Below are positions 1 through 64,000 of a DNA stretch of 64,000 bases, piece by piece. Both the position numbers and the translations under genes were made by a program. The first letter of the stretch is position 1. Each line of letters starts with the position of its first letter. Source of the stretch: an uncultured Candidatus Saccharibacteria bacterium. Lineage in GTDB: Bacteria > Patescibacteriota > CPR2_A > CAYFQT01. Location of the stretch: positions 5,685-69,684 of the forward strand of contig CAYFQT010000026.1 of assembly GCA_964345445.1 (NCBI GenBank). The letters run 5' to 3'. The notes beneath the pieces were generated by a model, which saw nothing but the letters and a program-made list of their open reading frames with translations, made no database searches and was not told the origin of the DNA.

Positions 1-289
1 GACTGAGATTATTGTCCCAGATAAGTATTATCATGTGATGGGTGCAGTGGGGACAGCTTTGTTGGCCCAAGAAGAGATTACAGAGAGTGACCAAAAGACT
101 CAATTTCGAGGTTTTAAAACAGCAGAAGAGAATTTTGAAACATCCAGTTCTCATTGTAAAGGCTGCGAAAATAATTGTGAAATAGTAAAAACTGAGCTTG
201 AAGGAAAAACTCTAGCTTATTGGGGTAGCCGCTGTGGAAAATGGGAGGTGCAAAAAGTAGAGAAAGAAATAGAAAGAACTAAAGTTTAA
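1..289 (+). CDS. 3' end of a gene running in from upstream. Possible BadF/BadG/BcrA/BcrD-type ATPase (acyl-CoA dehydratase activase-like) C-terminus with a CxxCxxxC tail.
   Basis: The frame is open from base 2 (TEIIVPDKYYHVMGAVGTALLAQ...). The GAxGxALLA-like motif is typical of this ATPase family's C-terminus, and the CKGCENNCEIV cysteine cluster follows. Confidence 0.35.
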   Translation, partial: TEIIVPDKYYHVMGAVGTALLAQEEITESDQKTQFRGFKTAEENFETSSSHCKGCENNCEIVKTELEGKTLAYWGSRCGKWEVQKVEKEIERTKV

Positions 290-496
290 GAATATTACAA
301 TTTAAATTTTTAGGGAGCATATAATTAAGATTGGTATTATAACAATTACTTTTCTTTAATTCTATGCTCCTTTTATTTTTCAATTAAACTAATTCCTTAT
401 TCCTAATAACTTATAACTGATATCTCACTTGTGAAAGTATGTATTTTATGATAATATACTCTATACTGAATATATTTTTAAAAAAAGGACTAATTT

Positions 497-715
497 ATGG
501 ACAACATTTTAAATATAATTCAAGTAGTTGTTTCTGTTTTACTTATAGTTGTTATTTTAATTCAAGGAAAAGGTGCAGGTTTAGGAGCTGCTTTTGGAGG
601 CACTTCTAATGTTTACAGGACTAAAAGAGGAGCAGAGAAGTTTCTTCATATTTCTACAATAATTTTAGCTTTTATTTTTATAACTGTTGCTTTGATACAT
701 ATAATAATCAGATAA
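497..715 (+). CDS. secG: preprotein translocase subunit SecG
   Basis: 72 aa with two TM segments. Glycine-rich loop LIQGKGAGLGAAFGG..RTKRGAEKFL matches the SecG signature. Confidence 0.75.
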   Translation: MDNILNIIQVVVSVLLIVVILIQGKGAGLGAAFGGTSNVYRTKRGAEKFLHISTIILAFIFITVALIHIIIR

Positions 716-919
716 TTAAGATTTTACTTGGTTAAATTATTTATTTGTTGATATATTAAATAAATATATTATGTTGAGATTCCAAAATTGAGATATAATT
801 TTGATCTAAAAGAGGAATGTATAGTGTATCTGTTACAATTTAATCTCTTATTCTAAAAATAACTGCTTGATTTAAACATTAATGAAAGCAGGCTTTTTTA
901 GATTTAAAAAGGAGGTTTT

Positions 920-2749
920 TTGACAAGTGTAAAAGAAATAGAAAAATTTCTTAGAAAAATTTTAGCTGCAATAAAATTTTTCTTTCTTTTCCTATTCCGA
1001 TTAGTTTATGCTATATTTTCAGGTTTTTCAAATTGGTTTCGAATTTTAAGAAAAATTGAACTAAAAGATCGAAAAATATTTTTAGCAATTAAAATTTTTC
1101 AAAAATTCACTGCCTTAGAATTAATAATTATAAGTATACTTTTTTTAATTATTATGATCTGTTCTGGAATTTTGGTTTGGGAAAATTATATTCAATCCAC
1201 CTCTATAGTTCCGGCTAAAGGGGGCAGTTACATTGAAGGAATTGTAGGAGAGCCAAAATATGTAAATCCTCTTCTATCTTCTGGAAATGATACAGATATG
1301 GTTTTATGTTCTTTGGTTTTTTCTGGGCTTACTAAATATGATAAAAATGGAGAACTTGTTGGAGATCTTTCTGCAAAATGGGATGTTTCTTCTGACAATA
1401 AAACATATACTTTTTATTTACGCGATTCAGTCCTGTGGCACGACAAGCAACCGTTTAATGCTGATGATGTAGTTTATACTATTGAATATATTCAAAATCC
1501 AGATTTTACAGGAACTTTGTCTAGTATTTGGAATAATGTTAAAGTTGAAAAGATAGATGATTTAACAATTAAATTTACCCTGCCGAGTGTATATACAGAT
1601 TTTCTTTCTAATACTACTTTGGGGATTTTACCTAGGCATTATTTGCAGAATGTTCCCCCAGGCAACATTTGGGGAGCCGATTTTAATTTGCAGCCTGTTG
1701 GCACTGGTCCTTATAAATTTTCCGAGATCAAAAAAGATAAATTTGGGCATATAGAATCAATTACTTTAATGGTTAATAATGATTACTATATAAAAAGAGC
1801 TTATATTAACAGAATAACTTTTAAATTTTATTCTCATTATATGCAGGTTTTGGAAGCATATAGGAAAAAAGAGATTCAAGGGTTAGATTATATTTCTCCT
1901 GAAGATGTATCAAACGTTAATGATTGGAAGGGGGTAAATTTACATAAAGCCATTCTTCCTCAATATACAGCCGTATTTTTTAACGTTAAATCAAAAAGTC
2001 TCAAAGACAATAAGACAAGAAAAGCTTTAGCATATGCAGTAGATAAAGAAAAAATTCTAGAGGAGATATTACATGGTGAAGGTCAATTGGTAGATACGCC
2101 AATATTGCCAGGATTTTTAGGTCATAACCCAGATGTTAAAAAATATTCATTTAATTTAGAAGAAGCAAAAAAAATATTACAACAAGAAGGTTGGGAAGAT
2201 GTAGATGGTGATGGAATTTTAGAGAGAAATGACGTAAGATTAGAATTTAATTTATTAACAGTTGATAAATCTTTATATGGGAGAACTGCTCAGATTATAT
2301 CTGAGAGTTGGAATAGTATAGGAGCTCATGTAGAAGTTATAATTTATGATAGTAAAACTTTACAGCAGGATTATATTCATTCTAGGAATTATGACGCTTT
2401 GTTATATGGAGAAAATTTAGGGCATGATCCAGACCCATATCCTTATTGGCATTCTACCCAAGCTGAAGGATCTGGTTTAAATCTTTCTTCTTTTTCGGAA
2501 AGAAAAGTAGATGAAATTTTAGAAGAGGCTAGGCAATCAATAGATAGTGATTTCCGATCTTTAAAATATATAGAATTTCAAAATATTATTGCTGAGGAAT
2601 TACCGGCTATTTTCCTCTTCAATCCCAATTATATCTATGGAGTTTCTGAAAAAGTGAAAGGAATTGAACTTGGAAATATTGTTTTACCTTATGAGAGATT
2701 TTGGGGGGTGTCAGATTGGTATATAAAGACTAAAAGAGCGCCTAAATAA
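920..2749 (+). CDS. ABC transporter substrate-binding protein, family 5 (OppA/DppA-like), with N-terminal membrane anchor
   Basis: 609 aa. TTG start follows the AAAAGGAGG RBS at 909-916. Hydrophobic N-terminus, then family-5 SBP features such as LTKYDKNGELVGDLAKWDVS. Confidence 0.7.
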   Translation: MTSVKEIEKFLRKILAAIKFFFLFLFRLVYAIFSGFSNWFRILRKIELKDRKIFLAIKIFQKFTALELIIISILFLIIMICSGILVWENYIQSTSIVPAKGGSYIEGIVGEPKYVNPLLSSGNDTDMVLCSLVFSGLTKYDKNGELVGDLSAKWDVSSDNKTYTFYLRDSVLWHDKQPFNADDVVYTIEYIQNPDFTGTLSSIWNNVKVEKIDDLTIKFTLPSVYTDFLSNTTLGILPRHYLQNVPPGNIWGADFNLQPVGTGPYKFSEIKKDKFGHIESITLMVNNDYYIKRAYINRITFKFYSHYMQVLEAYRKKEIQGLDYISPEDVSNVNDWKGVNLHKAILPQYTAVFFNVKSKSLKDNKTRKALAYAVDKEKILEEILHGEGQLVDTPILPGFLGHNPDVKKYSFNLEEAKKILQQEGWEDVDGDGILERNDVRLEFNLLTVDKSLYGRTAQIISESWNSIGAHVEVIIYDSKTLQQDYIHSRNYDALLYGENLGHDPDPYPYWHSTQAEGSGLNLSSFSERKVDEILEEARQSIDSDFRSLKYIEFQNIIAEELPAIFLFNPNYIYGVSEKVKGIELGNIVLPYERFWGVSDWYIKTKRAPK

Positions 2750-2787
2750 TACTGGAAAAAATTTTCAATTTTTTTTCAACCCGCCGT

Positions 2788-2871
2788 GCCCTGGTGCTGA
2801 AACTGGTAGACAGGCGTGGTTCAGGACCACGTGCTCAAAAGAGCGTGAGAGTTCGAATCTCTCCCAGGGCA
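2788..2871 (+). tRNA. tRNA-Leu (anticodon CAG), type II with long variable arm
   Basis: Acceptor GCCCTGG/CCAGGGC with discriminator A. Anticodon loop ttCAGga, long variable arm, T-loop TTCGAAT. Confidence 0.8.
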
Positions 2872-2921
2872 TTTTGCCAAATGAAGCCAAAATAGTATAA
2901 TTGAACTAGTTCATTCAATTA

Positions 2922-3005
2922 GCCCCCGTGGCGGAACTGGCATACGCGACAGGTTGAGGGCCTGTGTCCTTTTAGGACGTACTGGTTCAAATCCAGTCGG
3001 GGGCA
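2922..3005 (+). tRNA. tRNA-Leu (anticodon GAG), type II
   Basis: Acceptor GCCCCCG/CGGGGGC with discriminator A. Anticodon loop ttGAGgg, variable-arm hairpin gtcct-ttt-aggac, T-loop TTCAAAT. Confidence 0.7.
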
Positions 3006-3043
3006 CTGCGTTAGAAGAAACCCTTCAATTATTTTATCTTTAA

Positions 3044-3117
3044 GGGTGCTTAGCTCAGTTGGTTAGAGTGACTGGTTTACATCCAGTAGGTCGGGGGTTC
3101 GAATCCCTCAGCACCCA
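3044..3117 (+). tRNA. tRNA-Val (anticodon TAC)
   Basis: GGGTGCTTAGCTCAGTTGG...cloverleaf. Anticodon loop ttTACat, T-arm GGGGGTTCGAATCCCTC, acceptor GGGTGCT/AGCACCC. Confidence 0.85.
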
Positions 3118-3137
3118 CGTCGAAACAAAATTTAAGC

Positions 3138-3165
3138 TTTCGCCCCGAAAGCTTTCGGGGCGAAA
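3138..3165. terminator. Perfect 28-nt palindrome (12-bp GC-rich stem, AGCT loop) between tRNA-Val and tRNA-Phe. Hairpin, possibly a terminator or processing site.
   Basis: TTTCGCCCCGAAAGCTTTCGGGGCGAAA equals its own reverse complement. Confidence 0.5.
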
Positions 3166-3186
3166 ATGAAAGGTTTGTTTGGACGC

Positions 3187-3262
3187 GCCGAGGTAGCTCA
3201 GGTAGTAGAGCACAGGTCTGAAAAACCTGGTGTCCCCAGTGCAAGTCTGGGCCTCGGCACCA
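3187..3262 (+). tRNA. tRNA-Phe (anticodon GAA), with encoded CCA
   Basis: Acceptor GCCGAGG/CCTCGGC + A + CCA. D-arm TAGCTCAGGTAGTAGAGC, anticodon loop ctGAAaa. The T-loop tgcaagt is atypical (G at position 55). Confidence 0.75.
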
Positions 3263-3562
3263 CGTCGAAGTTATTCCACTATACATCCTGCTTCAGCAGG
3301 CTGCACCGCTCCATAAACTTCTCCTCTTTCTACAAAATACTAAAGTATTTTGTCGAGTTGAAAAAATTCTAAAGAATTTTTGCGAAAAAGGAGCATTGCT
3401 GAAGATGGAAACAAAATTTTTGAAGAAAATTTTGTGGAATCGGAGGTTGAAAATTTTACCCGTAAAAATTCTTCAGAATTTTTACGGAAAAGGAGAAGTA
3501 AAGCGAAAATTGGAATGATTTCTTAGGAAGAAATCATAAAAATGGCAGCTTTACTTCGACGT

Positions 3563-3635
3563 GCGGGTGTAGCTCAGTTGATAGAGCATCTGCTTGCCAT
3601 GCAGAAGGTCGTGGGTTTAAGTCCCATCACCCGCT
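3563..3635 (+). tRNA. tRNA-Gly (anticodon GCC)
   Basis: GCGGGTGTAGCTCAGTTGATAGAGC. Anticodon loop ttGCCat, discriminator U as expected for Gly. The overlapping ORF 3542-3817 translates the tRNA (AGVAQLIEH... artefact). Confidence 0.85.
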
Positions 3636-3817
3636 TCGTCGGAATAAACTTCCAGCTTTTGCGAATTTGTTTTACAAATTTGCTACCACTTTCAGTTTAT
3701 TCCTCCTCTTTCGCAAAAAATCTGACGATTTTTTGCAAGACAAAAACATTAGGTGACCTATTTTTCCTGTTTATAAGCGGGGCAGGGTCCGCGGTCTGCC
3801 TGCCCGCCAAAGCCTAG

Positions 3818-3889
3818 GGCCTCGTGACCGAGTGGTTTAGGTAGCGGTCTGCAAAACCGCGTACGGCGGTTCAAATCCGCCCGAGGCCT
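3818..3889 (+). tRNA. tRNA-Cys (anticodon GCA)
   Basis: Acceptor GGCCTCG/CGAGGCC with discriminator U (Cys-typical). Anticodon loop ctGCAaa, T-arm GGCGGTTCAAATCCGCC. Confidence 0.8.
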
Positions 3890-3894
3890 CTGAC

Positions 3895-3990
3895 ACTGGC
3901 AGGCGGGCCTGCCCGCTAATGCAAGCATAGCGTTGCAGGCGGGCAAAACCGAGTACAGCATGCGAATCCGCTCCAGGCCTCCGTAATTAA
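3895..3990 (+). pseudogene. Degenerate tRNA-Cys-like 3' half (tRNA remnant) fused to a GC-rich dispersed motif
   Basis: gcaaaaccgagtacagcatgcgaatccgctccaggcctcc is about 70% identical to the 3' half of the upstream tRNA-Cys but does not form a cloverleaf. Confidence 0.4.
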
Positions 3991-4019
3991 CTCATCTAAG
4001 GCATAATCAGAAAAAATAA

Positions 4020-4103
4020 GGGCGAGTGGCGGAATTGGTATACGCGCGACACTTAAAATGTCGTCCTGTTTACAGGGTGAGGGTTCGAGTCCCTCCTTGC
4101 CCA
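4020..4103 (+). tRNA. tRNA-Leu (anticodon TAA), type II
   Basis: Acceptor GGGCGAG/CTTGCCC with discriminator A. Anticodon stem CGACA/TGTCG with loop ctTAAaa, long variable arm, T-arm GAGGGTTCGAGTCCCTC. Confidence 0.8.
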
Positions 4104-4368
4104 CGTCCAAATAAACTTTCAGTTTTCGCGATCTCACAAAGTGAAATCGCTGTCACTTACAGTTTATTCCTCCTCTTTCTTCAAAATACTAAAGTATTTT
4201 GACGAGTAAATATAATACTTCCGACTTTCATGATTTTGTAGAACAAAATCGTTCTTTTTTAAAAAATCCTTGATTTTTTGATTTATAAGACTTAAAATAA
4301 AATATCTATAAAGAACATTTACAATTAAATACAAGACGAAAATCAAAATTTTAAAGGAGTGATAGTTA

Positions 4369-5160
4369 ATGCTTAATCCGAAATTAACAACTGGAAGAGT
4401 TTTGGGGCATGAAAGTATAAAAAAAAGACTTTCTGGCCTTGAAGATTTGGGTATCAAAGAACCAGGTGTAAAAGTCTTAGAATTATGTAGGGAGAAAAAA
4501 CAACCTGAGGAATTAAAAATAGCCCGGGGATCGGGGAAGATTGTTGTTGATCCTCCTTATACTGAAAAAGATCTCAAAAAACTTCTGGGAAATGTTTCTC
4601 TTGATTTAGAACTTGGCAAAACTTTACGAATTCACACCAATCCCCATTCTCATCCTGTAAATCAAGGAGGAATGTTACAAGATCCTATAGTGGATCTTGA
4701 TGATAAAGATACTTTAAAACAAATTGAGAAACATGATGTTATTTTTGAACTTTCAGATGATAAGCCTTATATATTAACGCCAAGGTCTTTTGTTAAAGCA
4801 ATTACTCATCGAATCTATTGGCTACCTTATGATTTAGTGGGACTAATGGAAGGCAGGAGTAGAGTATGTCGTTGGGGAGTGGCAACGACGGTAAATGCAC
4901 CCAAAATCGATCCTGGTTTTTCAGGAGTAATAGTTTTAGAATTAACTAACTCAGGTGACTACCGATTTGCCCTTAGGAAAGGAATGGCAATCTCTCAAAT
5001 TATGTTTTTTCCTGTAGAAGGAAAAATCGGCAAACCTTATGATGAGACAGGGCGATTCGGAGGTCAAGATGATATCAGATATAGTTTCGCCCCAGATCCT
5101 TTATCAGATTTTTTTGAAATAACAAAACGTGACATTGTCCCTAAAGAAGATGAAAAATAA
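4369..5160 (+). CDS. dcd: dCTP deaminase family protein (dUTPase-fold), extended N-terminus
   Basis: RBS AAAGGAGTG. C-terminal half carries the KIDPGFSGVIVLELTN and GRFGGQ motifs of Dcd/dUTPase-like enzymes. Confidence 0.65.
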   Translation: MLNPKLTTGRVLGHESIKKRLSGLEDLGIKEPGVKVLELCREKKQPEELKIARGSGKIVVDPPYTEKDLKKLLGNVSLDLELGKTLRIHTNPHSHPVNQGGMLQDPIVDLDDKDTLKQIEKHDVIFELSDDKPYILTPRSFVKAITHRIYWLPYDLVGLMEGRSRVCRWGVATTVNAPKIDPGFSGVIVLELTNSGDYRFALRKGMAISQIMFFPVEGKIGKPYDETGRFGGQDDIRYSFAPDPLSDFFEITKRDIVPKEDEK

Positions 5161-5514
5161 TAGTAGAAAATTTTCCTACCCTTATATAGGTAAACCGTCA
5201 TTTAGTTGTTTTAAAAAAACATCTACTTGGCGGTTTTTTCTTTTGTCTAATTCTTAAATAATTTTTAGGCATAACACTTTTTAAGCCATGGCACAATAGT
5301 GTTATATTATAATTTGTTGCGAAATTCAGCTATGGCCTATTTTTGTTACAAAAAATAAAAGCCCACATTAAACTCATAAATATAAATGAGTAAAAGTGGG
5401 CTTTTTGTGTAATTATTTTATTAAACAAACAGAATAAAGATTATATTAGACTAATTTATTTTAAGATGGTAGAATAAGAATAAGATTTTTTGAAATTATA
5501 GACGGAGAGGAAGT

Positions 5515-6345
5515 TTGAAAAAATATTTACCAATTTTATTGATTGCATTAGTTATAATCACCGGCTATTTTACATATAGCTATTTGCCAAAAGAGGGAGG
5601 AACTTTTTTTGGCGGCAGCAAAGGAAATCAAGAGAATACTAAAGATTCTGATTTTTCTTTCATTGTTTGCGGGGATAGTCATACAAACGAAGAAGTGTAT
5701 CAGAAAATTATTCAAAAGGCCAATGAAAATCAAGTGAAATTTTTAGTTGATTTAGGAGATATAACTAGGGTTGGAGCCGAATCAGAATTTACAGATTTTA
5801 AATCTCTTGTAAACGGGCTGAAAATCCCTTATTATGTAGTTTGTGGAAACCATGATGTTCTAAATAGTGATTCATTTTTTAAAAAATATTTCGGTGATAC
5901 TTATTATTCCTGGAATTACAATGATGTTCATTTTATAGTTTTAGATGATACAACAGATGAGAATGTTTTTTCAGAAAAACAGCTTGGTTGGTTGGAAAAT
6001 GATTTACAGGATTATAAAGAAAAGTTAGTTTTTATTTTTGTTCACAAACCTCCAAAATGTCCTTTTGTTACCTCTGATTTATTGGAATTTGAAGGCAAAG
6101 AATCAGACCAAAGGATTGAAAGATTTTTAGATATAGCCAGGGAATATAAAATTGATAAAATATATTCAGGGCATATTCATAACCATTTAAGTTATTCTCA
6201 GGGAGGGATACCTATTACTATAACTGGGGGAGCAGGAGGACCAACTCACAGGATACCTGTTTTTGGCCAAGCAGATTTTCCTCATTTTTTGTTGGTAAAA
6301 ATTAAAGGAAAAGAGTATAATGAAGAAGTAGTAAGAGTAGAGTAA
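5515..6345 (+). CDS. calcineurin-like metallophosphoesterase with N-terminal TM anchor
   Basis: Motifs GDSH..., DLGD, GNHD and GHIHNH. TTG start with GGAGAGGAAG RBS. Confidence 0.75.
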   Translation: MKKYLPILLIALVIITGYFTYSYLPKEGGTFFGGSKGNQENTKDSDFSFIVCGDSHTNEEVYQKIIQKANENQVKFLVDLGDITRVGAESEFTDFKSLVNGLKIPYYVVCGNHDVLNSDSFFKKYFGDTYYSWNYNDVHFIVLDDTTDENVFSEKQLGWLENDLQDYKEKLVFIFVHKPPKCPFVTSDLLEFEGKESDQRIERFLDIAREYKIDKIYSGHIHNHLSYSQGGIPITITGGAGGPTHRIPVFGQADFPHFLLVKIKGKEYNEEVVRVE

Positions 6346-6400
6346 AGAGATAAGAGATAGGGGATAGGAATTAGTAAAAATAAGACTTATAACTCATAAC

Positions 6401-6432
6401 CCATAACTTCTGCCAGAGGCTGATCCGCCTCT
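6401..6432 (+). terminator. Rho-independent terminator-like hairpin after the phosphoesterase gene
   Basis: TCTGCCAGAGGC-tgatcc-GCCTCTGGCAGA, a 12-bp GC-rich stem followed by an A/T-rich run. Confidence 0.5.
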
Positions 6433-6464
6433 GGCAGAAATAACTAATAACTAAGGAGTGACAT

Positions 6465-6920
6465 ATGGAACCACAAAGCCAATTTGAAACTAAACCAAAG
6501 TTACCACCTAAACCTAGAAAATCAGGAATGAAAGGTCCAATTATTGCTGGATTGGTAGTAGGTGTAGTTATAGCTAGTATTTTTTGGTGGGTTGTTTTAA
6601 GAAAACAAACCAGCTCTGAAGTTAAAAGTCAACAAACAGAAACACAGGAACAAGAAACAGAATATAAGGATACAACTGATCAGGATACTTCAGGAGAAGT
6701 TACAGGAGAAACTTATATTGTTAAATCCGGTGATACTCTTTCTTCTATTGCAGTTAAATTTGATATAGAAGATTGGAGAGACTTAGCCCGAGCTAATAAT
6801 TTAGAAGAGCCATATTCTTTGAAAGTAGGAGATGAACTGATAATTCCTACGGGAGAAACAAAAGGAGAAAGTACAGGAGAGTATAAAGAATATGATGAGA
6901 AAGGAGAAGAAATACCTTAA
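6465..6920 (+). CDS. LysM domain protein with N-terminal TM
   Basis: LysM signature YIVKSGDTLSSIAVKF...LARANNL....LKVGDELIIP. RBS AAGGAGTG. Confidence 0.7.
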   Translation: MEPQSQFETKPKLPPKPRKSGMKGPIIAGLVVGVVIASIFWWVVLRKQTSSEVKSQQTETQEQETEYKDTTDQDTSGEVTGETYIVKSGDTLSSIAVKFDIEDWRDLARANNLEEPYSLKVGDELIIPTGETKGESTGEYKEYDEKGEEIP

Positions 6921-7013
6921 TTGAGATACTAAATAACTAAAGCACTAAAAAAAATGAACTAAAAACTAAGAACTAATTAAAGATATTAATATTAATTTTA
7001 GAGGAGGTAAATT

Positions 7014-7583
7014 ATGAATCTAACATGGGTGTTTTTGGGTATAATAGGAATTATTATACTCTGGGTTATTGCTATTTTTAACAGTTTAGTAACTTCAAAA
7101 AACCGAGTAAATGAGGCTTGGAGCGATATTGATGTTCAATTGAAACGTCGATATGATCTTATTCCTAATCTTATTGAAACAGTTAAAGGATATGCAGCGC
7201 ATGAAAAGGAGGTTTTTCAAAAAGTAACTGAGGCTAGAACAAAAGCTATTGCTGCGGGATCAGTCAAAGAACAAGGAGAAGCGGAGAATATGTTAGCTGG
7301 AGCTTTAAAATCAATTTTTGCTGTAGCTGAAAATTACCCTGAATTAAAAGCTAATGAAAATTTCTTAAGCCTGCAGACTGAACTCACTGACACAGAAAAT
7401 AAAATTCAAGCATCTCGAAGATTCTATAATGGAAATGTTAGAGATTACAACATTAAAATCGAGAAATTTCCTAACAACTTAATAGCAGGTGTGCTTAATT
7501 TTAAACATCGTGATTTATTCGAATTAGAAGAAGGGGAAAAAGAAAAAGTAAAAGAACCCCCCAAAGTAAAATTTGAAAAGTAA
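7014..7583 (+). CDS. lemA: LemA family protein
   Basis: N-terminal TM, then NSLVTSKNRVNEAWSDIDVQLKRRYDLIPNLIETVKGYAAHEKEVF..., typical of LemA. It precedes htpX, as is common. Confidence 0.8.
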   Translation: MNLTWVFLGIIGIIILWVIAIFNSLVTSKNRVNEAWSDIDVQLKRRYDLIPNLIETVKGYAAHEKEVFQKVTEARTKAIAAGSVKEQGEAENMLAGALKSIFAVAENYPELKANENFLSLQTELTDTENKIQASRRFYNGNVRDYNIKIEKFPNNLIAGVLNFKHRDLFELEEGEKEKVKEPPKVKFEK

Positions 7584-7618
7584 AAAAATAGGATTTAATA
7601 ATATATAAGGAGAGTGAT

Positions 7619-8323
7619 TTGGAGAATAATAACGATGTCAAATCTCCTGAAGTACCTCAACCTACTTATCGAACAAACCCCTTGGGCAATGTAGTTATAC
7701 ATTCTCTCAGAGAACCTGTAAATAAGAAATTGTTATTTTTTGTTATTGTAGGGATTTTAATTGGAGTTTTTTTCATTTACTGGCCTGGTCGAATGGTAAA
7801 GTATACAGATTCTGGAAGTAGATTTAGTTTTTATCACCCAGCCAACTGGAAGGAATTGAGTGATGAGGATTATGAGAAGGCTAAAGAAGTATTTGGCGAT
7901 ATTGTTGGAGAAATGTCAGGAATGAATATTTTAGTTATGATGGGTAGAGATGTTGATAGGAAAGAGAGTAAAAATGTTACTTTATTTATGATTACTAAGA
8001 CAGATATTCCTTCTGATTCACCTGTCACTTCTGCACAGGATGAAGAATTTAAAGAAGGAATGAATAAAGTCTTAGAATTTTTTGCCAAACAATATCCTGG
8101 ATTGAATGAAATAGAAAATAATGACATAGAAATTGATGGTATACCAGCCTGGAAAAAAATTATTACTTTTTCTGAGGAAGAACATAAGGCAAGAGTAGTC
8201 TGGATATATTTAATAAAAGAAAAAAAGATGTATTATTTTGCATTTGTTACTGATATTGAAGCTTCTTTAAAATTAATCAATACTGAAGATAAGGTAATTG
8301 AAAGTTTTAAATTTAAGGAGTAA
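7619..8323 (+). CDS. hypothetical membrane-anchored protein
   Basis: TTG start with AAGGAGAG RBS. Single TM (LLFFVIVGILIGVFFIYW). No family recognised. Confidence 0.45.
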   Translation: MENNNDVKSPEVPQPTYRTNPLGNVVIHSLREPVNKKLLFFVIVGILIGVFFIYWPGRMVKYTDSGSRFSFYHPANWKELSDEDYEKAKEVFGDIVGEMSGMNILVMMGRDVDRKESKNVTLFMITKTDIPSDSPVTSAQDEEFKEGMNKVLEFFAKQYPGLNEIENNDIEIDGIPAWKKIITFSEEEHKARVVWIYLIKEKKMYYFAFVTDIEASLKLINTEDKVIESFKFKE

Positions 8324-8326
8324 GAA

Positions 8327-9226
8327 TTGTATAACCAAATAGATTCTAATAAAAGAAAAACAATTATTTTAATTGGAATTTTTTTAATATTTATTATTGG
8401 AATAGCTTGGGTTTTTTCCCAAGCCTTAGATAATCCTTTTATTGTTCCAATTGCAGTCATATTCGCTATAGTAATGAGTATCTCTTCTTACTGGTATTCT
8501 GATAAGATTACCTTATTTATTTCTGGAGCAAAAGAAATTAAACATAGTGAGAACCCAGAGCTTTATCATATTGTAGAAAATCTATGTATCACTGCTGGGC
8601 TTCCTATACCTAGAATTTATATAATCTCCGATTCTGCACCTAATGCTTTTGCTACAGGAAGAGATCCCAAACACGCAGTAATTTGTGTAACTTCTGGACT
8701 TTTGCAAAAATTAGATAAGCCTGAACTGGAAGGAGTAATTGCTCATGAACTTTCTCATATCGGGAATTATGATATTAGATTAATGACCATTGTTGTTGTT
8801 TTGGTGGGAATAGTGGCATTGCTCTCTGATTTTTTCTTACGCTGGACTTGGTGGGGAAGAGGAGGAAGAGACAGTGAAGGTGCAGGACAACTGCGTATGA
8901 TATTATTTATTGTTGGATTAGTTTTAGCTATTTTATCTCCTATAATTGCTACTTTAATTCAATTGGCTATCTCTCGTAAAAGAGAATTTTTGGCTGATGC
9001 AAAAGGTGCTCTTTTAACTCGCTATCCTGAAGGATTAGCCAGGGCTTTAGAGAAAATATCTGGTGATACAGAACCACTTGAAGCAGCTAATAAAGCCACT
9101 GCTCATCTTTATATAACCAACCCTTTAAAAGAACATAAAGGAAAATCAAGAGGTTGGTTTGCTGGTTTATTTAACACTCATCCACCGGTTGAGGAAAGAA
9201 TTGCTAAACTTAGAGAAATGGCTTAA
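8327..9226 (+). CDS. htpX: zinc metalloprotease HtpX (M48 family)
   Basis: HELSH zinc motif at AHELSHIGNYD. Four TM helices and the typical HtpX N-terminus. Confidence 0.85.
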   Translation: MYNQIDSNKRKTIILIGIFLIFIIGIAWVFSQALDNPFIVPIAVIFAIVMSISSYWYSDKITLFISGAKEIKHSENPELYHIVENLCITAGLPIPRIYIISDSAPNAFATGRDPKHAVICVTSGLLQKLDKPELEGVIAHELSHIGNYDIRLMTIVVVLVGIVALLSDFFLRWTWWGRGGRDSEGAGQLRMILFIVGLVLAILSPIIATLIQLAISRKREFLADAKGALLTRYPEGLARALEKISGDTEPLEAANKATAHLYITNPLKEHKGKSRGWFAGLFNTHPPVEERIAKLREMA

Positions 9227-9242
9227 AAAGGAAAGAGTTTTT

Positions 9243-10733
9243 ATGCCCGAAAATGAAAATCAAAAATTATCCTCAGATCAAAAAAATATTGAAAAAACAG
9301 ACGCTGAGTGGCATATTAAAACAATAGTTCCTCCTGCGCACCTGATTAGAAAGTCTAAAATTTTAGCAGCCAGAAAAGATAGATTTTTCCGAAAAATTGC
9401 ACTTATTTTTCTTATATTTTTTTTACTTATAGCAGGTGGGGTGGCAGCAGCTACTATTGTAGAAGGTGATTTTTATTGGGCAAGAGACCTTTTGGGTTTA
9501 GGTTTGCCCAGAGATCCAGGGGAGGCTATAGAAAAGATTTATACCCAGATGGATAAACTAGAGGCAGTACATACCGAAATGGATATGGATTTGCTTTTAT
9601 CATCTGAAGGAATAAATATAAAAATTCCTATTGAGGCCTATGGCGATACTGTTTTTCCTGATAAACAAAGAGTAAAATTGACTGTTGATACAAAATTTTT
9701 AGTTTCTGCCTTAGGTTCACTTTTGCCTTCTGATATAGCTTCTGATTTAAAAGAAATAAAAATTGAATATATTACAGATGGTGAAGGTATTTATTATAAA
9801 ATTCCCCAAATTTTTGGGGAATTATGGATAGAAGATACCTATCAGCAGTTTTCTTCTGGTACTTCAAATTTTGAAGATTTTTCAGACTCTCAAGAAAATT
9901 TCCAAGAGGTAGAGAAATTACCATCAGAGACATTAAGCGGAGTAAGATGTTATCATTATAAAATAACTTTTGATACTAAAAAATTTCTGGAAGATCTAAC
10001 TGATGAAGACCTGACTTATGAAGAAGCTAGTCTTTTAAATAATTTAAAAATCGGAGGGGAGATTTGGGCTTCTAAAAAAGATTTTTTAATCCAGAGAATG
10101 AATATAAATATGTCTTTTACTTTCCCTTCTGATGTTATTGAACAAATAGCTTCCATTTTTGAAAAACATTTTTCTAGTTTTGCTCCTTATTTGCATTTTG
10201 ATCAAGTTTTAGGTACCTCACAAGATAAAAAAATAGAAGCTTATAAAAATCAAGATAAAATTAACATTTCTTTAGAAATCGTATATTCTAATTTTAATAA
10301 ACCTATTAATATTAAAAAACCTCAGGAAACTAAGAAAATTACTGATATTTCAGAAAGTGATATCATAGATTCTCCTTTAGGTCATCTTCTAAGTAGTACA
10401 ATTAGTGAAAGCGAATCAAGCATTAATGATATTCAAAGAAAAAGTGATTTATATCAGATTGGAGCTGCTTTGGAATTATATGCCGATGATAATTCAAGTC
10501 AATATCCTGCATTTTCCGGAATTATTAAAATAGATGGAAGTGATGAATTGTCTCAAGTATTAATAGGAGATTACCTGCCTTCTATGCCTCGTGATCCTAA
10601 ATTCCCTGAATATTATTATGAATATTTTTCTGACGGGACCAGTTATGAACTTATTTGTATTTTAGAAGATGAAACTGATCCTGAAGGAGAAAGAGTAGGA
10701 GATAGGTATATTTATAAACTTATCTCTGAATAA
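9243..10733 (+). CDS. hypothetical membrane protein with type IV pilin/pseudopilin (GspG-like) C-terminal domain
   Basis: ATG at 9243 follows the htpX stop and is preferred over the overlapping start at 9159. The TM segment IALIFLIFFLLIAGGVAAATIV and the C-terminus DLYQIGAALELYADDNSSQYP...PRDPKFPEYYYEY resemble pseudopilin globular domains. Confidence 0.45.
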   Translation: MPENENQKLSSDQKNIEKTDAEWHIKTIVPPAHLIRKSKILAARKDRFFRKIALIFLIFFLLIAGGVAAATIVEGDFYWARDLLGLGLPRDPGEAIEKIYTQMDKLEAVHTEMDMDLLLSSEGINIKIPIEAYGDTVFPDKQRVKLTVDTKFLVSALGSLLPSDIASDLKEIKIEYITDGEGIYYKIPQIFGELWIEDTYQQFSSGTSNFEDFSDSQENFQEVEKLPSETLSGVRCYHYKITFDTKKFLEDLTDEDLTYEEASLLNNLKIGGEIWASKKDFLIQRMNINMSFTFPSDVIEQIASIFEKHFSSFAPYLHFDQVLGTSQDKKIEAYKNQDKINISLEIVYSNFNKPINIKKPQETKKITDISESDIIDSPLGHLLSSTISESESSINDIQRKSDLYQIGAALELYADDNSSQYPAFSGIIKIDGSDELSQVLIGDYLPSMPRDPKFPEYYYEYFSDGTSYELICILEDETDPEGERVGDRYIYKLISE

Positions 10734-10774
10734 TTAAGTATAGATGATGTGAGGTTATTTGATATAATCGCTCA

Positions 10775-10890
10775 GGGAACGAAAATTTGCTTCTGCCCCG
10801 TAAAACGGGATAAACGGAGCTGTTTTTCGAACAGCTTACCCCGTAGGAGCGAAGCGACTTTCGGGGACCTCGTGCGCAAATTTTGTTCCC
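10775..10890 (+). ncRNA. Structured 5' leader upstream of ligA. A long-range stem encloses three hairpins. An extended -10 promoter (TGaTATAAT, 10761-10769) precedes it.
   Basis: GGGAACGAAAATTTGC (10775-10790) pairs with GCAAATTTTGTTCCC (10876-10890). Inner hairpins are CCCG-taaaa-CGGG, AGCTGTT-tttcg-AACAGCT and CCCCG...CGGGG. Confidence 0.35.
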
Positions 10891-11037
10891 TCTACTTAAA
10901 GAATTATTATTTATTGGACTTCCGGTAAATGCCCAAAAAAAGACTTTTTTTGGAGATGTCCTCAGACAAAAAATTCCAATTATTTTGTTAATGTTAAATT
11001 TCCGTTATAATAAAGGTGAGATTACTCACCTTTTTAA

Positions 11038-13059
<2,022 letters not shown>

Positions 13060-13318
13060 TCCCTATAATTAATTACAACAATAAATTACAAGACTAGTAG
13101 TTCAAGATCAGTAATTAAAGATTATTAATATAGTGTAGTTATATAGTTATAAGTTTTTACAACACTATTTTACGATCGGCCGAAAAGCGTTGTAAAAATT
13201 TAGTCCAATTTTTGTATAAATTTTATATATTTGTAAAATATCTGTACAATCTATCTCTTAATCTGCGTAAAAAAATCAGTGATATTATATCAAACACAAT
13301 TAGTATTATAAAAAAATA

Positions 13319-13351
13319 ACTGGGTCAGTGTTTTGGGTACCGACCCAGTTT
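13319..13351 (-). terminator. Rho-independent terminator for the minus-strand genes 13360-14067
   Basis: AACTGGGTC...GACCCAGTT forms a 9-bp stem. On the minus strand it is followed by ATTTTTTTAT. Confidence 0.6.
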
Positions 13352-13359
13352 TAGATATG

Positions 13360-13551
13360 TTATTTTTTTGGTTTTTTAAAAATCAAGATAATTGGAGTGA
13401 ATGTTGATTGTCTTATAAAATAAATTAATTCCCATTCTTTTTGGCCAAATTCGTTTAATTTCGATTCTAATTCTTTCTTGAAGTCTTTTTTTTCTTCTAG
13501 GTTTTTAATTTTGAAATAGCAAACTTTATATTTCCATTTCATCACCATCAC
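13360..13551 (-). CDS. small hypothetical protein (DUF4177-like?)
   Basis: 63-aa ORF MKWKYKVCYFKIKN...GQKEWELIYF, co-directional with the upstream Cys-rich gene and followed by the terminator. Confidence 0.35.
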   Translation of the reverse strand: MMVMKWKYKVCYFKIKNLEEKKDFKKELESKLNEFGQKEWELIYFIRQSTFTPIILIFKKPKK

Positions 13552-13614
13552 ATCTTTTTAAAGAATTTTTCTTGAACATATTCAATACTTGTTAAAATAT
13601 TTTTGTTTATCTGG

Positions 13615-14067
13615 TTATCCAATTAGATATCTACAGGAATCATCTGTCAGCGGTTTTTCCTTTTTTTCTGCTCCTATAGTTTGGAGATTATAGGGGTTTT
13701 CGCCTAAACGAGGTAAAATTTTGTATTTGCATTCCTCGCAAAATGTCCATCTTTCTTTTCTTAGATTTTCAGGAAACATATTATGGATGCGGAAAAGATA
13801 ATTAAATCCTTTTTCACATCCACACAAAGTACAAGTGCCTCCATCTGACTTTTTGCCCGCAAATAAAGATTTTAAATCATTATAACATTCAATACATAAT
13901 AGATATTTGTCGCTATAAGCTTCTCTATTTCCTCGACTTAAATAAATTTTTACAGCTTTTCCTGCAGCTTTTTTATGGTAGTTTAAACCCTCTACATCAG
14001 AGGTTCTTTCAATTATTTTTTCTTTTCCACATCCATCGCTATCACATCTGAGATCATAAATTGACAT
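13615..14067 (-). CDS. cysteine-rich (four CxxC pairs) putative zinc-binding protein
   Basis: RBS AAAGGAGTG upstream on the minus strand. Motifs CDSDGC, CIEC, CTLCGC and CEEC. Confidence 0.5.
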   Translation of the reverse strand: MSIYDLRCDSDGCGKEKIIERTSDVEGLNYHKKAAGKAVKIYLSRGNREAYSDKYLLCIECYNDLKSLFAGKKSDGGTCTLCGCEKGFNYLFRIHNMFPENLRKERWTFCEECKYKILPRLGENPYNLQTIGAEKKEKPLTDDSCRYLIG

Positions 14068-14237
14068 TTTCTTTCACTCCTTTTAGATAGATTAATATGT
14101 TGTTTTCAAAGGACAATATATTTTGATATCTTAATCTATCATACTAAAAATTCTTTGTCAAATATAATTTGAGATGTTATACTTTTAAATAGCACTTAGC
14201 GCATAGCTTTTAGCACTTAGCAAATAGTGAGGTTATT

Positions 14238-14537
14238 ATGGCATTAACTAAGAAGCAAATTGAACATATTGCTATGTTGGCTCGTTTAGGTTTGACAGAA
14301 AAAGAAAAGAAGAGGTTTGAAAGACAACTTTCTTCTGTTTTGGACTATGTAAATCAACTTAATAAAGTAAATACAAAAAATGTCCAGCCAATTGCCCAAA
14401 TAACAGGACTTAAAAATGTAATGGAGGAGGATAAAGTAAAAAGTGATAAGGAGAAGATATCAAAAGATAAATTGTTGAAGAATGCGCCAATGCAGGAAGA
14501 AGGGTGTGTGAAAGTGAAAGCGGTATTAGAAGAGTAA
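14238..14537 (+). CDS. gatC: Asp/Glu-tRNA(Asn/Gln) amidotransferase subunit C
   Basis: MALTKKQIEHIAMLARLGLTEKEKKRFERQLSSVLDYVNQL is a canonical GatC N-terminus. Promoter-like TTGTCA-17-TATACT lies at 14152-14187. Confidence 0.85.
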   Translation: MALTKKQIEHIAMLARLGLTEKEKKRFERQLSSVLDYVNQLNKVNTKNVQPIAQITGLKNVMEEDKVKSDKEKISKDKLLKNAPMQEEGCVKVKAVLEE

Positions 14538-14596
14538 AGGTTACTATGAGTTACTAGAAGTTACTAATGGTTACTAAGAAAGTTACTAGAGGTTAT

Positions 14597-14992
14597 ATGC
14601 AAGAGGAAGCTTATAAAAAATTATTAGTTTGGAAAAATATTTGTGAGTTAAGAAGACTGATTTATAAAATAACTGAGAGATTTGCTAAGACTCATCCAAG
14701 ATTAGCTGGACAAATGAGAGACGCTACAAGATCAGCAAAACAGAATTTTATAGAAGGATATAAACGAGATTCAATTGGATTATTTATTCAATCTGTTAAA
14801 GTTAGCCGAGGCTCTTTAGGAGAATTGGATGGTGATATTGATGATTGTTATGAAGATAATTTAATTACAAAATTGGAGTATACTAATTTAAGTAATTTGA
14901 GTAAAAAATCTTTATACTTAATTGATAGATATATAGATTCGTTATATAAAATGCAAAAAGAAAAAACTTGGAGAGTAAGGTGGCAAAAATAA
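14597..14992 (+). CDS. four-helix-bundle protein (TIGR02436-like), inserted between gatC and gatA
   Basis: ...LLVWKNICELRRLIYKITERFAKTHPRLAGQMRDATRSAKQNFIEGY is characteristic of this family. ATG at 14597 has a better RBS (AGAGG) than the ORF-track start at 14567. Inverted heptamer arrays flank the gene. Confidence 0.65.
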   Translation: MQEEAYKKLLVWKNICELRRLIYKITERFAKTHPRLAGQMRDATRSAKQNFIEGYKRDSIGLFIQSVKVSRGSLGELDGDIDDCYEDNLITKLEYTNLSNLSKKSLYLIDRYIDSLYKMQKEKTWRVRWQK

Positions 14993-15059
14993 TTTTGCAA
15001 CCTTTAGTAACTTATAGCAACTATTAGCAACTATTAGTAACTTATATTTACTAATTAAA

Positions 15060-16646
15060 ATGAATTTAGAAAATCTTACAATTTTACAAGCTCATAAGAA
15101 GCTGAAAAATAAAGAGACTTCATCGGTTGAATTAACCAAAGCAGTTTTGGATAGAATTAAAAAGACTGATAATAAGATTAATGCTTTTATTACAGTCACA
15201 GAAAAAGAAGCATTAAAACAAGCAGAAGAGGCTGACAAACGGATTAAAACTGGAAAGATGCTGAGTAAACTTGATGGAATTCCAGTGGCTCTAAAAGACA
15301 ATATGGCAACAGAAGGAATTTTAACAACAGCTGGTTCTAAGATTTTAGAGAATTTTAAACCGCCTTATGATGCTACAGTTGTTAAAAAAATAAAAGATGC
15401 TGGTGCTATTATTATTGGCAAAACCAATATGGATGAGTTTGCCATGGGTTCTTCTTGTGAAACTTCTTATTTTGGTCCTACGAAAAATCCTTGGGATACA
15501 TCCCGAGTTCCTGGTGGCTCTTCAGGAGGTTCTGCAGCGGCTGTTTCAGCTTCACAATGCATTTATGCCCTGGGTTCTGATACCGGTGGTTCTATTCGCC
15601 AACCAGCCTCTTTTTGTGGTTGTGTAGGCTTAAAACCTACTTATGGTCGAGTATCTCGATATGGTCTTTTGGCTATGGCCTCTTCTTTGGATCAAATTGG
15701 ACCACTTGTAAAAAATACAGAAGATGCAGCAGCAGTTTTGGAGGCTATTTCTGGATATGATGGGGAAGATAGCACAAGCGTAGACAAAAAGTTCAAAGTT
15801 CAAAGTTCAAAGTTCAAAGTTTTAAAAAATGTAAAAATTGGGATTGCTAAGGAGTATTTTAGGGAAGGTTTAGATAAAAAAGTTGAAGATAAGATAAAAT
15901 CAGCGATTAAAGTTTTAGAGTCAAGGGGAGCCAAGATTGAAAATGTTAGCTTACCTCATACTCAATATACCTTAGCTTGCTATTATATAATTATGCCTTC
16001 AGAAGCTTCCACTAATTTAGCCAGATATGATGGAATAAAATATGGATATTCAACCACTCAAATCTCAAATCTCAACTCTCAAAACTTATTAGATGTCTAT
16101 CTACAATCAAGGGCAGAAGGTTTTGGAGATGAGGTAAAAAGGCGAATAATGTTAGGAACTCATACATTATCTTCAGGTTATTATGATCAATATTACTTAA
16201 AAGCTGCTAAAGTTAGAACAAAAATAAAAGAAGATTTTGACAAAGCATTTTCTAAAGTGGATGTTTTAATAACTCCTACTTCACCAACTGTTGCTTTTCC
16301 ACTCGGGGAAAAGTTAGATGATCCATTGACTATGTATTTATCGGATATTTATACAGTACCGGTTAATTTAGCCGGAGTGCCGGCAATTTCTGTTCCTTGT
16401 GGACTAGTTAAAAAGGTTACTAAAAGTTACCAAAAGGATACTAAAAAGTTACTAAAGAGAGTTGATAAAAATACTTTTAGTAACAATTTGCAACCCCTAG
16501 TAACCCCTAGTAGCTCATTATTACCTGTAGGTTTACAAATAATAGGTCCTCAGTGGGGAGAAGAGAAAATTCTACAAACAGCTTATATCTATGAACAGGC
16601 AACAAAAGATGAGGGGTGGAGGAAATTAAAGCCAAGTATAAAGTAA
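15060..16646 (+). CDS. gatA: Glu-tRNA(Gln) amidotransferase subunit A, with in-frame repeat insertions
   Basis: Amidase signature [11 protein letters not shown], plus [10 protein letters not shown] and the catalytic Ser/Lys context. Three low-complexity inserts are encoded by short DNA repeats. Confidence 0.9.
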
Positions 16647-16746
16647 TAGTAATAAGTAATAAGGAATCAAGAATAAAGGGTTAGGAATTAGGAATAGGGA
16701 ATAAGTAGTACTCCTTATAACTAATAACGGATAACTAGGAGCACAT

Positions 16747-17601
16747 ATGGGTAAAGCAGCCAGAATTAGAAGATTAAGAGAATTAGAAAGACAGCAAAAA
16801 GAAGTAGAAAAAAAGGATAAAAAACAATTGACATTAAGAATTGTATTTTTATCTCTGGCTTCTGTTGGTTTAATTGTTGGAATAATTATTATGGTTGTGA
16901 AAATTAATAAGATAAAAAAACAGCCTAAATCTTATAAGACAGGGGAGAGGACCTATTCTCAAGCGCCGGATATGCAAATTGATACCCAAAAAAAGTATAC
17001 AGCTACAATTGAAACATCTTTGGGGAATATCAAAATAGAATTGTTTACCCAAGAAACTCTTAAAACTGTAAATAATTTTGTAGTTTTGGCTCGGGATGGA
17101 TATTATGATGGGTTAAAATTTCATAGAATAATAAAAGATTTTATGATCCAGGGGGGGTGCCCAAAGGGTGACGGCACAGGAGATCCTGGATATAAATTTG
17201 AAGATGAGCCGATAACTGAAAACAGAGATTATACCCCGGGGATTGTAGCTATGGCTAATTCCGGTCCTAACACCAATGGCAGCCAATTCTTTATTATGCA
17301 TGGGGATAAATCTGGTGGGGGTTTACCTAAAAATTATGTGATTTTTGGTCAAGTTTTAGAAGGGATGGAAATAGTAGATCAAATTGCCAATGTAGAGACA
17401 GAGGATAATGGACAAGGGGAAGTATCTCGCCCAAAAGAGGGTGTTTTAATTAATAAAGTCACAATTTCCGAGGAAGAAGTTCAAGTAGCACCTTCAGAAT
17501 TTCCTGGACCAGAAGGCCAACCTATTGATATTCCAACAGAAGATTTACCAATAGAAAGCCAACCGATTGAGATGCCTGTAGAGGTTCCTCAAGGAGAATA
17601 A
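16747..17601 (+). CDS. cyclophilin-type peptidyl-prolyl cis-trans isomerase with N-terminal TM and acidic C-terminal tail
   Basis: FHRIIKDFMIQGG...GYKFEDE...MANSGPNTNGSQFFI is a classic cyclophilin core. Confidence 0.85.
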   Translation: MGKAARIRRLRELERQQKEVEKKDKKQLTLRIVFLSLASVGLIVGIIIMVVKINKIKKQPKSYKTGERTYSQAPDMQIDTQKKYTATIETSLGNIKIELFTQETLKTVNNFVVLARDGYYDGLKFHRIIKDFMIQGGCPKGDGTGDPGYKFEDEPITENRDYTPGIVAMANSGPNTNGSQFFIMHGDKSGGGLPKNYVIFGQVLEGMEIVDQIANVETEDNGQGEVSRPKEGVLINKVTISEEEVQVAPSEFPGPEGQPIDIPTEDLPIESQPIEMPVEVPQGE

Positions 17602-17604
17602 AAT

Positions 17605-18051
17605 ATGGATTATATGATTTTATTGATTTTTGGAATAATTATTTTGTTGGGTGGGGTATTATTTATTTTTATAAATAAATCTTTACCTAAAGACGGTAAA
17701 AAGAACTTTCTTACACAATCAGAAAAAGAAATGGTCCAGAGGAAATGGCAAGAGATTCAGCAACTTTTGCAGCTTGAGGGAGAAAGCAGAAGCAAACAGG
17801 CTGTTTTAGAAGGGGATAAATTAGTCTATTTTGTTTTAAAAAAATTAGGATATTCTGGTGATAATATGGCTGATTGTATGAAAGCAGCAAAAGAAAGATT
17901 TTCTTCATATAAAATTTATTCGGAATTATGGAAAGCCCACAAATGCCGCAATAGAATAGTCCATGAGGTTGATAATGAATTATTACATCAAGAAGCCCAA
18001 AAAACCATCACAAGATTTGAAAGAGTTTTAAAGGATTTGGGAGTTTTATAA
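17605..18051 (+). CDS. hypothetical membrane-anchored protein
   Basis: N-terminal TM. Translationally coupled (ATGA overlap) with the downstream CYTH gene. Confidence 0.4.
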   Translation: MDYMILLIFGIIILLGGVLFIFINKSLPKDGKKNFLTQSEKEMVQRKWQEIQQLLQLEGESRSKQAVLEGDKLVYFVLKKLGYSGDNMADCMKAAKERFSSYKIYSELWKAHKCRNRIVHEVDNELLHQEAQKTITRFERVLKDLGVL

Positions 18052-18581
18052 TGTCTAATATTGAAGTTGAAGTGAGGAGTTTTATTTCTGAACATAAATA
18101 TAAACAATTAATAGAGATAATGAATCAACAAGGGGGTTTTATAGATGAAATAAATGAAGAGACTGTATATTTTTCTGGTGAAAAAGATTTACGAATTCGA
18201 AGAGACAACAAGAAAGCATATTTAATTCTAAAAGAAGGAAAAATTCATGATAAGCATAGAAAAGAGATAGAAATTGAGTGCCAAAGAAATGATTTTAGAA
18301 AATTAGAAGATTTGCTTATAAATTTGGGATTTGAAGTGAAAATTAGATGGTTTAGAAAAAGAAAAATATATAAATGGAATGATATAAAAGTTTTATTAGA
18401 TGATACAAAAGGCTATGGTTATATTGTTGAATTGGAAAAAATAGGTAATGAAGCAGATAAAGAAAAGATTTATAAAAAATTAGAACAAAATTTAAAAGGT
18501 TTAGAAGTACAAATTACCCCTAAAGAAAAATTTGATAAAAAATTTCAATATTATAAGGAAAATTGGAGAACTTTGGTCTAA
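18051..18581 (+). CDS. CYTH domain protein (class IV adenylate cyclase / triphosphatase-like)
   Basis: IEVEVRSF...start with an alternating acidic/basic beta-barrel pattern, typical of CYTH. Confidence 0.55.
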   Translation: MSNIEVEVRSFISEHKYKQLIEIMNQQGGFIDEINEETVYFSGEKDLRIRRDNKKAYLILKEGKIHDKHRKEIEIECQRNDFRKLEDLLINLGFEVKIRWFRKRKIYKWNDIKVLLDDTKGYGYIVELEKIGNEADKEKIYKKLEQNLKGLEVQITPKEKFDKKFQYYKENWRTLV

Positions 18582-18598
18582 AATATTGGAGTTGAAAT

Positions 18599-20131
18599 AT
18601 GGAATATCAGACAATAATTGGATTAGAAATCCATGTACAATTGAAGACAAAATCTAAAATGTTCTGCAGATGTGATAATTATTCAGTGGATGCCAAGCCA
18701 AATATTAATACCTGCCCAGTATGTATGGGAATGCCTGGAACTCTTCCAGTGATAAACCAGCAAGCTATAGAATGGGCAGAAAAGACCGCCTTGGCTTTAA
18801 ATTGTAAAATTTCCTCATTCACTAAATTTGATCGAAAAAGCTATTTCTATCCGGACTTACCCAAAGGATATCAGATATCCCAATATGATATGCCTTTAGC
18901 GGTAGGAGGATGGTTGGATATTGATGTGCCAGAGTCAAAAGTTCAAAGTTCAAAGTCTAAAGTCCAAAATAAGATGTATACTAGAAGAATTAAAATCACT
19001 AGGTTGCATATGGAAGAAGATGCAGCAAAGTTAATTCATTCCGTAAAGGGACGTGGTCCCTACGGGACTTTACGTCCAGAGGTGGCAGATTATAGTTTGG
19101 TTGATTTTAACCGTGCCGGAACTCCACTTATGGAAATTGTTACAGAACCTGACCTAAGCTCCCCACTTGAAGCAAAGATTTTTATGCAGGAGTTAAGAAG
19201 TATTTTGCGATATTTAGATGTTTCTGAAGCTGATATGGAGGAGGGAAATTTGAGATGTGATGCTAATATATCATTAAGTCCAAAGTCCAAAATCCAAAGT
19301 CCAAAGTTGGGGGAGAAGGTGGAAATTAAAAATATAAACTCTTTTAAGGCTGTAGAGAAAGCTTTAGCTTACGAAGTGGAAAGGCAAAAGGATATTTTAG
19401 AAAGTGGGGACAAGATAGTTCAAGAAACTAGAGGCTGGATGGAAGATAAAGGCAGAACAATCTCCCAGCGAGGCAAAGAAGAAGCAGAAGACTATCGTTA
19501 TTTTCCCGAACCAGACTTGCCACCATTGGAATTTGAAAAAAAACAAGTAAAAGAAATTCAATCGAAATTACCTGAATTGCCTAACCAGCGCCAAAGAAGA
19601 TTTGTTAAAGAATATGACCTGTCAATGTATGATGCTCAGGTTTTAACTTCTGAGAAAGAAACATCTGTCTTTTTTGAAGACACAGTTCAAAAAATATCCA
19701 AATTAAATCACGAAAAGGCCAAGAGGGCGTGCAACTGGATAACAACGGAATTGCAATATTTACTTAAGGATAAAGATATAGATATTAGCAAATGCAAAAT
19801 TAAACCAAAGGATTTAGCCGAGCTTATTGGATTAATTGACAAAGGAGAAATCTCAGGGAAAATAGCCAAAGATGTATTCGTAGAAATGTTTAATTCCGGA
19901 AAAGCCCCTTCGGAAATTGTGAGTAAAAAAGGATTAAGACAAGTTAGTGATGAAGGAGAATTAGAGAAAATTATAGATAAAATTATATCTCAAAATAAAC
20001 AAGCAGTTTCTGATTATAAAGAAGGAAAGGAAAATGCATTTAAGTTTTTAGTAGGGCAGACAATGGCTTCTACCCGCGGTCAAGCCAATCCTCAGATGGT
20101 TAATAAGATATTGAAGGAAAAATTGAAATAA
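18599..20131 (+). CDS. gatB: Asp/Glu-tRNA amidotransferase subunit B, with two in-frame repeat insertions
   Basis: MEYQTIIGLEIHVQLKTKSKMFC.C...GMPGTLP and DFNRAGTPLMEIVTEPD match GatB. It carries a C-terminal GatB/YqeY domain. Confidence 0.9.
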   Translation: MEYQTIIGLEIHVQLKTKSKMFCRCDNYSVDAKPNINTCPVCMGMPGTLPVINQQAIEWAEKTALALNCKISSFTKFDRKSYFYPDLPKGYQISQYDMPLAVGGWLDIDVPESKVQSSKSKVQNKMYTRRIKITRLHMEEDAAKLIHSVKGRGPYGTLRPEVADYSLVDFNRAGTPLMEIVTEPDLSSPLEAKIFMQELRSILRYLDVSEADMEEGNLRCDANISLSPKSKIQSPKLGEKVEIKNINSFKAVEKALAYEVERQKDILESGDKIVQETRGWMEDKGRTISQRGKEEAEDYRYFPEPDLPPLEFEKKQVKEIQSKLPELPNQRQRRFVKEYDLSMYDAQVLTSEKETSVFFEDTVQKISKLNHEKAKRACNWITTELQYLLKDKDIDISKCKIKPKDLAELIGLIDKGEISGKIAKDVFVEMFNSGKAPSEIVSKKGLRQVSDEGELEKIIDKIISQNKQAVSDYKEGKENAFKFLVGQTMASTRGQANPQMVNKILKEKLK

Positions 20132-20457
20132 TTCGAAGAATATTGAGAATTACTAATGAACAATTGCTAATTTCTAATCAAATCCCAATGACTAATAAAG
20201 AAACAAAATTCTAAATCCGAAATTCTAAATACTAAATCCTAAATCCCAACGGGATCCCTTCGGGACAATATCAAATGACCAAAATGCTACCACAGCCCCA
20301 CCCAACCACCCTTTTATTGTATAGATTATATAACAAAACAATATAAGTTTAGAACATTGGAAAATTTGAATTTTGAATTTATTTAGGATTTAGAAATTAG
20401 ATATTAGAAATTTTATAAGATAAGTTAATTGTGTTATATTAAAACCAAGGAAAAATA

Positions 20458-21099
20458 ATGCGAAGAAAAAGAAAAGCAAAAGTTACAATAGAAGAAGATG
20501 AAGAAGTTACAACGGGTTGGTCCAAAGTCCAGAAATATTTGGAAGAGAAGAATATCAATTCTTTTCTTTTAGCTGTTTTAGAAGCTGATAAATTATTAGC
20601 CAAGGCATTAAAAGATAAAGGTTATCCTGGCAAGACCACCCAGGAGAAGATTGGAGCAGCCAAGGAAAAATTTACCAATATCAATTTTCTTCTTGGTGCA
20701 AGAGATATACGAGATAAGATTATTAATAAAATAGATTATAATCTTTCTTCTTTGGATTTAGAAGATGCTATTTCTGCCTATAGGCAAGCCATAATTGATT
20801 TAGGAGAAGAATCAGAGAAATTACCTATTTCTGAAAGATTATTACTTCTTTTTCATTATTATTATCCTTCTAAAAAACAAGCACTTAAAAAAATTATTAT
20901 TTATATAGTTTTATTTTTTACAATAGTTTGGTTTTTGTCTCATACTTCACTAGGACAAAATATTGTTAATATTGTAGTAGGAGTAACCAATATTATTTTC
21001 AGTTGGGTTTTAGCAATAGTTTTGTTGGTTGTGGGAGTTATAATTACGGTGATTGCAAGTCTTTTGTATTTTGAGAAAAGAAGGAAGGAAAGAAGATGA
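20458..21099 (+). CDS. hypothetical membrane protein
   Basis: Charged N-terminus, then two to three TM segments (IIIYIVLFFTIVWFL..., IVLLVVGVIITVIASLLYF). Confidence 0.4.
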   Translation: MRRKRKAKVTIEEDEEVTTGWSKVQKYLEEKNINSFLLAVLEADKLLAKALKDKGYPGKTTQEKIGAAKEKFTNINFLLGARDIRDKIINKIDYNLSSLDLEDAISAYRQAIIDLGEESEKLPISERLLLLFHYYYPSKKQALKKIIIYIVLFFTIVWFLSHTSLGQNIVNIVVGVTNIIFSWVLAIVLLVVGVIITVIASLLYFEKRRKERR

Positions 21100-21258
21100 T
21101 GTAAAAATTCTAAATCCGAAATCCTAAACAATATCTAAATTCCAATGTTCAAAATTCTAAACATTATATTTGTTTTGGTCATTTGGATTTAGATATTAGG
21201 ATTTGTTTAGAAATTAGATATTAGAAATTAGGATTTTAATTTAAAGGGGTGAACAAAT

Positions 21259-24200
21259 ATGGCTAATTTTGTGCATCTACATACCCATAGCCATTTTAGT
21301 CTTTTAGATGGCTTAGGAAAAATAGATGATCTTTTAAATAGAGCCAAAGAGCTTGGAATGGATGCCTTGGCTTTGACTGATCATGGCGTAATGTATGGGG
21401 CTATAGAGTTTTATAATAAGGCTTGTAAAGTGGGAATTAAACCAATTATAGGTTGTGAGGTATATGTAGCTTCTAAAACACTTGATCAAAAAACTTCCAA
21501 ATTAGATACTAATTTCTATCATTTAACTTTACTTGCTAAAAACAAAGAAGGTTATTTAAATTTAATTAAACTTACTACAAAAGCTCATCTTGAAGGCTAT
21601 TATTATAAACCCCGAGTGGATAAAAATTTACTAAGGAAATATAAAAAAGGATTGATTGCTCTCTCTGGTTGTCTTCAAGGAGAGATATCCCAAGCAATTA
21701 TCTCAGATAATATTCAAGATGCTCAAAAAATAGCTTTAGAATATCAAGAAATTTTTGGCCCAGGAAATTTTTATTTAGAGGTAATGCATCACCCAAAAAT
21801 TCCTGATCAGAAAAAATCAACTCAAGGGATGATAGAGATAAATAAAAAAGTGGGCATTCCTTTGGTTGCTACCAATGATATTCATTATATAAGAAGTGAA
21901 GACGCCGAGGCTCATGATATTTTGCTTTGTGTTCAGACTGGAAAAACTGTGGATGAGAAAGAAAGATTGGATATGAAAGGTGGAGATTTTTCTATGAAAT
22001 CAAAAGATGAAATGATCTCAGCCTTCTCTGATATTCCTTCTGCTTGTGAAAATACAGTAAAAATTGCTAAAAGATGCAATTTGGGATTAGAATTAGGAAA
22101 AGTTTTATTACCTTATTTTGAAGTACCCAAAGGATATACAGATATTAGTTATTTAAGAAAATTGTGTTACCAAGGATTTATAGATAAATTTGGGAACAAA
22201 AAGACCAAAGAACAAAACAGCAAAATAGCCCTTCGACTTCGCTCAGGGCAAGTTAAACAGCAGTTGGAAAAAATTAATAAAGAAGCTTCTGGTCGTCTTG
22301 AATATGAACTTTCTGTTATTGAAAAGATGGGTTTTGCTTCTTATTTTTTAATTGTGGCTGATTTTGTTAATTATGCTAAAGACCAAGGTATTTTAGTGGG
22401 ACCCGGCCGTGGAAGTGCTGCTGGGAGTATGACTTCCTATGTTTTAAATATTACAGATTTGAATCCATTGGATTATAGTCTTCTTTTTGAAAGATTTTTA
22501 AATCCTGATCGCATATCTATGCCAGATTTTGATATAGATTTTGCTGATGATAGAAGAGGAGAGGTTATTGATTATGTAGCCCAAAAATATGGCATTGATC
22601 ATGTAGCTCAGATTGTTACTTTTGGAACTATGGCCGCTAGAAATGCTACCCGTGATGTAGGTAGAGCAATGGGTTTGAGCTATTCAGATGTAGATAGGAT
22701 TGCTAAATTAATTCCTTGGAATGTTTCTTTAAACCAAGCTTTATCTATGGTAGCTGAGTTAAGAGATTTAGCTGATTCTGATCCTCAAGTGGAGAAATTA
22801 ATTAAAATGGCTCGTAAATTAGAAGGAGTAGCTCGCCATGCTTCCACTCATGCTGCAGGCGTGGTTATTTCCAAAGAACCTTTAACTTATTATGTTCCTC
22901 TTCAAAAATCAACTAGGGGTGAGGTAACAGCCACCACTCAATATTCAATGTATGATATTGAGGAAATTGGGCTCTTAAAGATAGATCTTCTGGGACTTTC
23001 TAATCTTACTATTTTACAAAATGCTATTGCTATAATTGAAGAAACTCATAGAAAAAAGATTGATTTACAGAATATTCCTTTTGATGATGAAAAAACTTAC
23101 CAATTATTACAGAAAGGAGAAACTGTAGGAGTATTTCAGTTAGAGTCCGAAGGGATGACCCGTTATATCAAAGAACTTAAACCTGCTTGCTTTGATGATC
23201 TTATTGCTATAGTAGCTTTGTATCGTCCAGGTCCTTTAGGTAGTGGCATGGTGGAAGATTTTATAAATAGAAAACAAGGAAAATCAGAGATTAAATATCT
23301 TCATCTTGGATTAGAGCCAATTTTAAAAGATACCTACGGGGTAATAATTTATCAGGAACAAGTTATGCAAATAGCTACACAGTTGGCTGGTTATTCAGGT
23401 CCTGAGGCTGATACATTACGCAAGGCGGTAGGAAAAAAGTTGCCTCGAGAGATGAAGAGACAAAAAGAACATTTTATTTCTGGTTGTATTAAAAATGGAC
23501 TTTCACCAAAAATAGCCGAAAGGATTTTTGAATTAATAGAATTTTTTGCTGGGTATGGATTTAATAAATCTCATGCTACTTGTTATGCTCATATTGCCTA
23601 TCAAACTGCTTACCTGAAAGCTCATTTTCCAGCTTGCTTTATGGCAGCGCTCCTAACGGCTGATTGTGATGATATAGACAAGATAGCTAAAGAAGTTACA
23701 GAATGTGGAAGACTGGGGATTTCTGTTTTGCCCCCAGATGTTAATGAGAGTTTTGATTATTTTACAGTTTTAGATAACAGTCATATTCGTTTTGGATTGC
23801 AAGCTATAAAAAATGTAGGTCATGGAGCAATCCGAAGTATTGTTTCTGCAAGAGAAAAAGAAGGTCCATTTTCTTCTTTAGATGATTTTATAAAGAGAGT
23901 AGATCCCGGCCAAGTTAATAAAAAAGTCCTAGAGAGTTTGATAAAATCAGGGGCACAAGATCGTTTAGGCAAACGAGAAGAGATGTTAGCTGGAGTAGAT
24001 CAAATTATTGCCTATAGTCAGATGGTTCATAAAAATTTTAGAAATGGTCAAATGGATATGTTTGATATTCTCCAAGATGATCTTTTGCCAAAATTAAAGC
24101 TTCCTAAAATAGAAGAGGTATCTCAGAAACAAAGACTTGCTTGGGAAAAAGAACTTTTAGGACTTTATGTTTCTTCCCATCCTTTATCTTCTATAAAAGA

Positions 24201-24807
24201 ATATTTAAATCATAAAGCCATCTCTTTAGATAGTTTATCTTTTGATTGTGTGGGCAAAAAAGTAAAAATAGGGGGAATTATAACTGCTGTGCAGAAAGTT
24301 TTCACTCGAACTTCTGAACCTATGCTCTTTGTGACAATTGAAGATTTAACCGGGAGTGTAGAAGTTTTAGTCTTTCCTAAGCTGTTTAAAAAAACTTCCG
24401 GGGTTTGGCAGGAGGATAATGTTGTTTTAGTAGAAGGAGTAATTAATACTAAAGATAATCAGATTAAAATTCTGTGTAATGATGTTGTCGAAATTAATCA
24501 ACAAAAAGCTTCTAATTTTGAAAAAAGTTTAAAACTTTCTTCTGCTAAACAAAATGCAAAAGGTTTAATAAAGAAGAAAACAGTATTCATTAAATTTCCT
24601 GAAAATTCAGATATTAACTTATTAAAACAAATTCAAAAGATTTTAATTGAACGTAGAGGTAAGGACAAGGTAGTTTTATATATTCCTTCAAAAAGCAATA
24701 AATTACAAAGATTGGATATACCTTATAAAATAGATTATTCTGATGAATTAAAAGAACAACTAAGTTCAGTATTAAAAAATGGTAAAGTAGAAGTTGCAGA
24801 GACTTGA
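21259..24807 (+). CDS. dnaE: DNA polymerase III alpha subunit
   Basis: PHP domain (HLHTHSHFSLLDG), polymerase core motifs (GPGRGSAAGS, PDFDIDF) and an OB domain. 1182 aa. Confidence 0.9.
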   Translation: MANFVHLHTHSHFSLLDGLGKIDDLLNRAKELGMDALALTDHGVMYGAIEFYNKACKVGIKPIIGCEVYVASKTLDQKTSKLDTNFYHLTLLAKNKEGYLNLIKLTTKAHLEGYYYKPRVDKNLLRKYKKGLIALSGCLQGEISQAIISDNIQDAQKIALEYQEIFGPGNFYLEVMHHPKIPDQKKSTQGMIEINKKVGIPLVATNDIHYIRSEDAEAHDILLCVQTGKTVDEKERLDMKGGDFSMKSKDEMISAFSDIPSACENTVKIAKRCNLGLELGKVLLPYFEVPKGYTDISYLRKLCYQGFIDKFGNKKTKEQNSKIALRLRSGQVKQQLEKINKEASGRLEYELSVIEKMGFASYFLIVADFVNYAKDQGILVGPGRGSAAGSMTSYVLNITDLNPLDYSLLFERFLNPDRISMPDFDIDFADDRRGEVIDYVAQKYGIDHVAQIVTFGTMAARNATRDVGRAMGLSYSDVDRIAKLIPWNVSLNQALSMVAELRDLADSDPQVEKLIKMARKLEGVARHASTHAAGVVISKEPLTYYVPLQKSTRGEVTATTQYSMYDIEEIGLLKIDLLGLSNLTILQNAIAIIEETHRKKIDLQNIPFDDEKTYQLLQKGETVGVFQLESEGMTRYIKELKPACFDDLIAIVALYRPGPLGSGMVEDFINRKQGKSEIKYLHLGLEPILKDTYGVIIYQEQVMQIATQLAGYSGPEADTLRKAVGKKLPREMKRQKEHFISGCIKNGLSPKIAERIFELIEFFAGYGFNKSHATCYAHIAYQTAYLKAHFPACFMAALLTADCDDIDKIAKEVTECGRLGISVLPPDVNESFDYFTVLDNSHIRFGLQAIKNVGHGAIRSIVSAREKEGPFSSLDDFIKRVDPGQVNKKVLESLIKSGAQDRLGKREEMLAGVDQIIAYSQMVHKNFRNGQMDMFDILQDDLLPKLKLPKIEEVSQKQRLAWEKELLGLYVSSHPLSSIKEYLNHKAISLDSLSFDCVGKKVKIGGIITAVQKVFTRTSEPMLFVTIEDLTGSVEVLVFPKLFKKTSGVWQEDNVVLVEGVINTKDNQIKILCNDVVEINQQKASNFEKSLKLSSAKQNAKGLIKKKTVFIKFPENSDINLLKQIQKILIERRGKDKVVLYIPSKSNKLQRLDIPYKIDYSDELKEQLSSVLKNGKVEVAET

Positions 24808-24962
24808 CATTTGGTAAATGTTTAGATAATATATAAACAGAATAAAAAATAAAAGCAAAAATCGTAAATCGTAGGAAGTGTTCTTACGAGTATTTTTATT
24901 TTTTAAGTTCTTTGAAAATCTTTTAGTTTTGAATTTGGAACTTGGAAGGGAGAGATAGGAGG

Positions 24963-25163
24963 ATGGATGATTTATGTGATGGTTGTGAGAAAATAAAAGA
25001 AAGATTAAAAGAAGTGAAAAATAATATTTTAAAATTAACAGGAGAGGAATTAGAGAGGTTAAGCTCCATTATTGATTATCAAAGGAGGGATGATTTAGGT
25101 ATAGAGTGCATTAATTGTCCAGGAAGATATTCAGAAGATATTATTGTAGAGGTTGTTTCATAA
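24963..25163 (+). CDS. small zinc-ribbon-like protein (CxxC...CxxC)
   Basis: RBS GATAGGAGG. Sequence MDDLCDGCEK...CINCPG. First of three tandem Cys-rich genes. Confidence 0.35.
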   Translation: MDDLCDGCEKIKERLKEVKNNILKLTGEELERLSSIIDYQRRDDLGIECINCPGRYSEDIIVEVVS

Positions 25164-25173
25164 AAAAGGAGTG

Positions 25174-25371
25174 ATGTTGTTGTATGATCAAGGAGTGTGT
25201 AAAAAAAGAGTTGAGAAGTCAGAGCTATGTCTTGAAAATGGAGGTGATAAGAGCAAGATAATGGAAAGAGCTAAAGCATTTTTGAATTTGGTGGACTGTT
25301 CTTTATGTAATCACAATTTAGACTGTTGTCTAAGAATTAAGTTATATGAATATAGCTTAGGAAGGTGGTGA
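25174..25371 (+). CDS. small cysteine-rich protein
   Basis: RBS AAGGAG. Motifs CKK...C...CSLCNHNLDCC. Confidence 0.3.
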   Translation: MLLYDQGVCKKRVEKSELCLENGGDKSKIMERAKAFLNLVDCSLCNHNLDCCLRIKLYEYSLGRW

Positions 25372-25442
25372 AAAATGGAAAGGTTTACTTGCTTTTATTT
25401 GCAGTAAATTCGTAGAAAATTATAAAGAAAAGGAGTACAAAG

Positions 25443-26018
25443 ATGTGTGATAGAAGAAAAAGGATCTGGTCAGAAGATGTTAGAGAAAGTCTTTGTTTTC
25501 CTGTTTGCCAGAAAGAAATAAATGGAAATTTAAAATTTCTAAAAAAGGCAGTTGAAAATCTAAATATAGAAGGGAGTCGTTCTTTTTTATTAGAAAAAGG
25601 GATAAGATCTTTAAGTCCCACAGAGTTTAGTAATATTTTTAATTCAGTAGGTAGTTTTATGAAAGATAAGACAAAAGTGAAATTATGTGCTTCGTGTTCT
25701 CTTTTTCTTGAGGTTTCCCAAATAGAAGATATTCTTAATGATATCAAATGCGGTTTTTGTTTTCAACTTAGGGAAGAGAGAAAGAAATTTGATTTTATGG
25801 AACCAGGATATGAAGATAGTGTAGTCAAATGGAGTACTATAGCTCGAAGTTCGGATTGTGAACATTGTGAGTGCAATCCAACAGAACTTTTAGGAAGTAT
25901 AGTGGAAAAGGTTCTAAACGAGCAGTCCCCCAAGATATCAGAGAATTCTTTAATGAATTCTATGCTTGTTTCGTCAAAAGTTGATGTAACTCAGGTACAA
26001 AGGGGGAGATATTTTTAA
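25443..26018 (+). CDS. cysteine-rich protein with multiple CxxC motifs
   Basis: RBS AAGGAG before the ATG. Motifs CFPVC, CASC, CGFC and CEHCEC. 191 aa. Confidence 0.45.
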   Translation: MCDRRKRIWSEDVRESLCFPVCQKEINGNLKFLKKAVENLNIEGSRSFLLEKGIRSLSPTEFSNIFNSVGSFMKDKTKVKLCASCSLFLEVSQIEDILNDIKCGFCFQLREERKKFDFMEPGYEDSVVKWSTIARSSDCEHCECNPTELLGSIVEKVLNEQSPKISENSLMNSMLVSSKVDVTQVQRGRYF

Positions 26019-26197
26019 AGAAAAAGGATAGTAATTTTAGTATGATTTTGCCCCGCCTAAGGTAAATTTGTCAGTTTCTATTTTAAGAAAGGATGATGTA
26101 TAAAAAATAAATAAAAACTGAATAGTAATTAAAATGAGATTGAAAATTATCGGAAGTAAAATAGTAAATAAATTCTATTTGTCCATCCGTTTAATAT

Positions 26198-26250
26198 GCA
26201 GGGCTAAATAGAGCGCCCCCCGCTCATATTTTTACCCTGCTTTTTTTATT
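26198..26250 (+). terminator. terminator-like nested hairpin followed by a T-run
   Basis: GCAGGGC...GAGCG-ccccc-CGCTC...ACCCTGC followed by TTTTTTTAT. Confidence 0.5.
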
Positions 26251-26384
26251 GATTTTTTATTGCCTAATTCATTTTTTTGTGGTATAAAATATAGAGTACA
26301 ATAACTAATTTATTCTTCGAGCTATCCCGATGTCCATCGGGGAAGTCGAGAAGTACATTTTCTTCTACAATATAGAGGTTAAAA

Positions 26385-27007
26385 TGGATCTATTAGAGAT
26401 TTTTGAAAAAGAGCAAATAAAAAATAAACCCCTTCAAATAAATCCTGGAGATAAAATTAAAGTTTACCAGAAAATTCAAGAAGGGGGGAAGACTCGAACC
26501 CAAAGTTTTGAGGGTATTGTTATTCGGAAAAGAGTAATGAAGACAGCTAGGGCTAATTTTACTGTGCGGAAGATCGTTTCAGGCATTGGTGTAGAAAAAA
26601 CATTTTTTATTCATTCTCCTAATATTACTAAGATTAAAATTACAAAAAAAGGAAAGACAAGAAGAGCTAAACTTTATTATATTAGAGAAAGGCGGGGTAG
26701 AGCTGCAAAAATGAGAGAAAAAGAGGGGGAATTAAGTGAGTGGGAAATTGCAACAACAGAGCCGGCAAAACAGCCCACTGAAACGCCAAAAGAGAAAATT
26801 GAAGAAAAACCAGAAGTTAAGGAAAAATCCCAAAAACCCTTCTCCACTAAAACTTCAGAGGGCAGGGTAGAAAAGGAAGGGTCAAAAGAGAAGAAAAAAG
26901 AAGAGATTAAGGATGAAAAGAAAGAATCAAAACAAAAAGAGACAAAAACATCCTCTTCTGCTGATATAACTTCAAAGGATAAAAAGAAAAGAAAGGAAAA
27001 ATCCTAA
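26385..27007 (+). CDS. rplS: 50S ribosomal protein L19 with long K/E-rich C-terminal extension
   Basis: The L19 core (...GDKIKVYQKIQEGGKTRTQSFEGIVIRKR...FTVRKI..GIGVEKTF..HSP.I..I) ends near R134 and about 90 aa of KE-rich tail follow. Start ATG 26385 with GAGG RBS. A TTGCCT-17-TATAAA promoter lies at 26263-26295. Confidence 0.85.
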
Positions 27008-27210
27008 CAGGACTAAAAATAAATCTGACATATAAAATGGCTCAATGGAGCCATTTTATTTTATATTATATTTTATTTCAAAAAAAGTATTGACAGTGGG
27101 AAAAGTTCTTTGTTAGTATATAATCTCTGGTTACTTTTTTAAGTAACTAACTATAGTGTTGTACTTTTATAATTTAATATTTATTTGGAAAAGAGGTGTA
27201 AAAGAAAGTA

Positions 27211-28278
27211 ATGAAATCTAAAAATTCAGTATTTGAACCTTCTGTTGGTATTGTTATTCCTGCCTATAATGAAGAAAAGACTATTGCTACTGTTTTAGAA
27301 AGCATATTCAGTCAAACTAGATTACCTGATCAAATAATTGTGGTTGATGATTGTTCAGAAGATATGACAGGAAAAATAGCCAAGAGTTATAAAGGAGTTG
27401 AGGTAATTCGACCTGAGGTCAATCAAGGAACTAAAGCCCAAGCTCAGAATATTGCTTTGCCTTATGTTAAGACAGAAATTGTTATTACTATTGATGGTGA
27501 TACTATTCTAGCCCTTAATGCTATAGAAGAAATTCTTAATGCTTTTAAAGGTGAAAAACCCGCAGTCGCAGCTTGTGGTTTTATTGTTCCTAAGAAGATT
27601 AGAACTGTTTGGGAAAAGGGGCGGTTTATAGAATATCTTTTTGGTATAACACTTTATAAGAATATTCAAAAAGAATATAATGCAATAATGGTTTGTTCTG
27701 GTTGTTTTTCAGCTTTTAATACTAAAAAATTAATAGATCATGGAGGTTTTCAAAAGAGAACAATGGCTGAAGATATGGATCTTACTTGGGGTTATTTGGC
27801 AAGAAAAGAGAAAGTAGCATATGTTCCTAATGCTATTTGTTATCCTATAGAGCCAGAAACTTTTCCAATTTTTAAAGCTCAAATTCGAAGATGGTATCGG
27901 TCTTTCTTTCAAAATATTGCCATTCACAAAAGGAATATTTTTACTTTTAAAAATCCTGTTCTTAGTCTAATTATTTTAACAGGATTATTGGATGGAACGA
28001 TTTTTCCTTTAATGTTTGGAACTTCTATTTATTTCTCTATTCACTCAAAATCTTTTATGGTCAAATTGATTTGTATATGGATACTTTTTGATTTAATAGT
28101 TGTTCTAATTCCCATACTGATAAAAGGGTATAAAATTAAGAAATTAAAAGTTGCAGTATTATCTATTCCTTTTTTCCTTTTTGTCACCAGATGGGTAAAT
28201 TCTTTTTTCTTTTTTGAATCATTTATAAAGGAATGGATTTTAAAAAAACGTTTAAGTGTTTGGGAAAAAGGACATTGA
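27211..28278 (+). CDS. family 2 glycosyltransferase (membrane)
   Basis: GT-A motifs VIPAYNEE, VVDDCS and DGD. C-terminal TM helices. Confidence 0.75.
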   Translation: MKSKNSVFEPSVGIVIPAYNEEKTIATVLESIFSQTRLPDQIIVVDDCSEDMTGKIAKSYKGVEVIRPEVNQGTKAQAQNIALPYVKTEIVITIDGDTILALNAIEEILNAFKGEKPAVAACGFIVPKKIRTVWEKGRFIEYLFGITLYKNIQKEYNAIMVCSGCFSAFNTKKLIDHGGFQKRTMAEDMDLTWGYLARKEKVAYVPNAICYPIEPETFPIFKAQIRRWYRSFFQNIAIHKRNIFTFKNPVLSLIILTGLLDGTIFPLMFGTSIYFSIHSKSFMVKLICIWILFDLIVVLIPILIKGYKIKKLKVAVLSIPFFLFVTRWVNSFFFFESFIKEWILKKRLSVWEKGH

Positions 28279-28987
28279 TATTAGAGGAGGGGTAGGAGAT
28301 TTGAAAGATTATAAAAAGAGATTTTCTGAATTGGATACACTAAAAAAGATAATCTATCTTTTTGGTTTGTTTGTAATAATATTAAGTTTTGGTTTTTTGG
28401 CAACTGGTGGCTATTTGTTCTATAAATATCCTTATCAGAATTACCTAGTCAGTAAAAGGAATGAGAGATCTTTAAAAAAATTTAATGAGGGCCTTCAGAA
28501 CAAAACTGTTAAGGGAATTAATGAATTTAGAATAATAAAAAAGAAAAAGATTTCTCTTCAATTTCCCTACAAGATGGAGATTCCGAAGATTAATCTTAAT
28601 TGGTTGGTTTATCCTACAGAATATGAAGAAAAATTCCCTTATGGTATTAATAAAAAGTATTTGGATTCATATGGCGCTTGTCACTATCCTGAAACTTGTT
28701 TACCTGGTGAGACTGGAGTTTGTGCTATAGCTGGTCATCGGACAACTTATGGTTCACCCTTTCGTAATATTGACAAATTGGTGAAAGGGGACAAAGTCAT
28801 CTTAAGCAAAGAATCAATTGTTTATACTTATAAAGTTTTGGAGGTAAAGATTATTTCGGCTGATTATATAAAGATTTTAGATCCACCTGAAGAAGAAAAA
28901 TCCTTTCTTGTTTTAACTACATGTCATCCTCCTGGTTCAGCCAAAAAACGTATTGTTGTAATAGCTGTAATGGAAGGAGATGGGTGA
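28256..28987 (+). CDS. sortase (transpeptidase)
   Basis: N-terminal TM anchor. Catalytic His in AIAGHRTTYG, TLxTC-type Cys in LVLTTCHPPGS, and the downstream Arg. The true start may be the TTG at 28301 (AGGAGG RBS). Confidence 0.8.
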   Translation: MFGKKDIDIRGGVGDLKDYKKRFSELDTLKKIIYLFGLFVIILSFGFLATGGYLFYKYPYQNYLVSKRNERSLKKFNEGLQNKTVKGINEFRIIKKKKISLQFPYKMEIPKINLNWLVYPTEYEEKFPYGINKKYLDSYGACHYPETCLPGETGVCAIAGHRTTYGSPFRNIDKLVKGDKVILSKESIVYTYKVLEVKIISADYIKILDPPEEEKSFLVLTTCHPPGSAKKRIVVIAVMEGDG

Positions 28988-28989
28988 GT

Positions 28990-30177
28990 ATGGAAAAGAT
29001 TTCCCGTAGGAATTTGTTGATTTTTATTGTTGCTTTTCTTTTACTAACTTTTGTATTAGCAATAGTAGGGTTGTATTATTTTGTAGGTAATTCAAAAAAA
29101 TCATCTACAAAAATTGACTCAAAATCAGAAGATAATTTAGACAAAGAAGCTTGGGAAAGATTACCAGCTCCAAAGGTGATTTTAGGTCGTTCAAAAATTA
29201 TAGTGCCAAAGAAAGCACAAGTGGTAACCCAAGTGGATAGAGTATTAAGAGATGTTAATTGGAAAGATTCGCCTTTTAACCAAGAAGTGTCTGTTGATAC
29301 TCGGCCAGAATCTCCTGATCAAATAGTTCCTTATATGGAGGGAGCAAGAATAAAGGAGTTGATGAAATATTCTCAAATTGAGGTGATACCGCTTGGTAAC
29401 ACTAAAGCAGTTAAAATTGATGAAGATTATTATGCTGCTGATGCCGAAAGTGACTATAAGTTTAAAATTGACCCTTCTAAATTAGACTATCCTTCAGTAA
29501 TCAAAGAAGATAATTCAGTAATTTTACCTGATACTCATGGTTTTAATTCTATAGCTGGTTTGACAGCAGGACTTCAACCTAAACCTTATTTGGCAGTTGC
29601 TTGTATGGATTTGCCTTCTAAAGCTGATGCTACTTTATATTTAGCTGAAAGAGGTATTAATTGCTATGCTCCTTGTGATCGTTTTGGATCTCAAATCTTA
29701 GGTTACAATAATAATTATGAAATTAAAGGTACTATTATTGGTACTGCTCCAGTAAAAAAGCATAAAGAAGAGGCAGTAATTGGCGACCAACCTTTAGCAT
29801 TTTCTACTTCGGAGTCTATCTGTGTTCAATATACTGATAAAGGTTATCCAGATCAATATTGTGATACTCCTTGGCGTTATTTTGAAGCTTTGAATAAGAA
29901 ATATAAGCTAGATTTGGATTTGATTAAAGTTAATGCCAATGTTGGAGAAGCAGACAAAGTTGTAAAAAAGGCTAAAAAAAACAAAATCAATACTATTGCT
30001 GTTAGAGTTTCTGAAGAAGAAGATGCTAAAGCGGTCAGAAAATGGCTTAAGGAAAATGATTATCATAAAGCTATTCTTTTTCATTCAGCTCCTTATGAAC
30101 CTGGATATAAATTATTTTTTGAATTTCCTGAAAAGGTGACATTTGGAGATTTAGATCCTCAAGTTATACCGGAATAA
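28990..30177 (+). CDS. secreted/membrane-anchored protein, candidate sortase substrate. Its sorting signal is displaced to the next frame.
   Basis: RBS GGAAGGAG before ATG 28990. N-terminal signal/TM (LLIFIVAFLLLTFVLAIVGLYYF). It ends ...DPQVIPE* directly upstream of the LPITG mini-ORF. Confidence 0.55.
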   Translation: MEKISRRNLLIFIVAFLLLTFVLAIVGLYYFVGNSKKSSTKIDSKSEDNLDKEAWERLPAPKVILGRSKIIVPKKAQVVTQVDRVLRDVNWKDSPFNQEVSVDTRPESPDQIVPYMEGARIKELMKYSQIEVIPLGNTKAVKIDEDYYAADAESDYKFKIDPSKLDYPSVIKEDNSVILPDTHGFNSIAGLTAGLQPKPYLAVACMDLPSKADATLYLAERGINCYAPCDRFGSQILGYNNNYEIKGTIIGTAPVKKHKEEAVIGDQPLAFSTSESICVQYTDKGYPDQYCDTPWRYFEALNKKYKLDLDLIKVNANVGEADKVVKKAKKNKINTIAVRVSEEEDAKAVRKWLKENDYHKAILFHSAPYEPGYKLFFEFPEKVTFGDLDPQVIPE

Positions 30178-30191
30178 AGGAGGTGCAGAAA

Positions 30192-30314
30192 GTGGATCGT
30201 TTACCCATAACTGGTGGTTTTTCTGTTGGTAGTTTGATTATTGTAGCAATACTTGGAATAGGAGCTCTATGTATAGCCGCAGGGCGTAGATTGAGAGCTT
30301 TTGCTAAAAAATAA
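30192..30314 (+). pseudogene. Orphan LPXTG cell-wall sorting signal (LPITG + hydrophobic segment + RRLR tail). Probably the frameshifted C-terminus of 28990-30177.
   Basis: Translation VDRLPITGGFSVGSLIIVAILGIGALCIAAGRRLRAFAKK*. The -1 frame is open from 30132 across the A4 run at 30131-30134. An AGGAGG-8nt-GTG context is also present. Confidence 0.55.
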
Positions 30315-30339
30315 AGAAAACTGAATAATATTTATCGTA

Positions 30340-30425
30340 AAGAACGTGGAATTTCGCATCAAAGTAGAAAGTTTTAAATCTCACTCGAGGTTTTCTACTA
30401 ATACTTTGATGCGCCATGTTCTTTT
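30340..30425 (+). terminator. long imperfect hairpin with T-run (rho-independent terminator)
   Basis: GAACGTGGAATTTCGCATCAAAGTAGAAA...TTTCTACTAATACTTTGATGCGCCATGTTC followed by TTTTTATATAT. Confidence 0.55.
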
Positions 30426-30541
30426 TATATATTTTTATAAATTAAATTTGACAAATCAAACTGAGCTTGACAAACAATTCTTGATATAATATATTTAGAT
30501 ATCCTGATAAAATTTGGGAAAATTTGCACTTTAAAAAGGTG

Positions 30542-30721
30542 ATGAAAAAAATGAGTCAGAAAAAGTCAAAAGAAGAAGAAATTTGCCCAACTTGCAGAGG
30601 TAAAGGAAAAATTAATATTGGAATTGGTAGAATTCCTGGACATACCCATTTTCATTCTATAGGTACTAAAGAATGTCCTGATTGTAAAGGTACAGGAAAA
30701 GTGCAAAAAGAGAAATCTTAA
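30542..30721 (+). CDS. mini DnaJ-type zinc-finger protein (two CxxCxGxG repeats)
   Basis: CPTCRGKGKI and CPDCKGTGKV. Start uncertain (30524, 30542 or 30551). Confidence 0.4.
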   Translation: MKKMSQKKSKEEEICPTCRGKGKINIGIGRIPGHTHFHSIGTKECPDCKGTGKVQKEKS

Positions 30722-30725
30722 GAAG

Positions 30726-30956
30726 TTGAAGAATATGACAACAATAGATTCTTATTCTAGTCCTAATACTAAATGTTCTTATCTATATTGTAGTCGTGAG
30801 TTTAAAAATGGTGAGAGAATTCTACTTTCAGAAGATGGAGAAACTTTTTGCTTTGATAGAATATGTGGCAATCTTCAATCAGTAAAGGAGTCAAAAACAG
30901 TACATATAGATAGAGTAAGATTTTTTCAGGAAAATATTGAGAAAGGAATGATTTAA
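30726..30956 (+). CDS. small zinc-ribbon-like protein
   Basis: C..YC...(24 aa)...C....C spacing. 76 aa. Tightly packed with neighbours. Confidence 0.3.
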   Translation: MKNMTTIDSYSSPNTKCSYLYCSREFKNGERILLSEDGETFCFDRICGNLQSVKESKTVHIDRVRFFQENIEKGMI

Positions 30957-30957
30957 A

Positions 30958-31311
30958 ATGAAAGATGGTTGTGAGAAAGGATATGGAAAGCATTGTTTTA
31001 AATGTAATTCAAAAAATCGTCTGTTTTCTTTAGTAAATACAGGGGCAGGGATGGATACAGAAATGTTAGAAGATTTTGGTAAGAGACAAATTGCAATAAA
31101 TTGTTCGTGTCTTGAAGGTTATTTAGTTTTAGAACTAAATAAGAAAGAAATTTATAAATTAAGTAATAGTAAAGTAAGGGAGTTAAGTGAAGAGATAGTT
31201 AATAATAAATTAATAAAAGCAGACGATGTTCAGTCATACCTTGATAAATATGGAGATAAGGTATCAATTGAGGTTCTGCAGCCTTGTAGAATCTTTCCAC
31301 CTTATCCCTAG
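30958..31311 (+). CDS. small cysteine-containing hypothetical protein
   Basis: MKDGCEKGYGKHCFKCNS...INCSC. 117 aa. Start overlaps the previous stop (ATAA...ATG). A terminator hairpin at 31338-31389 (GAGACCC...GGGTCTC + T6) follows. Confidence 0.35.
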   Translation: MKDGCEKGYGKHCFKCNSKNRLFSLVNTGAGMDTEMLEDFGKRQIAINCSCLEGYLVLELNKKEIYKLSNSKVRELSEEIVNNKLIKADDVQSYLDKYGDKVSIEVLQPCRIFPPYP

Positions 31312-31628
31312 TGAAAAATATTGAGAATTTTGGGTGTGGAGACCCCGGTGCTTTGCACTGATATACACTATAAAGGGTCTCTTTTTTGTTTAATTATATT
31401 AAGTACCCAAAATATCTAGTAGTTAGTGTTATAATATTTTTTTATCTTTTAATTTAAAATAAATAACATTAGATCACAAAATTCAGCTATCGCATATTTT
31501 TGTGACAATGGAAGTTGTATAACCGAAGATTATTGGATTATTAGTATCTAAAATTATCCAAGAGTGTTATAATATTTTTAGAATATATTTTTTATAAAGA
31601 TTAAAATTAGCACCTTTGGTGTAGAATT

Positions 31629-32264
31629 ATGAAAAAAATTATTCCTCATACAAAACAAGAAAGAAATCTTATATCCTGTGGCTATAATATTATAGCTGGA
31701 GTTGATGAAGTGGGGAGAGGTTCTTGGGCAGGACCTTTGGTGGCTGCAGCAGTGATATTACCAATGGATAGAAGATTATACAAAATAAGAGATTCTAAAA
31801 GACTAAATTTTAAAATACGAGAAGAAATGTATAAAAAAATAAAACAGGGAGCTAAATCTATTGGTATTGGGCAAACAACGGAAGAAGAAATTGACGAATT
31901 GGGTTTATCTCAGGCTATAAAATTGACAGGAGCAAGAGCTTTGGAAGATTTAGATATCCAGCCTGATTTTGTTTTATTAGATGGTAATTGGAATTATTTA
32001 AAAGAAAGAGTAGAATGTCAGGTTGTTACAGGAGGAGACAGTTTATGTTTGTCTATTGCCTGTGCTTCGATTATTGCCAAAGTAACTAGAGATAGATTAC
32101 TTATTGCCTATCATAGCAAATATCCTCAATATGATTTTAAAAACAATAAAGGATATCCTGCACCAAAACATAAAGAGGCTTTAAAAAAAATAGGACCATG
32201 TAAGATTCATAGAAAATCTTATGCTCCCATTAAAATATTAATAGGGAATAAATATGATAGATAA
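31629..32264 (+). CDS. rnhB: ribonuclease HII
   Basis: Active-site region AGVDEVGRGSWAGPLVAAAV and DSK motif. 211 aa. Confidence 0.85.
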   Translation: MKKIIPHTKQERNLISCGYNIIAGVDEVGRGSWAGPLVAAAVILPMDRRLYKIRDSKRLNFKIREEMYKKIKQGAKSIGIGQTTEEEIDELGLSQAIKLTGARALEDLDIQPDFVLLDGNWNYLKERVECQVVTGGDSLCLSIACASIIAKVTRDRLLIAYHSKYPQYDFKNNKGYPAPKHKEALKKIGPCKIHRKSYAPIKILIGNKYDR

Positions 32265-32628
32265 AAGATTATTAGGGCAGGAAGTTGAAGAAAAAGCTAC
32301 AGAATATTTAAAAAATCAAGATTATGAAATTATTGATAGAAATTTTCAATGTAAAATTGGAGAAATTGATATCATAGCCCGTCAAGGCAAAACTATTATT
32401 TTTATAGAAGTAAAGTCAAAAACAGGTTCAGGATTTGGTTCACCTGAGGAAATGGTTACAGAACGTAAACAACATAAAATAATTAGAACAGCAGAATATT
32501 ACTTAAAACAGAAAGAGCAAGAAGATACATCTTGGAGGATTGATGTAATTGCAGTAGAATTAGGTATAAAAGGAGAGATAAAAAGAATAGAATTAATTAA
32601 GAATGCTGTGCATAGGAATTCCTCTTGA
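32254..32628 (+). CDS. yraN: YraN/UPF0102 family endonuclease-like protein
   Basis: GQEVEEKATEYLKNQDYEIIDRNFQCKIGEIDIIARQG..IIFIEVKSK matches UPF0102. It overlaps the rnhB stop, as is common. Confidence 0.7.
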   Translation: MIDKRLLGQEVEEKATEYLKNQDYEIIDRNFQCKIGEIDIIARQGKTIIFIEVKSKTGSGFGSPEEMVTERKQHKIIRTAEYYLKQKEQEDTSWRIDVIAVELGIKGEIKRIELIKNAVHRNSS

Positions 32629-32715
32629 CATTTGGTTTTTAGAATGCTATGTTTGATATAGAATGGTTTATGAAAAAGTGGGTTTTGGCCCACTTTGTTT
32701 TGACTTAAGAGGCCT

Positions 32716-32775
32716 ATTTCCAGTCGCTTGCAGCGACTGGAACGGCCCATTCACCCTGCTGAGCAGGGTGAAATA
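32716..32775 (+). promoter_or_regulatory. two strong GC-rich hairpins in the nusA leader
   Basis: CCAGTCGC-ttgc-AGCGACTGG and TCACCCTGC-tga-GCAGGGTGA, immediately before the nusA RBS. Confidence 0.4.
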
Positions 32776-32786
32776 GGGGAAAATAT

Positions 32787-33965
32787 ATGATTCAAACAAA
32801 ATTTATGGCTGCTATCAATCAAATTTGTGATGAAAAGGACTTACCAAAAGATGTTGTAATTTCTACTGTAGAGGCAGCTTTAGCGGCTGCTTATAGAAAA
32901 GATTATGGAAAAAAGAATCAGGAAGTTGAAGTAAAAATTAATGAAAAAACAGGTAATGTTTCAGTATTTGTCATTAAAGAAGTAGTAGATGAGGTAGAAG
33001 ATCCTTTTATTCAAATTTCTTTATCTGAGGCTAAGAAAAATAAAAAAAATGTCAAAATAGAGGATAAAATAAAAATTGAACAGACCCCATCCGATTATGG
33101 AAGAATAGCTGCTCAGACAGCTAAACAGGTTATTATTCAAAGAATCCGAGAGGCTGAGCGTGATTTGATATACAATGAATATAAAGATAAAGAAAATACT
33201 CTTTTAACTGGTATGGTTCAAAGAATGGAAGGTAGAAATGTTATAGTAGATATTGGAAGAACATACGGGATAATTTTTCCTTCTGAGCAGATTCCTGGCG
33301 AAAAATATTATATCGGTGAAAGAATTAAAGTTTATGTTTTAGGTGTAGAACAATCTAATAAAGGTTCACAAATTACTTTATCTCGTGCTCATCCTGGATT
33401 TATTAGAAGATTATTTGAATTGGAAGTTCCTGAAATTTTAGCTGGTGCAGTAGAGATAAAATCTATTGCTCGAGAGGCAGGATCTCGCTCTAAAGTAGCC
33501 GTAACTTCTTCTCGCGAAGGGGTTGATCCAGTAGGTTCTTGTGTAGGTCAGAGAGGAACTAGAGCCCAGGCCATTATAGCTGAATTAGGCAATGAGAAAG
33601 TTGATATAGTTTTATGGGACTCTGATCTAACTAAATATATAGCCAATGCTCTATCACCAGCTAAAGTTTCTGATATAAAAATTAATAAACAGAAAAAAGA
33701 AGCTAAGATAATTGTACCTGCTGATCAACTTTCTTTGGCTATCGGAAGAGAAGGGCAGAATGTTCGTTTGGCTGCTAGACTTACAGGTTGGAAGATTGAT
33801 ATCAAGGGAGCTGAGGAGGAAGCTGCAACCGCCCCGAAAGAAACAGAGCCGGCAAAGACGCAAAGAGATTCTAAAGATGTAAAAAATCAAAAGAAAGAAC
33901 CGAAAGAGCCTACAAGTAAAAAGAAAGAAGAATCTAAGGAGACTAAAGAAGAGGGAAAGAAATAA
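32787..33965 (+). CDS. nusA: transcription termination/antitermination factor NusA with K/E-rich C-terminal tail
   Basis: N-terminal domain, S1 domain and KH1/KH2 (GxxG: IGREGQNVRLA). 392 aa. Confidence 0.9.
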   Translation: MIQTKFMAAINQICDEKDLPKDVVISTVEAALAAAYRKDYGKKNQEVEVKINEKTGNVSVFVIKEVVDEVEDPFIQISLSEAKKNKKNVKIEDKIKIEQTPSDYGRIAAQTAKQVIIQRIREAERDLIYNEYKDKENTLLTGMVQRMEGRNVIVDIGRTYGIIFPSEQIPGEKYYIGERIKVYVLGVEQSNKGSQITLSRAHPGFIRRLFELEVPEILAGAVEIKSIAREAGSRSKVAVTSSREGVDPVGSCVGQRGTRAQAIIAELGNEKVDIVLWDSDLTKYIANALSPAKVSDIKINKQKKEAKIIVPADQLSLAIGREGQNVRLAARLTGWKIDIKGAEEEAATAPKETEPAKTQRDSKDVKNQKKEPKEPTSKKKEESKETKEEGKK

Positions 33966-33991
33966 CTAATAACTAATTAAGGGGGTTTAAT

Positions 33992-36514
33992 ATGGATTCT
34001 AAAAATTATAAACAATTTGATAAATTTACTACAAATGCTAAAAAAGCTTTAATTGCTGCTCAAAAAGAAGCCAAAAAATTAGGTAATTCTTATATAGGCA
34101 CAGAGCATTTACTTTTGGGCATTCTTCTTCAAAGAAGAAGTTTGGGAGCAGATATATTAGGTAGTTTCGGGGTAGATTTAGAAAAACTTTATTTGGTTTT
34201 AGATTTTACTCCAGGAGGAATTGTTGAGACAAAGACAGAAAAAGGTCTTTCTTTACATGCTAAAAGAGCTATTGAAATTGCTGTGGATATGGCTAGAAAA
34301 TATAATCATTTTTATATAGGCACAGAGCATTTACTTTTAGGATTACTATCTCAAAAAAATTCTGCCTGTTATGTAATTTTAAAAAGCATTAAAGTTAATC
34401 CAGAAAAAATTAAATCATCCATAGAAGGTTTATTTAAAAGATCAGCCTCAGAAGATCAGTTTCAGCTAGAGGAGAAAATGATTCCTGCGGGAATGAAATT
34501 TCCATCTCCACCCATAAAAAGCAGAAAAAAGACCCCTGCTTTAGATTATTTTAGTACTGATTTAGTAAAACAGGCCAAATCTGGCGAATTGGATCCTACA
34601 ATTGGAAGAGAAAAGGAAATTGAGCGAGTAATTCAAATTTTAAATCGTCGAACTAAAAATAACCCTGTTCTTTTAGGTGAACCAGGGGTAGGTAAGACAG
34701 CTATTGTAGAAGGTTTAGCCCAAAGAATTATAGAAGGTAATGTACCTGATAATTTGCTTGGAAAAAGAATATTAGTTTTAGATTTAGCTTCTATGATTGC
34801 GGGAACTAAATATCGAGGAGAATTTGAGGAGAGGATTAGAAAAGTGATTGAAGAAGTTAAAAAATCAAACGATGTAATCTTATTTATTGATGAAGTACAT
34901 ACAGTTGTTGGTGCTGGTGCTGCTGAGGGAGCATTAGATGCGGCTAATATTTTAAAACCATCTCTGGCTCGAGGAGAATTGCAATGTATTGGTGCAACAA
35001 CACAAGATGAATATAGAAAGTATATTGAAAAAGACGCAGCTTTAGAACGAAGATTCCAACCAGTAGTTGTGGAAGAAAATACAGTTGAAGAGACTATTTC
35101 TATATTAAAAGGGATTAGGAAAAATTATGAGGACTTTCATAAAATTATCATTACAGATAGTGCTATTGAATCTGCGGCTAAGTTTTCCAAAAGGTATATT
35201 TCAGATAGATTCTTGCCAGACAAAGCAGTGGATTTAATAGATGAGGCCGCTTCGAAAGTTCGGGCTAAGCTCAAACACCCTTCTAAACAAATTAAAGAAT
35301 TACAGGGAAAAATTAAAAAAATAGCTTCCAAAAAAGAACAAGCTGTATCAGAGCAAAATTATGAAGAAGCAGCAAAACTTAGAGATTATGAGGAGAGATT
35401 AAAAGCTGAATCCAAACGACTACGTCTAGGAAAGACTAAAGAAAAAGAGAGTAAGAAAATTGAAATTACTGCTGAGGATATAGCAGAGGTAGTTTCTTCT
35501 TGGACAGGAATTCCTATAACTCGACTTATAAAAACTGAAATGGAAAATCTACTCAAATTAGAAAAAATTTTGAAACAAAGAATTATTGGTCAGGATAAAG
35601 CAGTAGAAACTGTGGCTAAATGTGTCAGAAGAGGAAGAATAGGTATCTCTGATCCTAAACGTCCTTTGGGCTCTTTTATCTTTTTAGGGCCTACAGGGGT
35701 AGGGAAGACTGAACTGGCTAAAACTTTAGCTTCTAAGATTTTTGAATCAGAAGATGCTTTAGTAAAAATCGATATGTCTGAATTTATGGAAAAACATAAT
35801 GTTTCCAGGCTTGTTGGTGCTCCCCCAGGGTATGTAGGATATGAAGAAAGTGGAAAATTAACTGAAGCAGTAAGGCGTAAACCATATTCAGTAATATTGT
35901 TGGATGAGATAGAAAAGGCTCATCCTGATGTATTTAATATACTCCTGCAGATTTTAGAAGATGGATGTTTAACTGATGCTAAAGGTAAAAAAGTTGATTT
36001 TAAAAATACAGTAATTATTATGACTTCCAATATAGGTATAAAAGAGTTAAATCGGGAAGCTAAGGTAGGATTTCAGGCAACAGAAAAGAACCAAAAGGAA
36101 GAAATAGAGAAAAGTTATCATAGAATAAAAGAAAAAGTATTAACAGAGGTTAAGGATGTTTTTAGACCAGAGTTTCTAAATCGAGTAGATAAAGTTATTG
36201 TTTTTAAACCACTAGATCAAAAAGCTATTAGGCAAATTGTTAGTCTTCAACTTTATGATTTGCAAAAAAGATTAGAAGAAAAGAAAATAACTTTGCAATT
36301 TTCTCCTAAGGCTAAAAATCTGTTGGCCGAGCGTGGTTTTGATTCAGAAAATGGTGCTAGGCCTCTGCGTAGAGTAATTCAAGTTTTAATAGAAGATCCT
36401 TTAGCTGAAGGGTTGCTATCTGGTGAATTTTCAGAAAGAGAAACTGTCAAAGTAACAAGAGATAAAGATAATATAAAATTAAAACCAATAAAGAAAAAGA
36501 TAGCTGTTAAATAA
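33992..36514 (+). CDS. clpC: ATP-dependent Clp protease ATP-binding subunit ClpC (class III stress response-type)
   Basis: Two Clp_N repeats, Walker A GEPGVGKT and [11 protein letters not shown]-like linker ([14 protein letters not shown]) and ClpB-D2 small domain. Confidence 0.85.
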
Positions 36515-36520
36515 ACTATT

Positions 36521-37978
36521 ATGGTTAAAAATGTAATTTATATATGTGAGGAATGTGGGGGTTCTTTTCCTAAATGGATGGGGAAATGTCCTGAGTGTGG
36601 CAGGTGGAATAGTTTAGTAGAAACGATAACCCCCACTAGAAGGAAAAAATCAAGAGGTCAAGATTTAAAAAAAATAACTGTTGCAGAAAGACTGGATAAG
36701 ATTTCCACTTTAAAATTTGGAAGAGTTTCAACAGGTATTTTTGAGTTTGATAGAGTATTAGGAGGTGAAGGAACAAATCAGGGAATTGTGCCTGGATCAG
36801 TAGTTTTATTGGCTGGTGAACCAGGAATTGGAAAATCTACATTGCTATTACAAGTTTGTGGCAAGCTTGTAGAGAATAATCTAAGAGAAAAACACATAAC
36901 TCATAACAACACATCTCGGCAAAAGGCCAATCCCTCCCAGCCGGCAGGTGTGGCGCCTCTGGCGGGAACTCATGTCCTATATGTCTCTGGTGAGGAATCA
37001 TCTGGTCAGGTTAAACTTAGAGCAGACAGACTAGGCATTTCCTCCGGTAATCTTTTTATATTACCAGAAACAAATATTGATCAAATAATTTATACAATAG
37101 AAAAACAAAATCCTGCTTTAATTATTATTGATTCTATTCAGGCACTATATTCTCAGGAGATTGTTTCTCAAGCAGGGGCAATTCCTCAAGTTTATTTTTG
37201 CTCTTTGAGATTAAAAGATACAGCCAAAGAAAAGAAAATCCCTGTTTTTTTAATTGGCCATGTGACTAAAGCAGGAAGTATTGCTGGCCCTAAAGTTTTG
37301 GAACATTTGGTTGATGTTGTTTTATATTTAGAAGGAGAGAAATATCATACATATCGGATGCTTAGAAATATTAAAAATCGTTTTGGGCCCACCTCAGAAG
37401 TTGGTATTTTTGAAATGAAAGACAAAGGATTCTGCGAGGTAGAAAATCCATCAAAAGTTTTACTAGAAGAAAAATCTTCTACCGCTGGATCTGTTACTGT
37501 AGCTAGTTTGGAAGGAACTAGACCTATGTTGATAGAATTGCAGGCTTTGACATCAGCCACTTCTTTTGGTTATCCAAAAAGAACAGCTTCAGGTATAGAT
37601 TTTAATCGTCTCCAACTTCTTTTAGCTGTTCTTACAAAGAGAGCAGGACTTAGGCTTTTAAATCAAGATGTTTATTGTAATATTGTAGGTGGTTTTAAAA
37701 TTTCAGAACCAGCTTTAGATTTGGGAATTTGTTTGGCAGTAGCTTCTGCTTATAAAAACAAACCCGTTGATTCTAAGCTAGTTACATTTGGAGAAGTTGG
37801 TTTATCTGGTGATTTAAAAACAGTTTTTCATTCAGATGTAAGAATTTTTGAAGCAGAAAAATTAGGTTTTAAAAAAGCCCTAGTTCCTCAAAGTACTAGA
37901 TTAGAAGATTCAAAAAGAAAGATTAAAATATTAAGAGCTGGTGATATATCTCAAGCAATTAAAATAGCCCTTTTATAA
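36521..37978 (+). CDS. radA: DNA repair protein RadA (Sms), with a GC-rich in-frame insertion
   Basis: C4 zinc finger CEECGGSFPKWMGKCPECGRW, Walker A GEPGIGKST, KNRFG motif and a Lon-like C-terminal domain. Confidence 0.9.
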   Translation: MVKNVIYICEECGGSFPKWMGKCPECGRWNSLVETITPTRRKKSRGQDLKKITVAERLDKISTLKFGRVSTGIFEFDRVLGGEGTNQGIVPGSVVLLAGEPGIGKSTLLLQVCGKLVENNLREKHITHNNTSRQKANPSQPAGVAPLAGTHVLYVSGEESSGQVKLRADRLGISSGNLFILPETNIDQIIYTIEKQNPALIIIDSIQALYSQEIVSQAGAIPQVYFCSLRLKDTAKEKKIPVFLIGHVTKAGSIAGPKVLEHLVDVVLYLEGEKYHTYRMLRNIKNRFGPTSEVGIFEMKDKGFCEVENPSKVLLEEKSSTAGSVTVASLEGTRPMLIELQALTSATSFGYPKRTASGIDFNRLQLLLAVLTKRAGLRLLNQDVYCNIVGGFKISEPALDLGICLAVASAYKNKPVDSKLVTFGEVGLSGDLKTVFHSDVRIFEAEKLGFKKALVPQSTRLEDSKRKIKILRAGDISQAIKIALL

Positions 37979-38286
37979 TAAAATCAAAAATCAAAATTCA
38001 AAAATCAAAATGACAGATTAAAGTTTAAATTCAAGTAAAATTTTACATTTTGATATGTAATTTTGTCCCAAAGATGTCCAAGCTTGCTTGGTTACATCTT
38101 AGAGATCCCGTTAATTCAAAATCGTTTTATATTGTAGAGAAACGTTTATTGAGATACCCGTTTGGACATAAAGGGATCACTTAAAATTTACAAAATCAAA
38201 GATTTTGAATTTTTCGGGATACTTTACATTTTAAATTTTCATTTATTATATCTTTATCATATTTATTATTTGAAAGGAGAGTTTTT

Positions 38287-39243
38287 ATGTCTTTTATTTA
38301 TTATCTAATTGGTGCAATTATCCTTTGTGTTATCGTTGTTCTTTATTTTACTAAAAAATTAGTTCAGGTTTCCCTGGGCACTTTCTTTGCTGTTTTAACC
38401 GGAGTAATTTTAGGACTTTTAGTAGGAGCTTTATTTAGTATTCCTTTATCTAGGCTTCCTGGTAATTTAGGACAGTGGCTTCCTTTAGTGGTTAGTATTC
38501 TTCTTGCAATTGCCGGAGCTACTTTATTTATTTCTAAAAAACGAACAATCTATTCTGTTTTTCATAATTTTTTCTCGGGAGTTATAGAATTTGGTGAAAG
38601 GTTTAAAAAAGACAAAGAAAAAACAAAGCAGGAAGAGATGGGAGTTATTGTGGATACTAGTGTTTTAATTGATGGTCGAATTGAAGATATTGCTAAAATA
38701 GGATTTATTTCTGAGAGATTAATTATTCCTAGATTTGTTTTAGAAGAACTGCAAAAAATTGCTGATTCTGGGGAACCTTTAAGACGTAATAGAGGAAGAA
38801 GAGGATTGGAGATTTTAAATACTTTATCCAAAAAGTCTGATGTAGAAGTTCAGATTATAGATGATGATTTTCCCAAAATCTCTAAAGTAGATACTAAGTT
38901 AGTTAAATTAGCTAAAAAAAGAGGAGGGAAGATTTTAACTACTGATTATAATTTAAATAGGGTCGCTGAAATTCAAAAAGTGAAAGTATTAAATATTAAT
39001 GAGTTGAGCAATGCTATCAAAACTGTAGTTTTGCCAGGTGAAAAATTAGAAGTAAAAGTTATTCAGGAAGGAAAAGAAAAAGGACAAGGAGTAGGATACC
39101 TAGAAGATGGAACAATGATCGTTGTTGAAGGAGGAGATAAATATATTGGAGACACAGTGAAATGTGAAGTAACTAGAATTTTCCAGACTGTCGCGGGCAA
39201 AATGGTCTTTACAGATCCAAAAGGAGTAGTAAATAAAAAATAA
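38287..39243 (+). CDS. yacL: PIN/TRAM domain protein (YacL-like)
   Basis: N-terminal TM helices, PIN domain (VDTSVLIDGRI...), C-terminal TRAM. The clpC-radA-yacL order matches that known in low-GC Gram-positives. Confidence 0.7.
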   Translation: MSFIYYLIGAIILCVIVVLYFTKKLVQVSLGTFFAVLTGVILGLLVGALFSIPLSRLPGNLGQWLPLVVSILLAIAGATLFISKKRTIYSVFHNFFSGVIEFGERFKKDKEKTKQEEMGVIVDTSVLIDGRIEDIAKIGFISERLIIPRFVLEELQKIADSGEPLRRNRGRRGLEILNTLSKKSDVEVQIIDDDFPKISKVDTKLVKLAKKRGGKILTTDYNLNRVAEIQKVKVLNINELSNAIKTVVLPGEKLEVKVIQEGKEKGQGVGYLEDGTMIVVEGGDKYIGDTVKCEVTRIFQTVAGKMVFTDPKGVVNKK

Positions 39244-39399
39244 AAATGTTAGATACCCGTTCTCTAACAAGGTTGAGTCTTCGGACAAGGTTAATAGAGG
39301 TCTTCTATTAATTAATTCTTAAATTTTCTTTTATTCCCAGATCACAAAAAAATGCGATCGCACATCTTTGTGACGGAATTAAATTATATAAATTATAAA

Positions 39400-39440
39400 A
39401 GAAATTATCAAAAGTGAGTCAAAAGACTCACTTTTTGTTT
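39400..39440 (+). terminator. rho-independent terminator
   Basis: AAAAGTGAGTC-aaaa-GACTCACTTTT followed by TGTTTTGTT. Confidence 0.6.
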
Positions 39441-39587
39441 TGTTATAATATAATTACTCCTAAAGTTTTTCAAAATGGGGATTTGGTGGGAACCTAACAC
39501 ACACCGAATGTTTGCAAGTTATGAAATTTAACTTGATGAAAATTGGAAAACGGGGTATTTTTAGTATAGAGATAGAAAGGAGATAAT

Positions 39588-39713
39588 ATGGTTTGTAAAT
39601 CTATTATTAAAAATGAAAAATTGGATAAATTTTTGAATAAGGTTTTTTGGGTAGTGTTAGTGGTAGGAAGCGCAGCAATTGTAGGACTTTTGTGTTATAT
39701 TTATTGTATGTAA
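39588..39713 (+). CDS. 41-aa single-TM hydrophobic peptide (possible small membrane protein or toxin-like peptide)
   Basis: Strong RBS AAAGGAGATAAT-ATG. MVCKSIIKNEKLDKFLNKVFWVVLVVGSAAIVGLLCYIYCM*. Confidence 0.3.
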   Translation: MVCKSIIKNEKLDKFLNKVFWVVLVVGSAAIVGLLCYIYCM

Positions 39714-39923
39714 GAATATGGTTAAAACAGAATTTTTAAGCGGCCTTTCAGGTCGCTTTATAATATAATAAAAGATTTATAATTTAAATTAGTAGGGTCT
39801 ATTGAATACCCCGGCCGTCAGATCAAATAAACCTTTAATTATTTACTCAGTTTTTTATTTAAATAAAAATAAATATTTTGTCTCAGCAATCTACATTGCT
39901 GAAGTGAAGTTTAGGAAGATGAA

Positions 39924-40625
39924 ATGAGATTTAAGAAACTTTCCAGAAATTTTTATAATAGAAATACTTTAAGTATTGCTCAGGAGCTTTTGGGGAAATA
40001 TTTGGTAAGGCAAATAGGGCAGGAAGGTCAGGCAGGAAGGATTGTGGAGACAGAAGCCTATATTGGTCAGGATGATGATGCTTGTCACGCATCTCGTGGC
40101 AAGACAAGACGAAACGAAGTGATGTTTGGCTCTGCGGGCCATGCCTATGTTTATATGATTTATGGAATATATTGGTGTTTGAATATTGTAACAGAGAAAA
40201 AAAGATTTCCCGCTGCTGTTTTGATCCGTGCCTTAGAACCAGTAGAAAGTAGAAGGAATAGGGAATTAGAAATAAGTAATAAGGAATTAGTGATTAGGAA
40301 TAAGAAGCTTTTGAAAAATACGGGACAAGTAGGAATGAGTAGAATTAAGACAGATTCCATATTCCTTGGAACTAATACTTATACTCTCACTAATGGGCCA
40401 GGAAAGTTATGCCGGTGGATGAAAATTACCAAAGAATTAAATGGTGAAGATTTAGTAAATTCTGATAGATTATGGGTTGAAGATAGGAGAGAGAAAATTT
40501 TTAAAAAAGATATCATAAAAACCACCAGAGTAGGTGTTGACTATGCCCAAAATTCCAAAGGCCACCCCTGGCGGTTTTATATAAAGAACAGTCCTTTTGT
40601 TTCCAAAAAGATGAAATTTTTTTAA
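39924..40625 (+). CDS. mpg: DNA-3-methyladenine glycosylase (Mpg/AAG family) with an in-frame repeat-derived insertion
   Basis: IAQELLGKYLVR...GRIVETEAYIGQDD.ACHASRG.T.RN.VMFG.AGHAYVYMIYG...LN is canonical. An insert of about 35 aa precedes LTNGPGKLC. Confidence 0.8.
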   Translation: MRFKKLSRNFYNRNTLSIAQELLGKYLVRQIGQEGQAGRIVETEAYIGQDDDACHASRGKTRRNEVMFGSAGHAYVYMIYGIYWCLNIVTEKKRFPAAVLIRALEPVESRRNRELEISNKELVIRNKKLLKNTGQVGMSRIKTDSIFLGTNTYTLTNGPGKLCRWMKITKELNGEDLVNSDRLWVEDRREKIFKKDIIKTTRVGVDYAQNSKGHPWRFYIKNSPFVSKKMKFF

Positions 40626-41036
40626 AGAATATTTACCGATTTCTTAAATCATAGTAGTATTTTCAGTAAATATTTTTATAACGCTTTTCTGGCGACCGTC
40701 CCGATTTTCATCATTAAAGTTTGTAAATAAAAGTAATCGAGGATCCTGACTTCCTTAAATTAAAAAGTATAAAGTCGGGACAATATATTTTTGTAATTTT
40801 AAATACCCCACTTTTCATGCCATGGCAAAATAGTTTGGTAAATTCTCATATTTCACTTTTTAAGCCATGGCACAATAGTGTTATATAGAAAACATATAAA
40901 AAAAGACCGAAGCTGTGAATATATAATAAATAACTTCGGTCCCCAACCTCTCCTGCATATTATAATCAATAATAAGTGCGGGGGATTTTTCATATAGAAG
41001 AGGTTGGGGTTTGTTCGGAATAAGATCACTTCTGTT

Positions 41037-41204
41037 CTCGCCAATATATCTCTTGTTTGTTCTGCTCAAGTTCGTTGAGTTTTTTTACACGAGACTTATC
41101 CTTAGTATCAGGATTTTTTAAATCATGATCTTCGAAGGTTAGTAAAACAACTCCTGTTCCAGGATCTATTTCTCGGTCGGTAATGGTTTCCATTTCTCCG
41201 TGCC
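41037..41204 (-). CDS. possible 55-aa small ORF downstream of the minus-strand promoter
   Basis: GGAGG 10 nt before the ATG. METITDREIDPGTGVVLLTFEDHDLKNPDTKDKSRVKKLNELEQNKQEIYWREQK. Not in the ORF track (<60 aa). Confidence 0.25.
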
Positions 41205-41344
41205 CCTCCTGACTGGGTAGTAGATTAGTACAAAGATTCTAAAGGTCTCGCAAAGTTCTGGCATTAAATCTGTCCCTCTAAACCTCACCTCCTTCTGTAT
41301 AGTAGTTTTCAGGTTGAAAAATGTTAAATTTTCAAAGAATAAAA

Positions 41345-41375
41345 CATTATAGCAAACAAAAAAGCAAAAGTCAAG
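41345..41375 (-). promoter_or_regulatory. near-consensus sigma70-type promoter on the minus strand (TTGACT-17-TATAAT)
   Basis: Reverse complement reads cTTGACTtttgcttttttgtttgcTATAATg. It lies downstream of the PBP1A terminator hairpin at 41395-41440. Confidence 0.45.
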
Positions 41376-41460
41376 GATTTTGTAAAAAAAAATAAAAAAC
41401 CACCTAGAAAAGTTTGGGTTAGGTGGTTTTATTTAATAGAAATTACATTTTGTTTTTCAA

Positions 41461-44265
41461 TTATGGGAAAGTGGTGTCGGTGGCAGAGGGGGAATAGGAA
41501 CTGTTGTTTCCAGCAGCATCATAGGCTCTCACCCGGTACCAATATTGAGTATTATTAAAAAGACCAGAATTTGGATATGAAGTACCTAAAGTAGTGTCAA
41601 TTTGTGTCCAAGGGCCACCTGCGCCTGTCATTGATCTTTCAATTATATACCCATCTACTGCAACATCATCAGTGGAAGCTCCCCAAGATAAATTAATCTG
41701 CACTTGACTTACTGCAGTTGCTGTAAGCCAAGCAGGAGCAGAAGTATCAGCGGAAACTTTAACTTTTATTTTATCTTCTGCTGAATAATTCCCTTTGTCA
41801 TATACTCGAGCTGTAAGATTATGAATTCCTGTTGCTGTAGTTGTATAAGTAGCCCCATAAGGGGAATTATAATCAGTAGCTATTGGAGTACTATCAAAAT
41901 AAAATTCTACTCTTGCAACTCCTAAAGGAGCATTCACACTAGCAGTAATTGTAATTGGATTACTTACAGTAGTTCCATTGGCAGGTGAAGTAATGGAAAT
42001 AGTAGGTTTATTGCCGCCTGTGTGAATGTCACAATCTTCTTCTGGAGCATAATTGCCCCCTCCATGACTGTAACCCCAAGACTTTACTGGTTTCTCCCAA
42101 TTATTATATTGGGGATCATCCTGGGGATTTTTGGGTATAGGGCCTAAAGGATTTTCTATATCAACATAATGCAGAATGCAATGGGCTTCAGAGAATTCTT
42201 TTTCTTGGACAACCTCAGAAGGACATTGATCTGTTGCTTTTTTGCCAGATGTTGTGCAGATTTTAATTTTTTCACCCTGAGCGCCAGTTTTCCCTTTAAT
42301 AACTTTTTTGTCACTTGTACTTCCTTTTAATTTATAAGACTTATTGAAACTTTCTGAAGGCATTCCGGATAAAGCTTTTTCCATATATTCATGCCAAGCA
42401 GGAGCAGCAGCATAAATCCCTGCGGCTCCTTTCCTCATTACAGAATTGTCATTATTGCCTGCCCAAACTCCACAGGATAGATTGGGGGTATAACCAACAG
42501 TCCAAGCATCTCTATATTCTTCAGTGGTTCCTGTTTTGGCAGCAGCTTCTCGAGACAATCTCAAAGATGATGAAGAACCAAAAGCAGGTGCTCTAGCATT
42601 ATTGTCCGAAAGAACATCATTTATGGCCCGGGCAACATTTTCATCTAAAACTTTTTCTCCTCTGTCTTTATATTCTTCTATAATCTTACCATTGGGATCT
42701 TCAATTTTTAAAATAGGTGTTTTTTGGTGTTTTATACCTTCTGTAGCAAAGGTGGACATTGAAGCAGTATGATCTAGAAGTTTAACTTCACCGCCGCCTA
42801 AAACCAAAGAAAGTCCATAGCGGGAAGGCTCTCCTAGTGTGGTGATTCCCATTTTATGGGCTGTTGATAAAGCATCCTCCATTCCTACTAAATATAAAGT
42901 TTTTACAGCAGGTATGTTTAAAGAACGGGCTAGAGCATCTTTCATTGAAACTGGTCCTGACTGGCTTAGGTCATAATTTTTTGGTTTATAATTGTTGCCA
43001 AAATCAGTATTTAAGTCAAATAATGTTGTATCAGGCGTATATCCTTTTTCAAATGCTGCAGCATATATATAGGGTTTCATAGATGAACCTGGCTGGCGAT
43101 CACGAGTAGTAACATTAACATTGCCGTCAATATCTTTATTCCAATAATCTCGGGAGCCAATCATAGCTAAAATTTGACCAGTTTTGGGGTCAGTGGATAC
43201 CAAAGCAGTATTGGAAGCCCCCCAAGAGGAGGCATTTTTGTTTCCATATTTGGTTACAACTTCTTCAGCTATAGCTTGTTTTTGAGGGTCTAATGTGGTT
43301 GTTACTTTCAGTCCCCCTTCTTCCACCATTTTTTCTCCATATTTTTCTACTAATATTTCCCTTACATACATTACAAAATGGGGGGATGATATACTTTCTC
43401 TTTGTTCTGAAAAAACTATTTTTGTTGCTTTTGCTCCCTCGGCCTCCTCACGGGTTATATACCCTTGCTCTACCATTTTGTCTAAGATGATATTTTTTCT
43501 TGCTTCCAGTTCATCAGTATGAGTGCCATAAGGAGAATAATAAGTGGGTGCTTTTGGTAAGGCAGCAAGTAAAGTACATTCAGGGAGATTTAAATTTTGG
43601 GCTTTCTTTCCAAAGAAAGTTTGAGCAGCTGCCTCAACCCCATAAGCACTGGAGCCATAAGGAATTTCATTAAGATACATTTTCAGAATATCATCTTTAG
43701 AATATATCATTTCAATTTCAATAGAGAGAATTAATTCTTTGATTTTTCTGGAGAAAGTTCTTTCAGGAGTTAAGATAGCATTTTTCACAAACTGTTGGGT
43801 GATGGTACTTCCACCCTGCATTTTTTGTTTATGGGTGATGTTGTATAAACCCGCTCGGGCAATCCCCCTGATATCAAAACCATGATGTCGATAAAAATCC
43901 TTATCTTCAATAGCCACAGTAGCATCTTTGATATATTGAGGCATTTGGTCAAAATCAATTAAAGTTCTTTTTTTATCCCCGTGAATTTCATATAAGAGAT
44001 TTCCCTCACGATCAAAGATTTGGGTTGATTGAGCAATAGTTCGGGCATTAATTTTATTAGGAGAAGGAAGATCTTTAGCAAACCAGGCAAAGAGCAGAAT
44101 TATAAGCAATAAAAGACCAACCCCAGAATACAAAACAACTCTTTTGAAATTTCTCCAGGTAAGATATCTCCTGAAGTTTTTTAAAGCCCCAGCCTTTTTG
44201 CTCACCTTAAGTTGGCTTAATTTTGCCAATGCTTTGGATTTTTTGTAATCTGACATATTGTTCAC
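41461..44265 (-). CDS. class A penicillin-binding protein (PBP1A: transglycosylase + transpeptidase) with C-terminal Big/FN3-like domains
   Basis: GT51 motifs (EDKDFYRHHG, GGSTITQQ). Transpeptidase motifs SSMKP, SLN and KTGT. C-terminal beta-sandwich repeats. N-terminal TM. Confidence 0.9.
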   Translation of the reverse strand: MNNMSDYKKSKALAKLSQLKVSKKAGALKNFRRYLTWRNFKRVVLYSGVGLLLLIILLFAWFAKDLPSPNKINARTIAQSTQIFDREGNLLYEIHGDKKRTLIDFDQMPQYIKDATVAIEDKDFYRHHGFDIRGIARAGLYNITHKQKMQGGSTITQQFVKNAILTPERTFSRKIKELILSIEIEMIYSKDDILKMYLNEIPYGSSAYGVEAAAQTFFGKKAQNLNLPECTLLAALPKAPTYYSPYGTHTDELEARKNIILDKMVEQGYITREEAEGAKATKIVFSEQRESISSPHFVMYVREILVEKYGEKMVEEGGLKVTTTLDPQKQAIAEEVVTKYGNKNASSWGASNTALVSTDPKTGQILAMIGSRDYWNKDIDGNVNVTTRDRQPGSSMKPYIYAAAFEKGYTPDTTLFDLNTDFGNNYKPKNYDLSQSGPVSMKDALARSLNIPAVKTLYLVGMEDALSTAHKMGITTLGEPSRYGLSLVLGGGEVKLLDHTASMSTFATEGIKHQKTPILKIEDPNGKIIEEYKDRGEKVLDENVARAINDVLSDNNARAPAFGSSSSLRLSREAAAKTGTTEEYRDAWTVGYTPNLSCGVWAGNNDNSVMRKGAAGIYAAAPAWHEYMEKALSGMPSESFNKSYKLKGSTSDKKVIKGKTGAQGEKIKICTTSGKKATDQCPSEVVQEKEFSEAHCILHYVDIENPLGPIPKNPQDDPQYNNWEKPVKSWGYSHGGGNYAPEEDCDIHTGGNKPTISITSPANGTTVSNPITITASVNAPLGVARVEFYFDSTPIATDYNSPYGATYTTTATGIHNLTARVYDKGNYSAEDKIKVKVSADTSAPAWLTATAVSQVQINLSWGASTDDVAVDGYIIERSMTGAGGPWTQIDTTLGTSYPNSGLFNNTQYWYRVRAYDAAGNNSSYSPSATDTTFP

Positions 44266-44516
44266 CTTGTGTTAAGTCAACCTAAATTATATCAAAAATG
44301 TGAGAATGTTCAAGATGTTGGAAAAAAGACACGAATGTCACACGAATAAGATAGCACGAGTTTAACACGAATCTAGAAAGTTGTTCAAGTTGTTCAAATT
44401 GTTCTATCCTCCACCCTCGATAAACTCGGAGTCAATTGTTCAATTGGTCTCTGGTCTTGTTTTATTTGTAATTAATTCGTAACTAATGATATACTAAAGA
44501 AAGGAGGGAGTTTGTT

Positions 44517-45707
44517 ATGTCTTCTAACATCAAAGAACTTTTAACTAGAGGAGTAGAGGAAGTAATTGTCAGTAAAGATTTGGAAAAGAAATTAAAATCA
44601 GGAAAAAAATTACGGGTGAAATTTGGAATTGATCCCACTTCTCCTTATATTCATTTAGGTACATCAGTGCCTTTGTGGAAATTGAAGGAATTTCAGGACT
44701 TGGGTCATCAAATTATTTTGATTATTGGTGATTTTACAGGTCAAATAGGTGATACTTCAGATAAACTGGCTGAAAGAAGACAGCTTTCTAAAAAAGAAGT
44801 AGATAGAAACATGAAGACCTATAAAGAACAAATAGGCAAAATTTTAGATATTAACAAGACAGAATTTTTATATAATAGTTCATGGTTTTCTTCCATGTCT
44901 TTTTCTGAAGTATTAAAATTAGCTTCTTTATTTACAGTTGCTAAGATGATAGAAAGAGAAAATTTTAAAGATAGATTTAAAAAAGAAAAAACAATTGGCC
45001 TTCAAGAATTTATCTATCCTTTAATGCAAGGATATGATTCAGTAGTTGTAAAGGCAGATGTAGAAATAGGAGGGACTGACCAAACATTTAACATGTTAGC
45101 AGGTAGAACCGTTCAACAGGCTTATGGGCAAAAACCTCAACAGGTTGTAATTTTGACTTTAATTGAAGGAACAGATGGCGAGAAAATGAGCAAAACTTTA
45201 AACAATGTGATTAATATTAAGGAAAAACCAGATCAAATGTATGGCAAATTAATGTCTATTCGGGATGAATTGATCATAAAATATTTAACTTTATGCACTA
45301 GAGTTTCTACGGGCCAAATTACCAGAATTGAAAATGGACTGAAAAAAGGAAAAAATCCTCGTGATGCTAAAGCAAAGTTAGCTTATGAAATTGTTAAACT
45401 TTATCAAGGGGAAAAGAAAGCTTTAGAAGCTCAAAAAGAATTTGACAAAGTCTTTGCCAAAAAAGAAAAACCAAGTAAAATTCCCGAAGTGGAGGTACCC
45501 AAAAAGTGTGACGAGCTTATAGATTTACTTACAATTTGCAAATTAGCTTCTTCCAAATCAGAAGCACGGAGATTGATTCAGCAGGGCGGAGTGAAAGTTG
45601 ATAATGCAAAGATTGTTGATACTAAAGCCAAAATCTGTCTCCATGAAGGTATGATTATTCAAGTAGGGAAGAGAAAATTTGTGAAGATAAAGATAACCAA
45701 TAGATAA
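44517..45707 (+). CDS. tyrS: tyrosyl-tRNA synthetase
   Basis: HIGH-like HLGT, KMSKT motif and a C-terminal S4 domain (SKSEARRLIQQGGVKVDN). Confidence 0.85.
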   Translation: MSSNIKELLTRGVEEVIVSKDLEKKLKSGKKLRVKFGIDPTSPYIHLGTSVPLWKLKEFQDLGHQIILIIGDFTGQIGDTSDKLAERRQLSKKEVDRNMKTYKEQIGKILDINKTEFLYNSSWFSSMSFSEVLKLASLFTVAKMIERENFKDRFKKEKTIGLQEFIYPLMQGYDSVVVKADVEIGGTDQTFNMLAGRTVQQAYGQKPQQVVILTLIEGTDGEKMSKTLNNVINIKEKPDQMYGKLMSIRDELIIKYLTLCTRVSTGQITRIENGLKKGKNPRDAKAKLAYEIVKLYQGEKKALEAQKEFDKVFAKKEKPSKIPEVEVPKKCDELIDLLTICKLASSKSEARRLIQQGGVKVDNAKIVDTKAKICLHEGMIIQVGKRKFVKIKITNR

Positions 45708-45846
45708 ACGGTTAGGGTTACGGTTACGAAGTTGGTATCGAAATTCGGTTAAGGTTACGTGAATTTTTTGTAGACGAACTTCGTAACCCTCAGACGATAC
45801 GCACTTCCTAACCGTAACCGAAAGACGTAACCTTAATATTAATACT

Positions 45847-48066
45847 ATGAAACTTTCTACTCCTGTTTTCAAGCTCACTGGAGTAGGTGAGAAATATTTA
45901 GAGAAATTGCACAACCTGGGCATAAAAAGAGTCGAGGATCTTCTTTTTTATTTCCCTAGAAAATATAATGATTTCAGCCAAATTATTCCTATTAATAAAA
46001 TACAATTAAAAGAGATAGCTACAGTTTGTGGAACTATTTGGGAAATTAAAAATCAAAGAACATATAAAAAGAAAATGATGATTACCACAGCAACCATAGC
46101 AGATAATTCCGGAACCATAAAAGCTATTTGGTATAGACAGCCTTATTTGACTAATAGTCTTAAACAAGGTTATGAAGTTATATTTTCTGGAAAAGTAGAA
46201 GAGGATAAGGGAAAACTAATTTTTCAAAATCCAATTTATGAAGTTGTTAAAGATGTTCAAAATGTTAGCAAAAAACAATTACAGCAAGCTTGCCCCTATA
46301 TCCATCGGGACAAGCAATCGAACAAACATAGTGATCGAACAAGCTTGCCCCAAAAACCTTCGGAGTGGGCGATTGAACAACTTACTCATGTTGGCAGAAT
46401 TGTTCCTTCCTATTCGGAAACAGAGGGTTTAACTTCCCGTTGGCTTCGATATAAAATTAAGCCTCTTTTATATTTAGTAGAACAAATAGAAGACTATTTA
46501 CCTTCTGAAGTTAAAAAAAATCAGAATCTAATAGATTTATCGCAGGCGATAAAACAGATTCATTTTCCGGAAAATCATAATTTACTTAAAAAGGCTAAAA
46601 AAAGACTTAGTTTTGACGAGCTTTTTTTAATTCAAGTAAATAATTTGAAACAAAAGATTAATTGGCAAAAGGAAAAAGGCGTGGCTTGTAAATTTGATGA
46701 AAGGCTAACTCGAAAATTTGTTTTAAGCCTGCCTTTTGATTTGACTTTAGATCAAAAAAAAGCAGCTTGGGAAATTCTCCGTGATTTACAGAAATCAATT
46801 CCTTCAAACAGACTTTTGGAAGGAGAAGTAGGCTCAGGAAAAACTGTTGTAGCAGTTATTGCTATGCTTTCAGTAATTAAAAATGGAATGCAAGTAGCCT
46901 TTATGGCTCCCACAGAAATTTTAGCTCAGCAACATTACAAAAAAATCAGTTCTTATCTTGCTCCTTTTAGAATAAAAATTGCTTTACTTTTAGGAAGCAC
47001 TAAAAAGAAAGAAAAAGAAAAAATCCGAAAGCAGATTGAAAAAGGCAAGGTAGATTTAGTTATAGGAACTCATGCTTTGATTCAAGACTACAACCCACCC
47101 ACCACATCCTCCCGTCCCGACAAATCGGGACGGGCCCCTAAAATTAATTTTAAAAACTTAGCTTTGGCTATAATTGATGAACAACATCGTTTTGGTGTTG
47201 CCCAAAGAGCTGCTCTGCGGGAAAAGTCAGGTGATAAGCATAGTCCTCATCTTTTGACTATGACAGCCACTCCTATTCCTCGCACACTAGCTTTGGCTTT
47301 ATATGGTGATTTAGATTTGTCTATAATTTCTGAACTTCCTCCGGGGCGACAGAAAGTTATCACCCAACTGGTTAAACCTCAACAAAGAGAAAAAGCCTAT
47401 AAGTTTGTCAAAGACCAGATAAGGAGAGGAAGACAGGCTTTTGTTATTTGTCCTTTAATTGAAGAATCAGATAAATTGGGAGTGAAATCAGTAACTTTAG
47501 AATATGAAAAGTTGTCTAAGAAAATTTTCCCTGATTTAAATATTAGAATGTTACATGGTAAGCTTAGATCAAAAGAAAAAGAAAAGATAATGGGCGATTT
47601 TGTCCGGGGTGAAATAAATATTTTAGTTTCTACTTCTGTTGTGGAAGTAGGAATTGATGTGCCAAATGCTACAGTTATGGTTATTGAAGGGGCAGAAAGA
47701 TTTGGCTTGGCTCAATTACATCAATTCAGAGGACGAGTAGGACGAAGTAAATTTAAATCCTATTGTTTTTTGTTTACTGAATCAAAAACTAAGAAAATTT
47801 TTGCTCGACTTTATACATTAGTTAAGTCTTATGATGGATTTAGACTAGCTGAAGCAGATCTGAGAATTAGAGGACCGGGAGAAATTTACGGTATGAGACA
47901 ACATGGTATTCCAGACTTGAGAATGGCTTCTTTACAAGATGTAGATTTGATTAAAAAAGCAAGGGAAGAAGCAGAGAAATTATTAGGGGAGGACCCCCAA
48001 CTTGAAAAACATCCAAAATTGATTTCAGAAATAGAAAAGTTTGTAACAATTAGGCATCTGGAATAG
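45847..48066 (+). CDS. recG: ATP-dependent DNA helicase RecG, with two in-frame repeat/hairpin insertions
   Basis: Wedge/OB domain and helicase motifs (GEVGSGKT, DEQHRFG, TATPIPRT, QLHQFRGRVGR). 739 aa. Confidence 0.9.
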   Translation: MKLSTPVFKLTGVGEKYLEKLHNLGIKRVEDLLFYFPRKYNDFSQIIPINKIQLKEIATVCGTIWEIKNQRTYKKKMMITTATIADNSGTIKAIWYRQPYLTNSLKQGYEVIFSGKVEEDKGKLIFQNPIYEVVKDVQNVSKKQLQQACPYIHRDKQSNKHSDRTSLPQKPSEWAIEQLTHVGRIVPSYSETEGLTSRWLRYKIKPLLYLVEQIEDYLPSEVKKNQNLIDLSQAIKQIHFPENHNLLKKAKKRLSFDELFLIQVNNLKQKINWQKEKGVACKFDERLTRKFVLSLPFDLTLDQKKAAWEILRDLQKSIPSNRLLEGEVGSGKTVVAVIAMLSVIKNGMQVAFMAPTEILAQQHYKKISSYLAPFRIKIALLLGSTKKKEKEKIRKQIEKGKVDLVIGTHALIQDYNPPTTSSRPDKSGRAPKINFKNLALAIIDEQHRFGVAQRAALREKSGDKHSPHLLTMTATPIPRTLALALYGDLDLSIISELPPGRQKVITQLVKPQQREKAYKFVKDQIRRGRQAFVICPLIEESDKLGVKSVTLEYEKLSKKIFPDLNIRMLHGKLRSKEKEKIMGDFVRGEINILVSTSVVEVGIDVPNATVMVIEGAERFGLAQLHQFRGRVGRSKFKSYCFLFTESKTKKIFARLYTLVKSYDGFRLAEADLRIRGPGEIYGMRQHGIPDLRMASLQDVDLIKKAREEAEKLLGEDPQLEKHPKLISEIEKFVTIRHLE

Positions 48067-48076
48067 GAGGATATTT

Positions 48077-48574
48077 ATGGTTAATTCAGAAAAAGGGGAA
48101 AGAATAGTTATCCCTTATGAAATTAAACAACAGATTTTTTCTCATTTAAGTCCAAAAATTAAAAACAATACAGTTTTAGATATTTACTCTGATGGATCAT
48201 TAGGAATTGCCAGTTTAAATAAAGGAGCCCAAAAAGTAGAGTTTGTAGAGTCTGATCCTCAAAAGTGTAATTTAATTAGAAAAAAAATAAGTCAATTGAA
48301 TTTTTTGGGAACATCCAGAGTTTTTGAAGTTACAGCCTATGAATTTTCTGAGGTTGTAACATCTAAATATGATTTAATATTTGCTTTTTTACCTAAAGGA
48401 GAGTTAAATTTAGATATAATTAAAAAATTAGCTAAGGTATTGAAGAAAAATGGGCTTTTGGTTTATAGCTGTTCTTTAGAAAGAAGTTTTCCAGATAATT
48501 TTGATCATACAAGAAGTATAAAAAAAATAAATTTTGGAAATATGAAAGTGATTTTTATCCATAAATATCAATAG
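48077..48574 (+). CDS. RsmD-like RNA methyltransferase (class I SAM MTase fold)
   Basis: VLDIYSDGSLGIASLNKGAQKVEFVESD resembles the RsmD motif I/II region. 165 aa. Confidence 0.5.
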   Translation: MVNSEKGERIVIPYEIKQQIFSHLSPKIKNNTVLDIYSDGSLGIASLNKGAQKVEFVESDPQKCNLIRKKISQLNFLGTSRVFEVTAYEFSEVVTSKYDLIFAFLPKGELNLDIIKKLAKVLKKNGLLVYSCSLERSFPDNFDHTRSIKKINFGNMKVIFIHKYQ

Positions 48575-48753
48575 TTACGAAAAACGTTTGACTTTATAGG
48601 AAATACGTTAGGATATAGGAAACTCATTTATCGTCTTTAGAAAAACATAAGGAAGCAGGAAACTGGAATGTGAATTTTTTCAAGTTTCTATGTACAATTA
48701 TCTAAGTCGTTTTTTGTCAAACGGACAACGAGTTTCTTTTTTAAAAATCTGTT

Positions 48754-49365
48754 TTGTTGAATTACTACAATTGTATATTTGAAGGAATTTTTATGTATTT
48801 TATTCAAAAGTTTATCCAAAAATATCAAACTCAAATAGGAATTTTTTTGATAATCTTGATAGCAATAGGTGGGGGAATAATTTTATTTTCTTATCAAAGA
48901 CCTGAACCTGTTGAGATTAAAGAAGCTGAAAGCAGTCAAGAAATTAAAGTAGATATAGAAGGAGCAGTGGAACATCCAGGTGTCTATACTTTCTATCAAG
49001 GAGATAGAGTAGAGGATGCTATCTTTGCTGCTGGTCCAAAAGAAGATGCTGATTTATCCAAAGTAGAGATGAGTTTAGCAGCAAAACTTATAGATGGGCA
49101 AAGGATAATTGTACCCAGTCGAGAAGAGGTAGCAGGTATTACAACAAGTTCTTCAGTAAGTTCCTCGGAAGGAAAAATTAATATTAATACTGCTTCTTTG
49201 GGTGAGTTAGATACTCTGCCTGGAATAGGGGAGAAGACAGCACAAAAGATTATTGACTGGCGGGATACTTATGGAGGATTTAGAACTATCGAGGATATTA
49301 AAGATGTTAAAGGAATAGGAGATAAGAAATTTGAAGATATGAAAGATTATATAACTGTGTATTAG
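48754..49365 (+). CDS. comEA: ComEA-like competence protein (SLBB + tandem helix-hairpin-helix)
   Basis: N-terminal TM. INTASLGELDTLPGIGEKTAQKIIDWRDTYGGFRTIEDIKDVKGIGDKKFEDMK is the HhH DNA-binding module. Confidence 0.7.
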   Translation: MLNYYNCIFEGIFMYFIQKFIQKYQTQIGIFLIILIAIGGGIILFSYQRPEPVEIKEAESSQEIKVDIEGAVEHPGVYTFYQGDRVEDAIFAAGPKEDADLSKVEMSLAAKLIDGQRIIVPSREEVAGITTSSSVSSSEGKININTASLGELDTLPGIGEKTAQKIIDWRDTYGGFRTIEDIKDVKGIGDKKFEDMKDYITVY

Positions 49366-49394
49366 CGATTAGCACATAGCGAATAGCAATTTTA

Positions 49395-49506
49395 TTCTTC
49401 GGGGTGAAATTGGAAGCCAATGCGACATGGGCGGGTGGCGACAATTTTATAAATTGGATCGTAGCCGAAGGCGGAGATCAGTTTGGTAGACATGTCCCGA
49501 AGATGT
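49395..49506 (+). ncRNA. GC-rich structured RNA domain immediately 5' of tRNA-Leu(TAG). Function unknown.
   Basis: The closing helix UCUUCGGG (49395-49403) pairs with CCCGAAGA (49496-49503). The interior is GC-rich in an AT-rich genome. A tmRNA-like 5' motif GGGG...CGAC-A-GGG is also present. Confidence 0.3.
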
Positions 49507-49596
49507 GCGGGCGTGGCGGAATTTGGAAGACGCGCGTGGCTTAGGACCACGTTCCCATTTATGGGATTGGAGGTTCAAGTCCTCCCGCCCGCACCA
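49507..49596 (+). tRNA. tRNA-Leu (anticodon TAG), type II, with encoded CCA
   Basis: Acceptor GCGGGCG/CGCCCGC + A + CCA. Anticodon stem CGTGG/CCACG with loop ctTAGga, variable hairpin CCCAT-tt-ATGGG, T-loop TTCAAGT. Confidence 0.85.
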
Positions 49597-49644
49597 TTGG
49601 GATACCCAAAAGGCATAGAGGTTCAAATCCTCTCACCGGCACCA
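49597..49644 (+). other. tRNA 3' fragment (variable-arm hairpin + T-arm + acceptor 3' strand + CCA) abutting tRNA-Leu
   Basis: TTGGG-ata-CCCAA, then AGAGGTTCAAATCCTCT, then CACCGGC-A-CCA. No matching 5' acceptor strand was found. A terminator hairpin GACC..GGTC + T7 follows at 49663-49686. Confidence 0.4.
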
Positions 49645-49727
49645 TAAAAATATAATTTAAAATGACCTAAGCGGTCTTTTTTTATTCCTAAAATCCTTGA
49701 CAAATAACCTATTTTAGGATATAATTA

Positions 49728-49867
49728 AGTAATTACATTTGAAAATATAATCAAAGATTACTTAATTACGCTTAAGCTGTGCGAAAGCACTAATTAGATA
49801 ATTACATTTGAAAATATAATCAAAAATTACTTAATTACGCTGGATTAAAATGTAAGCACTAATTGGG
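49728..49867. repeat. tandem direct repeat of about 70 bp (2 copies) containing TAATTAC/GTAATTA motifs
   Basis: TAATTACATTTGAAAATATAATCAAAGATTACTTAATTACGC...AGCACTAATT recurs at 49800 with one mismatch in the first 42 bp. Confidence 0.7.
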
Positions 49868-50035
49868 TAATTAAGTTCAAATTGTTCAATCGCTCGTTTC
49901 ACTTGTTGTTCAAAATGTTAACCAATAACATCAGCGCAAATCCGCGGCATAAAAATCCGCGTAAATCAGCTTTTTGTAATATCAGCGTAATCTGTGTTAT
50001 ACAAAAATAAACATCAAAAATAAAGGAAAAACAAA

Positions 50036-50932
50036 ATGCCTTGGTATATATTTGGATTTTTATCTGCTTTATTTATAGGTTTGAGATTTGTAACAACAAA
50101 AAAAGTTCTCTTCCACGAACATTCTGCTGAATTTTTAGCGATTTTAGCTATTATAAATTTTATATTGGTTTCGCCTTTAGTTTTTGCTATCAAGTTAGTT
50201 TCGGTTAAAATATTAGGTTTAATTTTTATTGAAGCTTTAGTTTTAACGGCTGCTTTTTTATTTGAAATCAAATCATTTAGAGAATTTAGAATTTCTACTG
50301 TAGCCCCACTTTTGAATTTAAGTCCTTTATTTTTGGTTATCTTAGCTTATATCTTTTTGGGTGAACATCTTAATACTTTTCAATTTATAGGGATTATTAT
50401 TTTAATAGGTGGAGCTTATCTCCTAGAACCAATAAGTTTAAATCATAACAATAATTATAGCAATAAGAAGAAAAAGAAGAATAATAATCATCCTTTGGCT
50501 AATTTATTTTCTTCCCGACACTCCTTTTATTTATTTTCTGCTTTGATACTTTTAAGTGTGGTAGCGCTTTTAGATAAAGTAATTTTAGGAATGATAGATG
50601 TTTTTAATCTTATTTTTTATTCCCGAATGTTTTTTGCTTTAGATTCTTTTATTTTTTTATGTATATTTTACGATGGAGCCAAGGGTGTAAAAAATGGGTT
50701 TTCCAAAGTAGGGATTTGGATTTTTATTGTAGCCCTTTTTATGGTTTTGGGAGATTTGAGTTTTTTTAAAGCGGTAAGTTTAACTTATGTTTCTTTGGTA
50801 ATTCCTATAAGAAGACTTGCTACTTTATTTGCGGCTTTGGTAGGAGGAAAATTATTTAAAGAGGAGGGAATTTTTCGCAAGGCCATTGCCTGTATAATTA
50901 TGATTGGTGGTGCAATACTAATTGTTTTGTAG
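50036..50932 (+). CDS. multi-pass membrane protein, probably DMT/EamA-like transporter, with a low-complexity N/K loop
   Basis: About 10 predicted TM helices. Two similar halves. The NHNNNYSNKKKKKNNNH loop is encoded by an A-rich repeat. Confidence 0.5.
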   Translation: MPWYIFGFLSALFIGLRFVTTKKVLFHEHSAEFLAILAIINFILVSPLVFAIKLVSVKILGLIFIEALVLTAAFLFEIKSFREFRISTVAPLLNLSPLFLVILAYIFLGEHLNTFQFIGIIILIGGAYLLEPISLNHNNNYSNKKKKKNNNHPLANLFSSRHSFYLFSALILLSVVALLDKVILGMIDVFNLIFYSRMFFALDSFIFLCIFYDGAKGVKNGFSKVGIWIFIVALFMVLGDLSFFKAVSLTYVSLVIPIRRLATLFAALVGGKLFKEEGIFRKAIACIIMIGGAILIVL

Positions 50933-51094
50933 AAAATATTTTTTAATTTTAATAATTTAAATAGAGAGCAGATATTGCTGCTCTTTTTGTAATTTTACTA
51001 ATTACTAATAACTTATTACTCATAACTAACTATCATCTTGATAGCTGATTTTGAAAGTGGTAGAATAGAATTCAGTTAGGAATATTTTTATATT

Positions 51095-52396
51095 ATGAAA
51101 GTAGAAAAAGAAAAATTACCTAAAAGTCAAATAAAATTAACCATTAAGGTTCCTGTACATGATGTGAATAATTTTTTAGACCAAGCTTATAGACGCTTGG
51201 CTGAAAAAGTGAAAATTCCTGGTTTTCGTCCTGGAAAAGCTCCTCGTTTTATGATAGATCAAGAGGTAGGTACAGACAAAGTTCAGGAACAGACTTTAGA
51301 AATTGCTGTATCTCAAACATATTTTCAAGCAGTATCTTCTGAGAAAATTGTTCCAATTGCCAAACCAGAAGTGAAAATTTTAAAATTTGCCAAAGGCAAT
51401 TCCTTAGTATATGAGGCGATAGTTCCAATAATGCCTGAGGTTATCTTAGACGACTACAAGAAGAAAGTTGGTTCTTTATCTTTAAAACCTGAAAAAATTT
51501 CAGTTGGTCAAAAAGATATAGATGAGGCTCTTTTAGGTCTGCAAAAAAGTAAAGCAGAATTTATTTCAACATCTCGATCCGCTCGTAAAGGCGATAGAGT
51601 AGAGATTGATTTTGATGCTTCAATTAATAGGGTCCCTTTGGAAAAAGGCAAAAGCAGGAATCACCCACTTATAATTGGAGATGGAATGTTTGTTCCAGGA
51701 TTTGAAGATAATTTAATTGGAATGAAAAAAAATGAGAAAAAAGAATTTTCCATTGTTTTTCCTAAAGATTATCTCAAGAGAGAATTGGCAGGTGAAAAAG
51801 TAGATTTTAAAGTTCTCCTAAAAGATATTCGAGAAGTTAAATTACCTCCTTTGAATGATAAGTTTGCAAAAGAAGTAACCAAAATAGATTCTCTTTCGGA
51901 ACTTAAAGAAGATATTAAAAAAAGATTGCAAATAGAGAAAGAAAAAAGACAAAAAATAGAGTTTGAATCAAAAATAATAGAAGAAGTTGTGAATTGTGCC
52001 CGTACAGAGACACCGGAGATTTTAGTAGAAGAAGAAATTAAATCAATGATTTCCGAATTAAAAAATCGATTAGAAAATCAAGGATTAAAATTGGAACAAT
52101 ATTTAAAAAATATTAAAAAGAAGGAGGAAGATTTAAAACAAGAATATAAAAAAGAGGCGGAAAAAAGAATTAAAACTGCGTTAGTATTGAATAAAATAGC
52201 CCTTAAAGAGAAAATTAAAGTTACAGATAAAGATGTACAAAATGAGTTTGATAGGATGATTAAAGCTTATCCTCAAGAGGTAGATAAGATAAAAGAAAAA
52301 CTTTCTTCTGATAAAGATAAGCAGTATGTAAGAAATATCTTGCGGAATCAAAAAACAATAAAAAGATTAATGGAATTAGCAAATAGAAATGACTAA
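51095..52396 (+). CDS. tig: trigger factor
   Basis: N-terminal ribosome-binding domain (GFRPGKAPR), FKBP-like PPIase middle domain, C-terminal helical arms. 433 aa. Confidence 0.85.
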   Translation: MKVEKEKLPKSQIKLTIKVPVHDVNNFLDQAYRRLAEKVKIPGFRPGKAPRFMIDQEVGTDKVQEQTLEIAVSQTYFQAVSSEKIVPIAKPEVKILKFAKGNSLVYEAIVPIMPEVILDDYKKKVGSLSLKPEKISVGQKDIDEALLGLQKSKAEFISTSRSARKGDRVEIDFDASINRVPLEKGKSRNHPLIIGDGMFVPGFEDNLIGMKKNEKKEFSIVFPKDYLKRELAGEKVDFKVLLKDIREVKLPPLNDKFAKEVTKIDSLSELKEDIKKRLQIEKEKRQKIEFESKIIEEVVNCARTETPEILVEEEIKSMISELKNRLENQGLKLEQYLKNIKKKEEDLKQEYKKEAEKRIKTALVLNKIALKEKIKVTDKDVQNEFDRMIKAYPQEVDKIKEKLSSDKDKQYVRNILRNQKTIKRLMELANRND

Positions 52397-52724
52397 TGAC
52401 CAATTACTAATTCTTAATCAAATCCTAATGATAAATAAAAATGTCAAATGACTAATTTTAAAATACCAAATAAAATCCAAATGGCTAATGACAAAATATT
52501 TAGAAATTTAATAATTTATTTATTGATTTGGCATTTGGATTTTGATATTAGACATTAATTAGACTTACTTTGACTTGCCGAAGGCGAGGCAGGCATTAGG
52601 TCAACCTGTGACTAATGCAAGCATAGTGTTGCAGGCGGGTTAGAAATTAGAAATTTTACATATATGCTATCAATTATTATTTGTATAAAGTTTAGCGTTA
52701 TTTTGTGTTTAAAAGGAGGGAGAT

Positions 52725-53336
52725 ATGCAATCTAAAAAAATTAAACCAACAAATCAACTTATTCCATTAGTTGTTGAGAAGACACCAGTGGGGGAAAGAG
52801 CCTATGATATTTTTTCCAGGTTACTAAAAGAGAGAATTATATTTTTAGGAATGCCTATTACTGATGATATAGCTAATTTAATAATAGCTCAACTTTTGTT
52901 TTTAGAAAGCGAAGATGATAAAAAAGATATTTCCGTTTATATTAATACCCCTGGAGGAGTGGCAACTTCGGCTTTGGCTATTTATGATACTATACAATAT
53001 ATCAAACCTGATGTTTCTACAATTTGTGTGGGAATGGCTGCTTCAGCAGGAGCTGTACTCCTAGCTACTGGTGCCAAAGGCAAACGTTATGCCTTACCTA
53101 CTGCCAGGATAATGCTTCACCAAGCAATGGGCGCCGCTGAAGGTCCAGCAAAGGATGTAGAAATTCGGACAAAGGAATTAGTAAGAATAAAAAATATTGT
53201 TGATAAAATTTTAGCCAAACATACAGGACAGTCTTTAGGTAGGATTCAAAAAGATACTGATCGAGATTTCTTTATGTCTACTGAGGAAGCTAAAAAATAT
53301 GGTATTATTGATGATATAATCGTTTCCAAGAAATAA
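52725..53336 (+). CDS. clpP: ATP-dependent Clp protease proteolytic subunit
   Basis: Catalytic triad context [11 protein letters not shown] (Ser), MLHQAMG (His) and D. RBS AAAGGAGGGAG. Confidence 0.9.
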
Positions 53337-53456
53337 TAATATATTTACGAGAAATTATTTTTATAAAAAAATGCACATGCTATAAAAACAAGGGGTTAAA
53401 CATCATCAGGCCCTGCAATATTTATTTATATTTTACTTAATAAATAGGCAGTTATT

Positions 53457-54161
53457 ATGTTTCTTACCGATTATACTTTTGAAGATGTGGAGAAATATCT
53501 TAAAAAACGACAAGATATTATTATTCCCTTTGGCTCAATAGAAGCCCATGGACCTCATTTGCCATTAGGTTGTGATACCTATATCATTGATGCTATATTA
53601 AAAGAAGTTTCTAAAAAATCAGAAATTATGATTGCTCCAACAACCCCTTTTACTTTGGTGCGAGTTTTAGATTATATGCCCGGGTCAGTAAATATGGATT
53701 TTTCTGCTTGCAAAAAATATTATAAAAGTATTTTTAATTCATTTATTGATAAAGGATTTAGAAAAATTATTATTGTTTCTTATCATGCAGATACTGTAAA
53801 TATGGTTTCTACTCGAGAAGCTGCTTATGAGATTTTAAAAGTAAAAAAGGATACGCAGTTTAAAAGAATTAAAATTTGGGGATTAATAGAAAAGGCCGCT
53901 TGTAAGAAAAAAATTATTAAAGAGGAAGATCAAATTCATGCTGGAGAATCAGAGACTTCCTTGATGGTATATATAAATTCTAAATTAGTTAAGAAAAATA
54001 AAATTAAAGATTCAAAAGTTCAATATGATGAGTCATCTTTATTATATCCTTTAGGAAAGCCTAAATCCGGGGTTTTTGGCAGCCCTTCCTTGGCTTCTAA
54101 AGAAAAAGGAAAAAACTTATTTAAAATAGGGGTGGAAGAAATTTTGAAAATATTAAAATAA
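53457..54161 (+). CDS. creatininase (creatinine amidohydrolase) family protein
   Basis: IIPFGSIEAHGPHLPLGCDTYI matches the creatininase-family metal-binding N-terminal motif. Confidence 0.65.
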   Translation: MFLTDYTFEDVEKYLKKRQDIIIPFGSIEAHGPHLPLGCDTYIIDAILKEVSKKSEIMIAPTTPFTLVRVLDYMPGSVNMDFSACKKYYKSIFNSFIDKGFRKIIIVSYHADTVNMVSTREAAYEILKVKKDTQFKRIKIWGLIEKAACKKKIIKEEDQIHAGESETSLMVYINSKLVKKNKIKDSKVQYDESSLLYPLGKPKSGVFGSPSLASKEKGKNLFKIGVEEILKILK

Positions 54162-54270
54162 TTTAAAAAAATTCATAATCTATTTATTTACTTGCGAAAA
54201 TTTTCAATTTTCGCAAAAGAGGAGAAGTAAACTGAAAACGAAGGCAATTCTTTGTAAAAGGACTGCCGAA

Positions 54271-55260
54271 GTGGAAGGTTTACTTGGACGAATGAAAGCA
54301 ATTGATATCTACAAATTAGCAATTAAAATGGGTATTGATACTGACCCTAGAGGCAAAAAAGAAATTGAAAAACAAACTAAGCGATTAAAGAATAAGTATA
54401 AGAAACTAGAAAAAGAACAAAAAGAAGAATTTGATAAAGAAAGATTTACTAATCCTTATTCTGACACTCGATTTCTAACCGGTAATTTAGGTAAAGAAGT
54501 TAAAACAGTTTTAGTAGGAATTGATATAAATCCTTCAGAGATTATTTTAGCTGACAGATTAGCTGAAAAAGGTAAAAAAATTGATTTAATTATTTCTCAT
54601 CATCCTTCAGGAAAGGCCTTAGCTGGTTTGGATGAGGTTGTACATCTTCAAGAGGATTTAATGAATAAATATGGTGTTCCTATAAATGTGGCAGAAGACC
54701 TGTTGGCAAAAAGAATTGCGGAAGTATCAAGAACTATAGCCCCTGTGAATCATAATAGAACTTTAGATACAGCGAAGCTTTTAGGATATTCTTTAATGTG
54801 TATTCATACCCCAGCTGATAATTTAGTTTATGATTTTGTCCAGCTTTTTCTTGATAAGAAGAAACCAGGAAAAGTAGGTGAATTGGTGAAATTATTAAAA
54901 ACTATTCCAGAATACAAAGAGGCCACAAAAATTAAAGCTGGACCAAGGATTTTTGTAGGAGACGAAGAAAGGAGAACAGGAAAAATTGCTGTAACGGAAA
55001 TGACAGGTGGCACAGAAGGAGCTAAAGAAATATATGAGAAATTGTCCATTGCCGGAGTGGGAACTATTGTGGGTATGCATATGGCTGAAGAGAACAAAGA
55101 AGAAGCGGAGAAAAACCATATAAATGTTGTTATTGCAGGACATATCGCTTCTGATTCTTTAGGAATGAATTTATTTTTAGATAAACTAGAAGCAAAAGGT
55201 ATTAAAATTATTCCTTGTGCTGGATTAATTAGAATAAATAGAGTCAAAAAGAAAAGATAA
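54271..55260 (+). CDS. Nif3-like dinuclear metal centre protein with K/E-rich N-terminal extension
   Basis: DLIISHHP... and a C-terminal His cluster (HMAEE...AGHIASD) consistent with NIF3/YqfO. Confidence 0.5.
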   Translation: MEGLLGRMKAIDIYKLAIKMGIDTDPRGKKEIEKQTKRLKNKYKKLEKEQKEEFDKERFTNPYSDTRFLTGNLGKEVKTVLVGIDINPSEIILADRLAEKGKKIDLIISHHPSGKALAGLDEVVHLQEDLMNKYGVPINVAEDLLAKRIAEVSRTIAPVNHNRTLDTAKLLGYSLMCIHTPADNLVYDFVQLFLDKKKPGKVGELVKLLKTIPEYKEATKIKAGPRIFVGDEERRTGKIAVTEMTGGTEGAKEIYEKLSIAGVGTIVGMHMAEENKEEAEKNHINVVIAGHIASDSLGMNLFLDKLEAKGIKIIPCAGLIRINRVKKKR

Positions 55261-55812
55261 AAGTTACAGAAGAACAAAATAACAAGAGAACTGAAGAACC
55301 AAATAGCCAACAAACAAAAAATATAATTGTTATTCTGTTAGTGAGTTATTTAGTTATTAAGTTTATTGAAGCTTGACTTTTCTATTGGGTATGTTATTTT
55401 TAAATATCCCATTTTTTTGTTCTTTAAAAAGCAATATTGGAAGAGGATTTGTAAAGACAAAATCAAACCTTATTTAGGAGGTTGAGTGAAATGAGTAAAG
55501 AAAAACTTTCAAATAATGAAATAGCAGAGTAAGTAGGCAAGCGAGCTAGATTTGTTTTATAATGTCCATATACAGAAACTATTACTAACTGTGGTGGTTT
55601 GCCATTTTTTCCTTGTAATCATCCAAAGTCAGCATTATATTTTGGTAAAGATGAAGGTGAATCAATTTGTGTAATATATGAAATGGTTATGGGTAGTAAT
55701 AGAGGCGATTTTGGAGTTGGACAATGTCGTATTAAAGATGACTAGTTTTTTTCTAGTCGCTACTGTTCAAGAAAGATATAGTTTGAGAATTTTATTTAGG
55801 AGGGATGAAATA

Positions 55813-56187
55813 ATGAAAGCAGAAACCCGTATTCGTAAAGATGAAGTAATAGTAGAAAATGCTTGTAAAGCAGTATTAAATGGTTTGAGCTCTATAACTA
55901 TATGGGATTTTCCCAGTAGTAATGTTCAAGAAGTTCATATTGATAGTTCTTTATGTTTTGGAATTACCTTAAAAAGTGGTTATAGAGTTTTCTTTAAACG
56001 AGAAAAAAGGTCCAGAAATTTTGTAGTATCGCGATGCGGTGCTTCAGATTCTGATTTTGCTTGGGCATGTCTTTCAAAAGACGAAAAATGGGTACCTATT
56101 AAACATTTCGATGACAAGATACCAAAGAATGCTCTAAGAATTCCAGTTTTTGGACTGGAAAGAGTAACAGAAGAGATAGCCAGCTGA
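55813..56187 (+). CDS. hypothetical protein, paralog 1 of a tandem pair
   Basis: RBS AGGAGGG 8 nt before the ATG. The C-terminus ...NALRIPVFGLERVTEEIAS is shared with the next gene. Confidence 0.45.
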   Translation: MKAETRIRKDEVIVENACKAVLNGLSSITIWDFPSSNVQEVHIDSSLCFGITLKSGYRVFFKREKRSRNFVVSRCGASDSDFAWACLSKDEKWVPIKHFDDKIPKNALRIPVFGLERVTEEIAS

Positions 56188-56211
56188 TATTTAGAATATA
56201 ATTTAGGAGGG

Positions 56212-56646
56212 ATGGAAATGAAGGCAAAGGTTCAAACAGGGTATTTTCATGGAAAAGTCTCAGTGAATCATAGCCAAGTAGGTGAAACTGAGATAAGCGG
56301 TGAGAGAAATTTTTACACTATATTTACTGATATTGGAAGCAAAACAGGTGAGATAATTAAAGAAGTCCAAGTTGATCTTGATGATCCTGTGAAGTTCGCA
56401 ATTGAAAGAAAAGATGGATATATTATTTATATTGAACAAGAAATCAGTAATAGCAATCCAGAAAATATCATTATTACGAGATGTCGCAGCAAAAAAGATG
56501 GAAGCCTAGATTTGGATAGTGCTGAATATCTATCACAGCGAAGAGAATGGATCAAGAAACCAGAAGGCTATGGTCGGTTGCCAGACAATACTTTGAGGAT
56601 TCCGTTGTTATTATTGGAAAAAGTGCCAGAAGAAGTGAAAAATTAG
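56212..56646 (+). CDS. hypothetical protein, paralog 2 of a tandem pair
   Basis: Identical RBS context TTTAGGAGGGATGGAAATG. C-terminus ...NTLRIPLLLLEKVPEEVKN. A long imperfect hairpin + T-run terminator follows at 56660-56730. Confidence 0.45.
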   Translation: MEMKAKVQTGYFHGKVSVNHSQVGETEISGERNFYTIFTDIGSKTGEIIKEVQVDLDDPVKFAIERKDGYIIYIEQEISNSNPENIIITRCRSKKDGSLDLDSAEYLSQRREWIKKPEGYGRLPDNTLRIPLLLLEKVPEEVKN

Positions 56647-57283
56647 TTTAAAAATTTCAGGGTCAATTCGGTGAGATTTTGTTTATATATGTTGAAATAA
56701 GCTGAAATCTTGCAGTCTTGACCCTCTTTTTTATATTAATTCTATTTACAAATATACGCGATCGCGGTATATTGTTAATGATTATTAATAAGAAATGTTA
56801 TTTTTGTTGCCTTTGTTACTTTTGTTACATCTGTTATTTCACCCCTTGCATTGCTTTTTCTTTTTGTGTATAGTAAAATATGTTATAATAAAGATAGTTC
56901 AAATTGTTCAATCGTTTGTTTTACTCACTTATTCAGAATGTTCAAATTGTTGTCATGAATTTCTCTCGAATTATATCGAATTAAATCCCGAATTTGAACA
57001 CGAATAGAATATTCGAGTATTATTTGTGTAGATATTCGCATACTATTGGAGAATGATTCGTGAAATTTCCTTAATTGACATTATTTTTAGATATATGTTA
57101 GACTAAAAAAGGTGGGTTTTATTCTAAGAGACAAGTAATTGAATATTTTTATATAACCTCGTTTTTTCTTTGATTATAAGGGAAGAGAAGGAGGGATATT
57201 TTCTATTTGTTAGTTAGATTAATATTAATATTGAAAAGTAAAGTGTAACCAATTTATAAAACAATAAATGAGGGAAATAAATT

Positions 57284-60200
57284 ATGAGAAAGGATTTTAC
57301 CAAGACTAAAGAAATTTTTCCTTTACCTAACTTAATTTCCATTCAGATTAACTCTTATAATTGGTTTTTATCTGAAGGTCTTCGTGAATTATTTGACGAA
57401 GTTACTCCTATAAAAGATGCTAAAGATAATTTAGAGTTACATATTTTGGACTATTTTTTACAAGAACCTGAATTTGACGATGAGACAGCGCGCAGACGGA
57501 ATATAACCTATGAAGCTCCTTTAAAGGTAAAGGTACGTCTTATAAATAAAAGGACTAAGGAGACCAAGGAACAGGAGGTATTTTTTGGTGATTTTCCCAA
57601 AATGACTTCCAAAGGAACTTTTGTAATTAATGGAATAGAAAGATTGGTGGTTTCTCAATTAGTTCGTTCTCCAGGAGTATTTTTTACTTCTGAACCAGGA
57701 CCTTTAAGAGAACTATTTGGAGCTAAAATTATCCCTATTCGAGGAGATTGGTTTGAGATAGATACTAATTCCAAAGGGGTTATTTCAGCAAGAATAAATA
57801 GAGGCCGAAAAATTCCTATAACGACATTATTAAGAGCTTTAGGTTTTAGTACAGACCAACAAATTTTTGACCTCTTTCGTGATGTGAATACAGATCCAGA
57901 AAGAGATTATATCAAAGCAACTATAGAAAAAGATCCTGCTAAATCAGTTGATGAAGGATTAGTGGAAGTATATAAGCGAATTCGTCCTGGTGAGTTAGCT
58001 ACCCCTGATAATGCTCGTCAACTTATCCAATCTAGATTTTTTAATTTTAGACAGTATGATTTAGGAAAGGTGGGTCGATATAAAATCAACAAAAGACTTG
58101 GACTTTCATTTCCTTGCGATTTTAAACACAGGCTATTACAGAAAGAAGATTTAGTTGCTATAATTTCCGAACTTATTCAATTAAATAATGGTATAGGTGA
58201 AGCTGATGATATTGATCATTTGGGTAACAGAAGAGTGAGAACAGTGGGAGAACTTATTCAGAAAAATTTCAGAGTGGGGATTCTAAGAATAGAGCGGATT
58301 ATTAAAGATAGAATGAGTGTTTCTGACCTAGAGACTGTAACCCCCGCTCAGCTTATTAATGTTCGTCCTATTATTGCTGCAATACAAGAGTTTTTTGCTT
58401 CTTCTCAACTTTCTCAATTTATGGATCAGACTAATCCTTTATCGGAATTAGGGCATAAAAGACGATTGTCAGCTATGGGCCCTGGAGGGCTTTCGCGAGA
58501 GCGAGCTAGTTTTGAAGTCCGAGATGTACATCGTTCTCACTATGGTCGTATTTGTCCTATTGAAACTCCAGAAGGTCCTAATATTGGATTAGTAAATTCT
58601 TTAGCTTGTTATGCCAAAATTAATGAATATGGATTCATTGAAACCCCTTATAGAAAAGTTTTAAATAAAGTTAAAAATGATTCCAAACATACAACAGGTC
58701 ATATAGCTTGGAAGTCAATTTCCGATCCTAAAACTGGAAAGGGAATATTAAAAGCAGGGCAGAAAATAACTACTCAAATAGCTAAAAGAATAGCCAAACT
58801 CCCTATTCCCGAAATTCTTATAAAGACCAAGGTTACTTCAGAAGTAGTTTATTTAGACGCTGATGAAGAAGACAAAGTAATTATTGCTCAAGCTAATGCT
58901 CGATTAGACTCAGAAGGATACTTTTTGGATGATAAGGTTTCAGTAAGAAGATATGGGCAGCCAGATATAGAATCAGTGGGAAGGATAGATTATATGGATG
59001 TTTCTTCTAAACAAATTGCTTCTATAACTACAGCCATGATTCCTTTCTTGGGGCATGATGACGGATCAAGAGCTCAGATGGGTTCTAATATGATGAGGCA
59101 AGCAGTGCCACTGGTAAAATCTGAATCTCCTCTTGTTGGAACTGGTATAGAAAAAAGAGTTGCTTTAGATTCAGGACAAGTAGTTATTTGCAAACGGGAT
59201 GGTAAAGTCCAAGATGCTAATACTTTACAGATTGTAGTTTCTAAAAAAGGTAAAAAAGATATTTATTCTCTTTCTAAATTTGTTAGATCCAATCAAGGTA
59301 CTTGTATTAATCAAAATCCAATAGTTTCTGAAGGTCAAAAAGTGAAGAAAGGAGATATATTAGCAGACAGTTTTTCCACCGATTGTGGAGAAATTGCTTT
59401 AGGGAAAAATATTTTTGTAGCCTTTATGCCTTGGGGTGGAGGTAATTTTGAAGATGCTATTTTAATTTCTGAGAGATTAGTAAAAGAAGACTTATATACC
59501 TCTATTCACATTGAAAGATTTTCTATAGAGGTTAGAGATACTAAATTAGGACCTGAGGTTATAACTTGTGATATTCCTAATGTAGGTGAAGAAAGTCTTA
59601 AAGATTTAGATTCAGAAGGTATAATCCGTATTGGTGCAGAAGTTAACCCTAATGATATATTAGTAGGTAAAATTACCCCGAAGGGGGAGACCGAACTTAC
59701 TGCTGAGGAAAGATTACTCCGGGCTATTTTTGGAGAAAAAGCTCGAGATGTGAAAGATACTTCCCTACGTCTTCCTCATGGAGAAAGGGGTAAGGTAGTA
59801 GACATTAAGATTTTTTCTAAAGATAAAGGTGATAATCTTCCGGTAGGAGTTAGTAAGTTAATTGAAGTTTCTGTGGCCCAAATGCGAAAAATTACTGTTG
59901 GTGATAAAATGGCTGGTCGTCATGGGAATAAAGGGGTTATTTCTAGAATTTTACCTGAGGAAGATATGCCATATTTAGAAGACGGAACCCCTGTGGATAT
60001 TATTTTAAATCCTTTAGGAGTAACTTCTCGAATGAACATTGGACAAATTTTAGAAACCCATCTGGGATGGGCAGCTAAATTATTAGGATATAAAGTTGCT
60101 ATTCCTACTTTAGGTGGATTGAAAGAAGATTTTGTTAAAGGTGAGCTTGAAAAAGCTAATTTACCTTCTTCTGGCAAAGTACAACTTTATGATGGAAGAA

Positions 60201-60658
60201 CAGGAGATCCTTTTGATCAAAAGACTACTGTGGGTTACATTTATATGATGAAACTTCACCATTTAGTGGAGGATAAAGTTCATGCTCGATCAATAGGTCC
60301 TTATTCTTTGGTTACTCAGCAACCATTAGGAGGAAAAGCTCAATTTGGCGGTCAGCGTTTTGGAGAAATGGAAGTTTGGGCATTAGAAGCTTATGGAGTA
60401 GCTAATACTTTACAAGAAATGTTAACTGTAAAATCTGATGATGTTGTGGGGAGGTCTAAAACTTATGAAGCAATTATAAAAGGTGAGAAGATTAAAAAAC
60501 CTCATACTCCAGAATCATTTAATGTTTTAGTAAAAGAGCTACAGAGTTTAGGTTTAAAGGTAGATTTAATTTCTAAATTAGAAGATAGGAAAAAAGAAAC
60601 AAAAGAAGTTGTAGAAGTATCAAAAAAGATTTCTGAGAAGCTGGGAGTTAAGAAGTAA
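57284..60658 (+). CDS. rpoB: DNA-directed RNA polymerase subunit beta
   Basis: Canonical rpoB blocks (rifampicin cluster region [42 protein letters not shown]). 1124 aa. Confidence 0.95.
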
Positions 60659-60829
60659 GCAGCTTCGTCTGTTCAGATTGTTTAATCTTTCGTTTCACTC
60701 ACTTGTTCAAATTGTTCAAATTGAACAAGCGACTCCGATAAATATCGGAGGAGCGATTGAACAAACGAAGTCTCGCTGAGCGAGACGAAGTGATTGAACA
60801 TATTAACGTAACTAAAAGGAGCAAATTGA

Positions 60830-63800
60830 ATGGAAAGTATAATAAAAACTACAGATTTTGATGCTATAAGAATTTCTATAGCCTCACCAGAGGAGATTCT
60901 TTCCTGGTCGAATGGAGAAGTTTTAAAACCAGAGACAATCAATTATAGAACTCAAAAACCAGAAAAAGATGGACTTTTCTGTGAAAGAATTTTTGGTCCA
61001 ACCAAAGATTGGGAATGTTATTGTGGAAAATATAAACGTATTCGATATAAAGGTATTATTTGTGATAAATGTGGTGTAGAAGTAACTCGTTCTATTGTTA
61101 GGCGAGAAAGAATGGGGCATATAAAATTAGCCACCCCTGTTTCTCATATTTGGTACTTAAGGAGTACTCCTTCAAGAATAGGTCTTCTTTTGGATATATC
61201 CCAGAGGGATTTAGAGAGGGTGATTTATTTTGCTAATTTTATTATTATTTCTGTAGATGATAAAGCTAAGCAAAAATTAATTGCTGATTTAAAAAAGGAA
61301 TTTCAAAAAAAATCTGATGATAAAAAAGAAGAACTTAATAAAAAATTACAACAAATTAAAAAAGAAAGAACAGCAGGTCTTAAATCAAAAAAAGCTAAAG
61401 ATAAAAAAGAAATAATTAAGAAATATGATCAAGAGATTTCAGCATTTAATCAACAATTAGATATAGAACTGGAAGAGTTAGAAAGTGCAAAAGAAATTGC
61501 TCTTGAAGAATTAAATTATATTCAACCTTTGAAAATTATTTCTGAAAATCAGTATAGAGAATGGAAACAAAAATATGGGAAAGTATTTTATGCTGGAATT
61601 GGAACAGAAGCTATTTATGAAATTGCTAAAAAAATTGATTTACAGAAATTGTCTTCTGATATTAAAAAGAAGGCAAATGAATTCTCTGGTCAGAAAAGAA
61701 GAAAGGCTTTAACTCGTCTGAGATTAGTTTCTAGTTTTATAAAAGCTAAAATTAAACCGGAATGGATGTTACCAACTGTTATTCCTGTTATTCCTCCTGA
61801 TCTTCGTCCTATGGTTCAATTAGATGGAGGAAGATTTGCCACCTCAGATTTAAATGATCTTTATCGTAGAGTAATTAATAGAAATAATCGCCTAAAAAGA
61901 TTAATTAATATAGGAGCTCCAGAAGTAATCTGTCGAAATGAAAAAAGAATGTTACAAGAAGCAGTAGATGCTCTGATTGATAATGAAGCTCGACGAGGAA
62001 AAGCAATAACTGTAAGCATCAGTAGAAGAAAACCCAAGTCTTTATCCGATATATTAAGAGGTAAGCAAGGAAGATTTAGACAAAATCTCCTAGGTAAGAG
62101 GGTAGATTATTCAGGTAGATCAGTTATTGTAATAGGTCCAGACCTAAAATTACATCAGTGTGGACTCCCTAAGAAGATGGCTTTAGAATTGTTCAAGCCT
62201 TTTGTAATCAGTAGATTAATTCAAGAAGGATATGCTCATAATGTTAAAATTGCTGGTCGTATGATAGAAAAAGCACTACCTGAGGTTTGGGATATGTTAG
62301 AAAAAGTAATTTCCCAATATTATGTTCTTTTAAATCGAGCTCCTACTTTACATAGATTGGGAATTCAAGCTTTCCAGCCTGTATTAATTGAAGGAGATGC
62401 TATACAGATTCATCCTTTAGTTTGTGCAGCATTTAATGCTGATTTTGATGGAGATCAAATGGCAGTGCATGTGCCACTTTCAATTTTAGCTCAAAAAGAA
62501 GCAAAAGAAGTTATGCTTTCTTCAAAAAATCTCCTAAAACCTGGTAGTGGTGACCCAGTTGTTATTCCTACGCAGGATATGATTTTAGGATGTTATTATA
62601 TTACTTTAATTCGACAAGGTACCCCTGGAGAAGGCAAGATATTTTCCAATCCTGATGAAGCTATTTTAGCTTATCAAATAGGTGATTTACATATTCAAGC
62701 TAAGATTAAAGTAAAAGTTAAAAATAAAATACTAGAAACTACTGTAGGAAGAATCATTTTTAATGAGGCATTGCCTTCTGGAATAGAATTTCAAAATAAA
62801 GTTATGGATAATAAGGCTTTGAAGGAATTAATAGGAGAATGTTTCCGCAGGTTAGGTACTTTAAAAACAGCTAAATTTGTAGATAGAATTAAAGAAATAG
62901 GTTTTGATTTTGCCACTAAATCAGGAATGAGTATTTCTATAGATGATATCCAAATACCTTCCAAAAAGCAAGAATTGATTAAAGATACTGAACAAAAGGG
63001 CCAGGAAATTAGAACTCAATATAGAAAAGGATTAATTACTGATTATGAAAGATATACCAAAATTGTAGAATTGTGGACTCGGGTCAAAGATGAGATAGAG
63101 GATGAGATGATGGAAGGATTGAATAAATATGGTTCTATATTTTCTATGGTTTCTTCTGGAGCTCGAGGAAATAGAAAACAGATAGTACAGCTAGGAGGGA
63201 TGAAAGGATTAGTAGTAAACCCTGCCGGCCAAACTATTGAACTTCCTATTAAAGCTAATTTTAGAGAAGGTTTTTCAGTATTGGAATATTTTATTTCTAC
63301 TCACGGAGCTCGCAAAGGAAAATCAGATACTGCTTTAAAAACCTCTGATTCAGGCTATCTAACTCGCAGGTTAGTAGATGTAGCTCAAGATATAATTGTT
63401 TCTCAAGAAGATTGTGGTGACCATGAAGGTATTTCTATAACTCGGCAAGAGAGTAAAGAATTAGGTTTACCTTTTAGTGATCTTATTGTTGGTAGATTCA
63501 CGACGGAAAATATAATAAATCCAAAAAATAAAAAAATTTTTATAAAAGCCAACTGTGAGATTACTGAAGATTTAGCTTTTGAAATAGAAAATTCAGAAAT
63601 ACAATCTGTTAATGTTCGATCTGTAATTTCTTGCAGGAGTTCCTGGGGAGTTTGTCAAAAATGTTATGGGAGAGATCTAGGTCGAGGTAAAGTGGTAGAT
63701 TTAGGAGAAGCAGTGGGAGTGATAGCTGCACAATCAATTGGAGAGCCAGGAACCCAGTTAACTATGCGGACATTTCACACTGGAGGAATAGCTGAAGAAG

Positions 63801-64000
63801 ATATTACTCAAGGACTTCCTAGAGTGGAGGAGCTTTTTGAAGCCAGAAGCCCCAGAGGAGAGGCAGTAATATCAGAAATTTCCGGTAAAGCAAGTATTAG
63901 TCAAAAAGATAATAAAAAGATTGTAACTGTTACTCCAGAAGATATAAATGTTAAAGAATATTCAATAAAAAGAGGATATAAAGTAAAAGTTAAAAATGGA
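60830..64000 (+). CDS. rpoC: DNA-directed RNA polymerase subunit beta' (5' partial; continues beyond window end)
   Basis: RBS AAAAGGAG. Zn-binding [37 protein letters not shown] catalytic loop, and a second Zn cluster. The frame is open to base 64000. Confidence 0.95.

Follow-up and report, generated by a model that had tools for sequence, protein, structure and literature searches.

How did the decayed 3' half of a tRNA-Cys gene come to lie just behind a working tRNA-Cys gene, next to a GC-rich motif that occurs again upstream of clpP? The preliminary description of this locus had taken the arrangement as a footprint of integrase-mediated insertion. The stretch of DNA that was analysed, called the window below, is 64 kb long; its overall GC content is 33%, and that of the GC island at the motif is 0.60. 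The housekeeping genes of the window comprise ligA, gatCAB, dnaE, nusA, clpC, radA, recG, comEA, tig, clpP and rpoB. The named homologs of its trigger factor are all from Patescibacteria, Parcubacteria, Moranbacteria or Portnoybacteria, and the window is therefore assigned to CPR/Patescibacteria. Over the whole window, 42 of the 44 open reading frames of at least 90 amino acids lie on the + strand.

Composition of the tRNA-Cys locus

The working tRNA-Cys(GCA) gene is one of a cluster of seven tRNA genes (2787-4104). The features in and around it are, from left to right:

3777-3786, + strand: GCGGGGCAGG, the reverse complement of the 5' arm of the element with one additional G (sequence and arm searches)
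3791-3798, + strand: GCGGTCTG, identical in local alignment to tRNA-Cys positions 27-34 (5' strand of the anticodon stem and the loop as far as G34)
3799-3807, + strand: 5' arm CCTGCCCGC of unit 1 (exact match), with which a 145-nt block starts on its left side
3818-3890, + strand: working tRNA-Cys(GCA) (ARAGORN; Rfam, 62.1 bits), with the canonical T-loop TTCAAAT
3899-3907, + strand: 3' arm GCAGGCGGG of unit 1 (exact match)
3908-3943, + strand: complete 36-nt unit CCTGCCCGC-T-AATGCAAGCATAGCGTT-GCAGGCGGG, with the 27-mer motif inside it (family HMM, E=3e-10)
3944-3981, + strand: dead 3' half of an older tRNA-Cys, positions 35-73 (28/39 identities, 72%; 0 of 500 shuffles as good)

As first described, the working gene is followed by a degenerate copy of its 3' half, which neither ARAGORN nor Rfam calls as a tRNA and in which the T stem is broken. 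The motif does not interrupt this copy, as had been proposed, and instead lies between it and the working gene: the dead half starts at C35, the base directly after the 3' arm that ends at 3943, at a distance of 53 nt from tRNA-Cys. The recurrence of the motif upstream of clpP is confirmed, one base lower than it had been placed, in that the 28-mer CTAATGCAAGCATAGCGTTGCAGGCGGG (3916-3943) has a match with one mismatch (C to T) at 52612-52639 and none in 100 shuffles. The GC-rich hairpin noticed ahead of the tRNA is likewise present, as GCGGGGCAGG...CCTGCCCGC at 3777-3807, with 3777-3786 pairing with 3799-3807. Its predicted free energies are -9.1 kcal/mol as DNA and -16 kcal/mol as RNA, no better than those of shuffled sequences; GCGGGGCAGG is probably the remnant of an inverted unit.

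The block (3799-3943) is made up, in order, of the 5' arm, 10 nt, tRNA-Cys, 8 nt, the 3' arm and the full unit, such that the working gene stands between two arms, one 10 nt upstream and the other 8 nt downstream. Among the 33 tRNAs in all the sequence examined, tRNA-Cys is the single case of such bracketing. On its left side the block directly adjoins positions 27-34 of tRNA-Cys, and on its right side positions 35-73. Taken as a free local alignment, the 8-mer GCGGTCTG carries no significance; that it should exactly adjoin the 5' arm has a chance of about 4^-8 per candidate boundary, and this placement matters because an insertion in the anticodon loop predicts exactly such an adjacency. We read GCGGTCTG, from its position and identity, as a putative leftover of the 5' part of an older tRNA-Cys, abutting the arm of the element. 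The remainder of the old 5' half was looked for upstream of 3791 and was undetectable.

The dead half shares the T-loop TGCGAAT, with a G at the place of the near-universal U55, with the tRNA-Cys ortholog of a relative (L022, 4663-4735), whereas the working gene has TTCAAAT. The working tRNA-Cys is thus probably no simple duplicate of the old gene. A full-length pseudo-tRNA was considered and rejected, the 5' acceptor match GGCCTGC being simply the 5' arm of the element, found with identical sequence in other genomes. We note that the locus was read from one assembly, the contigs of other assemblies ending before this copy.

It is extremely unlikely that the 3' half of tRNA-Cys was simply duplicated in place and then decayed beside a hairpin unrelated to it. 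Such partial copying does have a parallel in the window, where a partial tRNA copy at 49597-49644 follows tRNA-Leu(tag) and is free of any unit. Against it, the unit passes into the half with no base between them, the far end of the block is directly adjoined by positions 27-34, and the pairing of a unit with a tRNA fragment recurs at two further loci (L029 and L036, below). In addition, the T-loop difference is not of the kind produced by AT-biased decay, and it is the dead copy, not the working gene, that matches the ortholog of the relative.

A dispersed family of 36-nt palindromes

The 27-mer motif makes up most of an imperfect, GC-rich palindrome of 36 nt, whose arms are CCTGCCCGC and GCAGGCGGG and whose consensus is CCTGCCCGC-(T/G/none)-AATGCAAGCATAGCGTT-GCAGGCGGG. 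A dispersal scan with the exact 23-nt core, over one genome per species, found 19 stretches in five MAGs (Saccharibacteria, two Falkowbacteria, Komeilibacteria and Berkelbacteria), and a metagenome scan with the same core found 9 further stretches. The fetched parts of one Saccharibacteria and one Falkowbacteria MAG hold about 11 and about 12 copies, respectively. Since the core searches were exact, the conservation of the core partly reflects how the copies were found; CCTGCCCGC, though outside the search pattern, precedes the core in all but 4 of 30 copies, and GGG follows it in all but 2 of 30. Almost every copy is intergenic, both orientations with respect to the flanking genes occur, and no protein family is shared among the element loci. 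A tRNA is found within 200 nt for five of about 30 copies, a number that is not clearly above expectation when set against non-coding DNA.

The same arms also occur with other loops. A scan of IMG/VR for the two arms with any sequence of 10-40 nt between them yielded at least 120 stretches with up to 3 copies per stretch. Many of these are clear family members, with loops of the form NNTGC...GCG(T/A)T, and some matches on high-GC contigs are probably due to chance. One contig with a family member (L097) encodes a terminase and a lambda-type portal and is a true phage; others carry ParB, a HerA/TrwB-like ATPase or a methyltransferase. The exact core had no match in IMG/VR, cultured phages or plasmids.

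The earlier proposal that the 27-mer belongs to a small, dispersed and apparently mobile or recombinogenic element is supported by its many CPR copies, together with the empty sites in relatives and the nesting described below. Two observations had been named beforehand as speaking against that proposal, a 27-mer confined to its two sites in the window and relatives with the same arrangement but no linked cargo. The 27-mer is far from unique; on the second point, the tRNA-Cys site of the relative is empty, lacking the unit.

Subtypes differ from genome to genome: the T behind the 5' arm is present in the Falkowbacteria and in the window and absent from all Saccharibacteria copies, a distribution that points to likely multiplication within genomes. 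All copies in the Falkowbacteria MAG JACRNW01 have the T and form the tip of a composite repeat about 170 nt long. Direct tandem units are found with a 35-nt period in L012, and behind a unit with another loop in L009 and L013. The composite repeat of JACRNW01 has at least eight near-identical occurrences (L004, L010, L011, L016, L020 and L021) and consists of a CCCCTCTTAAG...AGAGGGG hairpin, a nested pair of units and a GGGGCGTTATGA...TCATAACCCC hairpin; a portion of its flank, GGAGTTATGAA, recurs in L019 and in the IMG/VR contigs L083 and L092.

The predicted hairpin of the unit has a free energy of -17.3 kcal/mol (z -2.3) as RNA of the + strand, against -14.6 kcal/mol for the other strand, and of -10.1 kcal/mol (z -2.2) as DNA. 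Across 17 distinct family sequences, two pairing registers fit equally (88-89% paired) and covariation is weak, with only one covarying pair; as a model, the hairpin structure is plausible. The mispairs in the arms are the same in all copies, and this suggests that the sequence is recognised and not just a stem. Three scans against Rfam 15 at permissive E-values gave no match for the unit, the matches being to tRNAs, rRNAs and one FMN riboswitch. In the literature we found no paper describing the sequence of the unit, and a search for CPR palindromes and MITEs led only to TIGR-Tas.

Units as probable discrete insertions at hairpin tips

Units are nested within units. When a minimal unit is taken out, the sequences joined at the cut form a second unit in 10 distinct parses at 8 loci, in both relative orientations; in L088, for example, CCTGCCCGC and AATGCTTCGCAA are followed by the inner unit and then by CGCGAG and GCAGGCGGG. 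The FMN riboswitch of L037 (171-323) contains a unit as a 39-nt insertion in the terminal loop of P2, where the consensus has about 4 nt, and with the unit included it scores 66.3 bits, at the Rfam gathering score. Many other copies have complementary flanks, such that the unit caps a longer hairpin (L030, L018 and the Saccharibacteria and Falkowbacteria copies).

Fragments of tRNA genes are interrupted in the same manner. In L029, a truncated tRNA-Met copy (leader and positions 1-35) is followed by a unit, positions 36-42, a leader and the intact tRNA-Met, and the unit lies exactly between A35 and T36 of the truncated copy. The duplicated stretch there is about 70 nt long and differs at one base, and the locus is at the contig end. 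In L036, a 5' fragment of tRNA-Ala is identical to the neighbouring intact gene over positions 1-33 and ends at 33/34; a unit is one of the two insertions that its D loop contains. Removal of the unit, carried out for 136 units, never restored a tRNA accepted by ARAGORN; the interrupted tRNAs are therefore dead copies and not intron-bearing genes. A tRNA intron was likewise rejected on the ground that the interrupted copies in L029 and L036 are truncated fragments. No common target sequence or target-site duplication is apparent at 17 junctions read by eye; target duplication is absent from the clean junctions of L029 and L088 and amounts to at most 1 nt in the window. The best-supported statement, a descriptive one, is that the units behave as discrete blocks copied into single-stranded hairpin tips.

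These junctions also bear on the possibility that nothing transposes, and that shared palindromes are spread by homologous or illegitimate recombination and by replication or repair errors that the hairpins provoke. For tRNA-Cys, foreign DNA with a tRNA-Cys gene between units would then have recombined with units already present at the resident gene. Identical units across phyla provide portable homology for such events, the tandem, merged and mosaic arrangements resemble those of yeast mitochondrial GC clusters (PMC4478555), local direct duplications lie beside the units in L029 and L036, and the lack of target duplication and transposase is as expected. The clean boundaries in the nests and the 35/36 junction in tRNA-Met are nonetheless easier to obtain by insertion of a discrete unit, and the genome-specific subtypes suggest copying of a master sequence. 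We regard this explanation as unlikely, with a real chance of being correct, and we infer from the patterns that the units transpose rather than spread by recombination alone.

Corresponding sites in relatives

The closest available comparison for the tRNA-Cys site is L022, a relative with the same gene order and a dCTP deaminase 77% identical to that of the window. Its tRNA-Cys is flanked on both sides by AT-rich spacers of 39-40 nt and the unit is absent. For the clpP site, the relative L038 (trigger factor 73% identical) has a tig-clpP spacer that is AT-rich throughout, with no GC island. The nearest relatives compared thus carry neither of the window copies. The metagenome assembly from which L022 derives does contain a unit, in the spacer between tRNA-Ile and tRNA-Ala of an rRNA operon (L036), a contig that is not assignable to the L022 organism. 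More distant loci with dCTP deaminase homologs (L024-L028) are not syntenic or have short upstream sequence and fall outside the comparison.

The tRNA cluster is a hotspot for small insertions. L022 has, between tRNA-Phe and tRNA-Gly, an 85-aa GIY-YIG open reading frame (4273-4530) that is absent from the window. The tRNA genes are followed by conserved trailers composed of CGTCGGA/CGTCCAA, a AATAAACTT...CAGTTTATT hairpin and then CCTCCTCTTTC (window 3636-3712 and 4105-4180; L022 4623-4662; L036 12500-12544). In the relatives, tRNAs have hairpins of the TCCGAC/GTCGGA type on their flanks, and in L036 a group of these hairpins, 56 nt in all, is inserted in the D loop of the dead tRNA-Ala fragment. 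These sequences may act as processing signals or may constitute another small-palindrome family.

The second copy upstream of clpP

The second copy in the window is located 85 nt upstream of clpP and consists of two parts:

52574-52595, + strand: decayed upstream unit (CTTGCC-GAAGGCGAG-GCAGGC), 14/18 identical to GCTGAAAGCGTTGCAGGC, a weak likeness (19 of 500 shuffles)
52605-52639, + strand: copy 2 of the unit; its 5' arm is decayed (CCTG-TGAC) and its loop has a single C to T change (HMM E=2e-4)

In Saccharibacteria, the 36-mer is preceded by a variant-loop unit, and it is the 3' part of this unit that 52574-52595 weakly resembles; copy 2 may represent a tandem pair of units that is older and in decay. 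Two independent assemblies from the same population (GCA_012974985.1 and Logan ERR2564001) carry copy 2 in identical form. Neither window copy is called as a terminator or has a terminator-like T run. An operator of the CtsR/CIRCE type upstream of clpP was considered and discarded, the direct heptad repeat being absent on inspection by eye.

Could the hairpin instead be a selected functional signal, acting in RNA processing or stability, protein binding or uptake, with coincidental neighbours? The stable fold, better on the + strand as RNA, is consistent with such a role, as are the arm mismatches common to all copies, which suggest sequence-specific recognition, and the location of copies in transcribed spacers (for example a tRNA cluster, an rRNA operon spacer and upstream of clpP). 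We nevertheless find it quite improbable. The copies occur in both orientations relative to genes, have no T-tail and belong to no Rfam family; orthologous sites of relatives are without the unit and copy 2 is decaying; and units are nested in units and inside dead tRNA fragments.

The window holds a second working tRNA with tRNA fragments on its flanks, here without a 36-nt unit. tRNA-Leu(tag) (49507-49596, within the interval 49465-49644) lies just downstream of comEA (48754-49365) and is joined without a gap to a 48-nt 3' fragment of another long-arm tRNA (49597-49644), which has the T arm GAGGTTCAAATCCTC and the end GGCACCA and no 36-nt unit. The sequence before tRNA-Leu(tag), GCCGAAGGCGGAGATCAGTTTGGTAGAC, looks like the 5' part of a tRNA-Leu. 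The 10-mer GCCGAAGGCG recurs at 52577, at the start of the GC island of copy 2 (1 of 500 shuffles).

Gene content and the search for an enzyme

The 64-kb window encodes no integrase, transposase, RAYT (by Pfam), reverse transcriptase or cargo. The RAYT motif HUH...Y-x-x-N-P is absent from 5,581 open reading frames in 1.3 Mb of related loci. We tentatively guess, by analogy and with low confidence, that the units would be moved by a trans-acting enzyme of the HUH/RAYT type that acts on hairpins in single-stranded DNA; recombination or hairpin-provoked repair with no dedicated enzyme is a close rival to this mechanism.

The window has other small repeats and a possible small insertion. Between gatC and gatA, a 141-aa open reading frame of the '23S rRNA intervening sequence protein' family (PF05635; 14535-15036) is flanked by a 43-nt inverted repeat built of TTACTA-type heptamers and has the appearance of a small cassette that was inserted. 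AT-rich repeats with a period of about 7 nt (AGTTCAA, TTACTAA, AAATCCT, TATCCAG) fill intergenic spacers (15790-15829, 20148-20250, 21104-21236 and 52388-52560). Repeats of the same style are found in L038 (3800-3900) and in the IMG/VR contig L057 (1444-1672), which carries the hairpin family.

Origin of the tRNA-Cys arrangement

The anticodon loop is a known crossover sublocation for integrases that target tRNA genes, and the arrangement could in principle be what remained of an island or prophage integrated in the anticodon loop of tRNA-Cys and later deleted, leaving an attR half and hairpins. The dead 3' half does start in the anticodon loop, and its differences from the working gene suggest two origins. 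The integrase-mediated insertion proposed initially is nevertheless very unlikely on the present data, given that 64 kb contain neither integrase nor cargo and that the tRNA and the half are only 53 nt apart. An attL/attR pair would not be expected to leave the remnant of positions 27-34 on the upstream side of the working tRNA; its location there fits an insertion in the old anticodon loop. Moreover, the other copies, about 30 in number, have no linked protein gene in common, and neither the nested units nor the riboswitch insertion requires an integrase. The element looks like small selfish DNA and not like a prophage scar.

We consider it probable that the element is a mobile mini-palindrome of the REP/MITE-like kind that lands in hairpin loops, and that a 145-nt block built from it split an older tRNA-Cys. 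The family consists of non-coding mini-elements of 24-36 nt that would multiply within genomes and pass between them; its members occur in CPR/Patescibacteria and in IMG/VR contigs, at least one of which is a true phage. Units would insert at the tips of existing hairpins, be these other units, intergenic palindromes, a riboswitch stem-loop or the anticodon and D loops of tRNAs. At the locus considered here, the block (3799-3943) may be regarded as one unit with a complete tRNA-Cys in its loop plus one ordinary unit, and would have split the older tRNA-Cys between G34 and C35. The tRNA-Cys of the block would then have taken over the function, while the displaced 3' half (3944-3981) decayed and 8 nt of the 5' part were left.

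The family and its dispersal, the nesting, the filled and empty sites between relatives and the exact junctions are direct observations; this order of events is one that we infer from the layout. With 8 nt left of the 5' half against a 3' half that is 72% intact, an extra deletion must be assumed. The loss of the 5' half, the occurrence of the arm-tRNA-arm arrangement in only one of 33 tRNAs and the reliance on a single assembly all weaken the reading in which an older tRNA-Cys was split.

A bolder version of the split holds that the units form a hairpin-loop-homing class of mobile element, possibly with an RNA or single-stranded DNA intermediate, that is able to carry a complete tRNA gene in its own loop, and that tRNA-Cys is a self-rescuing replacement cassette. 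We think this doubtful, and would not expect it to hold. If it were true, the loaded unit would have destroyed the resident gene via its anticodon while supplying the replacement, and so could not be lost; it would also offer a route for the exchange of tRNA genes between CPR lineages and their phages.

Comparison with known systems

REP/REPIN sequences, found mostly in Proteobacteria, are extragenic imperfect palindromes of about 35 nt with conserved mispairs, and are mobilised by RAYT transposases of the Y1 HUH class, whose genes typically have REPs on their flanks. The unit shares with them its size of 36 nt, its extragenic location, its imperfect palindromy, its many copies, its non-coding nature, its conserved mispairs and, presumably, its movement in trans. 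A conserved CCTG 5' of the hairpin foot, unpaired in the DNA fold register only, adds to the likeness. Unlike REP/REPIN, the unit has no GTAG-type tetranucleotide at the 5' foot. No RAYT was found in the 64 kb or in the 1.3 Mb of loci. The units are solitary, in direct tandem or nested instead of forming inverted doublets, one unit is common to several phyla, and units occur in the hairpin loops of RNA genes. MITEs have terminal inverted repeats and a target-site duplication; the arms of the unit are imperfect inverted repeats, and the absence of target-site duplication sets it apart from them.

Rickettsia palindromic elements measure 100-150 bp and are often in frame within proteins. They resemble the unit as selfish palindromes of a host-dependent bacterium with a reduced, AT-rich genome that insert at tolerated positions of functional genes, RNA genes among them, and differ from it in that the unit here is 24-36 nt long and located at hairpin tips. 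Integrative elements that target tRNA genes by tyrosine integrases, with crossover in the anticodon loop, have their integrase gene and cargo between a complete tRNA (attL) and a direct repeat of its 3' part (attR). With them, the locus shares a displaced partial tRNA that begins in the anticodon loop beside a working tRNA; it differs in having no integrase or cargo and in having the old 5' remnant on the wrong side.

The GC clusters of yeast mitochondria and other mitochondrial hairpin elements are short GC-rich palindromes in AT-rich genomes, with conserved stems, variable loops and units that merge and shuffle; they vary between close relatives and may be transferred via flanking homology, their mechanism being unknown, and yeast GC42 has an AG target duplication (PMC4478555, PMC2800124). 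By analogy, the unit is a GC-rich palindrome in a window of 33% GC, with empty sites in relatives and with nests and tandems. In contrast to the mitochondrial elements, it is non-organellar, shows no AG duplication and is unrelated in sequence.

TIGR arrays consist of 36-nt tigRNA units with 16-18 variable spacer bases beside a Tas gene with a Nop domain, and the length of 36 nt, the occurrence in CPR bacteria and phages and the hairpin-like units are common to both systems (PMC12045711). A TIGR array was rejected for the present units, which are invariant, mostly solitary and not in arrays, and which have no gene common to their loci. An intrinsic terminator was rejected as well, there being no T run and the flanks after the unit being variable.

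CPR bacteria have tiny genomes that are thought to be poor in repeated or selfish DNA. This case by itself opens no long-standing question. A palindromic mini-element present across CPR phyla, with variants in a virus catalogue, would mark gene flow among them, and would be a source of genome rearrangement, tRNA pseudogenes and turnover of tRNA genes. Since units are located at hairpin tips, among them a riboswitch stem and tRNA loops, an RNA gene annotated in such a genome as split or 'intron-like' may owe this to an insertion of the element, and with the unit there is a concrete substrate with which to look for the enzyme that moves such hairpins.

Follow-up and report, generated by a model that had tools for sequence, protein, structure and literature searches.

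Short palindromes dispersed between the genes of a bacterium raise the question of whether they are operators read by a regulator or repeats that copy themselves, and the 64,000-nt stretch of DNA analysed here (the window) raises it with a repeated 33-mer at 5275-5307 and a companion motif, which the sequence-only reading had taken for repressor operators or for REP/MITE units. The window has 33% G+C, genes mostly in one orientation and the gene order clpC-radA-yacL, and its YacL has homologues in CPR/Patescibacteria lineages such as Kazan, CPR2 and Parcubacteria. CPR bacteria have tiny genomes with few recognisable regulators, and to our knowledge almost no operators in them have been established by experiment.

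The repeat itself was borne out by the analysis. The 33-mer CACTTTTTAAGCCATGGCACAATAGTGTTATAT occurs exactly twice in the window, the second time at 40854-40886, with matches in 0 of 100 shuffles; only the start first given for the 5275-5307 copy was off by one nucleotide. The 8-bp inverted arms described around a central palindrome are likewise present and delimit a complete unit of 35 nt, M1, which reads ATAACACT-TTTTAA-GCCATGGC-ACAAT-AGTGTTAT, with the arms ATAACACT/AGTGTTAT around GCCATGGC (Table 1). The first copy has the dcd terminator on one side and a hairpin-plus-terminator block on the other, and the second lies in the convergent gap of the MPG glycosylase and PBP1 genes. The degenerate copy suspected near 40809-40840 could be refined to the diverged element M1', 45 nt upstream of M1 copy 2, with which it forms a direct tandem with a 10-nt gap.

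The companion motif, M2, fared less evenly. It was found as TCACAAAA-N16-TTTTGTGA at 31474-31505 and as TCACAAA-N18-TTTGTGA at 39342-39373, about 9 nt away from the 39330-39366 first proposed for the latter, and shuffles gave a mean of 0.02 matches. Beside the first M1 copy, where a further example had been claimed, there is indeed an element (5314-5349), although it resembles M2-B at only the level given in Table 1 and its arms pair, or fold, only if G-T (G-U) pairs are admitted. The proposed pairing of M1 with the TCACAAAA motif holds only at 5271-5349; elsewhere each occurs alone. Two further elements complete the set, one a V-type element with the core CGATCGGCCG between TTTACAAC and GTTGTAAA, the other a palindrome (56744-56779) that lies about 100 nt beyond the end of one gene and 500 nt upstream of rpoB. 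All these window elements, M1 and M2 included, form a single family of nested palindromes, 32-42 bp in total length, with AT-rich inverted arms of 7-9 bp, spacers of 4-8 nt and a GC-rich central palindrome of 6-10 bp (for example GCCATGGC, GCGATCGC or GCTATCGC). All eight window elements are intergenic, and every one of the three CGATCG sites of the window falls within them, as do three of the five CCATGG sites. Neither avoidance of restriction sites (CCATGG and CGATCG are not depleted outside the elements) nor the cyanobacterial HIP1 repeat (GCGATCGC occurs only twice in the window, and the homologues of its YacL come from CPR bacteria) explains the family.

Table 1. Nested palindromes of the window, and palindromes around PaaX-like genes at other loci
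Element or locus	Position	Strand	Description
M1 copy 1 (full 35-nt nested palindrome)	5271..5305	+	exact unit
M2', degenerate M2-type, TTGCGAAA-TTCA-GCTATGGC-CTAT-TTTTGTTA	5314..5351	+	75% identical to M2-B
V-type element, TTTACAAC-GCTTTTCGGCCGATCGTAAAATAGT-GTTGTAAA (minus-strand reading)	13156..13196	-	convergent gap after ligA
M2-B, AGA-TCACAAAA-TTCA-GCTATCGC-ATAT-TTTTGTGA-C	31471..31506	+	120 nt upstream of rnhB
M2-C, AGA-TCACAAA-AAAAT-GCGATCGC-ACATC-TTTGTGA-C	39339..39374	+	about 100 nt past the yacL stop codon
M1', diverged M1 with old-type arms ACCCCACT/AGTTTGGT	40805..40839	+	26/35 identical to the M1 unit
M1 copy 2, left arm ATTTCACT	40850..40884	+	exact 33-mer at 40854-40886
Near-perfect palindrome, ATTTACAA-ATATAC-GCGATCGC-GGTATA-TTGTTAAT	56744..56779	.	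same nested build
L022, P0146, 77% identical to the L011 protein; from the sample of L014			ACCAAACT-ATTGTGCCATGGCTTAAAA-AGTGTGGT on both sides
L020/L019, P0147, 74% identical to the L011 protein			AACCAAA...GCGGTCGC/GCGATAGC...TTTGGTT, two copies upstream and one downstream
L024, Moranbacteria, 39% identical			upstream GGATGTCA-N8-CATATG-N8-TGACACCC; downstream AGATGTCA-N8-CATATG-N8-TGACACCC
L023, 43% identical, gene within an operon			upstream GCGGTCGCTTCT core only

Other repeats share the gaps of the window. Intergenic tandem repeats with units of 7-10 nt (TTAGTAACT/TTAGCAACT, AGTTCAA, AAATTCT/AAATCCT) occupy many of them (14994-15053, 15790-15829, 16638-16702, 18933-18972, 19277-19316, 20148-20248, 21104-21236 and 52388-52563), and the gene at 20458-21099 has arrays on both sides, inverted relative to each other. 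A second family of repeated hairpins (12-bp stem, 4-nt loop; CGACAAAATAC-TTTA-GTATTTTGTCG and variants) adjoins tRNA genes and precedes some protein genes, both in the window (3321-3379, 4170-4228), L011 (~3450-3480) and L006 (~6915-6945) and in the relatives L012 (2771-2798, 10864-10891) and L014 (64-91), where the arms of the variant TCACAAAAATTCTAAAGAATTTTTGTGA are those of M2. Stand-alone GIY-YIG nuclease genes of about 90 aa lie between tRNA genes in the window (3542-3817), L011 (3061-3333) and L012 (3534-3791).

The observation that makes the family interpretable lies outside the window. A generic scan for nested palindromes exposed, at L009, a 180-aa gene between two copies of TTCATTTAC-TTATAYT-CACGATCGTG-RTATATRG-TAAATGAG (a type also given as TCATTTAC...CACGATCGTG...GTAAATGA), and the loci of further homologues were then fetched, so that the bracketing sample comprised six gene loci. 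At L011 a 173-aa gene (P0145) lies between two M1 copies, M1 thus being the type that brackets a gene on another contig of this organism, and the proteins bracketed at L009 and L011, whose mutual identity is 37%, both belong to PaaX_M (PF20803). A matched palindrome pair surrounds five of the six PaaX_M genes, and each bracketed PaaX-like protein has its own palindrome type: the L022 palindromes keep the M1 interior with both arms changed, and those of L024 can be summarised as GATGTCA...CATATG...TGACACC. The types recur among the solo elements of the window, since the arms of M1' are those that flank the orthologous PaaX-like gene in L022, and the palindrome at 56744-56779 is identical at 27/35 positions to the pair around the L009 gene. 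The flanking pairs are single copies in direct orientation, the upstream one 42-163 nt before the annotated start. As a control, 156 ORFs of at least 100 aa were examined for a direct match of at least 24/30 between 200 nt of upstream and 150 nt of downstream flank; of the seven ORFs with such a match five are PaaX_M genes, as against 2/150 other ORFs, whose flanks were unrelated tandem repeats or terminator modules. No PaaX_M gene was found within the window and no PaaX_M relative in viral contigs, and our literature search found no paper joining PaaX with CPR or PaaX with Cas2. That type-specific nested palindromes consistently bracket PaaX-like genes in CPR bacteria is a new finding. At L020 (158-5519) the PaaX-like gene and its three palindromes are about 2 kb away from dnaA-dnaN-DciA, in what is probably the vicinity of the replication origin.

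The bracketed proteins, of about 175 aa, consist of an N-terminal winged helix and a Cas2-like domain. Pfam assigns them to PaaX_M (E = 3e-23) with a weak Cas2 match besides; PF20803 is the only PaaX domain in them, as they end after the Cas2-like domain and the ligand-binding PaaX_C domain is absent. A structure model (pLDDT 86.7) gave E. coli PaaX (8a39, E = 5e-6), Rv0674 and a Jannaschia PaaX-like protein as its best full-length matches, and the separate halves match winged-helix DNA binders (AspA, TubR, MarR) and Cas2. The Cas2-like motif WDGKWRVVIFDIPE...R...LGF..LQKSVW is conserved, and many PaaX-like proteins carry the name 'CRISPR-associated endonuclease Cas2' at NCBI. Proteins of the AspA/TubR type bind palindromic DNA repeats beside their own genes, and AspA of pNOB8 and TubR, both centromere binders, share the fold of the N-terminal winged helix; unlike in those systems, no partner ATPase or GTPase is encoded nearby and the sites are dispersed rather than clustered, and these matches are confined to a single domain with sequence E-values above 0.1.

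Given this setting, we lean, with guarded confidence, towards regarding the nested palindromes as putative cognate sites of the short PaaX-like proteins, which have also been copied around the genome. The putative operator reading rests on palindromes of the same build that bracket the PaaX_M genes and on the known geometry of the PaaX operator, and together these lend it strong but indirect support. In E. coli, PaaX represses its own promoter and its operator is TGATTC-N27-GAATCA (PMC9493321). The CPR system resembles it in the fold of the protein (a winged helix joined to the Cas2-like PaaX middle domain, as the best structural match and Pfam both indicate), in short inverted half-sites with a long spacer of about 2-3 helical turns (here arms of 7-9 bp with 16-25 bp between them) and in a PaaX-family gene that lies beside the site for M1, at L011, and for four other types. 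The differences are equally plain: the CPR proteins lack the C-terminal domain that senses phenylacetyl-CoA and keep a Cas2-like invariant Asp, the sites possess a conserved GC-rich central palindrome and stand on each side of the gene, one site type is identical at seven or more loci, and no phenylacetate genes lie nearby. Mechanistically, a protein dimer would sit on the site, with its two winged helices reading arms centred 27-33 bp from each other and the Cas2-like dimer placed over the central palindrome. The upstream copy would overlap the promoter of the gene and bring about autorepression, the downstream copy, 11-92 nt past the stop codon, would close the unit, and the M1 copies of the window would be extra sites made through copy-paste of the 35-mer, which might act on neighbouring genes as a roadblock, by repression or not at all. 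A downstream site is unexpected under simple autoregulation and counts against this proposal, as do the solo copies in convergent gaps or after stop codons, in both orientations, that are absent at orthologous sites in a relative.

These observations were complemented by the way in which arms, cores and proteins vary. Over nine elements of the M1/V lineage, which are related by descent, three pairs have changed on both sides in mirror symmetry, and in the same related sequences 87% of cells are paired, compared with 79% in shuffles (0/500 attain 87%) and with 23-48% after the partner has been slid. P0146 and P0147 have almost the same presumed recognition helix, DLKS[M/I]NSTLYSLKTRGY, both of which have arms of the AACCAAA type, and P0145, with TAACAC arms, differs from it at five positions; the GCCATGGC core and a near-identical Cas2-like domain are common to P0145 and P0146, and P0147 differs in both. 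Protein and site thus appear to vary together, in what is simply a correlation among three proteins. Between L011 and L022 the 19-nt M1 interior matches at 19/19 and 18/19 positions, compared with only 77% identity for the proteins, and such conservation between species points to a function beyond recent copying. Promoter overlap is clear at one or two of the five upstream copies. Specifically, at L024 the upstream palindrome contains in its right arm the -35 box of a consensus promoter (TTGACA-18-TATAAT), which ends 14 nt short of the start codon that a 216-aa homologue makes probable, and at L022 a -10 box abuts the palindrome arm; the promoter match at the upstream palindrome of L011, L009 and L020 is weak or none.

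The distribution of M1 adds a second process to this picture. A 23-nt M1 core pattern was scanned over one genome per species from 185,579 species, in which the 35-mer is absent and the sole core match is a chance one in a GC-rich Lachnospiraceae coding gene; M1 is thus confined to a narrow lineage unrepresented in that collection, from which the source species is apparently missing as well. No viral contig matched the core pattern. It was found in eight metagenome contigs from the related assemblies JABAOC, JABAOF and JABAOH, and we infer that the contigs L006-L011 and L019-L020 derive from the genome of the same organism as the window. After removal of overlapping contigs, the identical 35-mer is present at at least seven distinct loci, namely 5271 and 40850 in the window and five outside it in metagenome contigs (L011 2233 and 2866, L006 7364, L007/L009 and L008), and a hybrid copy lies at L011 3779. 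Three contigs end inside M1, as repeats break assemblies. The flanks of the seven loci are unrelated, have no duplicated bases in common and show no target-site duplication, and the copies are identical at 35/35 positions, the non-symmetric spacers included, which is unusual among operators and indicates recent copying. Their placement is mixed: some follow stop codons or dnaK, others occupy convergent gaps or precede the rplC operon. Neither position nor orientation relative to genes is consistent, and both L011 copies are antisense and point into genes. Two segments near the tandem at 40805-40884 deserve mention on their own. A homologous segment of about 75 nt (window 40738-40790, L011 ~3560-3640) adjoins old-type M1 copies at both loci, and its hairpin shows covariation in the stem (CCTGACTT/AAGTCGGG in the window, CCGGTTT/AAACCGG in L011), with no Rfam match. 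On the minus strand of the window, at ~41045-41212, an ORF of about 55 aa (METITDREIDPGTG...) follows a Shine-Dalgarno-like sequence, an upstream leader that reaches to ~41330 and a strong promoter-like site (TTGACT-17-TATAAT, 41374-41346), and it ends at a long hairpin (CCCCAACCTCT...AGAGGTTGGGG) common to the convergent gene, in a region conserved in L015.

Comparison with relatives shows which elements are kept. In L014, whose metallophosphoesterase is 83% identical to that of the window, the site orthologous to window position 5271 carries a V-type element (ACAACGCTTTTTAACCGATCGTCATATAGTGTTGT) that differs from M1 in one arm pair (T:A to C:G) and one core pair (C:G to G:C), each changed on both sides, and that is 30/35 identical to the window V-type element. 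The next 190 nt, which take in M2', a terminator and the downstream gene's promoter, are about 95% identical, as against 83% for the adjacent protein. In the window this block (5310-5500) comprises the M2' hairpin, the terminator (5358-5408) and the promoter (TAGACT-17-TAGAAT, 5447-5475); it may represent a leader or a small RNA. The syntenic relative L012/L015 (contig SDBS01000068, 74-82% protein identity) offers a different picture: M2-B and M2-C are both missing in the orthologous gaps of L015, as is a stretch of about 280 nt with M1' and M1 copy 2, and L012 conserves no more than the right half of the element that follows ligA. Element density there is about one per 42 kb, compared with eight per 64 kb in the window. 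In L012, between dcd and the metallophosphoesterase gene, a terminator module (AACCGCCT...AGGCGGTTTTTTCTTTTATAAATYTGCAAAAAACC) occurs three times in an inserted region (5924-5991, 6443-6510 and 8523-8563), on each occasion after a small ORF. Conservation in related genomes, which the sequence-only reading had linked to a regulatory role, is thus partial, with M2' kept at 36/38 positions in L014 and three of five compared sites absent from the syntenic relative. With these absences, the post-stop and convergent positions and both orientations, the window copies do not behave like a conserved regulon. As identical 35-mers at sites that are empty in the relative rule out point mutation, a copy-paste process is needed; the solo M1 copies must have spread in this way, as in REP/RAYT systems, with no HUH transposase involved, and they may have no regulatory role. 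The original alternative of operators or REP/MITE units was therefore partly right on both counts, given the PaaX_M bracketing and the copy-paste of seven identical 35-mers, with the exception of MITEs, which have terminal inverted repeats, a target-site duplication and a length of 50-500 bp, for which M1 with 35 nt is too short and lacks the duplication.

Copying of this kind makes a REP/RAYT-like replicator the most serious rival, although we consider it unlikely: the palindromes would be non-autonomous selfish elements cut and copied by a wHTH-Cas2-like enzyme with the Cas2-like nuclease fold, the gene with its flanks would be the master copy, and any regulatory effect would be incidental. 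The RAYT genes, of about 500 bp, are flanked by their own repeat type, one type per paralogue, and gene and repeat appear to co-evolve (PMC3337134); the short single PaaX-like gene of about 520 bp, likewise accompanied by its own type, and the short, extragenic, imperfect palindromes in multiple copies fit this pattern. The seven identical 35-mers amid unrelated flanks with contigs broken inside them, the element presence that varies between syntenic relatives, the differing gene neighbourhoods of the orthologous unit in L011 and L022, and diverged old-type copies (window 40805, L011 3779) beside uniform new-type ones all favour a replicator, as does the Asp of the Cas2-like 'FDIP' motif, which is invariant in 42 homologues and missing in E. 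coli PaaX by alignment. Against it, the protein is not an HUH/Y1 (IS200-like) transposase, with no HUH, His-x-His or Tyr motif in its invariant columns and no transposase domain by Pfam, and we know of no nuclease activity in PaaX-family proteins. The copies are single or direct (the tandem at 40805/40850) and not inverted doublets, no target-site duplication is seen, only about seven copies are known rather than hundreds, the conserved GTAG head of REP sequences is missing, and the interior is conserved between species. On the strength of the missing HUH/Tyr motif and of repeats that are not inverted doublets, we rank putative PaaX-like sites above the replicator. A reading that combines the two, in which a winged-helix-Cas2-like protein recognises and also propagates its own 35-42 bp palindromes as a hitherto undescribed CPR gene-plus-repeat system, strikes us as more doubtful still.

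The elements could instead act as RNA, transcribed as hairpins in 3' UTRs or small RNAs and serving as stabilisers, processing sites or terminators. Several copies lie directly past stop codons and ahead of terminators, M2' pairs only with G-U on the plus strand and belongs, with its terminator, to the block that is about 95% conserved in L014, and arm changes are compensatory. We nevertheless regard this as improbable, as the folds have little stability (-4.5 to -8.4 kcal/mol; z-scores no stronger than -0.2 to -2.9), a stable hairpin tip cannot be formed by the central GCCATGGC, the element is not followed by a T-tract, the copies face either way with respect to transcription, the wobble evidence is contradictory among loci, and both the PaaX_M bracketing and the -35 box within a palindrome are left unexplained. 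Rfam 15 returned only tRNAs at gathering score in the window and L011, and nothing but tRNAs at E-value level in 5160-5520, 40620-41470 and L011. That M1 is a duplicated promoter, its right arm GTGTTATAT serving as an extended -10 that drives small transcripts, seems highly improbable: GTGTTATAWT occurs five times in the window, on the coding strand every time, and a hairpin plus terminator follows M1 copy 1, but a usable -10 hexamer follows only three of the seven M1 copies, with inconsistent -10 sequences, both L011 copies run antisense into genes, and no sigma-70-like match was scored at M1. A CRISPR or TIGR array (layout in PMC12045711) can be dismissed, since the copies are dispersed and the sole tandem pair has a 10-nt gap.

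Overall, the bracketing of PaaX-like genes makes M1 and M2 interpretable and directly testable as putative sites of these proteins. Own-palindrome bracketing as a rule would supply testable protein-site pairs across the CPR radiation, together with a natural series for reading the joint change of recognition helix and half-site, and the PaaX-like identity would correct a widespread 'Cas2' misannotation. If the protein also spreads its sites, the REP/RAYT arrangement would have been invented a second time, independently, and the system, if true, would be functionally analogous to RAYT/REPIN with a Cas2-type fold in place of the HUH transposase; in it a Cas2 homologue would be linked to partly palindromic repeats of about 35 nt outside CRISPR.

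Follow-up and report, generated by a model that had tools for sequence, protein, structure and literature searches.

In Pfam, the profile PF05635 bears the name "23S rRNA intervening sequence protein" and the NCBIfam profile TIGR02436 that of "four helix bundle protein". To our knowledge, this very large family has no assigned function outside the DGR cofactor Avd, and for more than three decades rRNA intervening sequences (IVS) have, as far as we know, kept the status of "selfish elements of unknown mobility". In the 23S IVS of Coxiella, tandem GACAGAT heptamers stand just before a PF05635 ORF, and the element, which has a 28-bp terminal stem cleaved by RNase III, is regarded as selfish and as excised by this enzyme (PMC4990558). 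PF05635 ORFs are carried by CPR rRNA insertions too (bioRxiv 10.1101/2024.02.27.582315). Avd is a pentamer with a positively charged barrel, which binds a defined structured RNA element in the DGR ribonucleoprotein (bioRxiv 10.1101/2023.10.23.563531), and among the accessory families of DGR loci, PF05635 is the most common (PMC10053308). The initial annotation of the locus studied here had stated that the family occurs inside rRNA IVS, in agreement with the Coxiella element.

The RAYT genes of REP/REPIN-RAYT systems are reportedly inherited vertically, under purifying selection and flanked by inverted short repeats. REPINs are gene-less inverted repeat doublets scattered through the RAYT-bearing genome. 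Cyanobacterial STRR heptamers are said to be short tandem intergenic units. Rickettsia palindromic elements (RPE), for which we know of no associated protein gene, are said to be in-frame palindromic inserts tolerated in essential protein-coding genes.

The window (the whole stretch of 64,000 nucleotides that was analysed) carries a PF05635 gene between gatC and gatA. This assignment, already made in the initial annotation, was confirmed by both profiles above their cut-offs: the 141-codon ORF scored 56.5 bits with PF05635 (cut-off 33.8) and 50.3 bits with TIGR02436 (cut-off 24). PF05635 was its sole significant Pfam match and no recognisable nuclease or recombinase motif was found. The features of the locus are the following:

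14155..14183, plus strand: candidate operon promoter, sigma-70-like (consensus scan only)
14238..14537, plus strand: gatC (Pfam GatC, E 1e-19)
14538..14596, plus strand: upstream (F) array of phased GTTACTA units
14567..14992, plus strand: four-helix-bundle gene (PF05635 / TIGR02436; Pfam and NCBIfam profiles)
14993..15046, plus strand: downstream (R) array, reverse complement of the F units
15060..16646, plus strand: gatA (Pfam Amidase, E 1.5e-163)
16409..16514, plus strand: gene-less, partly decayed copy in the gatA frame, with F and R units

The 522-nt gatC-gatA spacer is wholly filled by the ORF and the two repeat arrays, and the gatC stop codon TAA (14535-14537) lies 2 nt 5' of the first repeat core. 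Five exact upstream GTTACTA units, the number first announced, were found at 14540, 14550, 14560, 14570 and 14582, followed by a degenerate sixth (GTTAT) at 14592. The inverse copies expected downstream are present as TAGTAAC (15005 and 15035) and TAGCAAC (15015 and 15025), but clear copies number four and not five, the unit at 14996 being the degenerate TGCAACC. The arrays are inverted, as had been described, and far exceed chance; the term heptamer arrays is nevertheless wrong for them, as both arms consist of 7-nt cores at a 10-nt period and not of tandem heptamers. The window contains 14 copies of GTTACTA where 5.9 were expected (largest shuffle 12), seven of them in the cassette flanks and four in a second cluster inside gatA. 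The two-unit pattern GTTRCTANNNGTTRCTA, with at most one mismatch, gave 11 window matches against 0.03 expected, and all 11 are confined to 14540-15041 or 16416-16514. An identical cassette was present in a separate assembly (Logan contig ERR2564001).

The window is also rich in short tandem repeats of mostly 7-nt period, which are intergenic or lie even inside gatA and gatB; some of them form hairpins without a gene in the loop.

Rfam gave no match near the cassette (14000-17000), and no G+C-rich stem with a T-run, as expected for an intrinsic terminator, was seen in 14538-14596 or 14993-15059; the flanks are thus not ordinary terminators, an explanation that the initial annotation had named as fatal to its own. 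The remaining window codes for core housekeeping functions (dnaE, rpoB, nusA, clpB/clpP, tig, recG, tyrS and others). Neither a four-helix-bundle paralogue nor, in a scan of the remaining window's ORFs, a transposase, integrase or reverse transcriptase was found in the window.

The fate of the gatC-gatA junction was followed in relatives obtained by protein search plus contig look-ups. Species-representative GatA loci, only 47-55% identical, were unfit for a presence/absence comparison; 492 kb of these unrelated gatA loci were reused as a negative control for arrays and as a source of gatC-gatA spacings. The window comes from a bacterium of the CPR/Patescibacteria, and the closest named GatA relatives belong to Nealsonbacteria, Portnoybacteria and Parcubacteria. 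Three syntenic CPR relatives (L095, L096/L097 and L098/L099; GatA identity 73, 68 and 64%) share with the window the gene order ligA ... gatC-gatA-PPIase-x-(CYTH)-gatB. Their gatC-gatA gaps measure 40, 70 and 6 nt and hold neither a four-helix-bundle gene nor GTTA[C/A] arrays. In 57 diverse genomes with gatC detectable upstream of gatA, the median gap was about 23 nt. gatC and gatA are therefore adjacent as a rule, as had been assumed, and the cassette is an insertion relative to the syntenic relatives because their gaps of 6-70 nt lack both the gene and the arrays. The proposal of a small insertion was in this way borne out, with the cassette absent from all three relatives. A target-site duplication was not resolvable, the array ends being fuzzy and the relatives too diverged.

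The longest ORF starts at 14567, and the ATG at 14597 is the probable start of the gene; residues 1-10 of the longest ORF are therefore array-encoded. In the AF2 monomer model (pLDDT 90.6), four helices (20-39, 44-66, 70-96 and 102-132) are predicted and the array-encoded residues 1-11 are disordered, while conservation among homologues starts at about residue 15. Foldseek retrieved XCC0516 (2GSC; TM 0.92, rmsd 1.3), BT_0352 (2RLD; TM 0.87) and Avd (4DWL/8UB7). These three solved structural relatives have five chains each and, by analogy with them, the window protein is probably pentameric. It is basic (pI 9.5, and about 9-9.7 across the subfamily), and the subfamily displays the invariant signature RSAKQN..E.Y and S.L.E...D..D...D. 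A HEPN-like RNase, considered on account of an R-x4-N motif, was dropped for want of profile support. In unsaturated pairs, dN/dS was 0.04-0.12, a strong purifying selection which shows that the protein is functional.

Homologues of the window protein are up to 63% identical to it, and the named ones come from Omnitrophota. The first five contexts read were miaB-4HB-miaA, response regulator-4HB-HD, RACo-4HB-cooC, leuS-4HB (4HB, four-helix-bundle gene) and the window itself. In all five, 10-nt phased GTTAC-type arrays stand upstream of the gene and are inverted downstream. A metagenome scan yielded 80 loci, of which 59 were distinct with both flanks available. In these 59 loci, GTT[ATG][CA] cores had a density of 5.4 per 120 nt on the upstream side, and their complement one of 4.2 on the downstream side, as compared with 0.5-0.6 in control windows 300 nt further out. 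At least three cores upstream together with at least three inverted cores downstream were present at 46/59 loci, so that other copies of the gene do carry the same flanks; the remaining 13 have no clear array on one or both sides. The spacing was exactly 10 nt in 191/258 upstream intervals (74%) and in 134/190 downstream intervals (70%). GTTAC/GTTAA was the commonest de novo 5-mer on both sides, and the unit consensus is a-(G/A)-GTTA-(C/A)-n-A-A. Each arm counts from 3 to 11 or more units, and the modal upstream number is five (19/43 loci). No GTTAC-type array was detected in the 492 kb of control DNA. The AT-rich core is retained in hosts of 30-65% G+C, which shows that the arrays are constrained in sequence whatever the host G+C.

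The host operons have no common function (gatCAB, miaB/miaA, leuS, acetyl-CoA synthase, pilins, two-component systems, cas genes), and the gene and its arrays form one conserved unit in many such unrelated operons. The initial annotation had seen in the gene a passenger of the insertion. This part did not hold: gene and arrays co-travel across more than 50 unrelated loci and selection on the gene is strongly purifying, so that the gene is the element's own core. Broken or fused copies of the gene occur at L100, L111, L153, L160 and L175. In 20 related loci, no Rfam or rRNA match was found. No member of the subfamily was detected in IMG/VR viral contigs, and carriage by phages is therefore without evidence; the window protein gave no match in a plasmid collection either. 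In the literature searched, we did not find such arrays described beyond the Coxiella heptamers, nor flanking arrays reported as a property of the family. The recurring gene-plus-arrays design points to a type of genetic element that is widespread and, it seems, not yet described; its PF05635 genes are accompanied by two repeat arrays that are conserved, specific to the subfamily and strictly phased. For annotators, the element accounts for odd "extra" small genes found to interrupt conserved operons, as well as for low-complexity insertions in CPR proteins.

Cassettes whose proteins are at least 85% identical stand in orthologous contexts, and those at 82% or less in unrelated ones. In the orthologous contexts, the four-helix-bundle protein equals or exceeds its housekeeping neighbours in conservation (85-98% identical where the neighbours are 48-98%). 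Orthologous positions at 85% identity and above therefore indicate a long, mostly vertical residence with occasional relocation. Recent transposition was considered and set aside, near-identical cassettes in different contexts not having been found. Vertical inheritance is more in keeping with a resident that is useful or addictive than with a parasite that actively jumps.

The cassettes are tightly embedded in their operons. The neighbouring gene is co-directional at 55/59 loci upstream and 43/50 downstream (an ORF-based, conservative estimate), and the median gap to it is 75 nt upstream and 64 nt downstream. At 19/36 loci the stop codon of the upstream gene lies 0-6 nt before the first core, and at 12/36 this stop is supplied by the array. 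The in-frame ATG nearest to the conserved domain lies inside the array, 5-8 nt after a core, at 31/50 loci. In the window, an SD-like GAGG (14589-14592) and the ATG at 14597 belong to the last upstream unit, and the F array contains a further in-frame ATG upstream (14567). The cassettes have no room for a promoter of their own and would therefore be expressed by read-through from the host operon. In a consensus scan, the best sigma-70-like site near the window cassette was TTGTCA-17-TATACT with a TG, upstream of gatC, and no comparably good site was found directly before the four-helix-bundle gene. This site (14155-14183) is a candidate gatC operon promoter, which would also drive the cassette.

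To what extent the arms act as a stem or as binding sites was judged from their predicted folding and from their variation. In the predicted fold, 14538-14596 and 14993-15059 pair over 44 bp (region z -6.8), and a base of the upstream array has, on average, a probability of 0.74 of being paired with the downstream array. The R array pairs with F2-F5, the SD as well as the two candidate AUGs lie within the stem, the gatC stop pairs at the stem base and the gatA ATG is left unpaired just 3' of the stem. Across loci, the duplex between a locus's own arms averaged -38 kcal/mol versus -26 for arms taken from different loci. Shuffling the order of the R units did not weaken the duplex (-38.9 vs -38.3 kcal/mol, p 0.42), and an evolved, register-specific stem was rejected for lack of signal in this test. 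Sense-strand G-U wobble was likewise rejected: read in motif orientation, GTTGC was counted 30 vs 18 times and GTTAT 7 vs 9 times in the arms, both arms tolerating both variants, a spectrum symmetric by motif orientation and not by strand. The sense duplex was slightly more stable than the antisense one (27 vs 14 loci, p 0.03), which is weak evidence because of this same symmetry. The core type agrees between the two arms of a locus in 39/40 cases, the commonest 7-mer is identical in both arms at 23/40 loci against 4.8 expected, and the core type tracks protein similarity (0/1000 permutations reach the observed difference). The order shuffle, the variant spectrum and the core kept across hosts argue, at the level of sequence, that recognition of the units and not just their pairing is conserved. 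The tests of an RNA stem being weak or negative, recognition of duplex DNA therefore fits the data equally well.

A second set of units is found within gatA. There, F units at 16416, 16426, 16438 and 16448 and R units at 16478, 16488, 16498 and 16508, 10 nt apart, flank a loop of about 23 nt which holds no gene. The copy preserves the reading frame and lengthens a surface loop of GatA by 35 residues, between "PCGLV" and "LPVGLQ"; this insert is absent from the closest GatA relative (P0030, 73% identical). The second unit of the copy is GTTACCA, at the very place where GTTACTA would introduce a TAA in frame, and its hairpin folds no better than shuffles (z -0.65). The segment 16409-16514 would be a decayed, non-autonomous derivative of the cassette that was absorbed as a protein loop of GatA. 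Gene-less F-loop-R hairpins were also seen in other host contigs (L103, L112, L120, L131 and L174), in some cases with the same loop repeated within one contig (L174, L120/L112). Arrays more than 400 nt away from a four-helix-bundle gene numbered 11 in 95 kb of host contigs and none in the 492 kb of controls. Gene-less array hairpins of the same unit thus occur in the same genomes as the cassette. PF05635 cassettes reside within ordinary operons, and the gene-less hairpins that they leave are found even within an essential enzyme.

Among known systems, the closest is the ORF-bearing rRNA IVS. Like the IVS of Coxiella, Leptospira, Brucella and Xanthomonas and like the CPR rRNA insertions, the cassette has terminal inverted repeats that form a long stem, with a PF05635 ORF in its loop, and with that of Coxiella it also has in common short tandem repeats just upstream of the ORF and an SD within the stem (PMC4990558). 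The ORF family and the enclosing stem are shared, but the defining location of an IVS is not, because the cassette stands outside rRNA, between protein-coding cistrons. The arms differ as well, being phased 10-nt arrays where an IVS has one inverted repeat; the ORF of Coxiella is in decay, whereas the cassette protein is under strong purifying selection, and the cassette has gene-less derivatives, one of them in frame inside a gene. By analogy, processing by RNase III may be shared. Avd (PDB 4DWL, 8UB7) displays the same basic four-helix-bundle fold and forms a pentamer, but is only about 11% identical to the window protein, which does not match the Pfam bAvd model and is accompanied by neither a reverse transcriptase nor a TR/VR pair.

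As in REPIN/RAYT systems, the cassette has a single, vertically inherited gene under purifying selection, its own inverted repeats and gene-less doublets. RAYTs, however, are homologues of HUH/Y1 (IS200/IS605-like) transposases, in contrast with a four-helix bundle without known catalytic motif, and REPs are single imperfect palindromes and not phased arrays. STRRs resemble the arrays as short tandem intergenic units, often in inverted pairs, but have a period of 7 nt instead of 10 and different units. The copy within gatA recalls RPEs as an in-frame repeat tolerated as an extra surface segment, although its sequence is unrelated and the host group another. With MITEs, the elements share terminal inverted repeats and several copies, some of which are gene-less (in the window and at L174, L120, L112 and L131).

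The reading that we favour, and to which we give somewhat better than even chances, is that of a promoter-less cassette of the ORF-bearing-IVS type located outside rRNA, which is expressed by read-through and whose arms are putative sites for its own protein and may zip into a stem. Its transcript would come from the gatCAB promoter, by read-through. The arrays would serve as phased recognition sites for the cassette's own basic and probably pentameric protein, and in the transcript the arms may zip, in any register, into a stem of about 44 bp enclosing the ORF. Such a stem would bury the SD and AUG of the ORF and place the stop of gatC beside the start of gatA. Bound by the protein and/or cut in the manner of rRNA IVS by an RNase III-type enzyme, it would then control the expression of the cassette and uncouple the cassette from the host cistrons. 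That five is both the modal unit number and the number of chains in the structural relatives is a suggestive match, by analogy. The analysis as a whole provides a directly testable hypothesis, namely that the phased array is the target of the protein, with a pentamer possibly corresponding to five units.

The same observations can be placed at the level of DNA. There, the arrays would be subterminal binding sites on duplex or hairpin DNA, in a REPIN/RAYT-like or MITE-like system where the protein or a recruited host enzyme synapses or propagates array hairpins, one of which has the gene inside, and gene-less doublets are scattered over the rest of the genome. We regard this as a serious rival, albeit a rather improbable one. 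The 10-nt phase equals the helical repeat of B-DNA, the occurrence of the same variants on both arms without register covariation points to sites and not to a stem, and gene-less hairpins of the same unit, even of the same loop, are repeated in one contig; a vertical gene under purifying selection between its own repeats is, moreover, what is reportedly found for RAYTs. The protein nevertheless shows no recognisable motif of a nuclease or recombinase and shares its fold with Avd, a cofactor that binds RNA, and no target-site duplications were seen, with the reservation made above on array ends and relatives. Strict co-orientation with the host genes would be unneeded, though a promoter-less gene would require it in any case. 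Unlikely, and more so than the DNA-level system, is a host-beneficial regulatory module inside operons, as opposed to a selfish element, in which an RNA- or DNA-binding regulator and its operator arrays tune the relative expression or processing of the flanking cistrons. Strong purifying selection, long vertical retention at the same operon junction, a position always tight between co-directional genes and a start codon and SD embedded in the array are all compatible with such a role. It agrees poorly with host operons devoid of shared function, with close relatives of the window organism that do without the cassette, with the pseudogenised or fused gene copies at five loci and with decayed gene-less copies within coding sequence.

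Two further origins have very little in their favour. A DGR remnant, that is an avd gene left without its reverse transcriptase, would account for the fold related to Avd and for the rank of PF05635 as the commonest DGR accessory family (PMC10053308), but it is very improbable: no RT domain was found in 30 scanned ORFs of the remaining window, the two long ORFs without Pfam match also failed RVT models, the only repeats around the gene are the 10-nt units, with no template/variable pair, the bAvd model is not matched by the window protein and IMG/VR viral contigs yielded no member of the subfamily. Hardly credible at all is the idea that the flanks are ordinary terminators or generic slippage-prone simple repeats unlinked to the gene. 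The abundance of short tandem repeats in the window, with some gene-less hairpins, lends itself to it; however, the flanks contain no terminator-like site, the same core and 10-nt phase flank homologues at more than 45 unrelated loci in hosts of 30-65% G+C, and the arrays are absent from the 492 kb of controls and from the syntenic relatives.

Other PF05635 subfamilies were found next to repeats of their own. At L100, a distant PF05635 gene (Pfam E 2.9e-31) located 1 kb from a GTTAC-type cassette is flanked by an inverted pair of two 13-nt units, AGTAAGAGTAnnG. PF05635 genes of cyanobacterial plasmids, reached via this distant paralogue only, lie within operons (e.g. cas6-4HB-cas4) and are flanked by heptamer arrays, which are inverted in N. 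punctiforme, Anabaena sp. 90 (GTGACAG) and Calothrix (GGGTGTA) and direct in Pseudanabaena. Tentatively, and with less assurance than for the favoured reading of the GTTAC-type cassette, PF05635 proteins and unit-matched short arrays may form one general and hitherto unrecognised bacterial system, in which a basic pentamer recognises the phased repeats of its own gene and gene-less hairpins are its dependants, in a RAYT/REPIN-like manner. If true, rRNA IVS, cyanobacterial STRR heptamers and the 10-nt GTTAC cassettes would be one system with its own unit in each case, and a candidate origin would be at hand for short tandem repeat families such as the STRRs. In the literature searched, we met with no description of a connection between STRRs and PF05635 genes.

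Regions with heptamer arrays are rare in the plasmids: 2, 3 and 3-4 were counted in three 50-kb segments. Among these 8-9 arrays, 5 directly flank three lone PF05635 genes, and two further ones share the local unit, in what is a small sample. In pANA02, under the perfect-run criterion, the only other run sits between the DGR RT and avd genes.

Arrays of 7-nt units also occur in the window apart from the four-helix-bundle cassette, both between genes and within coding sequences:

15788-15821 and 16057-16083: 7-nt tandem repeats within gatA
16641-16702: (AGGAATA)n array following gatA
18929-18968 and 19276-19307: 7-nt tandem repeats within gatB
20190-20412 and 21098-21245: intergenic inverted AAATYCT / AGRATTT arrays, enclosing a loop that carries no gene
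40253-40304: (AGGAATA)n array, at 40.2 kb

The array pair at 21098-21245 gave a fold z of -4.4, and the intergenic arrays seem to form a second array-hairpin family within this genome. In the coding sequences, the units are AAAGTTC (4.9 copies), CTCAAAT (3.9 copies) and CAAAGTY, and they are translated through as low-complexity peptide.

A gene-less GTTACTA hairpin of 4+4 units was observed in the reading frame of gatA (window 16409-16514). With this in-frame hairpin, a surface loop of GatA is 35 residues longer, and one of the hairpin's units is mutated precisely at the position where an in-frame TAA would occur. The hairpin is missing in the closest relative, and the same GatA loop carries an (AAACAAC)n insertion in a relative (syntenic locus L096, about 5340-5400). 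The gat operon itself is split in the window, as genes encoding a PPIase, an unknown product and a CYTH-domain protein (16747-18581) lie between gatC-gatA and gatB; this separation of gatB is conserved in the syntenic relatives (L095-L099).

Other arrangements of PF05635 cassettes were found outside the window. The pseudopilin operon of L100 (380-2100) holds two different cassettes, 1 kb apart: in one, the stop of the GTTAC-type gene has been lost and the reading frame runs on across the gene's own downstream array into a PilX-like gene, and the downstream array of the second is translated as a prepilin leader. At L113, L120 and L103, the four-helix-bundle gene lies outside the loop of a single hairpin, between or beside complete hairpins of upstream units, loop and inverted units; the two hairpins flanking the L113 gene have nearly identical loops. 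On cyanobacterial plasmids, type I-D CRISPR loci carry a PF05635 gene between cas6 and cas4 (Anabaena sp. 90 pANA02, L181/L186; a Pseudanabaena galeata plasmid, L184), and long heptamer arrays flank that gene. In pANA02, 50 kb of sequence contain eight perfect period-7 runs, every one of which adjoins either this gene or the DGR accessory gene avd.

Two further repeated elements were recorded in the window:

44392, 49875, 56897, 60671, 60705 and 60714, + strand: GTTCAAATTGTTCAATCG
49722-49873: tandem repeat of a 69-nt unit (2.2 copies, 81% matches) upstream of the EamA-family gene

The six occurrences of GTTCAAATTGTTCAATCG, against 0.16 expected, are all intergenic and 5' of + strand genes, for example tyrS, the EamA transporter gene and rpoB; a promoter or regulatory role of the motif is possible.

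Follow-up and report, generated by a model that had tools for sequence, protein, structure and literature searches.

The origin of the intervening sequences (IVSs) of rRNA and the function of their S23p/four-helix-bundle ORF have been questions since the early 1990s (PMC4990558). The IVSs of 23S rRNA are regarded as selfish and possibly mobile (PMC4990558). For example, the Coxiella IVS, which RNase III excises and which has been proposed to be mobile, carries an S23p ORF, tandem heptamers before the ATG and inverted repeats at its ends, and the S23p protein of Xanthomonas is a toroidal homopentamer (PMC4990558). Rickettsia palindromic elements (RPEs) enter conserved housekeeping genes of Rickettsia in frame and are translated there as a fold-compatible extra peptide, and MITEs, too, are able to form in-frame fusions with host ORFs (PMC10969869). 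In this study, we describe one operon that combines an IVS-type cassette outside rRNA, its presence or absence relative to a syntenic relative, and an ORF-less derivative in an essential gene. We believe that the additional segment of gatA is probably an ORF-less and partly decayed derivative of a small selfish cassette, of which an intact copy lies 1.4 kb upstream.

In the window, by which we mean the whole 64-kb stretch of DNA that was analysed, gatA occupies positions 15060-16646 of the forward strand (PF01425, E = 1.5e-163; PDB GatA chains, E down to 7.6e-156) and is the host gene of the mini-element. The earlier note had placed an in-frame repeat element of about 100 bp at 16418-16515, between conserved blocks where GatA proteins normally have few residues. 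The insert is real and the site is as described: solved GatA structures have 3-5 residues there, and 80 of 120 homologues have a loop of 4 residues, compared with 39 in the window GatA. Its extent had to be corrected. Compared with the closest ortholog, the window gene has gained a net 105 nt (35 codons) in frame at ~16410-16514, and the alignment leaves an ambiguity of a few bases at the junctions. This ortholog is 81% identical, lies on a syntenic contig (L001) and has no insert; it reads PCGLV-DN-LPVGL, and its target site in gatA is GGGTTAGTAGATAAT. The ancestral site TTAGTAG resembles a repeat unit. In the AlphaFold model of the window GatA, pLDDT was below 50 at residues 454-485, which stand between strands at about 94.

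A homologous segment in the GatA of unrelated lineages had been named in the earlier note as the sign of an ancestral domain. Other GatA proteins of the Candidate Phyla Radiation (CPR) do have inserts in the same loop; the DNA of these is unrelated to the window element and consists of an AAACAAC tandem array, a 13-bp perfect palindrome or direct repeats. Judged from these comparisons, the GatA segment is an insertion and not an ancestral domain, and since the loop inserts found elsewhere are unrelated in DNA, the GatA beta-hairpin loop is apparently a hot-spot for independent insertions that is tolerant in many CPR lineages. The model is consistent with a floppy surface loop of 35 residues, predicted to be disordered, and so with the RPE pattern of insertion into a conserved gene, in frame and at a site predicted to tolerate it structurally.

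The peptide of the insert is basic (9 K+R vs 2 D+E, pI 10.3), the enzyme binds tRNA, and the frame has been maintained, which would suit a functional lineage-specific extension of GatA, such as a lysine-rich loop that contacts tRNA, or an exapted insert. We find this scarcely credible, because an ortholog with 81% identity lacks the insert, unrelated sequences stand at this place in other lineages, the low model confidence suggests no stable fold, and the lysines follow trivially from the A-rich spacers. There is next to no chance that the insert is an artefact of assembly or binning. Repeats do break assemblies, and the contig of an independent Logan assembly ends in a heptamer array at 15815; against this, the ORF is uninterrupted and conserved on both sides, the length of the insert is a multiple of three, an identical 528-aa GatA is on record from 3 contigs, and the cassette upstream was reproduced exactly by the Logan assembly (a 1.5-kb contig, found via the four-helix-bundle protein).

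The mini-element consists of a left arm (16410-16457, forward strand), a centre (16458-16476, forward strand) that probably remains from the 3' end of the four-helix-bundle ORF, and a right arm (16477-16514, reverse strand). The left arm holds GTTACTA at 16416, GTTACCA at 16426, GATACTA at 16437 and GTTACTA at 16448, separated by A-rich spacers, and a degenerate GTTAAAA begins at 16407. The right arm holds TAGTAAC at 16478, TTGCAAC at 16488, TAGTAAC at 16498 and TAGTAGC at 16508. There are hence 4-5 forward units of the GTTACTA type followed by 4 inverted units, and the sequence, with one array followed by repeats of opposite orientation, and the peptide translated in frame both match what the earlier note had described. 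Its word "palindromic" fits the orientation of the 7-nt cores and not the spacers: the left-hand spacers are A-rich, the right-hand ones are C-rich, and the two sets do not pair, so that only the cores are inverted, and the hairpin does not stand above shuffled sequences (RNA z = -1.5, DNA z = -0.9, not significant). Folding the element as RNA, as had been proposed there, thus gave a weak hairpin. No stop codon occurs in the used frame, compared with 3-7 in four of the other five frames and 1 in the fifth. GTTACCA has a C at 16431 in place of the canonical T, and a T there would give an in-frame TAA. The sequence CTAGT stands at 16404-16408 and at 16508-16512, the second copy being inside a repeat unit, so the duplication is ambiguous, and no clean target-site duplication was visible at the junctions when compared with the closest ortholog.

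The putative parent lies between gatC, its upstream neighbour in the operon (14238-14537, forward strand; PF02686, E = 1e-19), and gatA. Its left arm (14535-14596, forward strand) has five GTTACTA units at 14540, 14550, 14560, 14570 and 14582, followed by GAGGTTAT directly before the ATG of a four-helix-bundle gene of the 23S-rRNA IVS protein/S23p/Avd-like family (14597-14992, forward strand), for which an alternative ATG exists at 14567, within the left array. The right arm (14993-15055, reverse strand) has TTGCAAC at 14995, TAGTAAC at 15005, TAGCAAC at 15015, TAGCAAC at 15025 and TAGTAAC at 15035, at 10-bp spacing. The claim that the GTTACTA family flanks the neighbouring four-helix-bundle gene is therefore borne out, in the form of inverted arrays at 10-bp spacing. 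The encoded protein, of 131 aa, scored 56.5 bits against PF05635 (cut-off 33.8) and 50.3 bits against TIGR02436 (cut-off 24), matched PDB 2gsc (E = 7e-11), had every residue that is invariant in its subfamily, and had a pI of 9.5. The RNA fold of 14525-15065 reached -128.1 kcal/mol (z = -7.17), a value that none of 100 shuffles equalled; in this predicted fold the two arms pair into a long terminal stem with the ORF in the loop. The cassette is missing from L001, L202 and L204, and in L001 gatA follows gatC after only 40 bp. By this comparison, the cassette between gatC and gatA is itself an insertion. No transposase or recombinase was recognisable in the cassette, which encodes only the PF05635 four-helix-bundle protein, and no Rfam match was found in 14000-17000. 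The site is between gatC and gatA and not in helix 25 or 45 of 23S rRNA, so the cassette should not be filed as an rRNA IVS. That the gatA element has an IVS-type parent had not been recognised in the earlier note.

The gatA insert and the cassette were then compared arm by arm, bearing in mind that short AT-rich repeats inflate similarity in such alignments: the left arms aligned with a score of 53 (shuffled, 17.7 +/- 4.0), the right arms with a score of 40 (shuffled, 17.8 +/- 3.6), and the whole insert, colinear with the left plus right arms of the cassette, with a score of 70 (shuffled, 22.7 +/- 3.9, maximum 38). The best ungapped cassette match of the centre was 15/22 at 14973-14994, which is the end of the ORF with its stop codon and the colinear position; of the roughly 64,000 positions in the window, no more than 25 match the centre at 15/22 or better. 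Because the insert is colinear with a cassette from which the ORF has been removed except for its final ~20 nt, it has the appearance of a deletion derivative of the cassette that lacks the ORF. About one aligned position in four differs between the arms of the two copies.

The window contains 14 copies of GTTACTA (5.9 expected), a number that 0 of 100 shuffles reached. Arrays of at least three GTT[AG]C units at 9-12 bp spacing number 4 in the window, compared with 0.015 in shuffles, and 3 of the 4 are arms of the cassette or of the gatA insert. Besides one full cassette and one mini copy, the window has a single arm at 56806. Short tandem arrays also lie inside window genes, in gatA at 15788-15821 and 16057-16083 and in gatB at 18929-18968 and 19276-19307, and gatB and recG carry small in-frame hairpins.

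The abundance of such intragenic arrays in the window, in gatA and gatB, and a plain AAACAAC tandem array that another ortholog has in the same GatA loop would agree with a microsatellite-like expansion in situ, in which slippage of gatA's own sequence made the insert and its likeness to the cassette flanks is a coincidence. We regard this as very unlikely. Slippage produces direct arrays and not two opposed ones; the insert is colinear with the cassette in unit order, in the TTGCAAC variant and in the remnant of the ORF 3' end; and 11 of the 14 GTTACTA copies in 64 kb are confined to two clusters, one around the four-helix-bundle gene and the other in the gatA insert.

The search was extended to other genomes. 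Other MAGs had 4-5 GTTACTA-array loci each, and JAHIPW01 had three ORF-less inverted GTTACTA mini-elements (L008, L078 and L082). We screened 71 GTTACTA arrays with 10-11-bp periods from other genomes for in-frame insertions and found no further convincing one. When 84 ORFs next to arrays were scanned with Pfam, most GTTACTA arrays elsewhere proved to lie away from any four-helix-bundle gene, five of them adjoining rpsI in Firmicutes; an HMM built from 24 close homologues is too narrow for divergent four-helix-bundle genes near arrays. Since most arrays lie apart from the gene family, GTTACTA arrays in general are no marker for the cassette. No relatives of the window's four-helix-bundle subfamily were found in viral contigs.

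The cassette architecture was examined in 69 non-redundant metagenomic relatives of the four-helix-bundle gene, among which inverted 10-bp arrays with GTTAC or GTTAA cores are the rule. Per 100 nt, the gene strand had 3.36 GTTA[AC] cores upstream and the opposite strand 3.29 downstream (control windows, 0.2), and 231 of 333 gaps between cores were 10 bp. The complementarity of the arms exceeded the 95th percentile of shuffled-arm scores in 55 of the 69 loci, and the unit type tracks protein similarity (0 of 1000 permutations reached the observed difference). The mismatches between arms were weakly biased to G.U-compatible pairs on the sense strand (130 vs 84, p = 0.002), which Shine-Dalgarno-like selection could explain. 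The cassettes are mostly co-oriented within operons: the upstream neighbour was co-oriented in 55 of 60 loci and the downstream neighbour in 47 of 54, with spacers of 45-66 nt. Upstream arrays most commonly had five units, as in the window (18 of 63 loci), and next three (16 of 63). Together with the locus described here, this non-random architecture of phased arrays, co-varying arms and operon co-orientation points to a mobile selfish element.

Active mobility would not be needed if the insert arose by local ectopic copying from the cassette arms, that is, by gene conversion or template switching primed at TTAGTAG. A donor-like cassette stands 1.4 kb away in the same operon, the target GGGTTAGTAGATAAT in L001 resembles a TTAGTAAC unit, and both junctions show CTAGT-type sequence. 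The unit number also varies between near-identical loci (e.g., L178 vs L179/L185), which indicates that the arrays recombine or slip readily. We nevertheless consider this route unlikely, because about one position in four of the arms differs from the neighbour, so the gatA insert is no recent copy of the neighbouring donor, and because both cassettes and mini-elements without an ORF are spread over many unrelated sites in several phyla, for which more than local conversion is needed. Local copying bears on the route of insertion and not on the identity of the gatA segment.

Returning to an ORF-less derivative of a selfish cassette, we propose the following course. The intact cassette is a promoterless PF05635 gene between inverted ~10-bp arrays with GTTAC cores, whose predicted pairing in the operon transcript gives a long stem that has the ORF in its loop, as in ORF-bearing rRNA intervening sequences. 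A copy without almost the whole ORF occupies the GatA beta-hairpin loop in frame, and would be translated as a lysine-rich, disordered and functionally neutral surface loop. Selection on the essential gatA may have kept the frame open, one unit being mutated where TAA would arise, and may have eroded the pairing of arm to arm until no strong RNase III-type stem was left inside the gatA mRNA. The likeliest routes of entry would be copying-in by recombination or template switching at array-like microhomology (target TTAGTAG), or mobilisation in trans, driven by a protein able to recognise units phased at 10 bp. It is possible, but we would not count on it, that array-bounded PF05635 cassettes are widespread and undescribed mobile operon elements of which the rRNA IVS is a special case, that the toroidal pentamer reads the units, either in DNA or in the folded RNA, and drives copying or RNase III-type excision, and that ORF-less copies are carried with it and may enter even coding sequence, as in gatA.

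The locus suggests that cassettes of the IVS type can move and colonise protein-coding DNA. It would extend the RPE phenomenon, selfish DNA translated in housekeeping proteins, to the Candidate Phyla Radiation, in which unexplained protein insertions are common. Our searches of the openly accessible literature turned up neither four-helix-bundle cassettes bounded by arrays nor, for CPR, palindromic insertions that keep the frame. The five GTTACTA units and the four-helix-bundle protein offer substrates for experiments.

Several known systems do not fit the locus. Integron attC sites are not tandem arrays, and the unit here misfits GTTRRRY/RYYYAAC. The insert is too small for an intein or intron and has no matching motifs. 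A diversity-generating retroelement was rejected because no RT, template repeat or variable repeat is present near the four-helix-bundle gene.

An RPE-like and MITE-like in-frame insertion whose source is an IVS-type cassette is supported. The analogy with RPEs drawn in the earlier note holds functionally, since the insert lies in frame in a surface loop predicted to be disordered (PMC10969869). Like RPEs (about 100-150 bp), the gatA insert is short (105 nt), repeat-derived, in frame and presumably translated; unlike them, its host belongs to the CPR/Patescibacteria, its arms are arrays of 10-bp units rather than a simple palindrome, its hairpin is weak, and it appears to derive from a gene-bearing cassette. 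Given the other phylum and architecture, we draw an analogy only. RPEs number dozens per genome, whereas one in-frame copy of the cassette family was seen here. The comparison with MITEs, also made earlier, stands as regards small size and the lack of own coding (the insert contains only repeat units and a ~20-nt ORF remnant); it fails as regards the parent, which has no transposase. As for terminal inverted repeats, the 7-nt cores are inverted but the arms pair weakly, and those of the parent cassette are strong. Similar to bacterial MITEs such as Correia, ERIC and Nezha, the element is a small non-coding derivative with the same termini as a larger one, and some genomes have several dispersed copies of such derivatives (L008, L078 and L082 in one MAG). 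In contrast to MITEs, there is no clear target-site duplication, and the termini are tandem arrays.

The ORF-bearing 23S rRNA IVSs of Leptospira and Coxiella burnetii share with the cassette a PF05635 gene in the loop of an inverted-repeat stem, short tandem repeats just before the ATG, and embedding in a host transcription unit. In contrast, the cassette stands in an mRNA operon spacer and its derivative in a protein-coding gene, its arms are 10-bp arrays with GTTAC cores on both sides, and the ORF-less gatA copy, read from its sequence, would be translated and not excised. Avd of diversity-generating retroelements is homologous to the four-helix-bundle protein in fold and family (PMC10053308; PDB 2gsc match). 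The neighbours of the gene here, unlike those of Avd, are ligA, gatC, gatA, PPIase and gatB. TRAP reads GAG/UAG repeats and MraZ reads repeats spaced by 10 bp, and both are ring-shaped proteins, as is the toroidal S23p of Xanthomonas. The cassette is similar to their targets in its 10-bp-phased arrays, with five units the commonest number upstream, a mechanistic analogy that may serve as a lead.

The segment under study was found in a locus with the gene order gatC, four-helix-bundle (FHB) ORF, gatA, PPIase, two small ORFs and gatB, in an AT-rich window (32.8% G+C) whose closest GatA relatives were from Parcubacteria-type Candidate Phyla Radiation (CPR) bacteria. gatC (14238-14537) and gatA (15060-16646) were confirmed by Pfam. 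When the units in gatA were re-read from the sequence, they matched the description in the earlier note exactly: the forward units GTTACTA (16416), GTTACCA (16426), GATACTA (16437) and GTTACTA (16448) were followed, after a centre of 19-23 nt, by the inverted units TAGTAAC (16478), TTGCAAC (16488), TAGTAAC (16498) and TAGTAGC (16508). GTTACTA was present in 14 copies in the 64 kb, where 5.9 were expected, a count reached in 0 of 100 shuffles, and 11 of the 14 copies were confined to two clusters. Of phased GTT[AG]C arrays with three or more units, the window had 4 and shuffles had 0.015. These units and arrays are far from chance.

The alignment of GatA to solved structures stopped after SVPC and restarted at LPVG, and the residues between these motifs numbered 5 in Aquifex and 3 in S. 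aureus, in line with the claim that GatA normally has just a few residues here. Among the best 120 homologues, the PCG-LPVG loop had 4 residues in 80 and 5 in 10, and the 39 residues of the window GatA made the longest loop. The closest of 26 aligned orthologs (P0002, 81% identical) reads PCGLV-DN-LPVGL, and its contig, L001 of GCA_004196295.1, was syntenic with the window over more than 20 kb. Because the DNA alignment of gatA with L001 gave a single clean gap of 105 columns, the net insertion is 35 codons. The ortholog alignment that had been proposed to delimit the insertion thus bears it out, with limits of about 16410-16514 and a size of 105 nt instead of 98 bases.

Extra residues in the same loop were also present in some other CPR GatA proteins, where a homologous segment would have pointed to an ancestral domain. 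The DNA of these loop inserts consisted of an AAACAAC heptamer tandem array in L202, a perfect 13-bp inverted repeat (CCCCGTTAGAAAT...ATTTCTAACGGGG) in L203 and direct repeats in L204, all unrelated to the window insert. Judging from these sequences, the loop is a hot-spot of independent insertions and not the seat of an ancestral domain. In the AlphaFold2 model built from the ortholog alignment (mean pLDDT 79.4), the insert lay between confident beta-strands 442-451 and 487-495 (pLDDT about 94), and residues 454-485 had a pLDDT below 50. The model suggests an unstructured surface loop; that the added residues form a functional GatA loop is unlikely.

The ORF between gatC and gatA (131-141 aa, start 14567 or 14597, end 14992) matched PF05635, the 23S rRNA intervening-sequence (IVS) protein family, with 56.5 bits in Pfam, and TIGR02436 "four helix bundle protein" in NCBIfam. 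Its nearest solved relative was Xanthomonas XCC0516 (2gsc, E = 7e-11; five chains per entry), which has been described as a toroidal homopentamer (PMC4990558). The unit family of the insert was said to flank this gene, and it brackets it with five units on each side. The left arm (GTTACTA units at 14540, 14550, 14560, 14570 and 14582) reached the start codon, and the right arm ran in the opposite orientation from the stop codon on (TTGCAAC, TAGTAAC, TAGCAAC, TAGCAAC, TAGTAAC) with exact 10-bp spacing. The RNA fold of 14525-15065 (-128.1 kcal/mol, z = -7.17, equalled by 0 of 100 shuffles) had a long terminal stem between both arrays, with the FHB ORF in the loop. The whole cassette was absent from syntenic L001, where a 40-bp spacer separates gatC from gatA, and also from L202 and L204. 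The independent Logan assembly of run ERR2564001 was identical to window 14267-15815 at every base, which rules out an assembly artefact as the source of the cassette; a misassembly is also an unlikely source of the insert. The L001 spacer itself (9962-9991, GTAATAGTATATTAA x1.9) resembled the outer end of the window right arm (15034-15059; about 17/22 matches by eye), and it may represent a relic arm or else a target that looks like an array. In the Nealsonbacteria-type contig L203, a G+C-rich gatC-gatA spacer of 270 bp (2231-2500) looked structured, and in Rfam it had only a sub-threshold match (suhB/mmgR, 23 bits vs a gathering score of 41).

The gatA insert aligned colinearly with the left arm plus the right arm of the cassette (score 70; shuffles 22.7 +/- 3.9, maximum 38), and this alignment took in the unit order and the TTGCAAC variant. 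The best cassette match of the 22-nt insert centre (15/22) was at 14973-14994, which is the last codons and the stop of the ORF and the colinear position; equally good matches were found at only 25 of the approximately 64,000 window positions. The simplest reading of these alignments is that the insert would be an internal-deletion derivative of the cassette, in which the final ~20 nt of the ORF were retained along with both arms. Slippage in situ, which would build the units within gatA itself, is an unlikely origin. The derivative may have entered by transposition in trans or by local copying at TTAGTAG microhomology, and we consider the copying route rather doubtful.

The insert was open solely in the gatA frame; four of the other five frames had 3-7 stops and the fifth had one. 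With a unit length of 10-11 nt, each successive unit is read in a shifted frame. A canonical GTTACTA as the second unit would read AGT TAC TAA, and the actual GTTACCA, read directly from the sequence, gives CAA (16431). The left spacers were A-rich, encoding lysines, and the right ones C-rich, so the arms of the insert pair weakly at best. The predicted hairpin of the palindromic element was not better than shuffles (RNA z = -1.5, DNA z = -0.9). We infer that the stop-avoiding unit and the weakened arm pairing fit the survival of only translation-compatible variants in an essential mRNA.

A metagenome scan with an alignment of 24 close FHB homologues gave 80 loci, of which 69 non-redundant loci with enough flank were analysed. 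The 100 nt upstream of the FHB gene held on average 3.36 GTTA[AC] cores on the gene strand vs 0.61 on the other, and the 100 nt downstream 3.29 on the opposite strand vs 0.65; control windows of the same contigs held 0.2. Of the 333 gaps between successive cores, 231 gave a spacing of 10 bp. Complementarity between the flanks exceeded the 95th percentile of shuffled-arm scores at 55/69 loci, and own arms matched better than those of another locus at 50/69. The 2-nt unit tail differed among loci (GTTACTA 17, GTTAATA 11, GTTACAT 8, others) and tended to agree between both arms of a locus. Loci with the same unit had more similar proteins (identity 0.650 vs 0.599, a difference reached in 0/1000 permutations), which indicates joint evolution of gene and arrays. 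The last upstream unit mostly touched the ATG, and the stop TAA typically lay within the first downstream unit. Five upstream units were commonest (18/63 loci) and three nearly as common (16/63); unit number varied between near-identical loci (L178 vs L179/L185), so the arrays are dynamic. Cassettes had the orientation of the upstream neighbour at 55/60 loci and of the downstream one at 47/54, at distances of only 45-66 nt, and they behave as promoterless passengers within operons, the window included. Arm mismatches modestly favoured G.U pairs in sense RNA (130 vs 84, p = 0.002), which hints at RNA-level pairing; alternatively, the bias could come from purine-rich, Shine-Dalgarno-like upstream units. 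At L181, L193 and L197, the gene had on each side a whole small hairpin, made of an array, a short centre and an inverted array, in place of one arm per side, with the centre GTGTCAAAT on both sides at L181 and L197. This suggests that the FHB gene can sit between, or insert beside, mini-elements.

When species-representative genomes were scanned for a pattern of three phased GTTACTA/GTTGCTA units, at least 120 loci matched. Among the 120 matches listed, 71 had 10-11-bp periods (60 of them intergenic), and the 9- and 12-bp arrays were chiefly coding repeats. Three of these matches were array-flanked FHB genes (L044 of Omnitrophota, L059, and L072 of Alistipes), and most arrays had no FHB gene beside them. 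Compact gene-free inverted pairs were present at L008, L051, L074, L078, L082, L090, L100 and L011, the first six each just upstream of a different host gene; small GTCCC...GGGAC hairpins were nested between units in at least four (L008, L078, L082, L090). The JAHIPW01 MAG had five of the listed loci (L008, L057, L078, L082, L093), L008, L078 and L082 being of the inverted mini-element type, and the JABDAV01 MAG had four (L009, L021, L034, L094). No further convincing in-frame array insertion was found among the matches listed, which sets the translated copy in gatA apart even from its own family. Five Firmicutes loci (L023, L035, L042, L054, L061) carried triple GTTACTA repeats at 11-bp spacing, with no FHB gene detected, and these are probably an unrelated feature with a role in regulation or termination. 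Among ORFs next to arrays, Pfam gave five Ribosomal_S9 (rpsI) matches, possibly from these loci, although the scan does not name the matching members.

Other repeats were also observed in the window. gatB carried a 36-nt in-frame hairpin insert (19041-19076, GGACGTGGTCCCTACGGGACTTTACGTCC, peptide SVKGRGPYGTLR) that was missing in L001, whose GatB is 84% identical and had its own 7-residue insert, CLAGRQE, at a different site. A recG-like ORF (45847-48066) contained the in-frame segment YNPPTTSSRPDKSGRAPK at ~47090-47143 with the hairpin CCCGTCCCGACAAATCGGGACGGG. GTCCC-N(3-9)-GGGAC occurred in the window solely in these two genes (0.02 expected), and the same hairpin type was nested between GTTACTA units in L078, L082, L090 and L131. 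Translated heptamer tandem arrays (AAAGTTC, CTCAAAT, CCAAAGT, AAGTCCA) in gatA (15788-15821, 16057-16083) and gatB (18929-18968, 19276-19307) are a second, separate repeat kind colonising coding DNA; at the first gatA site, the heptamer of L001 was TAAAAAG instead, and KFKIQN-type peptides were present in other CPR orthologs. On either side of ORF 20458-21099, intergenic AAATYCT arrays were followed by inverted AGRATTT arrays, with a strong hairpin at 21105-21240 (RNA z = -4.15) and a weaker one at 20200-20415 (z = -2.2). These elements share the inverted-array design but belong to another unit family. A single-arm GTTGC/GTTAC array with 9-bp spacing (TTTGTTACC x3.8) lay in intergenic 56806-56828, with no inverted partner visible.

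The earlier note compared the insert with Rickettsia palindromic elements, which are selfish DNA in frame in housekeeping protein (PMC10969869). The gatA derivative is alike in its in-frame position within a housekeeping protein, but it differs in phylum and architecture and has no significant hairpin. The MITE-like label holds in that the insert is a small derivative with termini common to a larger element; this larger element lacks a transposase, and a clean target duplication was not visible. A diversity-generating retroelement (DGR) was rejected, with no reverse transcriptase nearby and no relatives in the viral contigs scanned. The full-text literature searched held no description of array-bounded FHB cassettes or such insertions in CPR. 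Studies have shown that in the Leptospira/Coxiella 23S rRNA IVS a stem of terminal inverted repeats encloses an S23p/FHB ORF in its loop, that ORF-bearing IVSs have tandem heptamers just before the ATG in strain-variable number, and that they are excised by RNase III; past or present IVS mobility involving the ORF is an old untested proposal (PMC4990558). We believe that the insert quite probably derives from an IVS-type FHB cassette by loss of the ORF, entered in frame a GatA loop that is permissive, and has become adapted to translation, which supports and sharpens the original interpretation. Insert and cassette offer a tractable handle on the mobility of IVS-type cassettes and the role of their conserved protein. 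The window cassette shares the anatomy of an ORF-bearing rRNA IVS, an FHB ORF in a stem loop with tandem repeats before the ATG, and may work like one, but it lies outside rRNA, the defining location, and should not be classed as an IVS.

Follow-up and report, generated by a model that had tools for sequence, protein, structure and literature searches.

Heptanucleotide arrays translated in frame in gatA and gatB of an uncultured patescibacterium

The gatA gene of this uncultured patescibacterium carries a perfect tandem repeat of the heptamer AAAGTTC (CAAAGTT, rotated) inside its coding sequence, and gatB carries heptamer arrays as well. What is a repeat whose unit is not a multiple of three doing in genes of the GatCAB amidotransferase? 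The original prediction had offered two answers: that the arrays are slippage-prone and could act as a contingency or phase-variation site, or that they are simply tolerated insertions. Analysis of the window (the entire stretch of 64,000 nucleotides, G+C ~33%) and of its relatives favors an answer closer to the second: the gatA array is probably a heptanucleotide microsatellite that is translated within a permissive loop, rather than a motif that serves some function in its own right.

Heptamer arrays of the window and their reading frames

Four strong coding heptamer arrays lie in the 64-kb window, every one of them in gatA or gatB; further arrays are intergenic (Table 1). Tandem Repeats Finder and translation bear out the perfect, in-frame array in gatA on which the original prediction had centered, and Tandem Repeats Finder also recovers the second gatA array and the two gatB arrays that it had named. 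The segment 15780-15830, which spans gatA array 1, translates into 17 residues, 11 of which are specified by the array itself. The translation of gatB array 1 (18929-18968) is VPESKVQSSKSKVQNKM, and the encoded peptide entered for this array in the feature list is SKVQSSKSKVQNK; at the DNA level it is 80% identical to gatA array 1 over 40 nt (repeat family D1).

Table 1. Genes and heptamer arrays of the window, with positions counted from its first nucleotide
Feature	Coordinates	Strand	Properties
gatA	15060..16646	+	528 aa; TIGR00132, E 6e-191; hosts gatA arrays 1 and 2
gatA array 1	15788..15821	+	(AAAGTTC)x4.9, period 7, 100% matches (Tandem Repeats Finder); residues 244-254; loop 1
gatA array 2	16057..16083	+	(CTCAAAT/CTCAACT)x3.9, 90% matches; loop 2; encodes 10 residues
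gatB	18599..20131	+	510 aa; NF004012, E 4e-202; hosts gatB arrays 1 and 2
gatB array 1	18929..18968	+	degenerate (TCAAAGT/TCTAAAG/TCCAAAA), x5.7, 78% matches
gatB array 2	19276..19307	+	(AAGTCCA/AAATCCA)x4.6, 92% matches; encodes SPKSKIQSPK
Intergenic array	20206..20246	+	AAATTCT/AAATCCT/AAATACT; stop codons in units; inverted pair with 20381-20412 (I5, I21)
Intergenic array	20381..20412	+	ATTTAGG/ATTTAGA/AATTAGA; reverse complement of the 20206 array
Intergenic array	37980..38010	+	(AAAATCA)x4.4; directly past the stop of ORF 36521-37978

Period 7 is the only repeat period that is over-represented in the window, where it accounts for 23 of the 112 rows of Tandem Repeats Finder output, in coding as well as intergenic DNA. 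Three exact heptamer runs of at least 2.5 copies are observed, against 0.15 expected from dinucleotide shuffles of the 64-kb window, and a lag-7 test with a 21-nt sliding window finds three segments against 0.0 in shuffles; the same sliding-window test yields an excess comparable to that of lag 7 at none of the other lags from 4 to 24. Head-to-tail copies beyond chance, the first mark of a microsatellite, are what gatA array 1 presents. A structured RNA element was considered as an alternative and rejected: the RNA of the array has a minimum free energy of -0.7 kcal/mol and a z-score of +1.6, that is, it is less structured than shuffled sequence, and an Rfam search of the window returned tRNAs only.

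The proposition that copy number sets the reading frame is right as arithmetic. Simulated gain or loss of one or two units in any of the four arrays ends the protein within ~10-30 codons, and simulated loss of three units leaves the frame preserved. In none of the three sense frames do the units of the four gatA and gatB arrays have a stop codon. Read on the antisense strand, both gatA units (AAAGTTC and CTCAAAT) do contain stops, and their orientation is thereby forced. Stop codons are present in the arrays between genes (AAATCCT and TTAGGAA, for example). A unit that is not a multiple of three, repeated inside an open reading frame, is also a defining feature of adaptive contingency loci, and the gatA array has it. 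If the gatA array were such a locus, reversible gain and loss of units would switch or titrate GatCAB, and Gln/Asn mistranslation or glutamine-dependent transamidation would be modulated in a subpopulation. Whether the rest of the evidence is compatible with such a switch depends on where the arrays lie and on how they vary.

Two loops of GatA and their counterparts in relatives

Array 1 of gatA occupies the variable linker (loop 1) between the DSTS motif and KIGIAKEY; aligned with PDB sequences, this linker shows almost no length difference from GatA of Aquifex and S. aureus. Array 2 lies in loop 2, between YDGIKYG and GFGDEV, where the window protein extends 5 aa beyond solved GatA structures. 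The corresponding excess over solved GatB structures is 9-14 aa for gatB array 1, whose insert is restricted to a close clade, and 3 aa for gatB array 2. Speaking of tolerated insertions is roughly right, with the correction that gatA array 1, its linker being as long as those of Aquifex and S. aureus, is not a net insertion. Two other additions distinguish the window proteins: a 38-residue insert ahead of LPVGLQIIG in GatA and another 12 residues, SVKGRGPYGTLR, unique to the window, in GatB. In an AlphaFold model of GatA, residues 241-258 are coil (at moderate confidence, mean pLDDT 73.8, from a 17-sequence alignment), and confidence falls below 50 at 322-333 and 341-374, around loop 2, and at 456-484, the C-terminal insert; the model supports a description of the loops as coil of low confidence and does not bear on their surface exposure or on interfaces.

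Across Parcubacteria the same two GatA loops carry heptamer arrays, built from many different units. When a repeat of 7 nt is translated in frame, it cycles through the three frames and specifies a peptide of 7-residue periodicity, which can be recognized at the protein level; homologs were therefore screened with all stop-free peptides of any 7-nt unit, exact matches of at least 8 residues being scored. Among the 120 best GatA homologs (56-73% identity, except for P0001, which is the window protein), 40 contain a heptamer-derived peptide, for a total of 50 arrays, nearly all at residues ~242-257 (loop 1) or ~328-362 (loop 2). Broader bacterial sampling with 150 GatA representatives of 50%-identity clusters turns up a heptamer-derived peptide in one of them, adding one array, and the combined set comprises 26 unit classes. 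With the screen relaxed to at most 3 mismatches per 11 residues, a level that shuffled loops never attain, loop 1 is heptamer-derived in 40 of 102 and loop 2 in 25 of 109 homologs. The same peptide screen scores 5 of 120 GatB proteins and 3 of 120 LigA proteins, the latter all at one linker; GatA is ~10-20x richer in arrays than GatB and LigA from the same lineages. The GatB matches include the window's own two sites, the first in P0226 and the second in P0172 and P0208.

The closest GatA proteins have Nealsonbacteria, Portnoybacteria, Parcubacteria or Patescibacteria as their source names, which places the window in a genome of the candidate phyla radiation (CPR). The nearest relative for which DNA is at hand (L001, GCA_004196295.1; GatA identity 73%) is syntenic with the window: ligA, gatC, gatA, a peptidyl-prolyl isomerase gene, two small genes and gatB. 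In four other Parcubacteria the DNA shows that the arrays at these loops of gatA are near-perfect and 32-50 nt long: AAATTCC in loop 1 and loop 2 of L084, AAAGTCA in loop 1 and AAATCCA in loop 2 of L085, AAATACA in loop 1 and AACTCAA in loop 2 of L087, and TCAAGAT in loop 1 of L094, whose loop 2 is without an array. Further arrays occur at the relatives' loci in RseP and TrmD genes and between genes, and units differ from locus to locus inside one genome. Outside the CPR, heptamer arrays at the control loci are mainly cyanobacterial and, among the matches listed (L010, L013, L026), flank gatA and never lie inside it.

Having an array makes little difference to the length of either loop. Loop 1 has a median of 18 residues with an array and 20 without; loop 2 has 20 residues in 16 of the 19 cases with an array and 14-15 or 20 in those without. 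This regularity of loop 2, and the uniformly hydrophilic and often basic character of the encoded peptides, are what one would expect if it were the peptide that is selected, that is, if a K/S/Q-rich loop had some role in GatCAB (such as contacting tRNA or a partner) and the periodicity of its DNA were incidental. We consider this very improbable: the peptide sequences are unrelated between lineages, alleles at ~90% identity do without the repeat, the identical peptide turns up in unrelated enzymes, and the repeats are nucleotide-perfect and therefore point to a recent process at the DNA level.

Turnover and frameshifted alleles

The first gatB site, compared in four genomes at 76-81% identity, differs in unit and in copy number and is always in frame: ~4.5 copies of TCAAAGT in the window, ~5 copies of AAAGTAA plus extra units in L082, (ATCAAAA/ATCAAAG)x5 in L083, and an AAGTACA-like array interrupted by a GC-rich palindrome in L001. 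Identical inserts in distant relatives, which the original prediction had specified, together with a lack of copy-number heterogeneity, as the outcome that would speak for a stable structural insert, were not found in the ortholog comparison. Within clusters of at least 90% identity, it is in the loops that substitutions pile up, and an entire loop can be exchanged with hardly any change in its length (compare VNSKFQIPNSKIEIKNLK with VETQLLNHSTTRSLKELK in one such cluster); between alleles at ~90% identity, a loop may be repetitive in one and non-repetitive in the other while being just as long.

Several truncated GatA cluster members begin or end at the loops. In all three of the truncated gatA variants examined, the cause is a whole-unit deletion in a loop array, of 14, 7 and 7 nt, respectively. 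The first, present in three separate assemblies (L091, L092 and L093), has 4 units in loop 1 versus 6 in the intact gene of L094, which leaves gatA in two pieces, an ORF of 257 aa and one of 185 aa; elsewhere the gene matches that of L094 at 98% identity, with 23 synonymous and 7 non-synonymous codon differences, and the frameshift must therefore be recent. The second (L095) is without one ATTTCAA unit in loop 1. In the third (L096) one unit of loop 2 is gone, the other 1526 nt being identical to the intact gene of L087, so that this ON/OFF pair differs by the 7-nt deletion alone; the OFF alleles come from related species, each on single assemblies. De Bruijn collapse was rejected as the source of the L096 allele, whose imperfect array, as read from its sequence, lacks a repeated 21-mer. 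An assembly artefact was also rejected for the -14 allele, which is identical in its three assemblies. For the frameshift alleles in general, a low-coverage artefact is still conceivable.

Whole-unit length polymorphism, the second mark of a microsatellite, is thus found in relatives, in these deletions and in the copy numbers at the gatB site. As far as assembled sequence can establish it, whole-unit changes yield frameshifted gatA alleles in natural populations of relatives, and the pattern is direct evidence for slipped-strand mispairing as the process that changes copy number there. The description of the arrays as slippage-prone is upheld by way of these relatives rather than by the organism of the window. 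A flank-anchored scan of metagenome contigs for variants of the window strain gave 0 matches, an exact-protein look-up with the window GatA and P0001 found no match, and the only other record of the window GatA is an identical protein on 3 contigs.

What do the frameshifted alleles say about a switch? Natural samples contain intact alleles alongside OFF alleles that differ from them by whole units; arrays persist at the same two GatA loops in ~1/3 of related lineages, at 10-20x the frequency in GatB and LigA; a possible TTG start directly after the frameshift of L095 makes a split enzyme conceivable; and in mycobacteria gatCAB mutations raise mistranslation and antibiotic tolerance (PMC7541841, PMC8406222). 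Each of these fits an adaptive contingency locus. We nevertheless hold such a locus, and with it the contingency or phase-variation site suggested by the original prediction, to be unlikely. The arrays are short, at 4-6 units, for which low slippage rates are expected. The intact allele dominates: the intact P0014 protein is found on at least 24 contigs read (63 blocks in the index), as against 1-2 truncated members. Near-identical strains nearly always have an identical array, and the in-frame copy-number series, with its 7-aa step, is absent among ~45 full-length cluster members. Known contingency genes have surface or restriction functions and are under fluctuating selection; the hosts here are housekeeping genes, gatA and gatB, and identical arrays in frame in unrelated housekeeping genes (enolase, L10, Mur ligases, aminoacyl-tRNA synthetases and others) speak for a general mutational process.

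The instructive comparison is with neuO of the E. coli K1 prophage CUS-3, in which a translated heptanucleotide repeat within the ORF, 5'-AAGACTC-3', drives phase variation (PMC13001214). As in neuO, the heptamer is coding and a full-length protein is made only at a copy number that fits the frame; slippage in neuO switches the gene ON and OFF (PMC13001214). Unlike the gatA arrays, the neuO repeat is long, with 3-53 copies; it belongs to an accessory gene for surface modification, at whose 5' end it sits, and its switching rates are measurable. The arrays of gatA and gatB number only 4-6 copies, are found in internal loops encoded by housekeeping genes and are nearly always in frame.

The translated microsatellite that we prefer would start from two copies that happen to stand side by side in A-rich DNA coding for a weakly constrained loop; slipped-strand mispairing, a stuttering of the polymerase, would both build arrays from such seeds and turn them over. 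The preference for 7 nt would reside in the replication or repair machinery, an idea proposed earlier for prokaryotic heptamers. Selection would then act as a filter, passing stop-free sense orientations, in-frame total lengths, near-native loop lengths and hydrophilic peptides rich in K, S, Q and N; it would account for sense units without stops, for lengths that stay in frame and for the limited size of arrays in ORFs. Changes of 1-2 units would be null alleles, continually arising and mostly purged, and for this reason the array is probably a tolerated mutational liability in the main, a dedicated switch being unlikely.

A heptameric class beyond gatA, and its formation

The gatA array is one instance of a widespread and specifically heptameric class. 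An exact scan of metagenome contigs for (AAAGTTC)x4 finds at least 120 loci, with unrelated flanks, on contigs of G+C content from 0.29 to 0.67; some of these AT-rich arrays are embedded in contigs of 60-67% GC. At least 64 of the arrays fall within open frames of 150 aa or more, which are unrelated to one another; Pfam assigns the array ORFs to L10, Mur ligases, class I aminoacyl-tRNA synthetases, enolase, PGK, carbamoyl-phosphate synthase, TsaD and RseP, among others. An element specific to gatA can be dismissed, since GatA and GatB account for 0 of 100 array-bearing metagenome ORFs among the matches listed, and so can a mobile element with defined ends, since none of the at least 120 loci have flanks in common. 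Among the matches listed, arrays in the long ORFs measure 31-35 nt in 52 of 64 cases, the mode, 34 nt, being the length of the window array; outside long ORFs the 31-35-nt mode is also visible, together with a long tail. Runs of other units at the AAAGTTC loci are, again among the matches listed, heptameric in 118 cases, versus 27, 6 and 8 for periods 6, 8 and 9, and the other-unit heptamer runs have a secondary length mode of 31-33 nt.

These regularities include features that plain slippage leaves over. A perfect array of ~34 nt that replaces a loop with almost no net change of length (0 aa in GatA loop 1 and, relative to solved homologs, +2 in L10 and +4 in enolase) is not easily produced one unit at a time, for each single-unit step on the way would put an essential gene out of frame. 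Nor does the sharp mode at 31-35 nt fit the monotonic decay that a plain birth-death process of slippage predicts. The 10-20-fold excess of arrays in GatA is unexplained by plain slippage, permissive loops being only a candidate explanation that may apply. The GC-rich palindromes repeatedly embedded in arrays hint at another process.

An inserted module, in which approximately five heptamers are laid down in a single event and not by gradual slippage, would account for much of this; its source may be break repair with templated or stuttered synthesis, or a tiny mobile element related to nearby hairpin elements. Consistent with it are the characteristic array length, the replacement of native sequence, the AT-rich arrays within GC-rich contigs, the equal lengths of repeat and non-repeat loops in alleles at ~90% identity, and the GC-rich palindromes in arrays of L001, P0005, P0067, P0087 and P0109. 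The window's gatA and gatB also bear two other kinds of in-frame insert, one a 36-nt hairpin and one made of the ends of the neighboring four-helix-bundle cassette. Nevertheless, single-step insertion strikes us as improbable: shared flanks, terminal inverted repeats and target duplications are absent at the at least 120 loci, units vary from locus to locus within one genome, and whole-unit indels show that ordinary slippage acts on the arrays. The Avd-like four-helix-bundle gene that adjoins gatA also brings to mind the variable region of a diversity-generating retroelement. This was rejected: a template/variable repeat pair is lacking, direct repeats of at least 45 nt involving gatA or gatB were not found in the window, and array variation is by whole units and not adenine-specific.

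Combining one-step formation with switching gives the most speculative version, which we rate as a long shot: that ~5-unit arrays are a quantized mutational product, of repair-polymerase stuttering or a tiny mobile element, which overwrites loop-coding DNA of essential genes in many uncultured bacteria and which in Parcubacteria has become a heritable and reversible off-switch or titration of GatCAB via two GatA loops, tuning Gln/Asn fidelity or glutamine dependence.

The translated microsatellite that we consider probable has relatives among known repeats. Nostoc heptamer arrays reportedly have very small hairpin repeats, the SDR elements, embedded in them, as Elhai and colleagues are said to have described in 2008, and Rickettsia genomes contain in-frame palindromic elements. 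The short palindromes inside heptamer arrays of the present set (in gatB of L001, and where the peptides LPTGQA and CLAGRQ are encoded) resemble the former, and the short hairpin inserted in frame in an essential gene of the window, at 19040-19075, resembles the latter; unlike SDR and Rickettsia elements, the heptamer arrays themselves have neither hairpin nor element ends.

In many prokaryotes, according to published work, no class of long simple repeat is as abundant as the heptamers, and a link to the polymerase footprint has been proposed; the same work describes heptamers as mainly intergenic, the repeats that occur in genes being those with units that are a multiple of three (PMC4692102, PMC4679880). 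The arrays described here share with those repeats (Mrazek et al. 2007; STRR; GGGAATC of Xanthomonas and Nostoc) the enrichment of period 7, lineage-specific units, variation in length between close relatives and slippage as the proposed cause (PMC4692102, PMC4679880). They differ in being translated in essential genes, in small CPR genomes and many uncultured bacteria. With STRR in particular the window shares tandem heptamers dispersed through coding and intergenic DNA; the host is not cyanobacterial, being one of the Patescibacteria/Parcubacteria, and the units are not the canonical ones, being A-rich AAAnnnC. TAACTGA direct repeats of marine Beggiatoaceae, cyanobacteria and Bacteroidetes, with 2-6 copies per set, have a scattered phylogeny (PMC4679880), as do the present arrays, which are likewise heptamer direct repeats; unlike TAACTGA, a single favored unit placed just upstream of start codons, they comprise many units and lie inside ORFs and between genes. 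In Borg elements, perfect nucleotide repeats within ORFs evolve fast and create disordered protein regions (PMC9879509). The likeness lies in fast-evolving in-ORF repeats that add low-complexity loops (PMC9879509), the difference in a unit of 7 nt, with which each single-unit change is a frameshift.

What is new relative to this literature is the heptamer simple repeat in frame in essential genes, which is abundant and under-described: repeats described as mainly intergenic are here read in frame in essential genes of translation, glycolysis and the cell wall, and recur at two loops of GatA in a radiation of phylum rank, within which the unit has turned over completely. One-step formation of arrays is possible, and the 31-35-nt mode and the replacement of native sequence without change of length make this an abundant system for asking how repeats form. 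An adaptive switch that titrates GatCAB is likewise possible, given the effects of gatCAB lesions on mistranslation and drug tolerance in mycobacteria. The arrays bear on the mutational load that is tolerated in essential genes of small-genome symbionts and on whether CPR bacteria can dispense with GatCAB or tune it. They matter for annotation, too: a gatA gene that looks split in a CPR genome bin may be a genuine allele produced by slippage at these arrays.

A putative cassette between gatC and gatA and its possible counterpart inside gatA

The genes gatC and gatA are separated in the window by an ORF of the four-helix-bundle family TIGR02436 (23S rRNA intervening-sequence protein/Avd-like). 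The syntenic relative L001 (GCA_004196295.1) does not have this gene. It is bracketed by inverted arrays of ~10-nt units that are 77-81% complementary, and gene and arrays together look like an inserted cassette (see the table for coordinates). Near its C-terminus, GatA itself carries an in-frame insert that contains both arm types of the cassette and no gene: 16411-16456 is 84% identical to cassette arm 14536-14560, and 16487-16516 is 73% identical to arm 14994-15023. The insert looks like an empty, MITE-like copy of the cassette within gatA. At the equivalent site, the homologues P0014, P0041 and P0003 have presence/absence inserts, and P0262 is longer by 26 residues than P0065, to which it is at least 90% identical.

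Coordinates of features in the window and, where prefixed, in loci of relatives
Feature	Position	Strand	Details
tRNA cluster (n = 7)	2787-4104	+	Leu-CAG, Leu-GAG, Val-TAC, Phe-GAA, Gly-GCC, Cys-GCA, Leu-TAA
Putative four-helix-bundle cassette	14535-15055		ORF 14567-14992 (+); TIGR02436
Cassette left arm	14535-14577		GTTACTA-type units
Cassette right arm	14994-15055		TAGTAAC/TAGCAAC-type units
GatA C-terminal insert, in frame	~16407-16520		38 residues (450-487)
gatB insert, in frame	19040-19075		36 nt = 12 residues, SVKGRGPYGTLR
213-residue ORF	20458-21099		flanks 20148-20420 and 21105-21236
tRNA Leu-TAG	49507-49596		outside seven-gene cluster
Palindromes in arrays	L001:9439-10959; L001:6001-7539		gatB; gatA loop 2; also proteins P0005, P0067, P0087, P0109
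gyrB intein/LAGLIDADG-type ORF loci	L085:18586-21461; L087:18836-21533; L087:12808-13470		related Parcubacteria

Hairpins and palindromes

The gatB insert, which three close relatives lack, has terminal inverted repeats (CGTAAAG/CTTTACG) enclosing the hairpins GGGAC-GTG-GTCCC-TAC-GGGAC. Its hairpin core recurs with 2 mismatches in intergenic DNA at 20254-20266, immediately after a heptamer array (0.1 matches expected by chance). GC-rich palindromes of the CCTGCC...GGCAGG type sit in frame within heptamer arrays of several Parcubacteria, in genomes of ~30-40% G+C overall, and are translated as LPTGQA, CLPAGR or CLAGRQ; the composite SEIR.PK-SLPTGQAG-EIRN is common to loop 1 of P0067 and loop 2 of P0109.

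Array length in metagenome contigs and interrupted genes in relatives

Among the matches listed, (AAAGTTC) arrays lying in frame in long ORFs of the metagenome contigs L097-L216 measure 31-35 nt in 52 of 64 cases, with a mode of 34; arrays of other heptamer units on these contigs have a secondary mode at 31-33 nt, likewise among the matches listed. A plain slippage equilibrium would not predict such a length distribution. In the -7-nt gatA allele of L095 (600-760), the downstream ORF is called 8 nt past the stop of the upstream fragment, from a putative TTG start, so that only ~4 loop residues would be lost; this gatA might therefore yield a two-piece protein, divided at the presumed surface loop. 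In related Parcubacteria, gyrB contains an intein (Pfam Intein_splicing), and some 1.3 kb downstream of gatA there is an ORF that weakly matches the LAGLIDADG type. Both add to the selfish insertions found in essential genes of these genomes.

Intergenic arrays and tRNA genes

The 213-residue ORF, for which a search for a family match found none, has inverted heptamer arrays on both sides (inverted repeat pairs I1, I2 and I5). Two further segments of the window, 52388-52439 and 52504-52563, match parts of its flanks at 85% and 70% identity, respectively. They too lie immediately past a gene end, which suggests a dispersed intergenic element built of heptamer arrays. Short dispersed repeats also lie between the clustered tRNA genes (3321-3379/4170-4228 and 3677-3733/4144-4200).
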